Shown one piece after another: positions 1 through 64,000 of a DNA stretch of 64,000 bases. The notes under the pieces were generated by a model that did no database searches, was not told where the DNA came from, and worked only from the letters and a program-made list of their open reading frames with translations. Both the position numbers and the translations under genes were made by a program. Location of the stretch: NCBI GenBank assembly GCA_036785375.1, contig JAWMAR010000063.1, positions 6,200,001 to 6,264,000 of the forward strand, in the 5' to 3' direction. Source of the DNA: Leucoraja ocellata. Taxonomy: Eukaryota. How positions within the stretch are numbered: the stretch's first letter is position 1; each line of letters opens with the position of its first letter.

Positions 1-83
1 AATTCTCTGCTAGTTAAATACAAATGCATCTTGTAACGTCGCAACCGGAGTACTGGATTCAACAGATTGAAGCCATTCCTGGC

Positions 84-107
84 CAAAATCTTGCTCTAGT
101 ATCTTTG
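84..107. mobile_element. 24-bp P-element-like remnant or footprint
   Basis: CAAAATC...TATCTTTG flanked by perfect 8-bp TSD TTCCTGGC (76-83, 108-115). Confidence 0.6.
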
Positions 108-129
108 TTCCTGGCCACTGAGTGGAGAC

Positions 130-169
130 CAAGGATCATAGATCAGAGATCTCCGCTCTGGTATCTTTG
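130..169. mobile_element. 40-bp P-element-like remnant or footprint
   Basis: CAAGGATC...TATCTTTG flanked by perfect 8-bp TSD GTGGAGAC (122-129, 170-177). Confidence 0.65.
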
Positions 170-180
170 GTGGAGACTGC

Positions 181-204
181 ATCACGTGATTTGAATCATG
201 TGAC
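181..204. promoter_or_regulatory. Tandem CLEAR/M-box E-boxes upstream of PPT1-A
   Basis: ATCACGTGAT (181-190) and TCATGTGAC (196-204), 10-33 nt upstream of the ATG of a lysosomal hydrolase; match MiT/TFE (TFEB/MITF) or USF site consensus. Confidence 0.6.
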
Positions 205-213
205 TTGGGTAAA

Positions 214-334
214 ATGGCTGCGCACGGAGCGAGGTTGTTGCTGCTGCTCTTCTGCTCCGTCCTGGAAACATTATCATGGCAAACAGTCCGCAATAGCACG
301 CAGCCGCCTCCCGTGGTCATTTGGCACGGCATGG
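214..334 (+). CDS. PPT1: PPT1-A exon 1
   Basis: [40 protein letters not shown]; donor G|gtgagt. Confidence 0.92.
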
Positions 335-3300
335 GTGAGTACAAGGAAACAAAATATCAAATATATTGACAATTGAATATATTCAGGAAGTGATTGATCT
401 GATATTTCTGTCCCTCTTTGGTAACAAAATCGTTGATGCTTTATACTGATGTGCAACTCGTAAACAGTTAATTCAGAATTATTTAAAACGTCAATTGGAA
501 CCATTCAGTGTTTGGTGTAGCATTATTCTCCTTGATATGGTCTTGTAGTCTATGGTTATTTGTGATATTTGAAACGTAAATGCATGCATTTTTAGCCTTG
601 TATAAAACTAACTTCCTCGCATCGTCAACAATTCCCATTGCACTGTGTTCAAGCTTTGAGATCACGAAATATAGAAATGAAAGTTGTTAAGGCGCTCCCG
701 GGAAAATGATTCTAAATACGCATTTATTAAAGTTATGCAAATATTTTGTGCCAGAACTTGGAAACATACCGTTGTCTAGTGTTCTACCCTTACTTTTACA
801 TTCTAATGTAACTCATACAGATTTTTAAAAATCAATTGATCACTTTTATGAAAGAAGAAAATTAGTATGCTATTGTTAAGATTTTATATTGTGGTGATTA
901 CTATATTTTTATTATCCTGTACAATTTACTCACTTTAGGTGACAGTTGTTGTAAAGGACGTACCTTGCATTTCATCAAACTGGTGAAAGAAGCAATCCCA
1001 GGAATATATGTCTTGTCTTTGCAAATTGGAAACAGTATTAAGGAGGTGCGTGTGAGAAAAAATGGAATGATAACAACTGAGCCAACTTTTTTAATGTAAT
1101 TTTTTGTGCTCTTAATAATCATGTAACTGTTTTATTTTTTTTAAAAGGTTTGCACAAAAAATGATACTGAACAGAGCTGACATGGATTTATGAAATGAAA
1201 ACCATGTTTGACTATTCTATTGGAATAGTCTATTCTTTTAGGTACATCAAACTAAGTGAAAATGGGGGATGGGGTGTATTTAAATGTTATGCCTTTGACT
1301 CCTTTTTAAAGCATACCTTAAAATCTGCCCTTTAAACTACAGTTTAGGTTGTCCACTCTAATGACTACCTGTATCTTGTCAAATGTTGTTTGGTAACACA
1401 CCTGTGAAGTATTCTGAAACAGTTCATTACGTTAAAGGCACTACATAAGTAAATGATTTGTTGTACTGAATATTGTGGTTATTAGTTGTAATGAAGACCG
1501 CATATTTCTTTAGAAAATAAAACAAAGCGTTGGAAGTACACAATGGATCAGGCAGTATCTGCGGAGGGAATAGACAGATAATGTTTTGAGTCACGACCCT
1601 TCTTCAGACGATCTAAGGTTTTTTTGTGTCTATTTCTTTTAAAGTTGTTTAAAGACCCCTTTTAGCAAGTGGCCCCTAGTGATTTGGTGGCTGTAATGTA
1701 TAATGAGATGGATAAGATTTGGGCTAATTCTTTACCCTACTTTCCTAACCCATTGAATAATGTGACTTTTACATTTTGTTTAATCAATATCATTTGAAAG
1801 TAGATACTGAGTGCATGTAGGTTAAGACTTTTGTTCTCAGACTTAAAAAAAAAACCCAAAACAAATAATGGTGCTAAAAAGTTGAATGTTGCCTGAAATT
1901 ATCCCATAACGCACATTCACTTCTCTTGGTTTAATTTTAGGATAGGGAATAATGCTGAAGATGCTTTCAGGCTGAATATTTGGCAGATAAAACAAGATTT
2001 GTATATCCTCTTATACAGTTCCGTTTTATATTCAATTTCTGCAAATCATGGCTCCACACTGACCATCCCCGACACCCACCAGTTCCACCACCACCACCAC
2101 CACCAAATATGACTACCAATAAGTGTTTTCTTCATGGTTGCTTTGGGTAGTTTTATCGATAGCCCTGTTTTTATTAATCCATATAGTTATTTTTGCAGGT
2201 TTGTGATTGGAGGTAAATGTGGCAAAGACTAATGCTTTTGAATCTTTCATTCATTTTTGCACAAATCTGAGGCATGTCATGGGTGGGTAATGAAAAACAT
2301 AAGCATTCGATTATAAATTCAATTAGTTGGGCTACAACGTAAACCAAGAGTCTGCAACCAGAGAGCAGCTAATGCTATAGTCCAAGGAGTGAAGCTGTGA
2401 ACATATCTATGTGGTTCACCACATAGGTTCATAGTATTTTATTAAGATAAAAATGAAGTGGATGTTGCAAGATTAACACAATTTAGACATACTGAATTAT
2501 TATGTTAATTATTAAATGATTAAGAATTAAACTGCCAAGTTTCAAAAATCTAAAACACATTCTAGATGTATTGTTAATTATACAGTTCCTCAAAGCTGAT
2601 GTGTATTAGGAATCTTTCTTTTTAGGACATTAAGAACAGTTACTTCATGAATGTAAATGATCAAGTAGAGTTGGTGTGTAATATATTATCCAAGGATAGG
2701 AAGCTGAAGAATGGATACAATGCAATGGGCTTCTCTCAAGGTGGCCAGTTTATGTAAGTGTGACCAATAGGACCATTGCATTGGGGAAAAAAATGTCATT
2801 TGTAGAACGTATTCACATTCCAAAGTATTTTGCAGCCAATTAGAACAGTTTTGTAAAATATAGTCAAATAAGGGGTATTTTATAGTTGGCTGCTCAGTTG
2901 GCAGATGGAATTCTCTCATCAATGATTCTGTATCCATTACAGAAGAGCTGTAGCACAGAGGTGCCCTTCTCCACCTATGATTAATCTTATCACATTTGGA
3001 AGTCAACATCAAGGTAACATTTAAAGTTCATTGTACTATTTGTTCCATTTTTTTCTATTGTAAGGACTTATCTGCCAAGCTACACTGACTTCCCACACTC
3101 TACAATGCCCACGCCATTCTGCTTCCTAAACCGTTCTCGTATTTCAGATCAGATTCAATTTAATTGTCATTGTCAGTGTTCAGTACAGAGACAACAAAAT
3201 GCATTACCAACATATTTACCATTACCATCTCTCAAAAGCTACTGCAGGAAGCAGAAACTAAGGTGCATTATTGTGAAATTGGTAATAGTGTTCTAACGTT

Positions 3301-6300
3301 AACTTCAGTAAATCCATTCAGCAAGTTAATTTGGAGAAGCAACCTTCTTGAAATTTCCTTCAATTGAGATCAATCACTGCACAGAAACTGCATGCACACC
3401 AATGATGCACTCTAATCAAGAATGTTATCTCTATTTGTTCTATCGCTCCAAATTTGTCATGCCATTTGAACGCAGACTACTAAATTTAAAATGAAACAAA
3501 TAGTTAGATGAAGCATAAGGTCATATGGTAGTACAGAAGGAAAACAGGCCATTTGGCCCAACTCTGCCATGGCGACCATTGCACACCCTTCCATATTAAT
3601 CCCTTCTCCAGCACTTGGCACTCCAACCTTTTGTCCAAGCAATTTCAAGTCCTCATCAAGGGACTCTGCTTCATCCACTCTCGCAGGTAGTGCACACCAG
3701 CAGGCAAGATGAGTTAGAACCAATCTGGAACCAAACATGCAATCATTACCGCAAATCATATTGAATGTACCAAAAGCCTGAACCTGCAGATTTCACATTG
3801 TATCAACATTTTTATTAACACGGAGAAAAAATTCAGATCTTTAGATTAGATTATTTTATCTCTTGCACCTGTCTAGCCCCCCCCCCCCCCCCCCCCCCCC
3901 TTTCCACCTTCATTTTCATCACTAGGGGTGTATGGTGTTGATGGTGTATTGCATCAACTTTTTTATGAACAACGAAAACAATTCTGATCTTTCATTTAGA
4001 TTAAGTTATCATTCTATCTTTTGCACCTGTCTCTCCCCACCTTTCATTTCCACCATGAGGTGTGTACGGATTACCCCGCTGTCCTGGAGAAACTTCTCAA
4101 TTCTGTGATTGGATAAGGAAATTGCTGAACGTTGGTGCTTACAGAAACTCCATTCAAAAGCAGTGAGTACCAACACTTGTATTTGAAGACACTTCCATCT
4201 TGCACTTATTTCATGAATTGCCTGACTAGTCAAAATTAAGGCAAAATTGAATCAGTAAATATATTTTTGTGCACATATGCCCTTGTCTTTTCCAGTGGGT
4301 TTTTTAGAGAATCGCTGCAGGTTTCTCTTCTGGAACGTCACCTTTTCTAAACTACAGTTTTGGTTATATACTCTAACTTCGTGTATCTTTAGTTTAGAGA
4401 TACGGCACATAAACAGCCCCTTCTGCCACCGAGTCCTTGCCGATCTTCGATCACCTGTCAACACTAGTTCTGTTATCTCACTTTGATGCCTTTGATGTGT
4501 ATCTTTCCTTCAATTTGAAATTACTTTCTTACTAGTTTGGTGCAGGCAGAATACTGGCATGATCCTCTGAATGAAGAACTTTACAGGAGCAAAAGTGTTT
4601 TCTTGGCAGACATTAATCAAGAAAGGGTATGTGGTCAATATTATTTAATTATTTTGCTTCACGTTGGAAATTCCAAGTAGTGAACTCCATCCATTAAATG
4701 TATCCAGCCACCATTACGAATCACTTTGTATCTAATCATTTTTGTCCAGCACTGCGTTCCCTTTTGTATCACAGACTATCAATTTTGCTGCTGGTGTTGA
4801 GCATTGTTATATAGTGGCAACTGAGTTTCAATATGCAGAATAGATATCAGATGATATTTTAATCTGTGGTTTAAATGTTCCTTTGGGAATGTAACAGCCA
4901 CCAATATTGTGTTGCAGGGCATCAATGAAAGCTATAAGGAAAATCTGAAATTAAACAAGTTTGTAATGATAAAATTCTTGAAGGATTCTATGGTTGACCC
5001 TATTGATTCAGAGGTGAGAATGCAATGTTTTGATTCTGTATATTTAATGGTACTTTTTGGTATTAATAGTTGCAGTTTTATAAAGTTCTATAAAATGCTG
5101 CTTTTAGGACTTTCTTGTTCATATGGATATAGCTGTAATATCAGCTACACTTCTTCCCATCTGCATGAGCATCTAAATCTACTATCTGCTCCCTTATTTT
5201 ATTTTTTTTGGACTATAGTTTATGTGGAATAAATGGGTAATTGACAGAGAAGGAAACTCATGACCTAAAGCCCTATTGTCTCTCCAGTTACGGAAAGCTC
5301 GGCCATCTCCTCCAGCCTGGAGAGGGACCGGAGAGAGAGACATGATCTCTTGTAGTCCACAATACTCTTGCCTGTATCCTTGGTAGCTTAGGACAGCGTT
5401 GAGAATCTGTTCAGTTAAGAACTGATTTAATCAGAACAACAAAGTTGGTTATTTCCGGATAAAGTTACTAGGAAATCTAACAAGCATAAGGATTGATGGT
5501 AGTTCAGAATTCAGCAACAACAAACCAATATATTGATTAAGAAAGGTGGAAAATTCATATTAGAGTAATTTCACTTCCCATGGAGGTAGTGAAATGACAG
5601 TTTGTCAGACTGATTCTTGGGATGGATGAACTGTCATATTTAAAAAAAGGTTGGGTTCTTTCCACCTGAGTATTGAGTGAAGATCCTAATTTCTACTCCT
5701 ACTCTTAATTGTCTGCAGGCTCTTAAGTTCCTGTTAAAATGAAACTAAACATTTTAAAATAATTGTTTCAAAATTCAAGCAACATCACAAGCTGTACAGT
5801 GCTTTATATGACACAAAATGATTCATTCTGAATTCTGTTCCAGTGGTTTGGTTTCTATAAAGCTGGCCAGGCCAAGGACACATACACCTTGCAAGAGAGT
5901 GCTCTTTATCAGGAGGTAAAATTTAATTTTATTTGTAATTTCCCTTTTTCTATAATATACAAAGTTAATTGTTAATTGATATGATTTGTTGCTGTCAAAG
6001 CCACAATTTAATACTCTCTGTGCTGAGCCATCATTTTGATTTATTTCATTCTTTGGAGCAGAAATTTGATTTTGAGTGCTACAATTTATGACTTGGCAGT
6101 GAGTAAGGAACAATGACATGTTTCAGAAGTGTCTGACTTGGTGAATTTGCATCTGGTGGCATTCCCATGTGTGTGCTACCTATGCCCTTCCAAGTGGTAA
6201 AGATCTCAAATTTTGATGTTGAAATGTAAGATGATGTGCCAGAGGAAGGGAGAGTGAATATTTAAAGTAATGACTAGGGTTCCCATCAAGTAGGGTGCTT

Positions 6301-6930
6301 TGACCTGGATGATGGTTTGCAACACGTTCATCTAGGCTGCGGAATGTGTTTCAGTAACTCTTGGCGTCTGACTTGCTCAGTTGGCCAGAGTATTTAGGAT
6401 GGGTCAAATGAAGATTATGGGATGTGGCAATGCTAATACGCAGGTCTAAAACACTGCTGTTTTTCTGCACCCCCCATTTCAATTGTAATATTCTGATAGG
6501 AGTATAGCCAATCAGACTAGTTGTACCAAAATTTGGCTAGATTGGGTCCAGATTCAGTTGTTGGCGTGCACTATATTTCATGATCTCAACTGAAGAAATG
6601 GTGAGGTGGTCAGCTTACCTGCTTAGATCATTGTTTAGCAACCACTGGTGGAAATGCCAGTTGTGCAAGAATATTTATGGCTTGGATAAAACAGAACCTT
6701 TGGGAGGCAGGAATGGTAGTCAGATGAGCAATTTACCAGGAGCCACCAAAACCCCAAGAAATGAGTCTTGAATAGAAAATCAGTGAAAATATTTATTTTG
6801 TTTCCAGGATCGATTGGGGTTGAAGGCAATGGACAAACTGAACAAACTGGAATTTCTAAGCGTGGATGGAGATCACCTTGAATTCTCACAGGAATGGTTC
6901 ATCACCCATATAGTTCCTTACCTAAACTGA
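214..6930 (+). CDS. PPT1: Palmitoyl-protein thioesterase 1, copy A (divergent tandem paralog), 9 coding exons, 912 nt, 303 aa
   Basis: Exons 214-334, 939-1045, 2626-2753, 2943-3013, 4060-4162, 4536-4626, 4918-5013, 5844-5915, 6808-6930 join in frame through GT..AG introns. Signal-peptide-like N-terminus ([15 protein letters not shown]), [12 protein letters not shown], nucleophile GFSQGG, catalytic Asp (FLKDS) and His (GDHL). Exon sizes follow the vertebrate PPT1 pattern. Confidence 0.95.
939..1045 (+). CDS. PPT1: PPT1-A exon 2
   Basis: tttag| (G)[35 protein letters not shown] |gtgcgt. Confidence 0.92.
2626..2753 (+). CDS. PPT1: PPT1-A exon 3 (catalytic Ser)
   Basis: [42 protein letters not shown]; tag| and |gtaagt. 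Confidence 0.95.
2943..3013 (+). CDS. PPT1: PPT1-A exon 4
   Basis: [23 protein letters not shown]; cag| and |gtaaca. Confidence 0.95.
3800..4070 (+). repeat. Diverged tandem duplication (~135-150 bp unit) of the PPT1-A exon 5 acceptor region
   Basis: atcaac..gatcttt..ttagatta..ttgcacctgtct..ccacctt(t)cattt..AG|G(G/T)GTGTA(T/C)GG occurs twice (acceptors ending 3925 and 4059). Confidence 0.8.
4060..4162 (+). CDS. PPT1: PPT1-A exon 5
   Basis: [33 protein letters not shown]; weak gag| acceptor, |gtgagt donor. Confidence 0.9.
4536..4626 (+). CDS. PPT1: PPT1-A exon 6
   Basis: [30 protein letters not shown]; tag| and |gtatgt. Confidence 0.95.
4918..5013 (+). CDS. PPT1: PPT1-A exon 7 (catalytic Asp)
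   Basis: [32 protein letters not shown]; cag| and |gtgaga. Confidence 0.95.
5844..5915 (+). CDS. PPT1: PPT1-A exon 8
   Basis: [24 protein letters not shown]; cag| and |gtaaaa. Confidence 0.95.
6808..6930 (+). CDS. PPT1: PPT1-A exon 9 (catalytic His, stop)
   Basis: [40 protein letters not shown]. Confidence 0.95.
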
Positions 6931-7559
6931 TCTTGTTAATGCTGCAGCAGATGAACAAATCAATTTGACCTAAATCAAAGCATCTATTTCCTTGCAATAT
7001 AAATTCTATAAATACTAATTCACTCAAAATATAATTAAGTTCAAACATAAATCATCCTTGTGACCATTCTACAAAGACAGTACCTTTTTTGTATAAAGGG
7101 GATCAATTCTGTACACAGCTTCCTTATAAGATGTGAGGTTTGTCTTGAACCTTTATTTTATAATGTAAAAATCACACCTAAGACAATTTGATTGACATAC
7201 CACAGCCCCATGAAAACCATTCTTCATCTTATCTGTTTGTCCAAGTCCATTCATTTCTGTGTCAGTGAATTGGTCCACTGAAGGAAAGGTCAGCCTGTTC
7301 AAAGATTTGACCATCGTCTCACACAGATGGTTTGATGGGAAATACTCCGTGTTTCTAAACAGTTTGAAAAGCTGCTGAATCGGTTTCTGTTCAGCAATGA
7401 CTTGAATATTAACATTTCTAAAGGCTCGATAATTAATCCAGAGTTACTAGGTGCTATTTCTGTGGATTTGTAAGTTCTATAGCTTGCTAAACCACAGGTT
7501 CAGAGGAAGTTCCCAGTTCCTTAAACTGGTTTCCATTTGAAAAGTTCATTTAAAAAAAC

Positions 7560-7872
7560 CTTTGAGTGGGCTGCAACCCCTGCTTTCCCTCTCTCCGTCC
7601 CTCCCCTACCCTAGTTTCACTGTCCTCCTGATTAATTTTACTGTTGTATGCCTCGTCACCGACCCCACAGTGAACAATGAACCATTCTACATTTCCCTAA
7701 TCATCGTCTGCTTTGATCTGTCATATTCGTACCTTTCCCTTCGTTATGTCTAGTTTCCCTCCCCTGACTCTCAGTTTGAAGAAGGGTCTTGACCTGAAAC
7801 ACCACCCATTCCTTCTCTCCAGAGATGCTCCCTGTTCTGCTGAGTTACTCCAGCATTTTGTGTCTATCTTTG
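7560..7872 (+). mobile_element. Penelope-derived terminal repeat fragment in the PPT1-A 3' region
   Basis: Shares gaagaagggtct..gacc.gaaac..cccattccttctctccagagatgct..gagttactccagcattttgtgtct with many copies in the window. Confidence 0.7.
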
Positions 7873-8579
7873 CTGAGTATGAAGCTTGGTGACAAGACCA
7901 CAAAATCAGAACAGATTTTGAACTCTTTAATATTGGGTTTATGTGAAATGTTACTTACTTTTCTTAAATGGCAGTGTACATTAACATTTGCTATATACTA
8001 CTGAGATACCAATTACTAATTGGAAATAATGCAAATTTTGCATCTGAAATGTTGTGAACATTATGTACAATAAATTATAAAACGTGCATAAAATGCTGAA
8101 ATGGCCACAATTTTCTGTTAAGGTGTTGCATAGTGATTAGTAATGTTTTAAATTTTGAAATTGCGTTCTCATTTTTAAGATTAATGTTTTCAAAAGCTCC
8201 ACTGCATTTCAAAAAGACCACATAAAGCATGCATGTACATTTTCATTTTTTTCCTACTGTTGTATTAAATAAAATTCCACTTACATTTTGAAACTCATCT
8301 GCCTTTGTTTATTCAAACCACAATGTGGAATTATTTTATAGACACTTCTAACTCCTAGAATAAAGGTTTGCAGGTGTGGTGGGACCGAGAGACCAATAAA
8401 AAGTATGCACTTTTTAATTAAGCTGCTTTTTGGTAGCAAGAATACAATGTGGCAATATAAACTTAACATTGCTATCTTAACATGGATTCCATCTAGCTAT
8501 TTCCATTTTCATTTCATATTTTTGTTTCTACTGGGAACAAATGCATTGGAAAAGCCACCTGTGTGTAAATATATGTGAA

Positions 8580-8925
8580 ATAGATAGAATGTGGGATTGG
8601 GTGAATGCACAGTCTTTACCCAGTCATGGTATCAAAATCAGAGGACCGGTTTAAGGTGAGAAGGGAAAGATTTAATAGGCTTTAAAGGAAACCTGAGGGG
8701 AAACTTTTTTTATACAGAAGGTGGTGGATATATGGAACAAGCTGCCAGGGGAGGTGGTTGAGATAGGAACTGTAACAACATTTCAAAGACATCTGGACAG
8801 GTAAATGAATAGGAAAGATTTCGAGGGATATGGGCAAACACAGACTGGTGGGACATGTAGATGGGGCAACTGGGTTGACAAGGGCAAGTTGGGCCAAAGG
8901 ACCAGATTCTGTGCTGTATGACTAA
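8580..8925 (+). mobile_element. CR1-type (HER1-like) LINE 3' fragment
   Basis: ..tggaacaagctgccag..gtggttgag..acatttcaaagacatctggacag..gagggatatgggc tail, also at 13670-13935 and 29610-30065. Confidence 0.7.
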
Positions 8926-9717
8926 ATTGCCTAATAAGCATATGAGGAGAATCTGCAAGATAATGTTAAGATATGTATTCCTTTTCTCCAGCGATGCTGC
9001 CTGACATGCTGAATTACTCCAGCATTTTGAGTCTTATCACGTCAGCTTTTTGTGAATGTCATTGTTCAGCATCGCCCTTTCTGGTTAATTATTTCGCCGG
9101 TCATCCCGAGCCAACAAGCTACCAGAGATGCTGGAGTAACTCAGCAAGTCAGACAGCATCTCTGGAGAATCCCCTTGCATCTCTTCTCTCTCTGTCCATC
9201 CTTCCCCAACCCATTGTACTAGTATCACTGTTGTCCTGGTGAGTTTCATTGTATGTATAACTCATTTTCACCTAGCCCACAGCTAAAAATACACTGTTTC
9301 CTTTACCATGTTTAAGAAAGAACTGCAGATACTGGAAAAATTGAAGTAGACAAAAATGCTGGAAAAATTCAGCGGGTGAGGCAGCATCTATGGAGCGAAG
9401 GAAGAGGTGACATTCCGGGTCGAGACCCTTCAGACGTTTGTGGGGGTGGGGCGGGAAGAAGAAAGGAAGAGGTGGAGACTGGGAGAGCTGGGGAGGGGAA
9501 AGAGGGAGAAAGCAAGGACTACCTGAAATTGGAGGTCAATGTTCATAACGCTGGGGTGTAAAATACCCAAACAAAATATGAGGTGCTGCTCCTCCAATTT
9601 GCAGTGGGACTCACTCTGGCCATGGAGGAGGCCCAGGACAGAAAGGTCGGATTTGGAATGGAAGGGGGAGTTGAAGTGCTGAGCCACCGGGAGATCAGGT
9701 TGGTTATTGTGGACTGA

Positions 9718-9830
9718 TTTGGGGAAACTATTGAATGTATGTACAGCCTCCGAGAATGTCGGATGGAATTTTGTATGGATCTTGTATATAATTATTTCTC
9801 GTATAAAGTATATTTTGAAATTTAAAAAAA
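9718..9830 (+). mobile_element. 5'-truncated non-LTR retrotransposon tail (L1/Tx1-like) nested in the Penelope fragment
   Basis: Perfect 15-bp TSD GTTATTGTGGACTGA (9703-9717, 9831-9845); ends ATAAAGTATATTTTG...A-tail. Confidence 0.7.
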
Positions 9831-9952
9831 GTTATTGTGGACTGAGCAGCGGTGTTGGGCGAAGCGATCGCCAAGCCTAGAGCAGCTGACACCTAGAGCA
9901 GCGATGCAGTAAATGAGGTTGGAGGAGGTGCAGGTGAACCCCAGCCGCACCT

Positions 9953-10094
9953 TCTTCTTTGTCTTGCGCATGCCGTGCACAGCCTAAAGTTGGAGGACAA
10001 CTTGTTCTATTTGATCTTATTTGTTTGTGCACACCGGGTTGATTGCATTTGCCGAAACAGGGCGGACCACGTGAAGGTTGCAATCTCCCACCCC
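9953..10094 (-). mobile_element. Short non-autonomous retroposon with 5' HDV-like ribozyme and GAA-rich tail
   Basis: TSD GCCGCACCT (9944-9952, 10099-10107; extends to 13 bp with 2 mismatches); minus-strand 3' end ...CGCAAGACAAAGAAGA. Confidence 0.75.
10041..10094 (-). ncRNA. Minimal HDV/CPEB3-like self-cleaving ribozyme (predicted)
   Basis: P1 GGGGUGG/CCGCCCU (G1.U wobble), P2 GAUUGCA/UGCAAUC, P3 ACC/GGU, L3 UUCACGU, reduced P4 GU-UUCG-G, J4/2 CAAA. Confidence 0.78.
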
Positions 10095-10376
10095 ACCTGC
10101 CGCACCTGGAAAGACTAGTTAGGTCCTTGGATGGAGTCAAGTGGGGAGGTGAAGCGACAGGTGTAGCATTTCCTGCGGTTGCAAGGGAAAGTACCAGGGG
10201 AGGGGGTGGTTTGGGACGGAATTGACCAGGGAGCGGTCTCTGCAGATCATCGTTAATTTTATGCACATCTCTCATTCATTTGATCTATATCTCTATTTAT
10301 CACCGTCTATATCTCTAGTTTCCCTTTCCCCTGAATCTCAATCTGCCTGTCCCACTGCGTTTCCAGAGACGCTGCC

Positions 10377-10400
10377 AAAAGATCTTATTGCGGATCTTTG
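10377..10400. mobile_element. 24-bp P-element-like remnant or footprint
   Basis: AAAAGATC...GATCTTTG flanked by 8-bp TSD ACGCTGCC (10369-10376, 10401-10408). Confidence 0.6.
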
Positions 10401-10428
10401 ACGCTGCCCTGTCCCACTGCGCCGCCGC

Positions 10429-10438
10429 ATCACATGAC
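10429..10438. promoter_or_regulatory. M-box/CLEAR-like E-box upstream of PPT1-B
   Basis: ATCACATGAC (reverse GTCATGTGAT) just upstream of the ATG at 10447. Confidence 0.5.
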
Positions 10439-10446
10439 CCGGCAAG

Positions 10447-10567
10447 ATGGACGCGCAGGCAGCAGGGTTGTCGCTGCTGCTCCTCCACTTCACCTCCGCT
10501 TTGCAGACACAACCATGGACAGTCCAGAACAACACGCAGCTGCCCGTGGTCATATGGCACGGCATGG
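10447..10567 (+). CDS. PPT1: PPT1-B exon 1
   Basis: [40 protein letters not shown]; G|gtaaga. Confidence 0.92.
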
Positions 10568-13500
10568 GTAAGATAAACGAGGTCGCGGTCTAAATTGCGC
10601 CCAAATCGAATGTATTTAGCAAAGGCGCTCCCTGTCTCTGGGAAGGACACAGAGTGCTGGAGTATCTCAGCGGGTCAGGCAGCGCCTCTGGGGAACATTG
10701 AGAGGTGCTGGTCCTGGTCCGGACCCTTCTTCGGACTGTAGATACAGTCTACAGACTGTAGAACTGCAGATGTTGGTTTATATCACACAAGACACAAAGT
10801 GCTGGAGTAACTCAGTGGTTCAGGCAGCAACTTTGGAGATAAAGGACAGGCGACGTTTCGGGTCGAGATCCTTCAGACTCTTCTCCAGAAGAGTCCCGAT
10901 CGGAAACGCCACCTATCCATGTTCTCCAGAGATGCTGCCTGACCCACCGAGTTACTGAGCACTTTCTGTCCTTTGTGTATTAACCAGCTTCTGCAGTTAT
11001 TTGTGTCTGCATTCTCTGCGAGTTAAGTCTACCCGGAAACGAACCGTCTGTCTCTTTCGCTCTTTACTTCAATTCCATCTTATAACATCTTTTATCGCAA
11101 AAGTGTTTAAAACGTTGCGTTATATGCTCGATATATGCTTTAGAAACGTTCTAGATATCGGTCTATTATAACTGTTACAGCTATTTCGCTCAATGGGAGC
11201 ATTAAACCGTTTTCTGTGAGGCTGTTTTGTTCCTTTAAACTTCCGCCTTAGAGTCAGGCAAATCCTATTAGAGAGTAATCACGCGTGGTGACAACATACA
11301 AGGATAGCTTCAATGTAGGGACAAGGAAACTTAATCTAATTTTTTGCAGCATCCAAAATATTAATCTGCAAAACAATTGCTCCTTTTAAGTTTTTTGATT
11401 AAAAAAAAAAATGATGCTGCATGTGAACAAGTGAACATGCAAATAAGTTATAGGAGCAGAATTAGGCCATTTGGCCCATCAAGTCTATGCCACCATTCAA
11501 TCATGGCTAATCTTTCTTTCCCTCTCAACCCCATTCTCCTGCTTTCTCACTGTTACCCTTGACACCCTTACTAACCATACAGATATCTTTGGTAAAATGT
11601 AAGTATTCAGGGTTTTTTTGGGTTGCTGATTAAGGAAAAGGATGTGAGGAAAGAAATATCAACCATGTTTTTCCCTTATCCATGTATCTGTACGCTGTAA
11701 AAGGGTGGTGAAAGGAGAGGATGATGGCACCAAGGTTGATTTGAAGCATAAGCGAGTTTAGTGACTCAGTCAATCCTTCAATACGAATCGGGACAAAGAA
11801 TTCTTTCCAAACTGGCTCATGACATAACTTGATTCTCAAATCCAGGAATATACTATGTCTTGATAAAAAAAAAAAATAGAAATATGCTGGACTTGTAGTA
11901 TGGAAGGATATAATATTACAGCAAAACTGATCGTCTGCTCAGGGCTCTGATGCCAGGCTAGCACAATTGTCAATGTGCCTTGTTCCTTGTATTGATAATG
12001 CAAGACACTTAATTCACTAACAAAAAGCAAACTACTGGAAGAACTCAGTCTGTCAAGTAGCACCTATGGAACAGACAGTGTTTCAGGTCGGGTCTTGCAT
12101 TAGGACTAGGCAGAATTGGCTTGACCCAATCCTTGACGATCCCTTTGCTTCCACAGATGCTGCTTGACCTGCTGAGTTCTTCCTGCAGTTTTTTTTGTTT
12201 TTGCTCCAGACTTCAACATTTGCAATCGCTTACTCTTGCACAATTTTTTTTCCAGTTACTTCATAGTCAAATAGTAAAACTGGTGAATGAAAGGGAGTGT
12301 GGGGATCATGTCCTGTTGAGTGCGATGCTGAGTTATTGATATCTCTGAATAGTTGGATAGTTGATTATTGGAGTTTTGTTTTTATTTTATTTTTGACACT
12401 TGCATAACTAGTCAAACTGTTCCTTTGGAATATGCATGATGCTACTTGGACCAATTGATACACTTCAAACGATCAATCCTGCTTGAAGTGTCCATTCAAC
12501 ATTGTTAGAACAAAGAATATGTAATTGCAATAAACAGCATTGCTGCATTCAAGTGGAAGTGACAATAACACTAATGAGGAAGCTTGGAAATTGTTACGTT
12601 GATGCTGTAATATGGGAGGAAGTTTGTGAACTTTAGATAAACCATTTGGAATGGCTCGTTTCTGCAATTTTTAATGAAGACGTATGCAAAAGTAGCTCTG
12701 GTGATACTTCAGTACAGTCCTGAACTGTTTTGTACAAATTAACTAGGTGACAGCTGCTGCAATCCTCTCAGCATGGGATTCATCAAGAAACTGGTGGAAG
12801 AAAAAGTTCCCGGAACTTATGTTTTGTCTTTGGAAATTGGGAACGATATTACAGAGGTATGTTTGAATGAGAGAATGAATTGTAAATGTAGTCCAATTTC
12901 TTTGAAATTCTTTTAATGGTCATGATATTGGGATGGATCATTAAAGATCCAGAGACAAAATTAAATCTTCCCATAGTAACTAAATGGTTTAAGTTCCATT
13001 AAATATCTTGGAAAGATGTTTTTACAATAATATGACAGGTTGATTAATTTAATTCATGGTTCTTGTTTAATCTAATCTGAATGTGAATAATGCTAGAGCC
13101 ATTAGCATACTTCTGAACTCCTAGCAAGCCATACAAATCTAGGGCAACTTGGGAATGTCACTGAATACTTCAGTAAATAGATTCAAGAACAGTACATGGT
13201 GCCATAACTGGTGGCATACGACGTTGAAGGACGAGCAACAATTGAAGGCTGCAAATTAGAAGTGATGATCTAGTCCATTTCAGATGTTTGCAGTAGGGTC
13301 TCTGTTCCCAATTCCAGTCCAGCTATCCCAGTACAAACTTTTCAATAAGATATCTGTCCGCTTAGTTGAGATGGAGCTCAACTATGTTTCCTCATTTAAT
13401 AGTTCAATGCCCAGTCCCATTCAACTGTGCTTTAAACTGAAGTTCTTTAGTATGACCACGTAATTCAGATACTAGAGTATTCACTAAATTTTGCTCAAGA

Positions 13501-16500
13501 GTCTTTCTTGGAGTGAAATTTTAATATACCTGGTTTTAACTGGTCTTTACAAATATCTGTTACTTGAATTATACTAGATATCTGTTGGTCAGGGTTTGAT
13601 TGTGCGAGATTTAAGAGCAAAGTCTTGATTAATGGTAATACTGGACTGTGGAGTCCAGTATTAAAGGATATAGGTTTAAGGTGAGAATGGATAGATTTAA
13701 GAAAGCTGGTGGGTAATTGCTTCATGCAGAGTGTGGTGGATGTATGGAACAAGCTGCCTGAAGAATTGGTAGAGGCAGGTACAATGGTGATGTTTAAAAG
13801 ACATTTAACCAGGTACATGGATAGGCATGGTTTAGAGGGATATGGGCCAAAGCAAGCAAATGGGATAAGCTCAACTATAAAACCATGTCAGTGTGGATAT
13901 GTTGGGCTGACAGGCCGGTTTTCATGCTGTATGACATGATAATCTAAATGTGGATTATTCTTCTCTTCGGTTACAATATAATCCTTCATACAGATCTCTA
14001 ATTTTGACCTTTTTCTTCAAAAAGGACGTGGAAAACAGTTTCTTCATGAATGTAAATGACCAGGTAGAGCTGGTGTGCAATATATTATCCAAGGACAAGA
14101 TGCTGCAGAACGGATATAACGCAATGGGCTTCTCTCAAGGAGGTCAGTTTCTGTAAGTATCCTATCAGTTAAAAGTTTAAAAAGCAGCTGTTTGGTTTGT
14201 TATTTATTTCACTGAAGAATCTAATTTTGTATTTCTACCCATTACAGAAGGGCTGTGGCACAGAGATGCCCCTCTCCTGCCATGAAAAACCTCATCTCAT
14301 TTGGAGGCCAACATCAAGGTGATATTTAAGGGCCCTATTCATTGGCATATTTGTATGAAAAACGTATTAGAGTGAGAGGTTGCAAAATCCTATCATTATT
14401 ACATCTGTAGGGGATACTAGATCGGTAATTATAGAACCCTGGTTAGATTATTACTTAAAATTGTGCTACCATCTTTGCACCATTCTAATGTTTTGCATTC
14501 ATTGTTGTATTTATTTATTGTGATCATCATTATCATGTATACTATTTATTCTGAGCTTAATGTGAACAGGGAATTTCATTGCACCCTGGTGTAAATCAGT
14601 AGTAAACTAAGACAGTAGGGCGGCACGGTGGCGTAGTGGTAGAGCTACTGCCTTACAAAGCCAGAGACCCGGGTTTGATCCTGACTACCGGTGCTTGTCT
14701 ATGCGGAGTTAGTACATTCTCCCCGTGACCTGCGTCTGTTTCCTCCGAGATCTTCGGTTTCCTCCCATACTCCAAAGACGTGCAGGTTTGTAGGTTAATT
14801 GATGTGGTATAAATGTAAAATTGTCCATAGCGTGCGTAGGATAATGTTAGTGTGTGGGGATTAGTGGGCATAAAGGCCCTTTTCCGCGCTGTATCTCTAA
14901 ACTAAACTAATGTGAAATCTGAATTAGAATGCAGCTAGAATATTGTACATTGACCGAGTGTCCCCATCTACAGGAGGAGAGGATCTGCAGTTCTTGCTTT
15001 GGAGAAAGTGCAGTAAGCATTCACCAAATTGATTCCGAGAAGTGGGTTGAGGAAAGTTGCCCTTTAAGAGAGAATAAGTAGGCTTGGGCCTGTACAATCT
15101 TGAGTTAAAAAAAATTGGAGGTGGTTTCATTGGTACATAGAAAATTCTCAATAGGATAAATACAGGCATTTGTTTTCCCGTGGTTGTGGTGAATTGAAAC
15201 GGGGAATTGGTCACACAAAAAAGGGTCCTCCATTCAGGACTAAGATGAGAACATGTCTTTACCTGGCAGTAGTGAATCTTGGGGAATTCTATATCCATGA
15301 TTACTGTGTGGAGGTTTAGTTAACAAGCAGATTGTAGACAGATTAATATACTTTTATTGGATGTTAGAATTGATCAATGTGGTGTTACTTTGGAAAAGTG
15401 GTGCTGAGATAAAAGGTCAGTCTTGATCTTATCTGAACAATGCAACAGGGCTATATGGCCAACTCCTTGTTATTGATTTTGTTCCTACTGCAAATCCAAA
15501 TGTGTTCGGCCCCTAAACAGAATGCATCTGGCTCATCAAAAAGCTGACCCTCAGCATCCAAGAGGCAGCCAGTGTGTCAGATTGGCGTTGAGAGGCTGGT
15601 AGGGCTTGGAGATCTGCTGCAGAGACTCTGCCTCAACATGCTATTACAGTCTGTTGCAGGCAGACTCTGACTTCAGGTTTTAAATGCTGAAACTAAAATA
15701 ACTTTGCATTTTCCTTTCAAACGGTACTAATTCTGTTTCTCCTAATCTTTCTTCACAGGTGTCTATGGTTTACCTCACTGTCCTGGAGAAAGTTCCCATG
15801 TCTGCAATTGGATAAGAAAAATGCTGAACTGGGGTGCATATTCAAGTCCAATTCAAGAGCAGTAAGTAATAAGCAAAGAATGGGGCTAAGGGATTGAAGG
15901 CTGGAATATATTAGAAGTTTTGAATTTGAGGTGGTGAACTTTGACAACAGTTAAGAGGCCATTAAAGGCGCAGTGAAAGTAATTTAAGGACAGTGGAGGA
16001 ATGTGATGTTGTGATCCTTGGGTAACGGGTAAACATTCGTTGACTGGTTCGACTTTTATTTTTTAGAATTGCATGGGAATTGCACATAACATAGAAACAG
16101 AAGATAGGTGCAGGTGTAGGCCATTCGGCCCCTAAAGCCAGCACTGCCATTCAATATGATCATGGCTGATCATCCAAAATCAGTACCCCGTTCCGGTTTT
16201 TTCCCCATATCCCTTGATTCCCTTAGCCCGAAGAGCTAAATCTAACTCCCTTGAAAACATCCAGTGAAATGGCCTCCACTGCCTTCTGTGGCAGAGAATT
16301 CCACAGATTCACAACTCTCTGGGTGAAGCAGTTTTTCTTCATGTCAGTCCTTAATGGCCTACCCCTTATTCTTAAACTGTGACCCTGGTTCTGGACTCCC
16401 CCAACATCTGGAATATTTTTCCTGCCACTACCCTGTCCAATCCTTTAAGAATTTTATATTTTATGTTATAACATTCGTCAAATGTCATTACTCTAACATT

Positions 16501-19500
16501 TCAGATTTCATTATGAAACAAATCCATAGTCTATTTATTTACATTTCGATTTCTGCCCAGGTCCTCAGCCCCTGATTGTGACTGTTTGCAATGCATGAGC
16601 AAGTTTGATAAAGCAGAGAGGAGTAATTATTCAGATCAGCAAACATAGCTACACAACCTAGACCTGATTATTTTGAAAGTTATTTTCAGGCTACAATGAA
16701 ATTCTGCATGGAATTGTTTAATCCTCAGTTAGCAGCTTTCAATTTCCTGGTCCAACCAGTTCACCTTGCCATGGATGTCCAATCTAGCTACATCTCAGTC
16801 CCACAATAGGATGTCCTTGCAGCCACAATTGCTTCCTCAATGAAGGCTCAACCAGTAGCCCTTCGCCACCATCTTTATTTACCTGGCTGAGCTCATTCTT
16901 ACATTGAATAACTTCTCCTTTACCTCCACTCACTCTCCACATCAGAGGTAAAATGTAATCTGCATGGGTCTAAAGTAAGCCAGTATCTTTGTGGAGTTAT
17001 TTAAGTTAAGATGGAGCTCCTTCCTTCCTTAGCACACTGACCAGATTGTTGCTGCTTCCTGCACTCATGCGGAACTTAATTTAATTAGTTTTTCTGCCAA
17101 TTTCCTTTCTGCCCTTGTTTTTATGTGGTCCATATCTGACTCTTCCCATTTCTTGACTTCTTTATCTCGGGAATGAAGGTAGGCTAATAACAATAACACA
17201 GCAGGCCCATATACACCACAGCCATCTTGACTATAATTGGTTTCCCAAGTTTTTCCTATTTCATTGTTGTAATGAAGCCTTCTGCACCAGTGCCTTGGAT
17301 GGCTCCCCTTTTCTTTAACCATGGCTTACACTCTACAATAGTTGACAAGAACCAAGTCACTTTATTTCCCATGATACTTTCCCTGTCATCCCAGCAGAGC
17401 AATGAGGTGCAACTTATTTTAGCCTTCCACCCTTCCACCCCCGATGTTCAATAGATCAACCCCATTATTTCCGCCATCAGATGCAACTCCCCTCCAAGCA
17501 TTCCAAAGGGATTGATCACTCTGGTTCTAGCATCTTCATGAGCCATCTCCTTTTCGCAATACTTTTCCCGTACAACCTCTGGGAGGCAACACCCGCTCTT
17601 CACCTTGTCCCTTCCCAACACAGAAAAACCCAAAAAGTATTTTTTGGGGCGAAACAGCAATTACCAGCACTTATGCTTGTTATTGGTACTACAATATGGG
17701 CTTTTATCTTGGAGAAACCGTGCTGAATGAGTGGCTGTTTACAGCATATCTCTTCAATCTGCATCGACAACCAGAATTTCCAATTGCCTTTTTAAATCTT
17801 CATCGCACATCCACGTTAGCTCCCACACAGTTCCAATCAAGCCCACGAACAGCACATCACCCTCTATGAATGTTTGAGTTCTAGGCACTTGGATTGAATT
17901 TAGTTTTGGGTAAACAGCCATTCCTATTTGTGAGAAAGAACAACATATTTCTGGTGTGAAGTCACCACCTGTAAGAGTTCTGGCATATTGCTTTGTTCCA
18001 TTGATTGGCCTTGTCTCCCTCTGTTTGCACTCTACATAGCTACATAGATACATCGACAATAGGTACAGCAGTAGCCATTCAAGCCAGCACCACCATTCAA
18101 TGTGATCATGGCTGATCATCCACAATCAGTATCCCGTTCCTGCCTTCTCCCCAAATCCATTGATTCTGCTAGCCCTCAGAGCTCTATCTAACTCTCTTTT
18201 GAATGCATCCAGTGAATCGGCCTCCACTGCCTTCTGTGGCAGGGAATTCCACAAATTCAAATTCTCTGTGTGAAAAGGGTTTTTCCTCGTCTCAGTTCTA
18301 AATGGCCTACCCCTTATTCTTAAACTGTGGCCCCTGGCTCTGGACTCCCCCAACATCAGGAACATGTTTTCTGCATCTACCCTGTCCAATCCCTTAATAA
18401 TTTTATATGTTTCTATAAGATCCCCCTCATCCTTCTAAATTCCTGTGAATTCAAGCCCAGTTGCTCCATTCTTTCATCATATGATAGTCCTGCCAACCCG
18501 GGAATTAATCTTGTGAACCTACGCTGCACTCCCTCAATAGCAAGAATGTCCTTCTTCAAATTAGGAGATTAAAACTGCACACAATACTCCTGGTGTGGTT
18601 TCACCAGGGCCCTGTACAACTGCAGAAGGACCTCTTTGCTCCTATACTCAACTCTAGATAGATCAGCTATGGTTAACAAACATTCGTCATGCTCTGACAG
18701 CAGCAACAGTGCTTGTTGTCATCTGGATAATTTTAGCCTCCACCATCGCAAAAAATCCTTTTCTTACTCATTTCACAACCTCTTTTCTGCAACTTTATAA
18801 TATAATTCTCATTTTTCCAATTATATGAAAAATCATTGACCTGAAAGATTAACTGTTTCTCACCCCCATATATGCAGCCTGACCTGTTTGCGTATTTGCA
18901 TCAGTTGTTTATATTTAATATTTCTAACATCTGGATTTATCTTACTTGAAAGTCTGATTGTTTATTATTGCTTTCCTGACAGCTTGGTGCAGGCTGAATA
19001 CTGGCATGATCCCTTGAATGAAGAGCTCTACAGGAGCAAAAGTGTTTTCTTGGCAGACATCAATCAAGAAAGGGTAGGTATTATTGGAATAAATGTTACC
19101 AATTGTCTACCTCAACTGCGTTGTTAGGCATCTTAGACCATGAATTGTATTCAAGAAATGTTAGTAGAGATGTGGCATGTAACCTGTAGTGCTGCCACTA
19201 TGCACTGCTATATCAGTATTCCAGATAGCCAGTCTTCTCATTGAGTAATTTTGATCAGTTTTACTGCACTGCACTATATTCAATATCAAGTAGTGTCAAG
19301 ACTCGAGAATGTTTCAATTGTCATAGATCAATTAATTTCTTGCTGCAACTTGCAGGCATATTAGTTTAGTTTATTGTCACGTGTACTGAGGTACAGTGGA
19401 AAGCTTTAGTTGCATGCTAACCAGTCAGCGGACAGACAATATATGATTACAATCGAATCATCCACAGTGTACAGATGTATGATAAAGGGAATAACGTGAA

Positions 19501-22500
19501 TAACATTTAGTGCAAGATACAGCCAGCAAAGTCTGATCAAAGATTAAAATATTAAAATGCACCAGCATAAATATATACAATTATCAGGCATACTAGATAA
19601 ATCGGACCATTTTATTTATCCAAGCCAAAGTATGTAGTGCAATCTTAATAGTACAAAGCCCTTAGTATTTCAGTGCCTAGGGAGGGTTGTGCAGGGTGGT
19701 TAATATCTTGAAACTGGTTCAGAGCAGATTTACCAAAACCATAGCTGAAATGGGTGGAATGCCTTGTAGGTAAATATTGGACGAGTGGTATCAATGAATT
19801 AGAGTAAAAGGGATTGATTGAAACAAAGAATTCGAAAAATTTAGAGGGTGTGTTTCCTTATGTCACTCTTTAAAAATAAGAGTTCACCCATTCAAGTTGC
19901 AATTTGTTTTTCCCAAGGACATTATTTAGAACTGTAACCATAGAAAATAGGTGCAGGAGTAGGCCATTCGGCCATTCAATATGATCATGGCTGATCATCC
20001 AACTCAGTATCCTGTACCTGCCTTCTCTCCATACCCCCTGATCCCTTTAGCCACAAGGGCCACATCTAACTCCCTCTTAAATATAGCCAATGAACTGGCC
20101 TCAACTACCTTCTGTGGCACAGAGTTCCAGAGATTCACCACTTTGAGGCCTTTGAGGAAGAGACTGAGTTTTTAAGAAAGATTCTTGATAGGCCAGATGG
20201 AGAGTGGGCATAAATGCAAAATTGTGGTTATGTAGGTATGTTGCAAAACTTACCTTCAGCGGCGCTGTAATTCTGCCACTGACCGTGTGAGCGATATTGG
20301 CGTGTTTGGGGGGGGGGGGGTGGGGGGGGGGGGTGGTGGGGGGGGGGGGGGGTGGGGGGACCTGGTCCTGAATTATATTTGTTGGAGTGCAAGATTTTGT
20401 TAAAGAATCGTTCCTACGGCCGTTCTGTGTGTTTTAAAAAAAAATTCACCCGACAAGTTAATCGCTGGAACGATTTTAAGAGTAGCTTCTGAAGCCGTCA
20501 ACTGGGACGGATTTTATGGAGGACCAGGTAAAAGAAAGTAGTTTATTATTATGTATAAAAGTGTTTCTTAAGATGTATTTAATTCACATTTTAAGTTGCG
20601 AAATGGTGATATTCCTCCCCCCCCCGAAGAACCGGCAGTGTATCTGCTGCAGATATAGGGGTATAAATTCACCGCAACCTCAACGTTCTAAATGGTCCCG
20701 TTCAAGAAAATCCCACTCGCAAGCTGATTTAAATGGCCATTAATTTACAGGTATTAAACATTAAATTCCTTCCATTTGGCCTATAAACCCATGACAATGA
20801 GATTAAAAAAATTATGTTATATTCTGAATTCTTGTGTGAATGTCATTTGGACACTTAGGCCATTTAAAAATGTTAAATCTATTCTTAAGAAATGGATAGA
20901 TGTTTAGATCTAGTAATTGAATTTTGTAATTAGCTATAATTGGGTAACTAACTAATTATATGCTTTAATTTCAAGTCATCTAAGTAAAATTTATTTCAGT
21001 TCTCTTAAATTTTAAGAAAGTTATCGGCCTTTAAATGTTCTCGATCACAGCTTTTGTGTTAATGAAAAAGCATTAGGGAACAAGATGCCAATTTCCGAGT
21101 ATGAAAATGGCCATAACATTTTTAATACTGAAGATATGAAAGTGAATTAGGTGTCAAATTAAACTTATTTTTATGCTTTATCTGATGGGATAAATTAAAG
21201 ACTTGATTTTTAAAATCTCAAAATTTTGTAACATTGCTAGGTTATGGTCAGATTAGTCCTAATTTCAATAAATGACACATGAGAAAGAAGGACTGAATTT
21301 TTGATCCCAATTTGATTGCAGCAGTTAAGTTTCAAAGTGCACTGGCGTAGTGAGGAGCAAATTGCACTTGCATGCCTGTATCTGGGTTTAAAATGAACAA
21401 ATTGCAGCTGCATAGCTTTATCTGGGATTAAAAGAAAAACACACTATTACTATTTGTTGCAGGGCACCAATGGAAGCTACAAGGAGAATCTGATGAAGCT
21501 GAATAAGTTTGTGATGGTGAAATTTTTGAAAGATTCTATGGTTGTTCCAGTTGATTCAGAGGTGAGGATGGAGCCTTTTGACTTCTACTGGTAGTCACCA
21601 TTATAGTAAAAAATGTGGTTTTATCATATCATTCCCATGGGCAGTTTTTGTTTTTGAATGTTTTGTCATTTTTCCATAGCTGCTTTGAAACTAGCTGTGG
21701 GAAGTTTCCATATATGCAAAGATAGACCTTTTGCAATCTAAAGAAATTAAACTGGCCTTAGTCTTTTTCCCCCGTCCTTATCTCCACCCCCCCCCTTCTC
21801 CACAAAAAAACCCAATCTAATAGACTCAGACATTGGTCAGCTATTCATCTCATAAGCTCGGTATCTAACGTTTTCTCGATAACCAACCATTTTGTTTACT
21901 CTTTTCCTGCTACTCCAACAGTGAAAACCCACATATGTTCTCTTTATACCTTAATTGAGCCCATTTATTCAGCTGCTGCTTTCTACCTCCCATTAATCTC
22001 AAATGTTGCTTTTCCTAGTTTTTCCTACTTTTAGTTATTAACTTCCTGATCAGTAAGGATGTCAAAGTCTACGGGGAGAAGGCAGAAAAAAGGGGTTGAT
22101 GGAAAAATGATCACTCTCATCCATTCTCAGTAAACTGATCAATTTAATTTTGTCTTTCAAGTGATCGTAAATAGTTCTCTTCCCTAATGTAATGTCATTA
22201 TCTTAAGAAATCTTCCCCAGCACCGCCGACAATTTCCCCTTTCTCGTATCACGACTCTTTATCCATCTCTCTCATTGCCTCCTCTTTGAATTTCTCCAGA
22301 CTTTAGCATCGAAAGGCTCCAACAATTAAAAAAACTTTACAAAATTGTAAACATTCTGTTTAATGGGACATTTCCTCGCATTCATGGCATAATTGACATG
22401 CGTGCTTTGAGCTACTTTTCAGACTCCATCATCTCTCCCTCCACATCTTCCAGGTCTTTCTCAATCTCTTCTCCAAACATTTGGTTACACCTCCAATTGC

Positions 22501-24350
22501 TGCTATCTTTTGTCTTTGCATTTGTAGGTTCAAATATTCCATGGTATAGTTTTCTCCTCGGTTACCATACTATACAAATCAAGAAACACTTATTTTGTGC
22601 TTTTTTGTTGTTTTTGTTACTTTGCTTTGTTCCTTTATCTCCATTTACACCATTTCTGGTTATATATTCTGCTTAAGTGGTATAGGGGGAATGTGTAAAG
22701 AAATGTTATTGCAAAACATCATAGTTGGAAAGGGAGTTTCAGCTAGTTAATTCTCGGCAGACACAGTAATCTGTTACATACAAGGCAGATATTTTGTGTG
22801 TCAGTGTTATCTCTGTTTAGCTAACCTGGAGCTGAAATGCTTTCTATTCTCCACCCTCAACTGCAGATATAGCTAATGAGCTGATGGTTCAGGTTGCCCA
22901 TGAAGTGGTGGTATCCATGTTAAACAGATGAACAGTTTGAAAGCTCCACAGTAGGAGCCATTTGAAAGATCTATTGATCATCTTGGAAAATATAGGAACA
23001 ATTTTTAAATGTTTGATTCCGTTACTGAAAAGTTGTGACGCATGGTCAAATAACCTTACTGTCACTTTAATTAAAATTTAGTTTTAATCTCTTCCAGTGG
23101 TTTGGTTTCTATAACGCTGGCCAGGCCAAGGTCACGTACACCTTACAGGAGAGTGATCTTTATCATGAGGTAAGAATCACAATGTTACTTGAGTAATTTA
23201 TAGAAGAGGCAAATTGGGTAGATGTCCTCTCCACCAGCAGACCTTTGGAGATGGTGGAGTAATAGAATGTTCCCTTCTGAAGTCTTTATTTGAATTTGAT
23301 TCCAAAATTGTGTGAAATGGATCTGATTAGCATCAAATCTGAATTAAAAAAGACCTGCAAATAGTGTGATGCCCCAAGATGTTGAATTGAAGGCAAACTG
23401 TGGTCAGAGATGGGAAAACTGGCTTTGAAACAATCATAAAAATGGATTTCACGTATTAGAAGGGAAAAATGAGTAAAAGTGGGAGTTTCCGAAATAAATA
23501 AAGATAAGAACAGCATTGAAACTTTAAAATGATTCCTATAAAATAAAGCTAAGATACTAAGAAAGGGTCTAGTAAAGCCAAGAGAAAGTTAGCCAAAAAA
23601 TGAATGATGAAATGTTTAAGTGTTGGGAATGGGATAGACCTCTGGCAAGATGTCAGAACTGCTGTGTCCAACAAGTTGCACTGTCACCTGATCAGTGGGG
23701 CAAAATGTTGAAACATTTTATGACCACATAACTGACACCACTTCTCTCTGCCCGAAGGGAGATGAATGGGTAATTTCCTCTCATCAAACATGAACTAGGG
23801 AGAGGATTGTGGACATAGATTTTAATTTCACCATTCAGTGAAAAGGAGGGTATTGTATATGTTATCAAAATAAAGACAGAAGTGGCTGAATGGATTATTC
23901 CAATACACCTACATTTTCCAATTGGAAAGTTAGTGGATGCACTGTTCCGGTAGTTGATATTGGGCTACTTCTATTAAACAGACATTATGATCTTGATCAG
24001 CTGAACTATGAAGCATTATCTAATTTGATGACCTTGAACTGGGGGGGGGGGGGGTGCGGGCAATGTATAACATTAGACCTTTTTCATGAGGACTGTAGTA
24101 CTTTTGAACACTTAAAATTATGCAAACAGTTTTACAAACTTTGATTTTATCATTCATTGTTGATTTTTTTAAAACCTGGTGGTTTTGCAGAAACATCAGA
24201 GTAAATGCATTTTTGTTTTGCCTAAAGGATCGATTAGGATTGAAAGTGATGGACAATGCAAAGAAACTGGAATTTCTAACAGTGGATGGGGATCATCTTC
24301 AGTTCTCAGAAGAATGGTTCATTACCAACATAATTCCTTATCTGAAGTGA
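10447..24350 (+). CDS. PPT1: Palmitoyl-protein thioesterase 1, copy B (canonical, next to CAP1), 9 coding exons, 918 nt, 305 aa
   Basis: Exons 10447-10567, 12747-12856, 14025-14152, 14248-14318, 15759-15861, 18983-19073, 21463-21561, 23098-23169, 24228-24350 join in frame. Motifs [59 protein letters not shown]. Confidence 0.96.
10640..11010. mobile_element. Inverted Penelope-derived terminal repeat fragments in PPT1-B intron 1
   Basis: Two minus-strand copies followed head-to-head by a plus-strand copy of the same repeat. Confidence 0.65.
12747..12856 (+). CDS. PPT1: PPT1-B exon 2
   Basis: [36 protein letters not shown]; tag| and |gtatgt. Confidence 0.95.
13670..13935 (+). mobile_element. 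CR1-type LINE 3' fragment
   Basis: Translation [29 protein letters not shown] is the CR1 ORF2 C-terminal motif. Confidence 0.75.
14025..14152 (+). CDS. PPT1: PPT1-B exon 3 (catalytic Ser)
   Basis: [42 protein letters not shown]; aag| and |gtaagt. Confidence 0.95.
14248..14318 (+). CDS. PPT1: PPT1-B exon 4
   Basis: [23 protein letters not shown]; cag| and |gtgata. Confidence 0.95.
14618..14910 (+). mobile_element. tRNA-derived V-SINE (HE1-like)
   Basis: A-box TGGCGTAGTGG, B-box GGTTTGATCC, V-domain-like ttctccccgtgacctgcgt..ggtttcctcccatactccaaagac..gttaattg, (CTAAA)n tail. Confidence 0.85.
15759..15861 (+). CDS. PPT1: PPT1-B exon 5
   Basis: [33 protein letters not shown]; cag| and |gtaagt. 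Confidence 0.95.
16091..16455 (-). mobile_element. CR1 LINE 3' end
   Basis: Reverse complement of gatcagccatgatc..attgaatggc..gggccgaatggcctac tail. Confidence 0.8.
17280..17900 (+). mobile_element. Degenerate Penelope-like fragment
   Basis: Remnants resembling the RT-to-GIY-YIG linker (..ttatcttggagaaacc, YIGET-like); heavily decayed. Confidence 0.4.
18036..18655 (-). mobile_element. CR1 LINE 3' fragment
   Basis: ORF 18126-18389 [19 protein letters not shown]...[26 protein letters not shown]. Confidence 0.85.
18983..19073 (+). CDS. PPT1: PPT1-B exon 6
   Basis: [30 protein letters not shown]; cag| and |gtaggt. Confidence 0.95.
19940..20143 (-). mobile_element. CR1 LINE 3' end (near-identical to 63540-63780)
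   Basis: catagaaaataggtgcaggagtaggccattcgg... tail. Confidence 0.8.
20233..21239. mobile_element. Non-autonomous DNA transposon (hAT-like termini, 7-bp TSD), 1007 bp
   Basis: TIRs TAGGTATGTTGCAAAACTT / TAGCAATGTTACAAAATTT (15/19); TSD GGTTATG at 20226-20232 and 21240-21246. Confidence 0.7.
21463..21561 (+). CDS. PPT1: PPT1-B exon 7 (catalytic Asp)
   Basis: [33 protein letters not shown]; cag| and |gtgagg. Confidence 0.95.
23098..23169 (+). CDS. PPT1: PPT1-B exon 8
   Basis: [24 protein letters not shown]; cag| and |gtaaga. Confidence 0.95.
24228..24350 (+). CDS. PPT1: PPT1-B exon 9 (catalytic His, stop)
   Basis: [40 protein letters not shown]. Confidence 0.95.
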
Positions 24351-24689
24351 TTCTTTTACAAAGCTATTAATTTTCTGCTAATTGAATTGTAAAGCACTGG
24401 GCTACTATCTGTGTTTAAATTACAACGCTTTGCTTATAACAAAACCTACTGCAGTTTTCGGAAGCAGAGCAAGCACTTTGGCTCCCTCAAGAATGAGGGC
24501 TTATGATTGTCAATTCTGCTTGGCAGGCATGAATTTTCAGTCTGTTCATTTTAGAAGCTGAAAATCTCAGTGATGAGTGCAGCCAAAGTGAGTCTGGAAA
24601 TTCATCTGCATTTTCCTTTCACATCTAAAGAAAATCTATGGCTATCTAACGGCAAGTTCTTCTTGGTCATCTAATGTTTATATATATAA

Positions 24690-25305
24690 TGGTGTGACAG
24701 CGCCCTGACTGCAGTCTGTCCGTCTTTTCGTCCTGTTAGTTGTATGTTTTTGGTTTTATTTTGTAGATGTGTATATGTGGGAGAGTGGGGGAAACGTTTT
24801 AATCTCTTCCCTGGACGGGGACCCAACCGTTTCCCTGTCGGGTCTCCATTGGGCCTAAAATCATGGAGCCGGCGGCCTCCTACCGGAACCGACCCGAGGG
24901 CTCCAGTCGTGGAGCTGGCCGACTTCAGAGGTGGAGAGCTGTGGTGGCGCGTGGCTGCGACCCGACTTCGGAGGCTGCAGGCCCGGTGAACGATAACATC
25001 GGGAGCTTGCAGGTCCCTGGTGGGAGACCACCTTTCGGAGCTCCCGCAACTTCACCCGCCCGAATAGCGGGGTCAAAACGACCCGGAGCGGGGCCCTAAC
25101 ATGGGAAGAAGAATACAGAACAGGGAAGAGACTAGAGAGACAAGACTTTTGCCTTCCATCACAGAGGTGTTTGGAGACTCACTGCAATGGATGTTTATGT
25201 AAATTGTGTTAATTGTGTGTCTTGGTTTTTTTTTAATGTTATGACTGCAGGAACAAAATTTCGTACAAACCAAGTTTGTATGACAATAGATGGTATTCTA
25301 ATTCT
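24690..25305 (+). mobile_element. GC-rich non-autonomous retroposon with Rex1/Babar-type tail, downstream of the PPT1-B stop
   Basis: Homologous to 41137-41941 at both ends; tail aatttcgtacaaac..gtttgtatgacaatag. Confidence 0.65.
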
Positions 25306-28300
25306 TCTAAAACGCATGCACATATACAATGGATAAGAACAAATGTTCAAACAGCTGCCAAATGTTTTTAAACATACCAAGAAATGAGACTCTTCAATGT
25401 TGTAATTCATCACTGAATTACTACGGTTTAAGTTAGCATTTCAAAGCTAGTCTTGTGCCACGGGGTGTAGATTAGTGTACTATAATCAAAGCAAAACTTG
25501 GCAGTCAGAATTTCTGTACCTTGTTATCCCTCAGCTACTGCCTCACCTGTTTAATTTTATAAACTATTGAAGCAAGATGTTTCTAAAGCTAAACATAAAT
25601 GTGAAATAAGTAGATGTGATTTAGAATGCTTTTTCATAATTGAGGTCTTCAAGAATATGAAAGTTTTTCATACTTCGCACTGAACAAAAGCATTTACTTC
25701 ACTCAAGTACAATGGTGAGCTGCTTTATTGAATCATTTACTACATGTTCCATTGCAGAGGATGGATAAATTATGTACATGATCTACGCTAACCTGGAAGT
25801 GAATGAAGATTAATTATATTGGTGTAAACAGCGCAAAGATTAAAAGCTGATTTAATGAATTAAGCAATTCCACAAATTCCTTTGTTCTTGTTAATAATTC
25901 ATATTTTTCTTCTCCAAATAGTGCTTCAGTGGTGGGTTTAACTAGACATCATCATTGCTTTTGTCAGTTCCTCAATCGGCACAGAGTATCAGATACTTCT
26001 GAATCTTGACCTACTTTAAATTTAGACCCAATGCAATTCAGCAAATTAAAATTTCTTTAGGAGTGTTTTTGGTGCAGGGTGAAAATACACCATTGCCAGA
26101 TCTAGAAGGGATTCAATTTCATCAAAATAATTCTTTACACATTAACCCCAACCAGATCCCTAAATCTGAGGAAAAACTAGAACACCAACAAGACAATAGT
26201 GATGTATGTTCTGAATTCCTGTTTTATAGTTTCTTCTTACAAATAAAAATGAATTCATTATATTGATGGCGCCAATGATCGCTTACAGCGAGGATCATTG
26301 ACATTGGTTAGCATTTTGCTGAACAAAGCTTGCCATAAAAGGATGTAGTTGATTAATGCTGTGTCGTTGAGACTGCACACATTCTTATTCAAGTTGATTA
26401 GCTCTACCAAATAGGAACCCAATTGATGTACAATATTAATAGCTTTTGATTAAGCAATTATTGTTAATATAATTTCTCATAACAGGTCTACTTATAAAGA
26501 AGCTCATAATTTCAATTCCTCCACCCCAGGTTTCACACCCATGGACAGTGATCTATAACGTTGAACAAATGAAGAAAACAACACAAATTGTAACAATTTA
26601 GAAGCGAGTTGGCAAATTTTATTTTGCAGTTTAATTCCTGATTTACTTAAGATAGCATAGTAACCATAAGTAGCAAGAACTGAGTTTGATCCCTCTTGTA
26701 CATAACCGAAAAATTTGCAAATTGATACTGGAACATTGATATCAGGTTTAGAAAATACAATACAGTAATTTATCACAGCAATAGAGGCTGTTAACATCAT
26801 TCTGCGGGTAATATCCTGCATGATGGAGGGACAATAAATTGTTAAGAGTACAAGAATTGCTCTGAGCAAGTTTACTTTAAATGTAAAAAGTCAAATGCAT
26901 TTCTCAAACTAATGGCAATCAGTTCAGTTTAATTTAACTTAATCTTAATTAAACTGCTACAATAGTTAATAATTTACAGTAGCAGCTTTGCAATCCAACT
27001 GTAGCCATACGTAATCGCAGCATATTCACTATCTGGTAAATTCCCCACCTCTCAATGTGCAAACTTGTACTAAGATTGCAAAATAGCTCCACAGATCTCA
27101 TGCATGTGAATACACCATAATCAGAGTCCAGCGGTCCATTTAGAAATTAATATACATCTTGTAAGGCCCCAATTATTTCCCCACCTATTAGTACAACGTT
27201 GATATCTTTGAAAAATAACTAAAAATTAAGCTTTGAGCCACAGAATATGAAAACAGAAGCACTAAAAAGGAATGCTTTAACAATCTGGCATAAATGTTCT
27301 ATTATATACCAGTGGAACATTTTAAATTGGAAAAAAAAGTGATCATACATTGTGCAACCAGTGCTGAAATGTTAATAACTAGAGAATATTGTTTTTAATG
27401 TCTACTGAAACTCAAATTACTTAACATTGTATAGAGGAACCAATGAGTAAATAATGGGCATTGGGATCATTTTTAGACATAAATTTACAGAAGAAACCCC
27501 CAAAACATCTGAAAGAAGACACCAAAACCTAATATTCAATATAATGATGCAAATCAGATCTTTTATCCAAATCAGCAGGAATTAGACCCTGAGAAAAGAT
27601 GAGCAAAGTTTAATATATTTTTGGAAACAATCGAGGACAAACCACATTAGGGTCCAAACCTCATCTTACAACCATGCTAGAAATAAAACCCAGGCCAATG
27701 AAGTTGTCAAAGTCTAATTGTGTTAAAGTGATGTGCAAATGATAAAAATTAAGAAACAATGCAGTGTGCATGTTCACTGGAATTCCGCATTTGGTTTTGA
27801 AGCCATGGAATGTTTTACAGCTACAGATAGTAACCCACCCGTACCCACATCTAATTTCTGCAGGAATTAGACTGATATCGTTTTTAGAATTTCAAGTATA
27901 GATCACAAAATTGGAGAGCTATATGCACAAAAATAAATCCAGGATCTCGACCCCTCACAAGTTTTGATCTGGTTCATGGAGGGAAGTTCTTACCCAAGAA
28001 TGGGTAACAATTGTGCACGTTAGACTCTATATAATTTCAAAGGATAAAAAACAATCTTAGTAGTGCAGTGAAGAGAATTCCACCCTTTAAGTCAAAAGCA
28101 CAAGCAGTCCCAAAGCCTAATTAATCAAAGCAAGAGGCACAGGGTAAGTAGAAATTCAAAAGTAATTGTAATTGCGTATTAGAACTCATCTATGCCTATT
28201 TGGCAGGACTTAAGATCAGTCTGGGATACTTGCATTACAAATTTTAGAAATAATTTCTTTAAGCCAGTGTGAGAGGAAATAGAAAAAGCCTCTCTCCATG

Positions 28301-28671
28301 CCCAGCACAATTAAGAGCTGAGCAATGTTATTCTAGTAAATTGTATTTTGGTGCACTATACTCACTCATAAAAGCTCTTTCCAATTGTTTCCATCTCTAC
28401 ATTGTTCTAACCCCAAAGATTCACAAATATACACTGCTAGATTTAACAAGACAGCAGTAATCATCCATCTGCTTTCGGCCATTTCATACTGGAAAGGGCA
28501 ATTCCAGTATTGAGGTACATGGCGAACCAGAATAAGTAGCTCTTGAGTAGAGGGATAGGCCAAAAAAAAAAAAAAAGGGTGAATTGTGCAGAAAGTTAGC
28601 TTGTTGCTTCTACAGATTAATCAGGCTCACGACTAGCAACATCATTAAGACCATGCCTGTGGGTTAAAGTC

Positions 28672-28755
28672 TTAACAGCTGATTTCAGTAATTGTAGTCG
28701 CCAATCTCTGCCCATTCCAGACAGACTTAAATTGTTCTGGGACAGGGTATTCCAC
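28672..28755 (-). CDS. CAP1: CAP1 coding exon 12 (stop)
   Basis: [27 protein letters not shown]. Confidence 0.95.
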
Positions 28756-31700
28756 CTGTAAAACAACATTAAAAATGAGTGAACAATTACTAGAAAAATA
28801 CTTGATTTTAACTACACAGTTTCATGAAGAAGAATTACCCTGGCTCCGAGTATTTCCTACACCATCCCAGCATCATGGCATTTCATTTGGCTCAGAACAC
28901 ACATGATTAACAGATAAAAAGCCACTCACTTATACTGCCATTTAGATTTGGGTTTTAAGTAAAACAAGCTTAACCACACTTATTAAGTCTCCTTGCCTAG
29001 ATTAAGGGATAGAATTTTACCATGAAATTCTAATACCAATTAATCTGATGTTCTTCAAATTTTTGGAGCTTCTGTTTCAGCATGGAGCATGTCCATTAAT
29101 TTACTTTTTAAATATTTCTGCTTATGTTCCAATTCTGGAGCATGTAGAAGGCTCAAACGGAACCTAATGCTTGAGTATAGGAGTCAGGATGCCACATTAC
29201 TGTTGAATAAACTACTGCTTAGGTTGCACCAGTCAGTTCGATTTGGAGCATTGTGTGTCATTCTTTCAACCATGTTATATGAAGGATGTTTAGTTTAGAG
29301 ATACAGCGCGTAAATAGGCCCTTCAGCCTGCCGGGTCCGTGACGACCAGCTATCTCCACACATTAACACAGCCCTACACACATTAGAGACAATTTTACAC
29401 GTAAACCAAGCCAATTAACCTACTTTGGAATGTCGGAGCAAACTGAAGATCTCGGGAAAAAACACACGCGGTCACGGAGAGAACGTACAGACAGCACCCA
29501 TAGTCGGGATCGAACCCGGATCTCTGGCGCTGCAAGGCAGCAACACTACCGCTGCGCCACTGTGCTGCCCTTAAATGTGATGTGTTTAAAACAGGAGAAG
29601 CACAGAAAAAAAAATCAGAGAAGTGCTGCCTGGACTGGAGGGCTTGAATTATAGACTGGGACTGTTTGCCCAGAGTGAAAAAGTTTGAGGGATGACTTTC
29701 TAGAGGATTATAAAGTTATGAAGGGCATGGAAAGGCTTGAGTATCAAAGTCTTTTATGCAGGGTACGGAAATCTAAAATTGGAAGGCACGCTTATGAGGT
29801 GAGAGGGGAAAGGTTTAAAGGGGATCTGAGGGACAGGTTTTTCCACACAGAGAGTGTGACGGGTACAAGGACCAATCTGGCAGATAAGGTGGCAGAGACA
29901 AGTGCAATTACAACATGTAAAAGACATCTGGACCATCACGTGGATAGGAAAGATTTAGAGGGACATGGGCCAAACAGAGGTCAATGGAATTAGCATAGAA
30001 AGGCATCTTGGTCACTCTGGATGCGATGGACCAAAATGGCCTGTTTCCACGCTGCAGGACTATGAATAAATTGCTTCTTCAAAGTCTCTCTATGGACCTG
30101 CTCCAAAGACCTCTCCATAGATTATGGTGGCAGCATAAATTCTATTATTTCCCTCAACTCCATTTCTTTCAAACCTCACTACGATAAATCCATACTATTG
30201 CCCGCTTATGCTATCACATCTAAGAGTTTCATTTACCCCATTTTTTGTTTCAGCATAATTACTTGTAGCATATATTAGATTCAGTTCAAGACTAATGACA
30301 GTACTGTTCTCTCTCTTCACTCAATTTATTTTTAAAAACCATTCAACTCTAAACCTACTTTCCAACCTTGCCCCCCTGATCTCATTTGTTGTTCTTCATG
30401 ACGTCACGTGCAGAACTACTTTCAAGTTCCTGACTAGATCAATAAAATGTACTGAAAATTTAATAAAGACCTTCAATTACAACAATTGCATCTAGCTGTA
30501 CAATATGACAATATCAGTTATAGTAAGCAGAAGTCGTAATTTTTGGCATTTCACAAGCAGATCAATTTAGGCAATTATGCTGCACGTTTTGTCCTTGTTA
30601 ATATTCAACATCAAATGGTCTGTGGACGATGAGGTGAAATTGATTGGTTCACCTTTAAATCTTGAGGGCCTACTGAAATAGAAGTGTTTCTGGCCTAATA
30701 AGAGTCAAAACGTATTAATCTGAAATGTCCAAAAGAATTAACTATCAGCAAGGAAACACAAATCAATGAACATGGATTACATTTTGACATGCAGGCTCCT
30801 TCCCCATTGTAGCAATGTGGTCAAATAAAAAAGAGTATTATTCCAAACTGGCTTTCTTAAAATATCACATTTGCAATGCATTACAGAGGGACGAGGAAAG
30901 AAAGATAAACTTGAAAGCAATAAACCTTTGCTCATTGTGTTCTATGGGATACTGAGTCACTCACACTAACATTTAAAAAAAAAAGAGACTTGAGTGAATT
31001 GTACTTACAAAGTCATCCTTGTCAGGAATCAATATGTTCATCTCAGAGGACTTGGCACTGACAATCTCACAAGCGAGAGAATCCTTACTAAGGTAGATAT
31101 GGCAGCCATCGGTCTTATTAACGGAGATAGTTGGCACATTACCCAAAACCTACAGAAGAAAAATTACAGAACCACATTGAACATGGGTTTTGCACAGACT
31201 GCAACGTACCAATGAAAAACAATCAAGAAAGGTGGCATATTTGAAAATGTAAAACTGAAGACAACTAAATTAGCTACAAAAGCTTCTGCGGTGTAAAAAA
31301 AGGTTGGTGAGTTTGGTTGTGCATCTACTTTATTCAATAGAAAATTGAAGTTTTCCTTCATTAACGATGAAAATAAGACCTTCAGACCTGAACATTTTGC
31401 AAACTGATATATTCAATTCAAAAATCAGCAAAACAAAATTCCCACTTTAATTTTTACCCTGGATGTTTGCAGGTAAAATGATTCAGTGTTTGGATCACTG
31501 CTACCTGCAAATATTTGATGCTATACATGCATGCTATCATCACATTGTGTAACTATTGCGGATGTGACCCACTAATGAAAGGAACTTCGAGACGATATTG
31601 GTGCATATTTAGTTATAACTACATAAGCTTTAAACTGCATATGTAGGAAGTGACTGTCTTTCATCTTTGGGCATGCAGCAGAGACAAAATTGGAGATAAA

Positions 31701-34700
31701 AGCTACATCTGAAGACTAACATAAATACATTATTTTCTCATGATGGCAGTTGGTCCTCTTTGCATTGCCAAGCAACATTTATCTTTCATAACATTCTTTA
31801 CTTTTAATAATAAATCAATGACCCAGGTTTTCATTATATTGACAATAGAATTTTAGAGTTTGCACATCCAGTTAAACAGAAACCTGAAATCCGCAGAAAG
31901 TGATGTTTGCTCCTTAGTTGACTTTGCTGATGTCAGAGATGGCTATAAATTGATGAGAACTTAAAGCTATAAACTAGACACTCCCTGTGACATGCCCCTC
32001 TAGTACCGATGCAAGACAGTCATTTCAAAAACATGGATCAAAGGAGTTGTGGAAAGCTGAAGTTGACTGCCACCAATATATTTGTGAGTACTAACATCAT
32101 TTTAATGACATGTGTTGATCCCTGGGAAGAGATTGATCCCTGGAATGGCGGGACTGTCACATGAGGAAAGATTGAAAAGACTAGGCTTATATTCACTGGA
32201 GTTTAGAAGGACGAGGGGGGGATCTTATAGAAATATAAAATTGTAAATGAACTGGACAAGCTAGATGCAGGAAAAATGTTCCCCATGTTGGGCGAGTCCA
32301 GAACCAGAAGCCACAGTCTTAGAGAGTGGTGCATCTGTGGAATTCTCTGCCACAGAAGGAAGTTGAGGCCAGTTCATTGGCTATATTTAAGAGGGAGTTA
32401 GATGTGGCCCTTGTGGCTAAAGGGATCAGGGGGTATGGAGAGAAGGCAGGGATGGGATACTGAGTTGGATGATCAGCCATGATCATGTCGAATGGCGGTG
32501 CAGGCTCGAAGGGCCGAATGGCCTACTCCTGTACCTATTTCCTATGTTTCTATGTAATAAAGGGGATGTCATTTAAGACTGAGGTGAGAAAAACCTTTTT
32601 CTCCCAGAGAGTTGTGAATTTATGGAATTCCCTGCCACAGAGGGCAGGGGAAGCCAAATCACTGGATGGATTTAAGAGAGAGTTAGATAGAGCTCTAGGG
32701 GCTAGTGAAGTCAAGGGATATGGGGAGAAGGCAGGCGGTGCTGGCTCGAAGGGCCAAATGGTCTCCTCCTGCACCTATTTTCTATGTTTCTATGTGTTGG
32801 AGTGTGTATATAAATATCAGTGAAAAAAATTAAATGAATTGATTTTCACCTCAAACCAGTTCACATCTAACATCAAATTCTTCCAAATAGATATGGGTAC
32901 AGTAGCTATGTCGTTTCAATTACCTGAATTTTCACATCTTTAGAATTAATGACCTCCACAGTTCCAACAACATGTTCAAAAACAAGACCCATCTTTTTAC
33001 AGTTATCTGCAAAACAAAAAGAAAAGATATTCATCAGACTATACAAAGCTAATTATAAATATTAAGAACATTCACTCTCATTTGCATTCAGGAAGTCTTC
33101 TATGTACAGTGTAGAGGCTTACACGTATAGAGGCAAAAGCATTTTTGCATAATCTTCTGTGATTACATGGTTGGACACATTCAAGCAATGTATGTTAAGG
33201 TGCATGGTCGCAACTCTAATGATATACTGAAGAATGTCAGGTAATTCAGCAGGCTTCATAATTTTACTTGAGTAGCTCAGTTGTTCACTGAATAAGTATG
33301 CAGATGTGCAGGGAGATTTTCAATCACTAATGTAGCCCAACATTGTTGATGTAAACTAATGTATAAAAGGAACTGGTATCATATTTGACCAGGGCGGCAC
33401 TGTGGTGTAGCGGTAGAGCTACAGCGCCAAAGAGCCGGGTTCGATCTTGACTACTGGTGTTTGTCTGTACGTTCTCCACGTGACCTGCGTGGGTTTTCTC
33501 TGAGATCTTCAGTTTCCTCCCATACTTCAAAGAGGTACAGGTTTGTAGGTTAATTGGCTTGGTATAAATGTAAAAATTGTCCCCAGTGTGTAGGGCAGTA
33601 CTAATGTGCGGGGGGATCACTGGTCGATGTGGACTCGGTGGGCCGAAGGGTCTGTTTCCATGCTACATCTCTAAACTAAACATGAAGAATACAGTAAAAT
33701 GCATTTTTACATAAATATGCAAATGTTTTATATTATACTTGAAAGTTGCAAATAAAGCAAAAAACGTGTATTCCAAAAGTCTAGGAGCACAGGAAGCTAA
33801 TAAGGCATGAAAAAGATAGAAAACCAAACTCTTGAAAAAAAAAAAGAATTGTAACATCTATTTGATATTTAATTGGGAGCCAATCAAGCAAAATATTAGT
33901 TTCAACAAGAGATAAGGTGAGAGGGCAAAGTCATGTAGAATGGAAATGAATGGTTAACTCAGGCTCAAATATGGCACCAGAGTGCCTAGCTCAGCATCAG
34001 TTTCAAAGGAAAGGGTGCAGTTGTTGGCTACAAAGCAGAGTTTGTGATAGGGACCATCATGGGAGGAAAATCACATTGTCATACAGGTCTATTAATTTGC
34101 TCACTTGATGAAAGCAAAGCAGATTATTACATTTATTTTCATTGATTAGTTTGGTGGTAAAATGTGTCTCAGGCTCTTAAAAAGTAGTTTGAAGATTCCA
34201 TCCTTGCACATTTCCACTTACCGATAGTGATGGAGTTGATCTTCCCCTTGATGGTAAGAGTAGATTGCGTACATTTATAGACATATACAACCTGCTTCAA
34301 TACAGTGTCCTGAATAACCAGGTTACTCGCATTCATTTGGTGTTCCTACAAGCAGAGCACAATGTTAAACCATTTCACAAATAAGGTGGAAATACAGTTC
34401 ATGTGGTAAAGAGAAAACTTAGTTATTCAATTCATGCATAATCGCTGGCTAATAATTCAGTGATGAACAAAGACGCTTCTCAATTGTAAAAATATGACAT
34501 TCTATCCAGAGGATATATCTGTAGACGCAGAACTCCAGATTACAAGCTCCCAAAAAAATGTTGATGTGCAACAATGATTGCCCGACTTATTTTCAGTTCA
34601 AGCCTAATCGCTCCTCAGTGAGGGGGAAGTTCCACATTGTCAGTCACCCCAGGGTTGCTCAGTGAAATAGCCATTGTTGAAATGTGTCCATTTTCCCCAT

Positions 34701-37700
34701 GGCTAATTCAAATTTTAGTCCCATCCTTCCACAGGCAAACCTCCAGTTGTTGAGTTACTAGATGATCAGACACAGAGACTGGACAACCTTTCCACATAAA
34801 ACTGTTCCTACTCACTTTATCCTGCACTGGGCAACTATCACACCCCAGACCCCCCACCCCCCCCTTCTACTCCCACAATCCTCAAATACAAATCAGCCAG
34901 AATGTAAAATCTCGACTCTTTCACATCAGCTCTTCCACACCACCCACTTCCCCCAAGCACAATCATAAAACCTCTCGCTTATCTAATGCTTCATTTCCGG
35001 GATACTGAATAAACTTTGTAACTCACCACTACCCATTTCTTGCCTTCAAGTTTCAGCACGGGTGGTTCTTGTTTGGCTGCTGGCTTCACTGTTGGAGTAG
35101 GCGTTTTGAATGGCTTTGGACCAGAAGCAAAAGGTCCAGCTGAAGTTTTTAATGCAGGATTTTTGTGGGTTTTATTGCTATCCGGTACATGCTTCAGCCC
35201 TGAGTTAACAGAATTTATAATTAGAATACTTAAACGACATTTGGACAGGTATATGGTAAGTTTTAGAGTGATATGGGCCAAACCCAGGTAAATTGAACCA
35301 GCTCAGAATGACAACTTGGAAGAGTGGGGCCATAATGTCAGTTTCCATGTTGTATAAATCTATGACTGTTTACAGCAGAATCAAGTTGTGCTTTTCTGGA
35401 ACATTTTAGTTCATCACCTGTTCAATGCAGCAGACTGATAAACAGATATTTAGAAGAGGAGAGGGCCAGATTAGGACCCATATGGGGATGGTTGAGATAG
35501 TAAATAAGTACTCAGGATATCATCCTTGACCAAGGAAGACACCGTCAGATGTCATAGAAGAGGTGGAAGTGAAGACTGCTAAAAATTGATAATGGCCTGT
35601 TATTCGAATAGCTGAATATAAAGGAAACAAGTCGATGTAGATGGGATCTCAGGCATCACGAGAGAAGGGAGGACATCGTAAATGAAGTTCATTTTCTTCT
35701 CATCATTAGAGGACAGTGTCCAGCGATTGCAGAATTGAAGAATCATCAGTATGATTCAGAATCTCCATTCAAAGACTAATTCAGTTAAGTGCCAGTCCCA
35801 CTTTCACGACCTTTTTTACTCGTGGACATTTTTCATCATGTTAGAAAAACACCCCGACCTACTTGATGCCACAGTGCCTACGACTAGCATCACGACCTAC
35901 CTACGACCTTGTGACGACCATGCTGCGAGTACTAGTCAAGGGCAAACTCGGCAGAGGTCATGAAAGTGGGACATGCCCTTTAGGACAACCTTAGTTTAGC
36001 ATGCAGATACAAGGAACTGCAGGTGCCAATTACAAGAAAAGGCATAACGCACTAGAGTAAGTCAGTGGGTCAGCCAGCATCTTCAGGGAACACAGACAGG
36101 CAATGCTTCACATCGGGACCCTTCTTCAGACAGTTGGGGGGGGGGGGGGGGGGGGGAGGGGGAAGAAAGCTAGAAGGTGGGGTCAGGATAAAGTCTGGCA
36201 AGTTATAGGCACATATAGGTGAGGATGAGGGAGTAGGAAGCTTGATTGGCAAATTGATTGGACAAAGACGAGGAAAAAAAAAGTGCAGACAGAAAACGAG
36301 GAAGACTACGATAAAAATGTGGATTTCCAATATGTCCGAAATGTTACACCTGGAAGACATGAGATTCCTCCTAGCAGGCAAAGCAGACCATTTCCAAAAG
36401 ATTTGGTGTCCATTTATCGACTTATTACAAGTATAGGGTGCAACACAATTTTGAAAATAAATGGTTTCAGGACCTGGTGAGGGGTGTGTAAAGATAAGAA
36501 GTAGGTATATCCCTTTTATCTTATTTTACTTTCTTATATCTTTTCTTTCTTTTTTGTTTCTTGGTTTTTTTGGGGGGTTTTCTCCTTGATCCTTTTTTTA
36601 AATCTCTTTTTCAGGTTTTACGTTTCTACAGGTCTCTCTTGATCACTCTCTCACGCACTTACTATCCTATCTAACTCTCTCTACTTTCCTTCTTTTTAAG
36701 GTTTAAAATAAGAAGTGGTACAGGAATTGTATTATGTTACCCTTGGCTTATATAGTTGTAATGTACATTACTTCTAATAAATAAAATATATAAAAATAAA
36801 AATAAATAAAACGAGGAAGAGTAAAGAGAATAGGGTAATCGCTAATTACTCCTAGTAATTAATTACCACTCAAGGATGGCAATTGCTAATTACTCCCAAT
36901 GCCGTGTGCTTGTGTGTGCGGACAGGACGCCAAATTCATTTTTGCCGAAGGACGAGAAGCCAAAGCCAATATGCCAAAAGGACATGACGTCGAACAGCTA
37001 TGACGCCAAGCTGACATGTCCATTCGGAACTTCATGTCCATTCGGGGTTGGGGTTATCTATTTATCATTTTGGCTCCTTGTCCGTTCGGCGTCATAACTG
37101 TTTGCCATTTACTGACAAGCCCTTTACAAAGTCAACGGTGCGATTCCTCCCATTTGAATTATTTTTAAAGGATCAAACAAGAGCTCCCATTTGAAATGCA
37201 CTTCTATGAGAGTTGTCAGGATCAACCACTTTCTCATTAATTTCCTGTTAGCATATCAGCCAGCTATTGACCACTAATATGAACTGAATTCAATTTTGTT
37301 AACATTATTTTAAAACAAATGTTAATTTCTCAAAAGTACAAACTCCCTGGTTTGGTGTAGAGAACACAATCTTGGATTGTTAGCTCATTAGATTTGTGAA
37401 TAAAGAAATACATTTTAATGCTAAAATTGTCAGTTTTAATAAATTAAAATGATTGGGATTTTGCAAACTGCACCCACAATTTATGTAGGGAAGGGTGTAG
37501 CAGAGAATGAAGTGGAAGAAGATGAGGACATTTAAACTTTTATTTAATCCAAATAGTCACTTAGATACCTAGTTACTGTTCATTAGACTTCCCATAAAGA
37601 TAATGGATATTGCATTTCCCCCCCAAGGAAGTAACCATATCTTTACCAACAAGATAGATACAAAATGCTGCTGCAGTAACTCAGTAAATCCAGCATTGTG

Positions 37701-40700
37701 TCTGACCTGCTGAGCTACTCCAGCATTTTGTGTCTATCTTCGGTGTAAACCAACATCTACAGTTCCTTCTTACGCTCTTTACTAAAAGTTTTGTTCAAAA
37801 TAAATCCTCCTTTCTATCCACCCTTTCCTCAAAAAGGGATATGCTTTGGACAATCTTTCCTTTTTCGGATCCAACTGTCGAAGAGTTCAGAAATATCGGT
37901 AGATATTTTCGCTTGTTTTGCTTTTAGAATTAAGTACCAACAACAAACTCGCTGTACATTACTTACTACTAGTAACATCAGTTCCCTTATTAAGGTCAGC
38001 AAACAGAGCCGTTCGTGAAATCTCTGTGTCGTCTGTAGAAACCACAGAAGCACGTGCAGGTGGTGGTCCAGGAGGTGGGGGTGGTCCAGGAGGTGGGGGA
38101 ACAGGAGCTCCTCCAGACGGTGGAGCAGAACCAGCAGAGACAGTTGCTATCTTACCCTGAGAAGATGAAAACGAGACAGAGATATACTTTTCCATACCAT
38201 AGGTCAAGATAAAACTGCTGAGATAAGATTTAGAAATGTCACCATATCAAATCCAACAATTTCTTGCACTTGATAATAAAGTCTTCTAAATATATTTTTA
38301 ATCATATTTGTAACAAATTAAAAGAGCCCTTTTGACCCATCAGGTCTTTCTTTGCACGTTCCCCTGGTGAGCAAATCCCATTCCCCATTGTCTTATTTCC
38401 TTGAAATCTTTCAATTTATTCTCTATCAAGGATAAGAAAGATTTATCCTTTGGGCCAAACTCGAGAAAATGGGACCATCTTAGATGAGGCTTTTTGGTCG
38501 GCATGGGCCGAAGGGGGCTGTTTCCACGCTGTACAAATCTGTAATTCTATCCCATTAACTCGCCTTTGAAATGTTTCCATTAATCAATAATAAGGGATCA
38601 TTTACAGTAGCAAATTAATCGTTGGGACGTGGGAGAAAACCCAATCACAAAAGGAGTGAATACACAAATTGTATATGGACAGCACCCTAGGTCGGGATTA
38701 AACGCTGGTCCCTGCAGCTGCAAGGCTGCTGCACCACCGCCACAAAAACCTTTAACCTTTCAAATTCAGACAAAATTCAGACTCCTGGACAAAATTTGCC
38801 TCAAAATCCTCTAAATTAATATTCTATCACCCTTAAATTTCACAATTTGGGATTAATGGTGGTACTGGAGTGGGTGGGACATCAAAGGAAGATAACTGCT
38901 GATTAATTAAGTTTAATGCTCACATTTTCACTACATTCGCCAATTTGAATTTATACCCCCTTATCAATAATACACAATGGAAATTATTTTTCCTTATTCA
39001 TCATTGTACCTCACAACAAAATTCCCAGCTACCCTCATTATTTCCTGTTCAAATTCAACTTCTCAATATCCATCCCATCTATTAGTTTATTTGGCCCATT
39101 TAAAGTTCATTGGAAGTTGGATGAAAATGAGGATTGAGCTGGACATTTGCAAAATACATAGGTCGAGCATAGTTAATGGTAATTTTTATTGTGCATTTGT
39201 TAATATTATACATCATTGCATACTGATATGAGTAAAGAAAACTAAAGCTGATTAAAAGGCACTTCCAATGAAATCCTGGGCACAATGAAAACAATTGAAT
39301 CTGTTTGTTTTTGTGATTAATAAACTACTCTACACAAATGCATGTCTTGGAAATAGGCAATTGAGAAAATTATGTTAGAGCCAGACCATCTGTTGGAAGA
39401 AAAAAAAAATCTAGTAACAATTATTCTTTTCCCATTGTTTTCTATTTATCATTATTAAATATTTATATTTTTTGCTCCTCACAGGATCCTATTAAGGAAG
39501 AATTGAAAGGTAGACACATACATCTGGAGTAACTCAGAAATGGATCCTGGAGTTACATTTTTTTTACATCTCACCAATTTCAACCTCGGGTAGCTTATTT
39601 CATACATCATACCTCTTCTCTAAATGGCAATTTGTGCATAGTTTACATTGAATCTTTGTTGAGAAAATAGTAACTCCCATATTCTTCAAGTTGAATTCAA
39701 AGTATTACAGATTTATAAATAATCTTATTCCAATTAATAATATTTATTTAATTTATTGTACTTTCCAATGCTGTCATGTCTGGAGGGAGAGAATATATCC
39801 CCGGGGAATGGCCAGTTCCCATTTCACCCAAGCTTCCATTACCTTCAAAATGGCAAGTATAAATCATTGGTTAGCAAAGACTACATTCAGCACTGCAATA
39901 TTCGCAGACACTGGCACAACTGTAACAAGAGTCGATATCAATGACCTGCATCATCCTGGAATGTACAACTCCATATAGTAAAGACACAATCTAATGAACA
40001 AAACAATTAAAAACAGAATATTTTTAAAAAAAAATCACTCACAGATTTGTTCCACGAAACCCCTGTGGTGTGGTTTGCTTTGATGTAGGCCTGAAGTCCA
40101 GACCAGAAACTTATGTAGGCCTTGACCCACTCCACATGCTTCTTGTTACTGAAATGTTAAGATGATGTTCATTAGTCTAAGTATCACTGCTTTCTGTGCA
40201 TCTCTTTCTTTTTGTGTACCTCTGTATGAGATTTATTACATTTCTCACAAAATATGTCAGGGTAGCAAGAAACAAGGGGAGCTTAAGTCAAAAAAGGGTT
40301 TATGGCAAAGGTAAAAGGCACCAAGACCTGAAATGGAAGCCATCAGATCTTCCCATAACTATCATGCTGTATCTATCGCTATCTCCAGATCAATGCTGGC
40401 TTCCTCTGGAGCTGTTGCTTATGGTGAGGGAAAAAAAGTCAGAGCTTTGGAGTTGCAGTTGTTAGGTGGGAAGAATATGAACAGAATGAACTTTAACGTC
40501 TACTTTTGTTACCGATGTACCCTACCTTCTCTTCGTAATTTAGTGAAAAATGTGTCTTTCATCACGGCAGCTCACTCAAACTCCCTCTTCCCCCTCTTCT
40601 AGTGTTGCCTCACTTTTACTCTAACTTCAGAGGTGTAATTTTCAGAAGCAAGTGTGGAGTAGTCTGTTTGCACAGCAGGCTGAAAGCATGGTAATTGTTA

Positions 40701-43700
40701 TTTGTGAGACAATTTAAAATGGTTTGTATACATAAATTGGGTAGAGGCAACATGGACATTTATTACAGATCATCCATGATCTTGTTAAATGGAGGAACAG
40801 ACTAGAACGTTTAAACGTAATTTATCCTAAAAAGAGAATCAACTTGCACAAACAAGCAGGAATTACAGACAATTTTAGATAATCAAGAATCGAATGATAT
40901 TTAAAAAAAAGAAAAAATATTTGTAAGGCGAGATTACAACGTTGCTGCCATTTTGATTTCAAGATCAATGTAAAAGGTTAAAACAAAAATCTGGCCCTCC
41001 AGTTGTATTTATTCACAGGATGTGGACATCAGAGGCAAAGTTACCAAGTAAGCTAATGCCCGAATTGGTCTCTGAACTATTTGGGTTACAAGGTCATTTC
41101 AGAGGCCAGTCGCTGTGCCTCAAGTCACACAAATCCGGTAGGCGGCGCGGCTCTAGCCAGCAGCGGCCTCTGCAGCCTGTCCGCGTTTTTATTATTTTTT
41201 GTCTGTGTTTTTATGTAGTTTTTGTTATTTTATGTTGGGGTGTGTGTGTGGGGGGATGGGGGTGGGTGGAAACTTTTGAATCTCTCCCTGCACTGGAGAC
41301 CCGACCTTTTCTCGTCGGGTCTCAGTTGTCGTTGAGGCCGCAACGAGGAGCGGCCTCCAACGGGAAGAAGCCGGGAACTCTGGTGCCGACTCACCGTTGC
41401 CGTCGCGGAGCTGGCCGAGACCGGAGCGGGTGGAGCGGTGGAGGAGCGCTGCTGCTGCTGCTGCCGCTGCTGCTGCTGAGTCAGAGGCTGCTACTGCGGG
41501 TCTGCGGACGGCGGCACCGGGAGCCCGCGGATCCCTGGAGGGAGACCGCTTTTCGGGGCTCCTGCAACGGCGAATTCTCCCGCCCGAGTTGCGGGGTTGA
41601 AGAGCTCCTGGAGCGGGGCCTGACACCACTGCCCCGCGCGGCTGGAATGGCCGCGGGACTATGCGAGCGCACACCGGGGGCTCCAACACCAAGACCCGGT
41701 GTGCGACCTCGCCAGCCGGGGGCTTTAACTTTGACTCTGACATCGGGGGGGGGGAGAGTGCAGTGGAGAGATAAGTTTTTTTGGCCTTCCATCACAGCTA
41801 TGTGATGGATGTTTATGTAAAATGTAATTATGTTGTGTCTGGGGTCTATTTGTGTATTTGTGTGTAATGTATGGCTGCAGAAACGGCATTTCGTTTGGAC
41901 CTCCAGGGGTCCAAATGACAATTAAATTGACTCTTGACTCTCTCTCAAAGCCCAGGCAAAGATGATAGATTTTTGTCCGAGAAAGTCATTATTGAATGAG
42001 ATTGTTTTTTACTTCCTCAGCATTTTGCTAGTTTCATGGTTAGCATTTGTGATACGAAATGAAACAATTGTTTTGGCATCCCAGAGAGAGACAGAAACAT
42101 TTTAAGATTAGATAATTCATTACAATTCACAAGAAGTTGTTCAGAGCTGCACTGGGAATAAATTGATCACCAACAAAGACTCAAGTAGTTGGTGGATGTA
42201 AATGGAAAGATGCTTCATGCATTGGGAATTTACAGGAGAAAAATACCGCATATTTTGGAAATACGTTTAAAACAAAACAGAAAATGTTGGAAATATTCAA
42301 GTCTAGTGGAATTTGTGGAAAGAAATGATGCTATCTAACGTGTTGAATATTTCCACAATTTCCTACCTTTCCAATTTTATGACTAAACCAATCCCAATTT
42401 TTGATTGTAATTACAGAAAGCATCAACTTGAAAAACATCTGCATGTAAGTCTGCATAATTTTTTATAAATCATACTTGGCACAGAAATTAAGTACAGCTG
42501 TGAGATTTGCAGCTAAATTATATGATTGGGATGTTTAAAACATGCAAAATTGTATGCAGTTTTCAGAAAATGAGACTATGAAAGTATTAACAGATTCCAT
42601 TAAATGCAAAAGAATGTAAATGGTACTCATACGTTTCTTTGTACTCCTTCAGAACCCTATTGGTGTAAAACATAGCAGCATCTGTCATCTCTTTAACATA
42701 AGGGCCAGGTTTTGGAGTCTACAAAGAAAAAGTAATTTCATTAATTTCAATGCCTCTGATTTTATTATTCTTATATCAAAATTATTTCTGCCATCAAGAT
42801 TTCAAAGAATTTATCAAATGCACATTTCTCAAACACTTGCAACCTGCCTTTATTTGCATAGGAGCCACCAATGCCAAGCAAACATGATTAACATTGTCAT
42901 TTTCACAGGAGCCAGTTACAAAGATGTCACAGATGAAGGATTCCAACCCAAAATCTTGATCTTCCATTTCCCACCAGATACTGCTCGACCCACTGAGCTC
43001 CTCCAGTAAATAGTCTGTTGCTACAGATTCCAGCATCTGCAGTCTCTTGCGAGTCAGTATTTATGCTGACTAGTTTAAGCACTTCAAAGTTACTCTCCCC
43101 TCATGAATCTTATCTTTGCTGATTTACGGTAGTGTAAGCATCAGGTTTTAAATTCTTAGGGGTCATTAGGACCCGAGTGTTGGGAGATTCTACATATTTA
43201 TATTTATACAGATGTATATGCCAACAATTACGAGGCAGTTTCTAAAAGGCAACATCAGGAAATCTGCACCATACTTTTTTTGATTATTCAAAAGAAATGT
43301 ATCCTGCTGGCAGAATTAAGTTTGCTCCATACTAGATTAACAATTGCATTACTTGAACACATTCCAATTCCTTTTGGAGATATCCAACACCACAAATAGA
43401 AGGTAAAATTCAGCACCAACAATACCCAAATGCAGCTACAATGTTAACAATTTGTTTTCATTGTACTCATTCTCCTCTTCAGGCTGGGCAATCTCTTCCA
43501 TCTCATATATTACCCAGCAAGTGACTCCACAACCGCTAACATAATCGCTGTACACACGTTTCAAGTCAAGACCCTTCTTCAGACTGATAGCACTGACTAT
43601 CAGTCTGAAGAACGGTCTCGATCCGAAACTTCACCCATTCCTGCTCTCCAGAGATGCTGCCTGTCCCGCTGAGTTACTCCAGCAATTTGTGTCTACCTGC

Positions 43701-46700
43701 GATTTAAACCAGCATCTGCAGTTCTTTCCTAAACATAATCGCTGTGCCAGTTTGCAACACAGCACTGAGTAGTAAATCAAAAAGCCAAAAGTTCACATAC
43801 AAAATAAAAGCTCCTTAACAAGAACACAGTAGAAAATAATGTACATAAGCCATAATTTTTGCTGTGTTCTTATTAAGGAACTCGCTATCCCCTGGGAAAT
43901 GCTGCATGTTTAAATGAACAAGCACATACTTATGGAGACAATACTTATCGTATTGTAACAGGTACACAAATGCTACCGGTGCAGATCCCACTCCCAGCAG
44001 CTGACTACACCTCCCCCAACGCAAATTTGGTTCTATTTGTCTTTTTTTCCTTTCGAGCCAGCTTCCACCTATCATCCACCTGCCTCTGTCTCCAACTCCA
44101 TCGCTCCTGCTTCTGACTACATTTGCCTGTAATCCTCACCCTTCCTTGGCCCACCTATCATCTACTGGCCCATCTCACCCCTCCCCATCTTAATACCAAC
44201 TATCATTCCTCTTCATTCTCATTCCTGTTGAATTATTTCAACCCAAAGCGTTGACAATTCCCCTTCCCTCCTATTGATGCTGCACAATTCCGCCAGTTGT
44301 TTGGTTGTTTTTTTTGCAGTAAAATACTTACAATTGCCAGCCATCCAAGACCAGGAATGCTTTCACTAATTGCTGATAGATGATTAAACTGCTTGCTTCC
44401 ACGATTTTTCTCTCTGAATTCTTGGATCTGCACAATTTTATTGGACAGTGGCTGCAGTAGTGCGGTCAATTTAGCCTGAAGAGACAAAGCAAATAAACAT
44501 TGCTATAATTGCAGTAAACATTGCAGAATGTAAAAGTCAAAAGTAAAATGCATTATTCACTGTGCTTGCAACAAGCACAACTATCGAAAATTACGACTAA
44601 AGTTTCTGAAAATGTTCTCTTCCCGAATGTGTGTAATGTCAATGTCAAAACATGTTAATTTATTTCAGTACTCGGAAAAGGTGGATACAGAGATGGATGG
44701 AAGTGGGAGAGACTTCAACCTTCAGGGGAAAAATAACATTATTCATAGCATCCAGCACAGCAACAGGGCCTTGTCAGTATGGTATGCAGGCTGCTCTGCT
44801 GCAGACAAGAAGGCACTCCAGAGAGTGGTAAAAACAGCAGAGAGAATCACTGGCTGCCCACTGCCCTCTCTGGAGGACATTGTCACCTCACGCTACCTCA
44901 TCAGAGCCACTAAAATCATCAAAGACTCCACACACCACCTTTTTGAACTGTTGCCCTCTGGCAGGCGTTACAGGTCAGCCAAAACACGCACCTCCAGACT
45001 CAGAGACAGTTTCTTCCCCAAAGCAGTCTTCACACTCAATATGAAAAAACACTGAACATTATTCATGCTGCACTCTTCCATGCTGCTACCCACCTCGCAC
45101 TTTACTATCACCATGTGCAACACTGATTATTTATTTATCATGATACCTAGTTTTATACCATTGTTTTTAAATGGTGTCCTGTGTTTTTATGTTTGTATAT
45201 TATGCACCAATGGAGTGGCAATAGTAATTTTGTTGTATGCAGTAATTACAATGACAAATAAAGGCAATTTCAATTTCAGACCAACTTGACTTCTTCATCC
45301 AAGCAAGTCTCATTTGCCCGCAGTTGTTCCAGGTACCTCTAAACCTTTCTGATGTGTATTGTAAATGCTGTTAGAGTACCTATCTCAACTACCGCCCCTG
45401 GAAGCCCATTCCATATACACACCACCCTCAGTGAAAAAGTTGCCCCTCAGGTTGCAATTAAATCTTGCCGCTCTCACTATATACCCATGTCCTCTGATTT
45501 TAGATTCCCTTACCCTGTATGTGTATCCACCAAATCTATGCGCCTCTATGACTATATACATCTCTATAAGATCACCCCTCAGCCTCTGCACTCCAAGGAA
45601 TAGAGTCCTAACCAGCCCAACCTCTCCCTACAGCTCAGCTCCTAGCCCTGGCAACATCCTCAATTCTTATCTGCACTCTTGCCAGCTCAATTACATCATT
45701 CCAATAGCAGGGTGAATGAACACACTACTACAAATGGGGCTTCACCAATGTCTTGTGGTCTGTAACAATGCCCCAACTTTTATATTCCATATCTTGACCG
45801 ACAAAGGCGAATGCCTTTTTAAAAAAAAACCCATCCTATCTACCAGTGAGCCTCTTTCAGAGAACTCTGTACCTGTACTCCTAGATCCCAAAGTTCTTTA
45901 ACATTCTCCAGGACCCTATCATTCACTGTGAAATTAGACTAATCACTAGTTTGGAAAACAGATTGTTGTTTCTGGAGTGTCAGAGGCTGAGAGGAAACCC
46001 AATAGCGGTATATAAAATTATGAGCTGCATAATGTAGACCGTCAGAACCTTTTGCCTCCCAAGGTACAATGCCAAAGACTAGACGTAGTTTTAAAGGTCA
46101 GCAGGGAAGGTTTTAAGAAGATGAGTGCAGGACATTTTTTAATCTTTCCCCCCTCCCCCCCACCACCACCAATGGAGAAGGTTGAGGTGCCTGAAATACA
46201 CTACTGGGCCGTGTGGGGGGGGGGGGGGGTTGGAAGCTCCCTTACTCTATCGTACTGAGATTGTCAGCAGCTGTCAGCTGGTTGCAATCTCACCTTTCCG
46301 TGAAAAGGGGGGGATCAAGTAACATTTCACAAGAAAAATAGAATGATATAAATGTCAGAGTTGCTGTGGTTTGGAAAACATGCCAGACTGTGTTTTGGGA
46401 CGTCCTGAAAAATGTGAAGGGCACATAAAAAAATATTTTATTTGCAGTAGATTAGTCGAGCTCAATATTTGGCCTAATCAAGGGCCGCAAACCAGATCCC
46501 ATGAACGTGTTTAACATCTGATAACGTTAAATACAGGGAATTGCCTGCATAAATGCATCAAAACCCAAGTAACTTTTCATCATTACTGTAAACTTTCAGT
46601 TAATGACTAAATATATTTGTTATCTTCCCTTTTAATGTTATCAATTTCACAAAAAGTTCTAAATCGGTAAAACAGGCATCAGTACATGAAATACTCTCAT

Positions 46701-49700
46701 CAAAAATGGCAAAATAATTCTCTCCATACCTTTTTAATGGTTCCAACAAATATTGACTTTAACATAGCATGGTGAGTACTGTGAGAAATACACAGTAAAC
46801 GACAATACATTATCCATGATAAAAGGAGCACGATGCAACTCAAACCATGCATACTACAATGTGTGAAACACAATTTATGTCAACTCTGAGCTTTCATACT
46901 GCCAGGTGTACAGCAATACAAATAAATCTGATTATAAATGTCTGGCATTGGGCCATATTATTATTCTCAATAGTGTTCATTTGCAAGAATCTCATTGATT
47001 CTGCTTTCAAACATCTTGCCCACCCCCCATATAGAGACTAGTTTGTAATAAATGCAACAGATTTTTCAACATTTCATGAGCTTCTAGAAGCCACTTTGAA
47101 TTACTGTGGAGAAAAATCAGATCGCATTTTGTACTTTCTTTCTGCTTTGAGTTCCTCACAATCTTCTTAAATGTTTTAAAATTATACTGTAATTGCACTA
47201 TTTTCCTGCAAACTCTCCTGCAAACAATCAAATTAGAACTACAGGTTTATTAAAGCCAACCTATTCAAGGGCCACCCTGGTCATTCTCTCTTCTCTCCCA
47301 CCTCATCAAGCCAAACATACATTTGTCTATAATGAGTGAACCCTTATTCTAAACTGATCTCGATTCTACATTCTCCCATTAAAAACATACTCTTGATCTC
47401 TCTTTCCATGAAATGCCAACAAATACAAACCCAATTTGCTCATTCTTTCCTCATGAAACAACACCTTCATCTGGGGGATTAATCTGCCAAACATTTTCTG
47501 GACTGTTGCCAATGTAAGCATATCACTCTTTGCAGAACTATACACAATAGTCCAGGTGAGGTGATGTCAACACCCTAAATTAAACTGAGATATTTAATAT
47601 CAGTTGTTGGGAATAATTGTTTTTAAATAAAACCACAACGCTGATTGTTGACACTTCTTTGCATTATCATTAACTGGTGGGCCCAGGGTCACATATACCA
47701 CATTTTAAAGTCTTCCATTAATTTGCTGTCAAACTAGCTAACACCTTTGCAAATATTCGGTCTCACCGTCTCTGTCCAAATATTTACTTCTACTGTGAAA
47801 ATAATCACTTTGCACTAAAGCACTCATTAGGAACCATTTGAGGAAACCTTATACTTTATAATGCACTTGCAAAATTAATGCTCTTTATCAATGAGAACAT
47901 GAAAGTTGTTGACAAAGGGAGACTTGAAATTAACTGCATCAGAAAGCAATTTATAGACAATTATGACTGCAGAGCATCATTAGCAGCTATTTTTAATCTT
48001 GTGTGGCACCTCAATTAGTCTCTGGTGGAAACCTATGCGAGGACAAACAACCAAACATCTCAGCATTACTGCACATTAGGATTTCCATAACACAAAAAAA
48101 ATAGTCTACAAAATACTTCAATTACCAGATTCCCTATGAAGTATAAATTGAAGCAAGACACAAACAGCTGGAATAACTCAGCGGGACAGGCAGCATCTCT
48201 GGAGAGAAGGAACGATTCCCTGCTTCTGCTGTTGATTCCTCATGCCAAATAAATGAAACATTTCAGAAAAAAAATCAAAAAGTAATAACTGTAATTCAGG
48301 AGTTTCATAGCTCCAGCAATCCGACTTCTATCTACCCACTCCCTCTCCCAAATGTGAGAGTCATACATTCTACCAATAACCAAATAATTAATTTCCCTGT
48401 GTATCCCATCCCAAAGACATTTGGGTTAATGAATTAATTGGGTATTTGCCCTTAGTATTTGAGGTAGAATTTTAGGGAGGGATCATGTGGAGCATAAAAT
48501 GGGATGTGTATAAATGGCTGCCTGATATAAACTCTGCGGGCCAAAGGGCCGATTTCTGTGCTATATGAATCCTTACTTACACAGGCTAATGCTTAATCAT
48601 TGAAGTGCTGGTTTAAGTAGTGGCCCAGAATGTCACCTATCCAAGTTCTCCAGAGATGTTGTCTAAACCAGCACCTGTAGTTCCTCGTTTCTCACATTTT
48701 CCAATAGTCACACTTTGTTGCCTTTATGAAGTTGATGACATATGATATATTGTGGTTCTGCATCCACAGACAGATTTTTAGTCCCTCAGTTAAATGCTGA
48801 TTTATCTGTGATCCTAGATATCCATTAACTCTGTTCAGCATTACTGGTTAATACACTCAACATCCTGGCCTCAGGTACAATCATTACTTAGATGACATAG
48901 AGATGCAACTCAGCACATTGGGTCCATGACAGCTCCCAAAAGCAATCGCAATAGTCCCATTCTGTTGCCTCGTTTCCCTAGAGCTCGGCAATTTGCTCCC
49001 TCTCTCTCTCCCCTAATCATCAGCTTACCTGTAATGGTTGCCACTTTGCTAGACGGTAGGTAAAACAATGAACCTACCAGCAAGTCTTTGGTAGGTTGGA
49101 ACACCAAATCAAAACACACAGTAACAGGAAGAAAATGCAAACTCCATCAGGACTGAATACAGGCAACACTCTCTCCAAAATGTTAATTGTAGAAATATTA
49201 TAATTTTGGCAATGATTTCCCAAATTCAGCACAGCACAAGAATCAAATTGACCCATCATGGTCAAAGTGACTAATTGTATGCTGAATGGCCTGAGGACAG
49301 GCAGGTTAGAAATTTAGATGTGTAAATTTGATTAGTGCTACACATTTGAAAAGCTCCCTTTACTGAAGAGAAATACAATTCCAACTATTTTATGGGCACC
49401 AATTGGTATACACCCAAAATTCAGTTCATGTTGTGCATCTGTTGGAATTTAGTACCAGGCACATGTCAAATGACATCAGGGTTTTCTTGGAAACACACGG
49501 CAGAAGCCATGGTCCTGTCCCAAAAAACATATTGCGATCCAGTTTATCATGCAGAATTACAAGATATGCAAAATGTACATGCACCAGTCATATGCTCAAT
49601 TTGTATATTTCTACATCATTATTTGAGACAATTATTAAGGCAGGTGGTGAATACAGTCTCCATTCACTTTTAAGATTATGATTGGATTCGGTGGTGATAG

Positions 49701-52700
49701 CTTTTCCAGATTTACAGATGATGCAAAACTCAGAGATGTCGTGAACTGCAAGGATAAAAATAATCCAACAAAACAGGCTGTTGGAAACTAGTAGCAGATG
49801 CAAGTTTAATGCTGCAAAATGTGGCGTTACATTTTCATAGGAAAAGCAAGGATAAGCAACATAAACAAAGTGACACAATTTTAAAAGGGGTACAAGATCA
49901 AACTGATGCATATTGTTCACTAAAATTGGAGGACACATTGAAAACACAGATTGAAAACACAGTGAAATGCACATATAGAATTCTGGGCCTTATAAGCAGA
50001 AGCAGAGTGCAAATGTAATTCATGATAAACCTCTGAGACACCACACCTTAGGAAAGATGTAAAGGTTTTGGAGTGGCACAGAACAGATTTATCAAAATGG
50101 GTTTGCTGATGAGATTGTGAGAATATTGATGAGAGATTTCAAAATATCTATAAATAGAGAAAAGCTATTCCTGTTGGCATAATTGTTAAGAGCCAGAGGA
50201 TGTAGGATGAAGAAATTGGCAGAAGACTCATATTTGGAAAAATACAGTAAGTGATTATGGTCCAAAATCTTCCGCTTAGGAAGTTGTGGAGGCAGATTCA
50301 ATTGTGGTATTTAAAAGTGAGCTGCATAAGGATCAAAAAGGAAACACTTTGAAGGAGTATGAATTTGAAGGTATCGCAAGGCTCGGTGCTGGGACTGCAG
50401 CTATTTACAATATACATTAAAGATTTAGATGAAGGGATTAAAAGTAACATTAGCAAATTTGCAGATGACACAAAGCTGGGTGTCAGTGTGAACTGTGCGA
50501 AGGATGCAGAGTGATTTGAACAGGTTGGGTGTGGGCAGATGCATGGCAGATGCAGTTTAAAGTGGATAAATGTGATGTTATCCACTTTGGTGGCAAAAAC
50601 AGGAAGGCCGATTATTATCTGAATGGTGTCAAGTTGGGAAAAGGGGAAGTACAATGAGATCTGGGGGGTCCTTGTTCATCAGTCACTGTAAGTAAGCATG
50701 CAGGTACAGCAGGCAGTGAAGAAAGCAAATGGCATGTTGGCCTTCATAACAAGCAGAGTTAAGTATAGGAGCAAAGAGGTCCTGCAGTTCTACAGGGCTC
50801 TAGTGAGACCACATCTGGAGTATTGTGTGCAGTTTCGGTCTCCAAATTTGTGGAAGGACATTCTTGATATCGAGGGAGTGCAGAGTAGGTTCACGAGGTT
50901 AATTCCCGGGATGGTGGGACTGTCATATTTTCCCTGAATGCATTCAAGAGAGAGTTAGATAGAGTTCTTATGGATAGCAGAGTTAAGGGATATGGAGAGA
51001 AGGCAGGAACGAGGTACTGATTGTGGATGATCAGCCATGATCTCATTGAATTGTGGTGCTGGCTCGAAGGCCCGAATGGCCTACTCCTGCATCTATTGTC
51101 TATTGACTAAAGGGAGAGGGCAGGAGAACTAAGATTAGCTGAATTAATCATATACGGATACTGACTGAACAACTTCTAATCTTGTGTGTGGACTCGATAA
51201 GAAGTGCAACACTTAAGTAACACAAACTGGAACCAGAGCCAAAACCTTCCAGCTCAGGCAAGACGTTCATCACTGAACAATAGCTGACACTTACTAATGG
51301 CCTGTTGATTGCACAGAGAAATCTGTGCAGTACAGGTAAGCAAAATTTGACTACCTATCAGACACATATAGTATCGTCACATCACATTCAAAACCAATTC
51401 AAATGCAATGGTAATAAAAACAATTAACATATAATTACTGCAACTTGACAATTATTACAGAAAACAACCTACCTCTGGAGGTTGCTGACATTGGGAAGCT
51501 GTTACCAGAAATCCTCTCTGGAACTTTAGAGCTTCATTCACCATGTTAGCCTAATTGGAGAAGAAAACGTGTTGAATACATAGCAAAATCATTTCACCCA
51601 CACAAATCTGAGTTTAGGTTCAAACAGAACTGTTTTGATTCATTATTTTCACAATTAAAATTTGCCTAAACTCCATGCAAAAGCAATCATTCAATATTCA
51701 TTGATCTTAATTAACATATTCTGCCAATTGCCCGATCAACTCACAGCCAGCTCAGAGTAATTGCATAACTCACTAATTTTATTGTGACCAACTCATCTTA
51801 TATTCCCATCAATGACCCCAGATTCTAGAACTATATATCCACCAGGGGCACTTTATGTGCGGCCAAATAGCTCACTGTCTTCGCCTCTTCCTTTCTTTTT
51901 CCCACCCCCACATCAGTTTGAAGAAGGGTCTCGATCCGAAACGTCACCTATTCCTTCGCTCCATAGATGCTGCCTCATCCGCTGAGTTTCTCCAGCATTT
52001 TTGTCTACCTTTGATTTTTCTAGCATCTGCAGTTTTCTTAAAGATTTCCTTAACATGTACATTTATGTAGATATATTTGAAAATTCCAAAATAAGGCCAT
52101 GGGCCAATGAAACAGGTAGATTGATCTGTGGATAGCAAATCAGCAGATAACGGAAATCAAGTGTACAGTGCAGCAATACTGCAATTGTTTACGATAAGTG
52201 AATCGTTAATTAGCATCAATTTTTCTAGTGGATAGTTTTGATGACATACCATTGACTGAAATGGAGATAAAATTGTACATTGTGATAAGCGGGGTTGGGA
52301 AAATTCTGTAACATGGACATTCTTTCCACATTGCTTTTATGACAGTACCAATTTTAAGACCACAGGCTCCAATAAATATCTTATACCACAGCAAATCAAA
52401 TCATCATAGATTCAAATATTGTCCACAATACTCAATCACAGTGGTATTGTGGGCATTTTACTGCAAGTATGTTTTACTTTACAAGCAAGGTATTACCTAT
52501 GTTTTAATTGTAAGCAAGTGGCATTGGTTTTTCATCTCCCTGACATCAAGCAATTCAAGAAATTATTTCTCTGGATTTCAATGTAATTGAACTGCAGATT
52601 CCTGACAAATTGGCGTATTTATAACGACAGGGTCAAAGCAAAAGGTTTAAAAACAATGTTTTAAATAAAGCTAATCATGGTGACTCCACCACACTTTTCA

Positions 52701-55194
52701 TTGTTCCTTACTTTATATAATAACACAATACACAAAATCAATCAATATGAAAATAGATGCTATGGGTGAGCTTCTTCCTCATCATTATCCCATTATCAGG
52801 AATATTGTGACATAGCTACCTATAATGTAAAGACAAAGCACTCACGTGTGTTGCAACATCGCCACCAATTTCTATGCTTAGTTTATAATATGTTGCCATT
52901 GGCCCAGCAAGGAGCTCATCAAATGCTTCAACATAGGGAGCAACCTCTGTAAAGTAATAAAAATATTGTTAGAGGTGACGAAAGCAGCATTGTAGTAGGT
53001 AGACAAGTAATAATGCACAAAAGTAGACGTTACAAAATGGAGGATAGTTACATAATATGTTATAGAACAGAGAACCAAGTGGGTTGTGGTTTTTGACCAC
53101 ATTTCATTTCCGTGGGCTTATGTACATAACTGGCAAGCTAGGCCTCCGTTATTAGATGCGAGGCAGTTTGAGCACAAGATCATAGAATATAGGATTATGA
53201 TTCTTGTTCAGGACAACAAAATGTCTGGTTTACATTAGGGCGAGACACAAGAACTGTTCATCAACAGTCCATAAGATGGTAATAATAATAATAATAATAA
53301 TCTTTATTTATATAGCACTTTTCAACAAAACCAGTATTTGAACCAAAGTGCTTTACAGAGATTGATTAAATTAATTGAACAGATCAAATGTCAATAAATC
53401 CATAAAAACAAAAAAAAGAGAAAAAAGAAAAAAGACACAGAACAGTACACTATAGAAATCAACAAGAAACGTCCCCCCACAGCAGAATTCACTGTGAGGG
53501 AAGGCACTAAAAATATCCAGTTCTCCCCCTCATAGTCCACCCGAGGTCGGGGTCTATATGTGGCCTCCTCAGCCAACTCGATGTTCTCAGGCCCTCTGCC
53601 GCAAAGCTGGATCATCTTATTTATTTATTTATTTATTTGTTTATTTGTTTATCATCATATCATCGGTAGGAGCTTTTCATGTAAAACGCCTGCATGGGTG
53701 TGCATATAATATAGGTTGATATTACTGGTTTATAATAAACTGCGTCGAGCTGGAAATAATGGATTTTCCCTTTGTTCCATGCAGTTGGTTGCCAGAGATT
53801 TGTTGCAACTGACTCAATTTATAGTCGTACAGCGTGGAAACGGACCCTTCGGCTCAACTTACCCACACTAGTCTCACCTGCCTGCTTTTATCCCATATCC
53901 CTCTAAACCCATCCTATGTATCTGTCTAATTGTTTCTTAAATATATAAACCTTGTGGCCGTCATTCTTATGTCCAAGACACCTCACATGCCCTTCGTCTT
54001 TTTAATGACTTCCACTTTCCGAGACCCCACCCCCTCATCTTTACTATGGATGTTCAGTCACTCTACAACCCCATCCCCCACCAAGAAGGCCTTAAAGCCC
54101 TGTTATTTCCTCGATCTCAGAACCACCCAATTTCCCTCCACTAACACTCTACTCCGCCAAGCTGAGCTGGTCCTCACCCGCAACAACCTCCTTTGACTCC
54201 TCTCACTTCCTCCAAGTTCAATGCGTAACTATGGGCACCCGCATGGGCCCCAGCTATGCCGGCCTCTTTGTAGGGTATGTTGAACAATCCCAGTTCCAGG
54301 CGTACACAGGCCCTATGCCAGAACTATCATCATTGACGACTACATCAGTGCTACCTCCTGCACCCATGCAGAACTCATGGACTTCAACTTCACCACCAAT
54401 TTCCATCCTGCACTCAGATTTACTTGAACCTTCTCCGGCACCTCCCTCCACTTCCTTGATCCCACTGTCTCCATCACAGGAAATAGACTATCGACAGACG
54501 TGTATTACAAACCCACTGACTCCCACAACTATCTTGACTATATTTCTTCCCACCTGCTTCTTGCAAAGACCATCCCCTACTCCCAATTCCTCCGTCTCCA
54601 CTGCATCTGCGTCCAAGATGAGGTGTTCCATACCTGGTAGGGAACAGTGGTCCCCCTCTCCCCATTATAGATGAGGCCCTCACTCATGTCTCCTCGGTAC
54701 CCCGCAGCTCTGCCCTTGCTCCCCCTCCCCTTAGTCGCAACAGAGCATGCTACTTATCACGATGGAAAGAACTGTTCACCTCAAAAATGCTCAACTTTTT
54801 TTTCCACTGTTGATTTCCTATCCTGCTTTTCCATACGGCATGGCGTCAATTGGCAAAACCAAAACTGAACTAGTAACCATTGCAGTCAATCCGTAAGAGA
54901 TCTGTATTAATAGAATGGCATCCATGCAACTACACTCCAGTTAGCCTTAGAATGATCCAGCCACAGTCAGATCATGCAACAAACTCAAAGCAACACATAG
55001 CCATACATCTTAACACTGACAATTCATTTGCATGGCAGAATAAAGTGCAGGATAGAACTTCATCCTTTAACATCAAACAATTGTTTTTCTTTACCATCGG
55101 AAGAACCAATTTCATTTCCACCAGATGGTTGTAATGTCTCCAACCGCAATACTGCTTTCTCCAGTCTCTGTACAAGAGTTTCCATGTTAGCCAT
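28672..55194 (-). CDS. CAP1: Adenylyl cyclase-associated protein 1 (CAP1/Srv2 family), 12 coding exons, 1410 nt, 469 aa
   Basis: Minus-strand exons 55194-55095, 52946-52846, 51550-51473, 44475-44332, 42718-42633, 40148-40043, 38156-37967, 35199-35027, 34345-34222, 33006-32924, 31149-31009, 28755-28672 join in frame. RLE motif ([13 protein letters not shown]), helical domain ([31 protein letters not shown]), polyproline, WH2 (LKHV...KTHKNP), CARP ([19 protein letters not shown]). Called CAP1 rather than CAP2 from tail-to-tail synteny with PPT1. Confidence 0.95.
29288..29570 (-). mobile_element. tRNA-derived V-SINE (HE1-like)
   Basis: Reverse-complement homolog of 14618-14910. Confidence 0.85.
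29610..30065 (+). mobile_element. CR1-type LINE 3' fragment
   Basis: [14 protein letters not shown]...KRHLD CR1 ORF2 C-terminus and tail. Confidence 0.7.
31009..31149 (-). CDS. CAP1: CAP1 coding exon 11
   Basis: [47 protein letters not shown] |gtaagt. Confidence 0.95.
32130..32794 (+). mobile_element. Two tandem CR1 LINE 3' fragments
   Basis: Two successive copies, each ending gggccgaatggcctactcctg(c/t)acctattt(c/t)ctatgtttctatgt; [14 protein letters not shown] motif. Confidence 0.85.
32924..33006 (-). CDS. CAP1: CAP1 coding exon 10
   Basis: [27 protein letters not shown] |gtaatt. Confidence 0.95.
33392..33681 (+). mobile_element. tRNA-derived V-SINE (HE1-like)
   Basis: Homolog of 14618-14910 with A/B boxes and ctaaactaaa tail. 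Confidence 0.85.
34222..34345 (-). CDS. CAP1: CAP1 coding exon 9
   Basis: [41 protein letters not shown] |gtaagt. Confidence 0.95.
35027..35199 (-). CDS. CAP1: CAP1 coding exon 8
   Basis: [57 protein letters not shown] |gtgagt. Confidence 0.95.
35788..35979. mobile_element. PIF/Harbinger-type MITE
   Basis: TIRs AGTGCCAGTCCCACTTTCACGACCT / AGGGCATGTCCCACTTTCATGACCT; TTA TSD on both sides; internal cgacc repeats. Confidence 0.75.
36306..36807 (+). mobile_element. 5'-truncated L1-like LINE with 3' UTR and A-rich tail
   Basis: C-terminus ..HLEDMRFLL...[13 protein letters not shown]; AATAAA/A-rich end; 13-bp TSD AAAACGAGGAAGA (36293-36305, 36808-36820); inserted into a Penelope-derived repeat (~36000-36290). 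Confidence 0.75.
37967..38156 (-). CDS. CAP1: CAP1 coding exon 7 (polyproline, start of WH2)
   Basis: [63 protein letters not shown] |gtaagt. Confidence 0.93.
40043..40148 (-). CDS. CAP1: CAP1 coding exon 6
   Basis: [35 protein letters not shown] |gtgagt. Confidence 0.95.
41137..41941 (+). mobile_element. GC-rich non-autonomous retroposon with Rex1/Babar-type tail
   Basis: Shares 5' ctgcag.ctgtccg and 3' gccttccatcacag...atgacaa segments with 24690-25305; internal (CTG)n; ends (ttgactc)2. Confidence 0.65.
42633..42718 (-). CDS. CAP1: CAP1 coding exon 5
   Basis: [28 protein letters not shown] |gtatga. Confidence 0.95.
43552..43731 (+). mobile_element. Penelope-derived short insertion with inverted 5' end
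   Basis: 14-bp TSD AACATAATCGCTGT (43538-43551, 43732-43745); internal perfect 16-bp palindrome arms. Confidence 0.75.
44332..44475 (-). CDS. CAP1: CAP1 coding exon 4
   Basis: [48 protein letters not shown] |gtaagt. Confidence 0.95.
44765..45285 (+). mobile_element. Rex1/Babar LINE 3' fragment
   Basis: [32 protein letters not shown]...[15 protein letters not shown]...[11 protein letters not shown]; tail ttgttgta..tacaatgacaaataaa. Confidence 0.85.
45300..45930 (-). mobile_element. CR1-type LINE fragment
   Basis: Minus [13 protein letters not shown]...RGHGY...LRGNFF is CR1 ORF2. Confidence 0.7.
50371..51107 (+). mobile_element. CR1 LINE RT fragment plus 3' tail (internally deleted)
   Basis: [42 protein letters not shown] motifs; frameshifted. 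Confidence 0.85.
51473..51550 (-). CDS. CAP1: CAP1 coding exon 3
   Basis: [26 protein letters not shown] |gtaggt. Confidence 0.93.
52846..52946 (-). CDS. CAP1: CAP1 coding exon 2
   Basis: [33 protein letters not shown] |gtgagt. Confidence 0.93.
53279..53612 (-). mobile_element. SINE-like element with L2-type tail
   Basis: Minus-strand 3' end gtaaagcactttg...aaaagtgctatataaataaag(att)n; body homologous to 24690-25305 and 41137-41941. Confidence 0.6.
53985..54745 (+). mobile_element. Penelope-like retroelement RT fragment
   Basis: [52 protein letters not shown] motifs spread over several frames. Confidence 0.85.
55095..55194 (-). CDS. CAP1: CAP1 coding exon 1 (exon begins 55203 with a short 5' UTR)
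   Basis: [33 protein letters not shown]; G|gtaaag. Confidence 0.92.
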
Positions 55195-56676
55195 TGTTCA
55201 AACCTAGAGAAAAAGGGGCAACAAGTTAAACAATGCAATAGTCAAATATTATTTAATATATTGATTATGCAATTGTTATGCCATCTTACCCATGTGCAAT
55301 ATAACCTTTTAAAAACTTCAATTGTTGGACTGCTGGCACACATTTTTGCAATAACTGACGCAAAGCAGTATTTCCTACACATTTCTAACATATGCAACAT
55401 TTTAGAGAGCCTGCTTCCTTATTTTCATTAAGGCAAGTACTTTATGCAAAAACAGTACTCCAATGTTTATCTAGGCTACTTTTGATGATTTATTTTCAAG
55501 CCTCCACTCAAGATTTAATAGCAAGGTCATATAAAAATACTTTACAGAAATATGTCTCAAATGTTACATAGCTTGGGGTTTTGTGAAAACTTGCAACTTT
55601 CAAGGAAAAAACATCTAGAACATAGTACATGAACAAGACTGTTGGCCCACAATCCACATACCAAACATGATGCCAACTTAAACAAATCTCCTCTGCCTGC
55701 ATCTGATCCCTATATCTCCATTTTCTACATATACCATGTGCCAATGTGACCAAAAATTAATATTTTTGATCTTTCATTTCAAAAATGAAAGGCCACATTT
55801 TTTATTTGATCTTCCATCGTGCAGTTGTCTAGGTGTCTGTAGCGTACATATAAAACATCCTAACCATTGAGTATTCCTGGCATAGCTCCTGGCTAACTAA
55901 TTATAACAAAGTAAGATATATGCATGATCACATAGTTAAAAATTGCAATGAAATATAATTCTGCTATTGAGCAAGTGAATCACTCAATTCATTCACATCA
56001 AACAAAAGCTTATATATCAATGATCTTGCATCTTTAGGATATAAGTCTGCCCACCATACTGGTGTGGTCCAAACCAACTCTTGCTCTGAATGTACAAAGC
56101 CTGGCAATTTTTATTTTACACATTTAGTGATAACTCTCATCATGACTGTATGGCTTTCCTTTAAGTGCTACAGTTTCCTCTCACATCCTAAAGACATACT
56201 GGTAGTTTAATTGGTGACTATTCAATGTACTTCGTGAAGATAATTGACAAAAGAATAAGAGATGAGTTGATGGGCAAGAGAATAGATTAATGGTAAATAA
56301 AAAATAATGGGATTTCCCCTATGGTTCATGCTGCTTCACACACCAAGTACAAGATAAGAAATCACCATCAACAGCATTTCCATGACTTGGATTTCTATAA
56401 AAAGCCTGCTGCAAAGCAAATCTCCAACATAAAAAGAGATCCCTCTACATTTTCCACAATTATAGAATAATTATTTACGAGAAAATATATTTAGTACCTT
56501 GCATTCAATGTAGCACTTAAAACGGTGATTATACATTTCTTAAGTGTACTCCATTTTATGAACCACCAATTTAAACATTTTGAGACTTCCTGTTCAAATG
56601 GCTGTGTAACAACCAACATATCCTAATCAGTACAAAGTACACTTTATTGGAAATGACTCATTTTAAGATTGACTCA

Positions 56677-56976
56677 GTACTTAAGGACCATCATGTCAAA
56701 ATGTTTTAATTTTTTTTTGGGACTTACATCTCACTGTAATAGTGACAGTTTGAGTGAAATACTTCCATCTTTAAAGAAACAAATGACTGATTTAAAAACA
56801 GGAGGCATTGAACTGAGGATTTTGTTTGTGCATAAAATCCTCAGTTCAATGCCTCTTGTTTTTAAATCAGTAATTTGTTTCTTTAAAGATGCAAGTATTT
56901 AGCTCAGACTGTCACTATTGCAATGAGAAGCAAGTCCCAAAAAGAAAAACTTTTTGACTTGTTGGTCCTTAAGTAC
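56677..56976. repeat. ~300-bp imperfect palindrome (fold-back)
   Basis: gtacttaaggacc...gaggatttt|gtttgtgcat|aaaatcctc...ggtccttaagtac. Confidence 0.9.
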
Positions 56977-57904
56977 GCAAGAAGATTGAACTGAGGATGA
57001 ACATGAATTATTTGTCCGTCCGTTAATGGAAACATAATTGATACACTGGTACCGTTCTGTTCTTTGAAGTACCATCGTTACATTTTGTGGATAAAGGGAA
57101 ACCAGCAAAGTGCAGTAAAATCTCAAGATTTCCAGAAGGCCCGTGACAACATGCCACGTCAAAAGATATTGCAGAAAATAACAGCTCATGCCGTTGGGTG
57201 TAGCATACTGATGTGAATAAAAGATTGGCTGGTTATCAGGGAATATAGCAATAAATAAATCTTTCTCTGCTTGGAAAGATGAAACAAACGTTGCTCTACA
57301 GGATTGCGTTTGATCCCATTATTTGACAATTTATGTAATGGCAGATTAGGACACTGAGGGTATTATTATTTAAATTACTGAGGTGGTTGCGAATAGAAGA
57401 CATGGATGGGTTACACGAATGGAAGAATATCTAGTAAATGGAGCACAGTGGAGGAAAATATAACATTTCCAACCTTGGCAAGAAAAATAAAGCATATTAT
57501 TTAAATGATGAAAGACTGCACCGGACTTTATGTGTTCAGTTTCCAAATGGCATAAAGGCAAGTAATTAGGAAAGCCAAGTGTTATTGTTAATTATAAGGA
57601 CACTTAAACGCAAAAATAGGGAAGTTAGTTTTGGTTGTATAGGGCATTGGAAACATTGGATACAAGTCTATCAATTGGACAAATGGTCGACTTGTGTTTG
57701 CTACAAACCCACCGATTCCCAAAGTTCTTAAGAAGGAACTGCAGATGCTGGAAAATCGAAGGTACACAAAAATGATGGGAGAAACTCAGCAGGTGCAGCA
57801 GCATCTACGGAGCAAAGGAAATAGGCAATGTTTCGGGCCGAAACCCTTCTTCAGACTCCCAAAGTTCCCTTGACTACACCTCCTCCCACCCCGTCATAAG
57901 ACCA

Positions 57905-58302
57905 TTACACATCGGAGCAGAATGGCACCATTCAGCCCATCGAGTCAACTCCACCACACAATCATGGCTGATCTATCTTTCCCTCTCAACCCTTCTCCCC
58001 ATGACCTTTGACACCCTTCCTAATAAAGAACCTATCCATCTCCACTTTAAACATACCCAATGCCTTGGCCTCCGCAGCCACCCATGACAATGAATGCCAT
58101 AGATTTACCACCCTCTTGCTAAAGTAATTCTTCCTCATCCCCATTCTAAAGGTACATCCTTTTATTCTGAGGCTGTGTCCTCTGGTTCCAGACTCTCCCA
58201 TTACTGGAAATGCCCTTTCCATGTCCACTCTATCCAGCCCTTCATTATGTGGCAGATTTCAATAAGATTACCCACTCATCCTTTTAAATTCCAGCGAGTA
58301 CA
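57905..58302 (-). mobile_element. CR1 LINE 3' fragment
   Basis: ORF 57986-58228 TRGHSLRIKG..RVVNLWHSL..FKVEMDRF. Confidence 0.8.
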
Positions 58303-59505
58303 GGGACTTCTGCCCAGGCCTTGTCCCACCCTCACCTCTTTTCCAGTTTTAAGAATGGACCTGACCCGAAACATTGCCTCCGCAGATGCTGCCTACCCCA
58401 TTGAGTTACTCCAGGACTTTCTACTTTGAACAATATGTACAGAATCAAGGCCCTATTTCATGTATTGAAAGCAGTTCAGAATCTAACACTTGTTTGGGCA
58501 AGCTGGGTGCTGAGGAATGATTGGCAGGCTAACAATGTACCTGTTCGAATTTAGAAAAGTGATTGAGGCTTGACTGAACCTGAAGATCTTGAGGCAGCTG
58601 ATAGGGTCAGATAGATAATCTAGAAATGCGTTTGGCCATTTTAAACAGATGAGGTCACATTTCTTTACAGGTTCTGAATCTTTGAAACTCCTTGCCTCAA
58701 AGGGCAGTGGAAGAAAGATCTGAATATTTTTAACGTAGTGGTAGATACATTCTTGATAAGCAGAAGGGTGCAACATTTAAACATGTAGACTGGAACTCAG
58801 AGCTAAGGTTTTAATCAAATCAGTCAAGATCTTTTAAAATAGTGGAGCAGATGGGAGCCAAGTGGCTTACTTTTACTCCTAATTCACGCATTTGCATGTT
58901 AATTTGTACGTCCAACATTTTTAGGAACCAGGAAGTCTCACATTAAAAAAATCTTCGGAAAGGATGCTTCTGTATTCCTGTGCCTCAGTTAGTTATTACG
59001 TGGACAAACTTCAGAAATTGCAGTATAGTTCAAAACTGCGCTCATACATCAGAGGATGGAGCAGACATCAGAAATATACAGGATGTGTTGGAAGGAACTG
59101 CTGATGCCGGTTTAAACCGAAGATAGACACAAAATGCTGGAGTAACTCAGCAGGACAGACAGCATCTCTGGAGAGAGGAATGGGTGACGTTCCAGATCGA
59201 GACCCTTCATAAGTTGGTTAAAGTTTTTCAATCAAAAAACAACTGAAAAACAGGCCGGTCATACAATGACCACTGAGATTTAATAAGATGTAATATTCTT
59301 AAAGAAACAGATATTTATGAGTTTACATCAGCTAAACACCCAATTTTAGAATCAAACAGTTCTACTGGAAAACTACACTTCTCATATCTGTCAGTTCAGC
59401 TGCTGCAATGTCAAAAGCAGAAGGAAGCCCTGTATGGTATTGCAACACACTTGGGGTATGGTCAATACTTTAAAATGGTGTATCATTCAGATTAGACTTG
59501 CTTGT

Positions 59506-59780
59506 TTAACTAATATTTAATGTTATGTTAAAACTCTACTTGAGTGTCTTGTCTGAATTAAAAGTACAAGCCAAATTAATGATATGGAGTGAACATAAAA
59601 TAATTGCTCTATCAAGAACATATTGTTGTGCATTTAGGATGCTGACAAAGTAATAAAGGTTAAAATTCTTATTCACTATATTGGCCTTGATTCAGCATCT
59701 CTGTATGCTTGCCCTTCCTTGCCATGGTTGGAATATGTTGATCAATTTAGGCTGAAGTATTGGTGCACAATACATATCAT
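59506..59780. repeat. Left arm of a ~275-bp inverted repeat (partner 61609-61883)
   Basis: For example tctgaattaaaagtacaagccaaattaatgatatggagtgaa is reverse-complemented at ~61788-61829. Confidence 0.85.
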
Positions 59781-59789
59781 AGACAATAG

Positions 59790-60255
59790 AAGGTTAATTT
59801 CCAGGATGGCTGGACTGTCATACGCTGAGAATAGAGTGGCTGGGCCTGTATACTCTGAAGTTTAGAAGGATGAGTGGGTATCTTATTGAAACATATAAGA
59901 TTATTAAGGGTTTGGACACGCTAGAGGCAGGAAACATGTTCCTGATGTTGGGGGAGTCCTGAAACCAGGGGCCACAGTTTAAGAATAAGGGGCAAGTCAT
60001 TTAGAACAGAGATGAGGAAACACTTTTTCTTACAAATAGTTGTGAGTCTGTGGAATTCACTGCCTCAGAGGGCAATAGAGGCCGGTTCTCTGGATATTTT
60101 CAAGAGAGAGCTAGATAAGGCTCTTAAAGATAGCAGTCAGGGGATATGGGGAGAAGGCAGGAACGGGGTACTGATTGGAGATGGTCAGCCATGATCACAT
60201 TGAATAGAAGGCTCGAAGGGCCGAATGGCATACTCCTGCACCTATTGTCTATTGA
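59790..60255 (+). mobile_element. CR1 LINE 3' fragment
   Basis: [26 protein letters not shown] plus tail. Confidence 0.8.
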
Positions 60256-61608
60256 CCCAATAGGAAAAAAGTTTCTGTACCACATAGAACACTTGTGGAA
60301 CACCTAGGCATGAACATTTCACCCAAACTTCTGCGATGATTCAACCATTTAAAGATTTCTGCTTCAAATAACTGCTTACATATTCCCAACCACATTTGAA
60401 TGAAAATCCTATATGCAATTTTTTAAGAACACAGCACTTTGTCTGTCACATGTCTGTCCACAACAAACACATCTCATTAAGAATGGCTTCTGTTCACAAA
60501 TCTTTTTTTCCTGGAAAATGTTCACAAAATACCTAGAATTTATTGAACAAGTATTTTTATGACTTGTAGAACCGATTTATAAAATTGTACCTATGTTCAA
60601 ATTTTAAATCTGGAGAAAGAAAAGTTTTGCTCAAAACAATATCTATCCTCTTTAAAATAACATTTGGCATCAGCCAAGAACTAAATAAAGATATAATTGT
60701 TACGGTGGAGGAGTTTGACCACAAGTTTGTCTTGTTGAAATCTACTTCTTGCCCGAGTCAGCAAAACGTTGCGCATTTATGATTGGATCACAGGGCAAGG
60801 GCATCCAATAGCTTAGTTGAAACCATTTCAGACATGCAACACGGCACAATAATACAATTCGAAGTTTAGTTTCCTGCTGAGGAATATTTTAGAGCATAGG
60901 ACACTTGAGGATTGAATATAAATATTTTACCAAAGCTTCTATGATGAATCAACCATTGAAAGATTCCTGCTTTGAATAACTGATTACATGTCCCAACTAC
61001 ATCAGAGTGAAAATCCCAAAGTTTTATGCACAGCATTATTCAGAGATTTCACAACACAGCATTGCCACATGTCCATTAATGTTATTTTGAAACCTTGTGG
61101 AAGAACTTGCATACAAAATGCAAGCTTACAACCTCTACCAAGGGCAGGGCTTCAGCCATATGGGAACACAATGTTCTCCTCTAAGTTGCGCACCATGCTG
61201 ACCTAGAAATATACCACCAATCCTTCATTTTTGCCGTTCAAACTCTGGATCCAGTTCTCCAACAGGATTGCATGAATACCTTCCGAGGGATGAGTTCAAG
61301 GAAGTAATTCATCACAACTAGAACTGCTAATGCTATTCTCACCTTCCATTGCTGGAAGAGATTATTCAACAATAAATGCTGAACTTGCCAGCAACACACA
61401 ATCCCAAGAGGTACAAAAAAAAACTCCTCTAAAAACAGAATACATTTTGAATTGTGTTTTAAAACCTGACACCATTAGAATAGGAAGTTTATTTTGTCAA
61501 AACGTAATGAATTTAAAATTTACTGAAGAACTCTAACAGTGGCCGTGAACACCAAAACAGAAATTAATCAGATTTTTACTGGATAAACACATTGTCAAAC
61601 TACTCATT

Positions 61609-61883
61609 TATAATATGTATTGTGCACCAACTCTTCAGCCCAAATTGATTAACACATTCCAACCATGGCAAGCATACAGAGATGCCGAAGCAAGGCCAAT
61701 ATAATGAATAAGAATTTTAACTCTTTATTACTTTGTCAGCATCCTAAACCCACAAAACCATATTCTTTATAGAGCAATTATTTTATATTCACTCCATATC
61801 ATTAATTTGGCTTGTACTTTTAATTCAGACAAAGAAATAAAACAAGACACTCTAGAGTTTTAACATAACAAGAAATATTAGTT
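61609..61883. repeat. Right arm of the inverted repeat
   Basis: Reverse complement of 59506-59780 with small indels. Confidence 0.85.
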
Positions 61884-63021
61884 TTCAATAAACTCAATAA
61901 CTAGTCACCACAAGCTTTAGGTTAACGAATTACACAGGTTCACCATCTTCTAAATAAAATGTTCACCTCCCTGGTCCTATACATCTCAGCCAGGGAAGGA
62001 TGGTCCCTGTCAACTCTTTTAATAATTTGTAGGTTTTGATGAGATCCATTTATTCCAGTTCTGTCTTTTGTCCAATAAGCAATTCTCAATTAACATTGGT
62101 ATGTTTCCCTATTTCATGTGTTTTGACTTTGTCAATCAACTTTCCAAAACACAAACTCACCAAATCTACATGTTTTCCACTTATCTATTGTAGAAGTTAT
62201 ATGCTCAAAGAACTATGGCAGATTAGTCAAACGTAAATTTCCTTTAAAAAACCATGTTGGGATGGCAAGGTACTTTGCTGTCATATCCATGTTGTAGATT
62301 GCAGCTTTTTCTCCTCCACCGACAAGTTAATTGTTTTGTTTTGTCTCCCTCCCATAATATCAAAACCTAAAAAGATACTTTACAAACTATCGAATTTGTC
62401 TAAAGAAAGCTTTCAAAACTGTAGATCCTTGAGATTTAAATGATTTCCAAACCACCAATGCCTCAAGAGCTACTTTTTTTTGTCGAACAATTCAGTTCCT
62501 TATTCTCAGACATTGATTCTCTAATATATACGAACCATTCATGCCGAGAAGTTGCAAATCCAAAGACAAATTTCTTAGCAAATTAAAGCTTTTACGAACA
62601 AATGTTCCCGTATATGACATTATTTATAAAGTCAGACAATATGTCATTGCACTGATTGACTTTCTCGAAATCAACGTCCTTTTCTGCCATTACCACACCA
62701 TTTGATTTTAAATGCCGTCAGAAGATTACGGCAATCGATATCAAAAGGTTTAGCCTCAACAAATCCTTAATGATTCCAGGATAACCTTTACTCTTGGTAA
62801 CACGAACGCTCGTGGAGAAATGTAACATACATACAAACACAACGCCTCCTCACGGTGCCGCCCTGCCCACGAACAGGAAGTCAAGCAGCCAGCAATTCCT
62901 CTGCAGACAAGTTCAATGTTTCAATATAGATGATATTTCTGCCCCCTCCCCATACCTTCCCGTCACCATGGAAACTCCAGCACCACCTCACCCCCTTTGA
63001 CGCTCGCACGTCCTGGCTTAC

Positions 63022-63530
63022 CTGGGGAAGACGGCAAACAACAAAAAAAGAAATAGGCACAAGTATGCACCTACTGAATGCAACCGCTGATTAATAACCC
63101 CGAGCACACACAATAACAATGCTGAGCTGCACGAGTGCAGTTCAAATACAAACTTTGCCTGCGGCCGCAGATAGAAAGACTAAGCTCAGCGCTCTCACCG
63201 TCAACGAGCAGTCGCTCCCCTGCCGCCAGAATCCACCCCGGAAGTGGCCCCACAACACCCTGCGCGGCACCGGCCGCTTCGGCTTCTTCCACTATCTCCT
63301 AATATGGAAGAAGCGGCCGTTGGGCTCGAGGAGCCGCCAGAAAGGTCTCCGTCGGATGTGAGTGGAAGGGCGGTGTTTCAGTTGCTTTACCCACCCCACA
63401 GTGCGATATAGCTTTCGGCAGGCTTTGCTGTTATAACCCGAACGTACAAAGTCCAACCCAGCGCCTGGAATGTGCCGGGGGTCCGGGGCTGAGAGGTGTG
63501 CAGAAGCTGGCTGGGTCGGCGCAGCCGTGT
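63022..63530 (-). promoter_or_regulatory. CAP1: Probable CAP1 non-coding exon 1 and CpG-rich promoter
   Basis: CpG-rich stretch; strong minus-strand donor CAG|gtaagc at 63022/63021; ETS-type CCGGAAGT at ~63238-63245. Transcription start not determinable from sequence. Confidence 0.65.
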
Positions 63531-63539
63531 GGACCATGC

Positions 63540-63795
63540 ATAGAAAATAGGTGCAGGAGTAGAGGCCATTCGGCCCTTCGAGCCTGCACCGCCATTCAAT
63601 ATGATCATGGCTGATCATCCAACTCAATATCCCGCACCTGCCTTCTCTCCATACCCCCTGATCCCTTTAGCCACAAGGGCCACATCTAACTCCCTCTTAA
63701 ATATAGCCAATTAACTGGCCTCAACTACCCTCTGTGGCAGAGGGCTGTGGCAGAGGGTTCCAGAGATTCACCACTGTGTGAAAATGTTTTTCTCA
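63540..63795 (-). mobile_element. CR1 LINE 3' end upstream of CAP1
   Basis: Same tail as 19940-20143. Confidence 0.8.
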
Positions 63796-63803
63796 CTTCA
63801 CAG

Positions 63804-63964
63804 CAATGACCCTAGGATCTAGGATGTTTAAGAAGGAACTGCAGATGCTGGAAAATCCAAGGTACACAAAAAAGCTGGAGAAACTCAGCTGGAGAAACTC
63901 TATAGATGCTGCTGCACCCGTTGAGTTTCTCCAGCTTTTTTGTGTACCTAGGATAGGATCTTTG
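63804..63964. mobile_element. P-element-like remnant containing a nested Penelope-derived palindromic insertion
   Basis: CAATGACC...GATCTTTG flanked by 8-bp TSD CTTCACAG (63796-63803, 63965-63972); internal ~63824-63948 matches the Penelope-derived terminal repeat. Confidence 0.55.
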
Positions 63965-64000
63965 CTTCACAGCGCTCTCCCCATTGCACACTGAGGGACA

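Follow-up and report, generated by a model that had tools for sequence, protein, structure and literature searches.

The systems closest to the locus described here are P-superfamily transposons. In Drosophila, donor junctions left by the P element carry both target-site duplications (TSDs), 17-nt tails, microhomologies and templated inserts, and most of the recovered products involve some synthesis (PMC2895639). The fly element targets a palindromic core, GTCCGGAC (PMC2577343), and its transposase makes a 17-nt staggered cut, an odd hallmark whose order and mechanism are given as not known in PMC7776569. Vertebrate P-like mobile elements are already known from zebrafish (PMC10983969), which has one full-length P-like gene whose terminal inverted repeats (TIRs) measure 13 bp and which supported excision but no integration in the assays described (PMC10983969, PMC7776569). 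Galileo carries long foldback TIRs and mostly 7-bp TSDs (PMC4168063). A literature search covering sources other than repeat databases (Repbase, Dfam) and most subscription journals found nothing on P elements in skates, sharks or other cartilaginous fish, and the family described below may itself already be catalogued in such databases.

We analysed a stretch of 64,000 nucleotides of Leucoraja ocellata DNA (the window) in which a preliminary description had reported four short elements near promoters. All four (E1 to E4) were re-located exactly. Each is flanked by perfect 8-bp direct repeats, and the four repeats are mutually different, which supports the view that they record independent events and are not copies made by a gene duplication. 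E1, found by sequence scan, is a 24-bp footprint at 84..107 between TTCCTGGC at 76..83 and its right TSD at 108..115; judged by eye, it splits into an arm of about 10 nt, with one base lost, and an arm of 15 nt. E2 (40 bp, 130..169) is a blunt join of two full 20-nt arms, and its TSD, GTGGAGAC at 122..129 and again at 170..177, matches the family target GTYNNRAC; its right arm agrees with a long element end at 18 of 20 nt, the match ending at nucleotide 20. E3 (24 bp, 10377..10400) lies between ACGCTGCC at 10369..10376 and its duplicate at 10401..10408, with arms of 18 and 9 nt, again split by eye, that have a 3-nt microhomology in common. E4 (63804..63964; TSDs CTTCACAG at 63796..63803 and its partner at 63965..63972) is a footprint of about 32 bp with short repeated filler that was split by a later insertion: 63825..63949 is a common dispersed repeat foreign to the P element, with 173 BLAST rows over E4 positions ~22-146. 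A scripted scan revealed no further footprint in the window, in line with the earlier by-eye impression that the introns lack them, and the identical scan of the reversed 274-kb sequence gave 0 hits. A structured-RNA reading was dropped, since among the window elements only E3 folds better than shuffled sequences.

The gene names assigned previously, PPT1 and CAP1, hold: PPT1 exon 2 matches 3GRO (E 6.6e-06), and a CAP1 exon was recovered at E 3.3e-17. The first coding exon of PPT1-A lies on the plus strand at 214..334 (ATG 214, GT donor 335; identity via exon 2), and that of PPT1-B, a paralog of PPT1-A exon 1 by alignment, at 10447..10568 on the same strand (ATG 10447). The PPT1-A ATG lies 130 bp past the start of E1 and 44 bp past the end of E2, and the PPT1-B ATG 46 bp past the end of E3, in agreement with the distances reported earlier. 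Two E-box motifs between E2 and the PPT1-A ATG (182..203), which we take to be CLEAR-like, are intact despite the footprints. For CAP1, a putative edge of a non-coding first exon was placed by motifs alone at 63190..63246 on the minus strand, with a donor-like site near 63199 and an ETS motif at 63238. Upstream of the ETS motif, E4 is ~570 bp away; its distance from the minus-strand splice donor is ~600 bp, and another repeat separates it from the inferred start region. E4 is thus upstream of CAP1, as had been described, but outside the core promoter. When the promoters of PPT1-A and PPT1-B were compared by alignment, no empty site could be aligned. The PPT1 duplication is tandem, and its two promoters cannot be aligned upstream of the common E-box. 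No transcription starts were called over window 1-11000, and RNA depth at the promoter sites was below 2.

The short elements belong to a large genome-wide class. The pattern CAAAGATC-N4-34-GATCTTTG (20-50 bp) has 5,929 strict matches in the window's genome compared with 15 for the reversed pattern. The consensus termini proposed in the preliminary description therefore stand genome-wide, but not letter for letter in the window, where the exact left end occurs in 0 of 4 elements and the exact right end in 2 of 4; strict patterns overlook decayed copies, all four window elements among them. Each length class between 20 and 40 bp holds 255 matches or more, compared with 19 at 41-70 bp, many of the longer ones being nested scars or repeated filler. 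The short elements measure 12-41 bp with varied junctions, and 26 of 35 sampled scars have an 8-bp TSD with at most one mismatch. All scar counts overstate independent events, because the assembly contains near-identical duplicate loci (6/20 and 7/30 loci in two samples). They are further inflated because scars inside autonomous elements are copied along with the element; such scars occur in the elements' own 5' region (L047:2389-2500, L050:8963-9073 and L053 ~1300), likely the transposase promoter. The resulting record of several thousand natural excision scars in one assembly appears to be new at this genome scale.

Autonomous partners sharing the termini, the existence of which had been left to be established, were found. 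Of the 150 candidates (from 216) that were scored for the transposase domain PF21787, 137 matched, and when 18 transposase loci were widened to 10 kb for an end search, five had both ends and a perfect 8-bp TSD (5.1-6.9 kb, four distinct TSDs), while a single end was found at at least 10 more. No CAAAGATC ends were present within 10 kb of the transposases at L046 and L062, which possibly represent other families or domesticated genes; L062 carries tandem P-type transposase copies. The TIRs of L053-L055 are identical over 28 bp. The L053 protein has THAP, HTH, RNase H N/C and GTP-binding insertion domains above the Pfam cut-off, with PF05485 (THAP) in exon 2 at E 1e-10, the remaining THAP cysteines in exon 1, and PF21787, PF21788, PF21789 and PF12017 accounting for the split RNase H and GTP-binding insertion. 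Against the fly transposase 6P5A it aligns at E 4e-44, keeping the fly's three catalytic residues D230, D303 and E531 (numbering per PMC7776569) as D, D and E, and it has a D(2)H motif in the form DPPH; its spliced frame across exons 2-3 could not be closed. Membership of the parent elements in the P superfamily, as first suggested, is borne out by THAP, split RNase H with DDE, TIRs, 8-bp TSD and palindromic target together. In the transposase linker (L053:4050-4340) we also observed tandem 96-bp (32-aa) repeats whose copy number varies among elements.

The family has been active both recently and over a long time, since the cores of L051, L052 and L054-L056 are 98.6-99.1% identical to that of L053 and other subfamilies are 76-95% identical. 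The near-identical copies occupy different TSDs. A duplicated segment (L054:3078-8196, and L055) contains a full-length element and two scars within 600 bp. Closer to the window, a 2,701-bp internally deleted member with a perfect TSD lies at G000:C63 about 6,169,473-6,172,173, 27.8-30.5 kb upstream.

Internally deleted relatives with the same ends are also abundant. One exact 34-nt end occurs 696 times in the genome; among 30 loci carrying it, 21 are paired MITEs of 366-643 bp, 19 of which have TSDs with at most one mismatch, and a partner end was not found at the other 9. The MITE ends match the autonomous ends at 72-92%. Stretches in C16, C9 and C22 that had been considered as 4-kb autonomous copies were ruled out and are separate MITEs. 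At window 56777-56880, CTTTAAAG repeats flank a 104-bp element whose inverted ends are unrelated to those of the P family; it is probably another MITE.

Given these MITEs, the short elements themselves might be mobile mini-MITEs inserted at their present size, each with its own TSD, and identical 38-mers and 34-mers do recur at different sites. We consider this very improbable. The complete TIRs and homogeneous size expected of MITEs are absent: the inner TIR (AAGATRG) and the subterminal sequence of every long end are missing from the short elements, their lengths range over 12-41 bp with varied junctions, and the recurring forms are those predicted by GC microhomology. Moreover, two duplicated loci that are 97.9% alike, L170 and L171, carry different scars at one site, explained either by two excisions or by two substitutions together with a later deletion.

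Arms of the short elements end at AGC just before the inner TIR, at 18, 19 or 20 nt depending on the subfamily, and in the long ends examined the AGC/AAGATRG boundary falls at 18 nt (7 ends), 19 nt (15) and 20 nt (60). After a 20-nt arm, a non-A base follows 3,115 times and A, the next TIR base, 144 times, a contrast between 20 and 21 nt that is inflated by a GC microhomology at the edge, which favours joins there. In the first 100 rows with a 20-nt arm followed by A, 4 continue through AAGATAG; by eye, most consist of a 20-nt arm and a right arm beginning with A or filler, and an additional A or two is present in a few. The 18-nt subfamily has 1,550 rows; none of the first 100 goes on into AA, and the A found in 7 of them comes from the right arm every time; in the 19-nt subfamily (n=73), A follows in 5 and an AAGAT continuation in 0. 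Junctions are blunt, joined at microhomology or bridged by templated filler, and because the blunt joins (18+18, 18+14, 18+7, 20+20 and 20+12) end at the same base, the edge is not solely an effect of microhomology.

Since the arms stop at AGC before the inner TIR, we interpret the short elements as excision footprints and not as tiny insertions, and assign a probability of roughly 85% to the reading that the four window elements are footprints of a young P-superfamily family. Another origin, either abortive gap repair by sister-chromatid synthesis and end joining or internal deletion, would make arm length uninformative about the cut. Some synthesis accompanies most fly products (PMC2895639), the MITEs and the 2.7-kb deleted element demonstrate that internal deletion occurs, and a few scars do have arms of 25-50 nt; repair of this kind would nevertheless spread arm lengths past the cut, whereas the arms end at AGC in three subfamilies, and we regard it as unlikely. 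If the scars are indeed products of excision, the non-transferred inner strand would probably be cut after AGC at a position set by the inner TIR, whatever its distance to the end: the 18-, 19- and 20-nt subfamilies all stop there, so that the cut appears fixed to the inner TIR and not to the end. This would fit the fly structure described in PMC7776569, where the HTH domain grips the inner half of the TIR. As read indirectly from the repair products in the scars, cleavage would differ from the 17-nt staggered type of the fly, with a long stagger of 18-20 nt by subfamily. Such subfamily-dependent cut length appears to be new.

Evidence of insertion came from sites that exist in both states. 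Among 73 footprints examined, at least 2 have an empty site: the L111 scar lies in a common repeat of which 24 of the 31 counterparts displayed have a single 8-mer, and within the duplicated segment L054 has a scar where L055 has one 8-mer. Empty sites, anticipated in the preliminary description, thus demonstrate insertion for two copies elsewhere, but comparison with organisms B, C and D revealed no empty allele for any of the four window elements. Over window 1-996 the aligned contigs show 3 gap letters in organism B, 8 in C and 29 in D; if that column counts letters, a stretch of 32 or 48 bp cannot be cleanly missing from any of them. Organisms B and C retain E1 and E2, and D does not lack them cleanly; the two elements therefore predate splits of about 1-3%. 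Organism B has 30 extra letters within window 10309-10672, as many as a 22-bp scar and an 8-bp TSD would add, and the organism D contig alignment begins at window 10408.

Pooling 70 distinct TSDs on both strands yielded the target motif GTYNNRAC (position 1 G 0.49 and T 0.03, position 2 T 0.66, position 3 Y 0.71), which resembles the fly core GTCCGGAC (PMC2577343); pooling forces the symmetry of this motif but not its GT bias. The flanking ATR/WAT part of the fly target has a weak echo in this family. We also considered whether a hAT-family element made the scars. Excision of hAT elements passes through hairpins on the flanks and leaves no long TIR stubs, which is at odds with the long stubs observed here. 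In addition, the ends bound P transposase genes, and P-type domains only, with no hAT domain, were reported between the TIRs. We give this origin a negligible chance, although an 8-bp TSD and a GT..AC target would also fit hobo and Hermes (table in PMC2577343).

The earlier suggestion of promoter targeting stands in part. In all of the following comparisons promoters are represented by proxies (CpG-island-like flanks or motifs) and p-values are uncorrected. CpG-island-like flanks were found at 13 of 35 sampled scars, compared with a background of 3.7% and with 2/35 distal flanks, so that the signal was gone 1.2 kb away (p 0.003). Scars occurred within 600 bp of a CpG-free promoter motif, presumably that of ZNF143, at 3/14 independent loci (six scars in total) versus 0/23 Ras-gene loci (p 0.047), the latter serving only as a gene-body control because their matches are mostly single-exon or internal exons. 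Strict scars lay 8-38 bp from a 10-mer that we assign to NRF1 at 4 loci where 0.77 were expected (p 0.008). On the other hand, 22 of the 35 sampled scar flanks are not island-like, the looser scan gave no significant contrast (3/14 vs 2/23, p 0.35), and the sole long element in 274 kb, the 2,701-bp member ~30 kb upstream of the window, lies in a common repeat with CpG-poor flanks, not at a promoter. The 10-mer is a poor promoter proxy, since 14 of 20 such loci overlap repeats; these 20 loci, from 41 clusters picked, yielded 0 strict and 2 loose hits, and the reversed control 1.

A contiguous scan of 274 kb returned 8 hits, comprising 7 scars in four clusters and one 57-bp hit at -63,642 that was dropped as chance for having no TIR interior. 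Three clusters are the window promoters, and the fourth, at -145 kb (L126:4680-6420, 143.6-145.3 kb upstream), contains three scars in a promoter-like CpG island adjoining an NRF1 motif and splice-donor-like sites. Without the three ascertained promoters the clustering is weak (p 0.04-0.19). Pfam matches over the 200 kb upstream were limited to a lysophospholipase exon and a kelch exon, and the kelch promoter was not located. One L126 scar of 12 bp has a target that is nearly the fly consensus, just before a minus-strand splice-donor-like site, and possibly lies within a 5' UTR; a near-perfect palindromic element of ~700 bp (L126:5363-6083) adjoins one scar. Several scars at one promoter were seen at L174, L176, L205 and PPT1-A.

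These data bear on a reading in which the footprints are real but promoters are not targeted, the association arising from a GC-rich target motif, passenger scars in CpG-rich repeats and a lucky window. In its favour, 12 of the 35 sampled scars lie wholly in repeats, several of these repeat-borne scars have one TSD in common, the island-like flanks consist of repeat DNA alone in 7 of 13 cases, and the flanks of MITEs are island-like in 5/30 only. The loss of the flank signal at a distance, the scars near the CpG-free motif, the excess at the 10-mer (its overlap with repeats notwithstanding), and a fourth promoter-like cluster 145 kb away with no other scar in 274 kb all weigh against it, and we consider this reading doubtful, with perhaps one chance in several. 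A genuine promoter preference is the probable explanation. The bias itself is modest and uneven, several-fold in three comparisons and weak or lacking in two; we read it as a several-fold lean towards promoter-like DNA with strong local clustering and not exclusive targeting.

Taken together, our results favour germline excision by a P-superfamily cut-and-paste family, a proposal that we hold as firmly as the footprint reading itself. Elements ending in CAAAGATC encode or borrow a THAP-P transposase and insert with an 8-bp duplication at the weak palindrome GTYNNRAC, apparently above chance in CpG-rich, promoter-like DNA. To judge from the footprint edges, the two strands would be cut at different places, one at the end of the element and its partner within the TIR, after AGC and before AAGATRG, so that 3' tails of 18-20 nt stay on the chromosome. 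Following fly precedent, the tails would be end-joined bluntly, through self-complementary microhomologies (GC, TATA, GATC) or with filler, leaving both TSDs and 12-41 bp. Promoters may then have kept footprints because these, unlike the parent element, could be tolerated there. More tentatively, and with odds somewhat below even, the sequences may reflect a vertebrate P transposon that is still competent, in which the inner TIR places the cut, so that the single-stranded extension varies (18, 19 or 20 nt) with the outer TIR, and whose scars form a fossil map of germline-open promoters and have added 20-50 bp, sometimes repeatedly, to at least a tenth of housekeeping promoters.

To our knowledge, scars of 12-41 bp fall below the size that repeat annotation usually records, so that promoter indels of such an origin may have been overlooked in this lineage. 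For three end types, the natural scars also point to where the enzyme would cut, and they predict a distance reckoned from the inner TIR. Within the literature surveyed, the fly enzyme is the only one with a measured stagger length. Young, multi-copy elements with open transposase frames could in addition provide a vertebrate P enzyme that may integrate, which zebrafish THAP9 did not do in the assays described (PMC10983969).

Compared with known systems, the family most resembles the Drosophila melanogaster P element. Both have a THAP-HTH-split RNase H-GTP-binding transposase with DDE (PMC7776569), a TIR of about 30 bp, an 8-bp TSD, a palindromic target with a GT..AC core and, to judge in the present family from proxies, an apparent lean towards promoters (PMC7776569, PMC2577343), and donor scars made of both TSDs and TIR stubs joined by microhomology or templated filler (PMC2895639). 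They differ in that the stubs here are 18-20 nt by subfamily and those of the fly 17, the TIR sequences are unrelated, and the fly scars described came from laboratory crosses whereas those reported here are natural and number thousands in one assembly. Pdre2 / zfTHAP9 are likewise P-like and from a vertebrate, with TIRs, an 8-bp TSD and copies that have lost internal sequence (PMC10983969, PMC7776569). The present family differs in its 137 domain matches, in TIRs of 28 bp and in having copies that sit at different TSDs and are 98.6-99.1% alike. The P transposases of invertebrates (Batillaria, Elysia, Homarus, Amphiura) have the same Pfam set and are the closest named matches listed, at only 33-41% identity; the closer matches (55-72%) are without names. 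Galileo is similar in its THAP and DDE domains, its D(2)H motif and its GT..AC target but has long foldback TIRs and mostly 7-bp TSDs (PMC4168063), unlike the 28-bp TIRs and 8-bp TSDs here. No protein named THAP9 was among the best 120 matches listed, and in contrast to THAP9, a single-copy gene without TIRs, the family is multi-copy with TIRs and TSDs. It is thus no domesticated THAP9, but a family that works like the Drosophila P element with tails of a different length.
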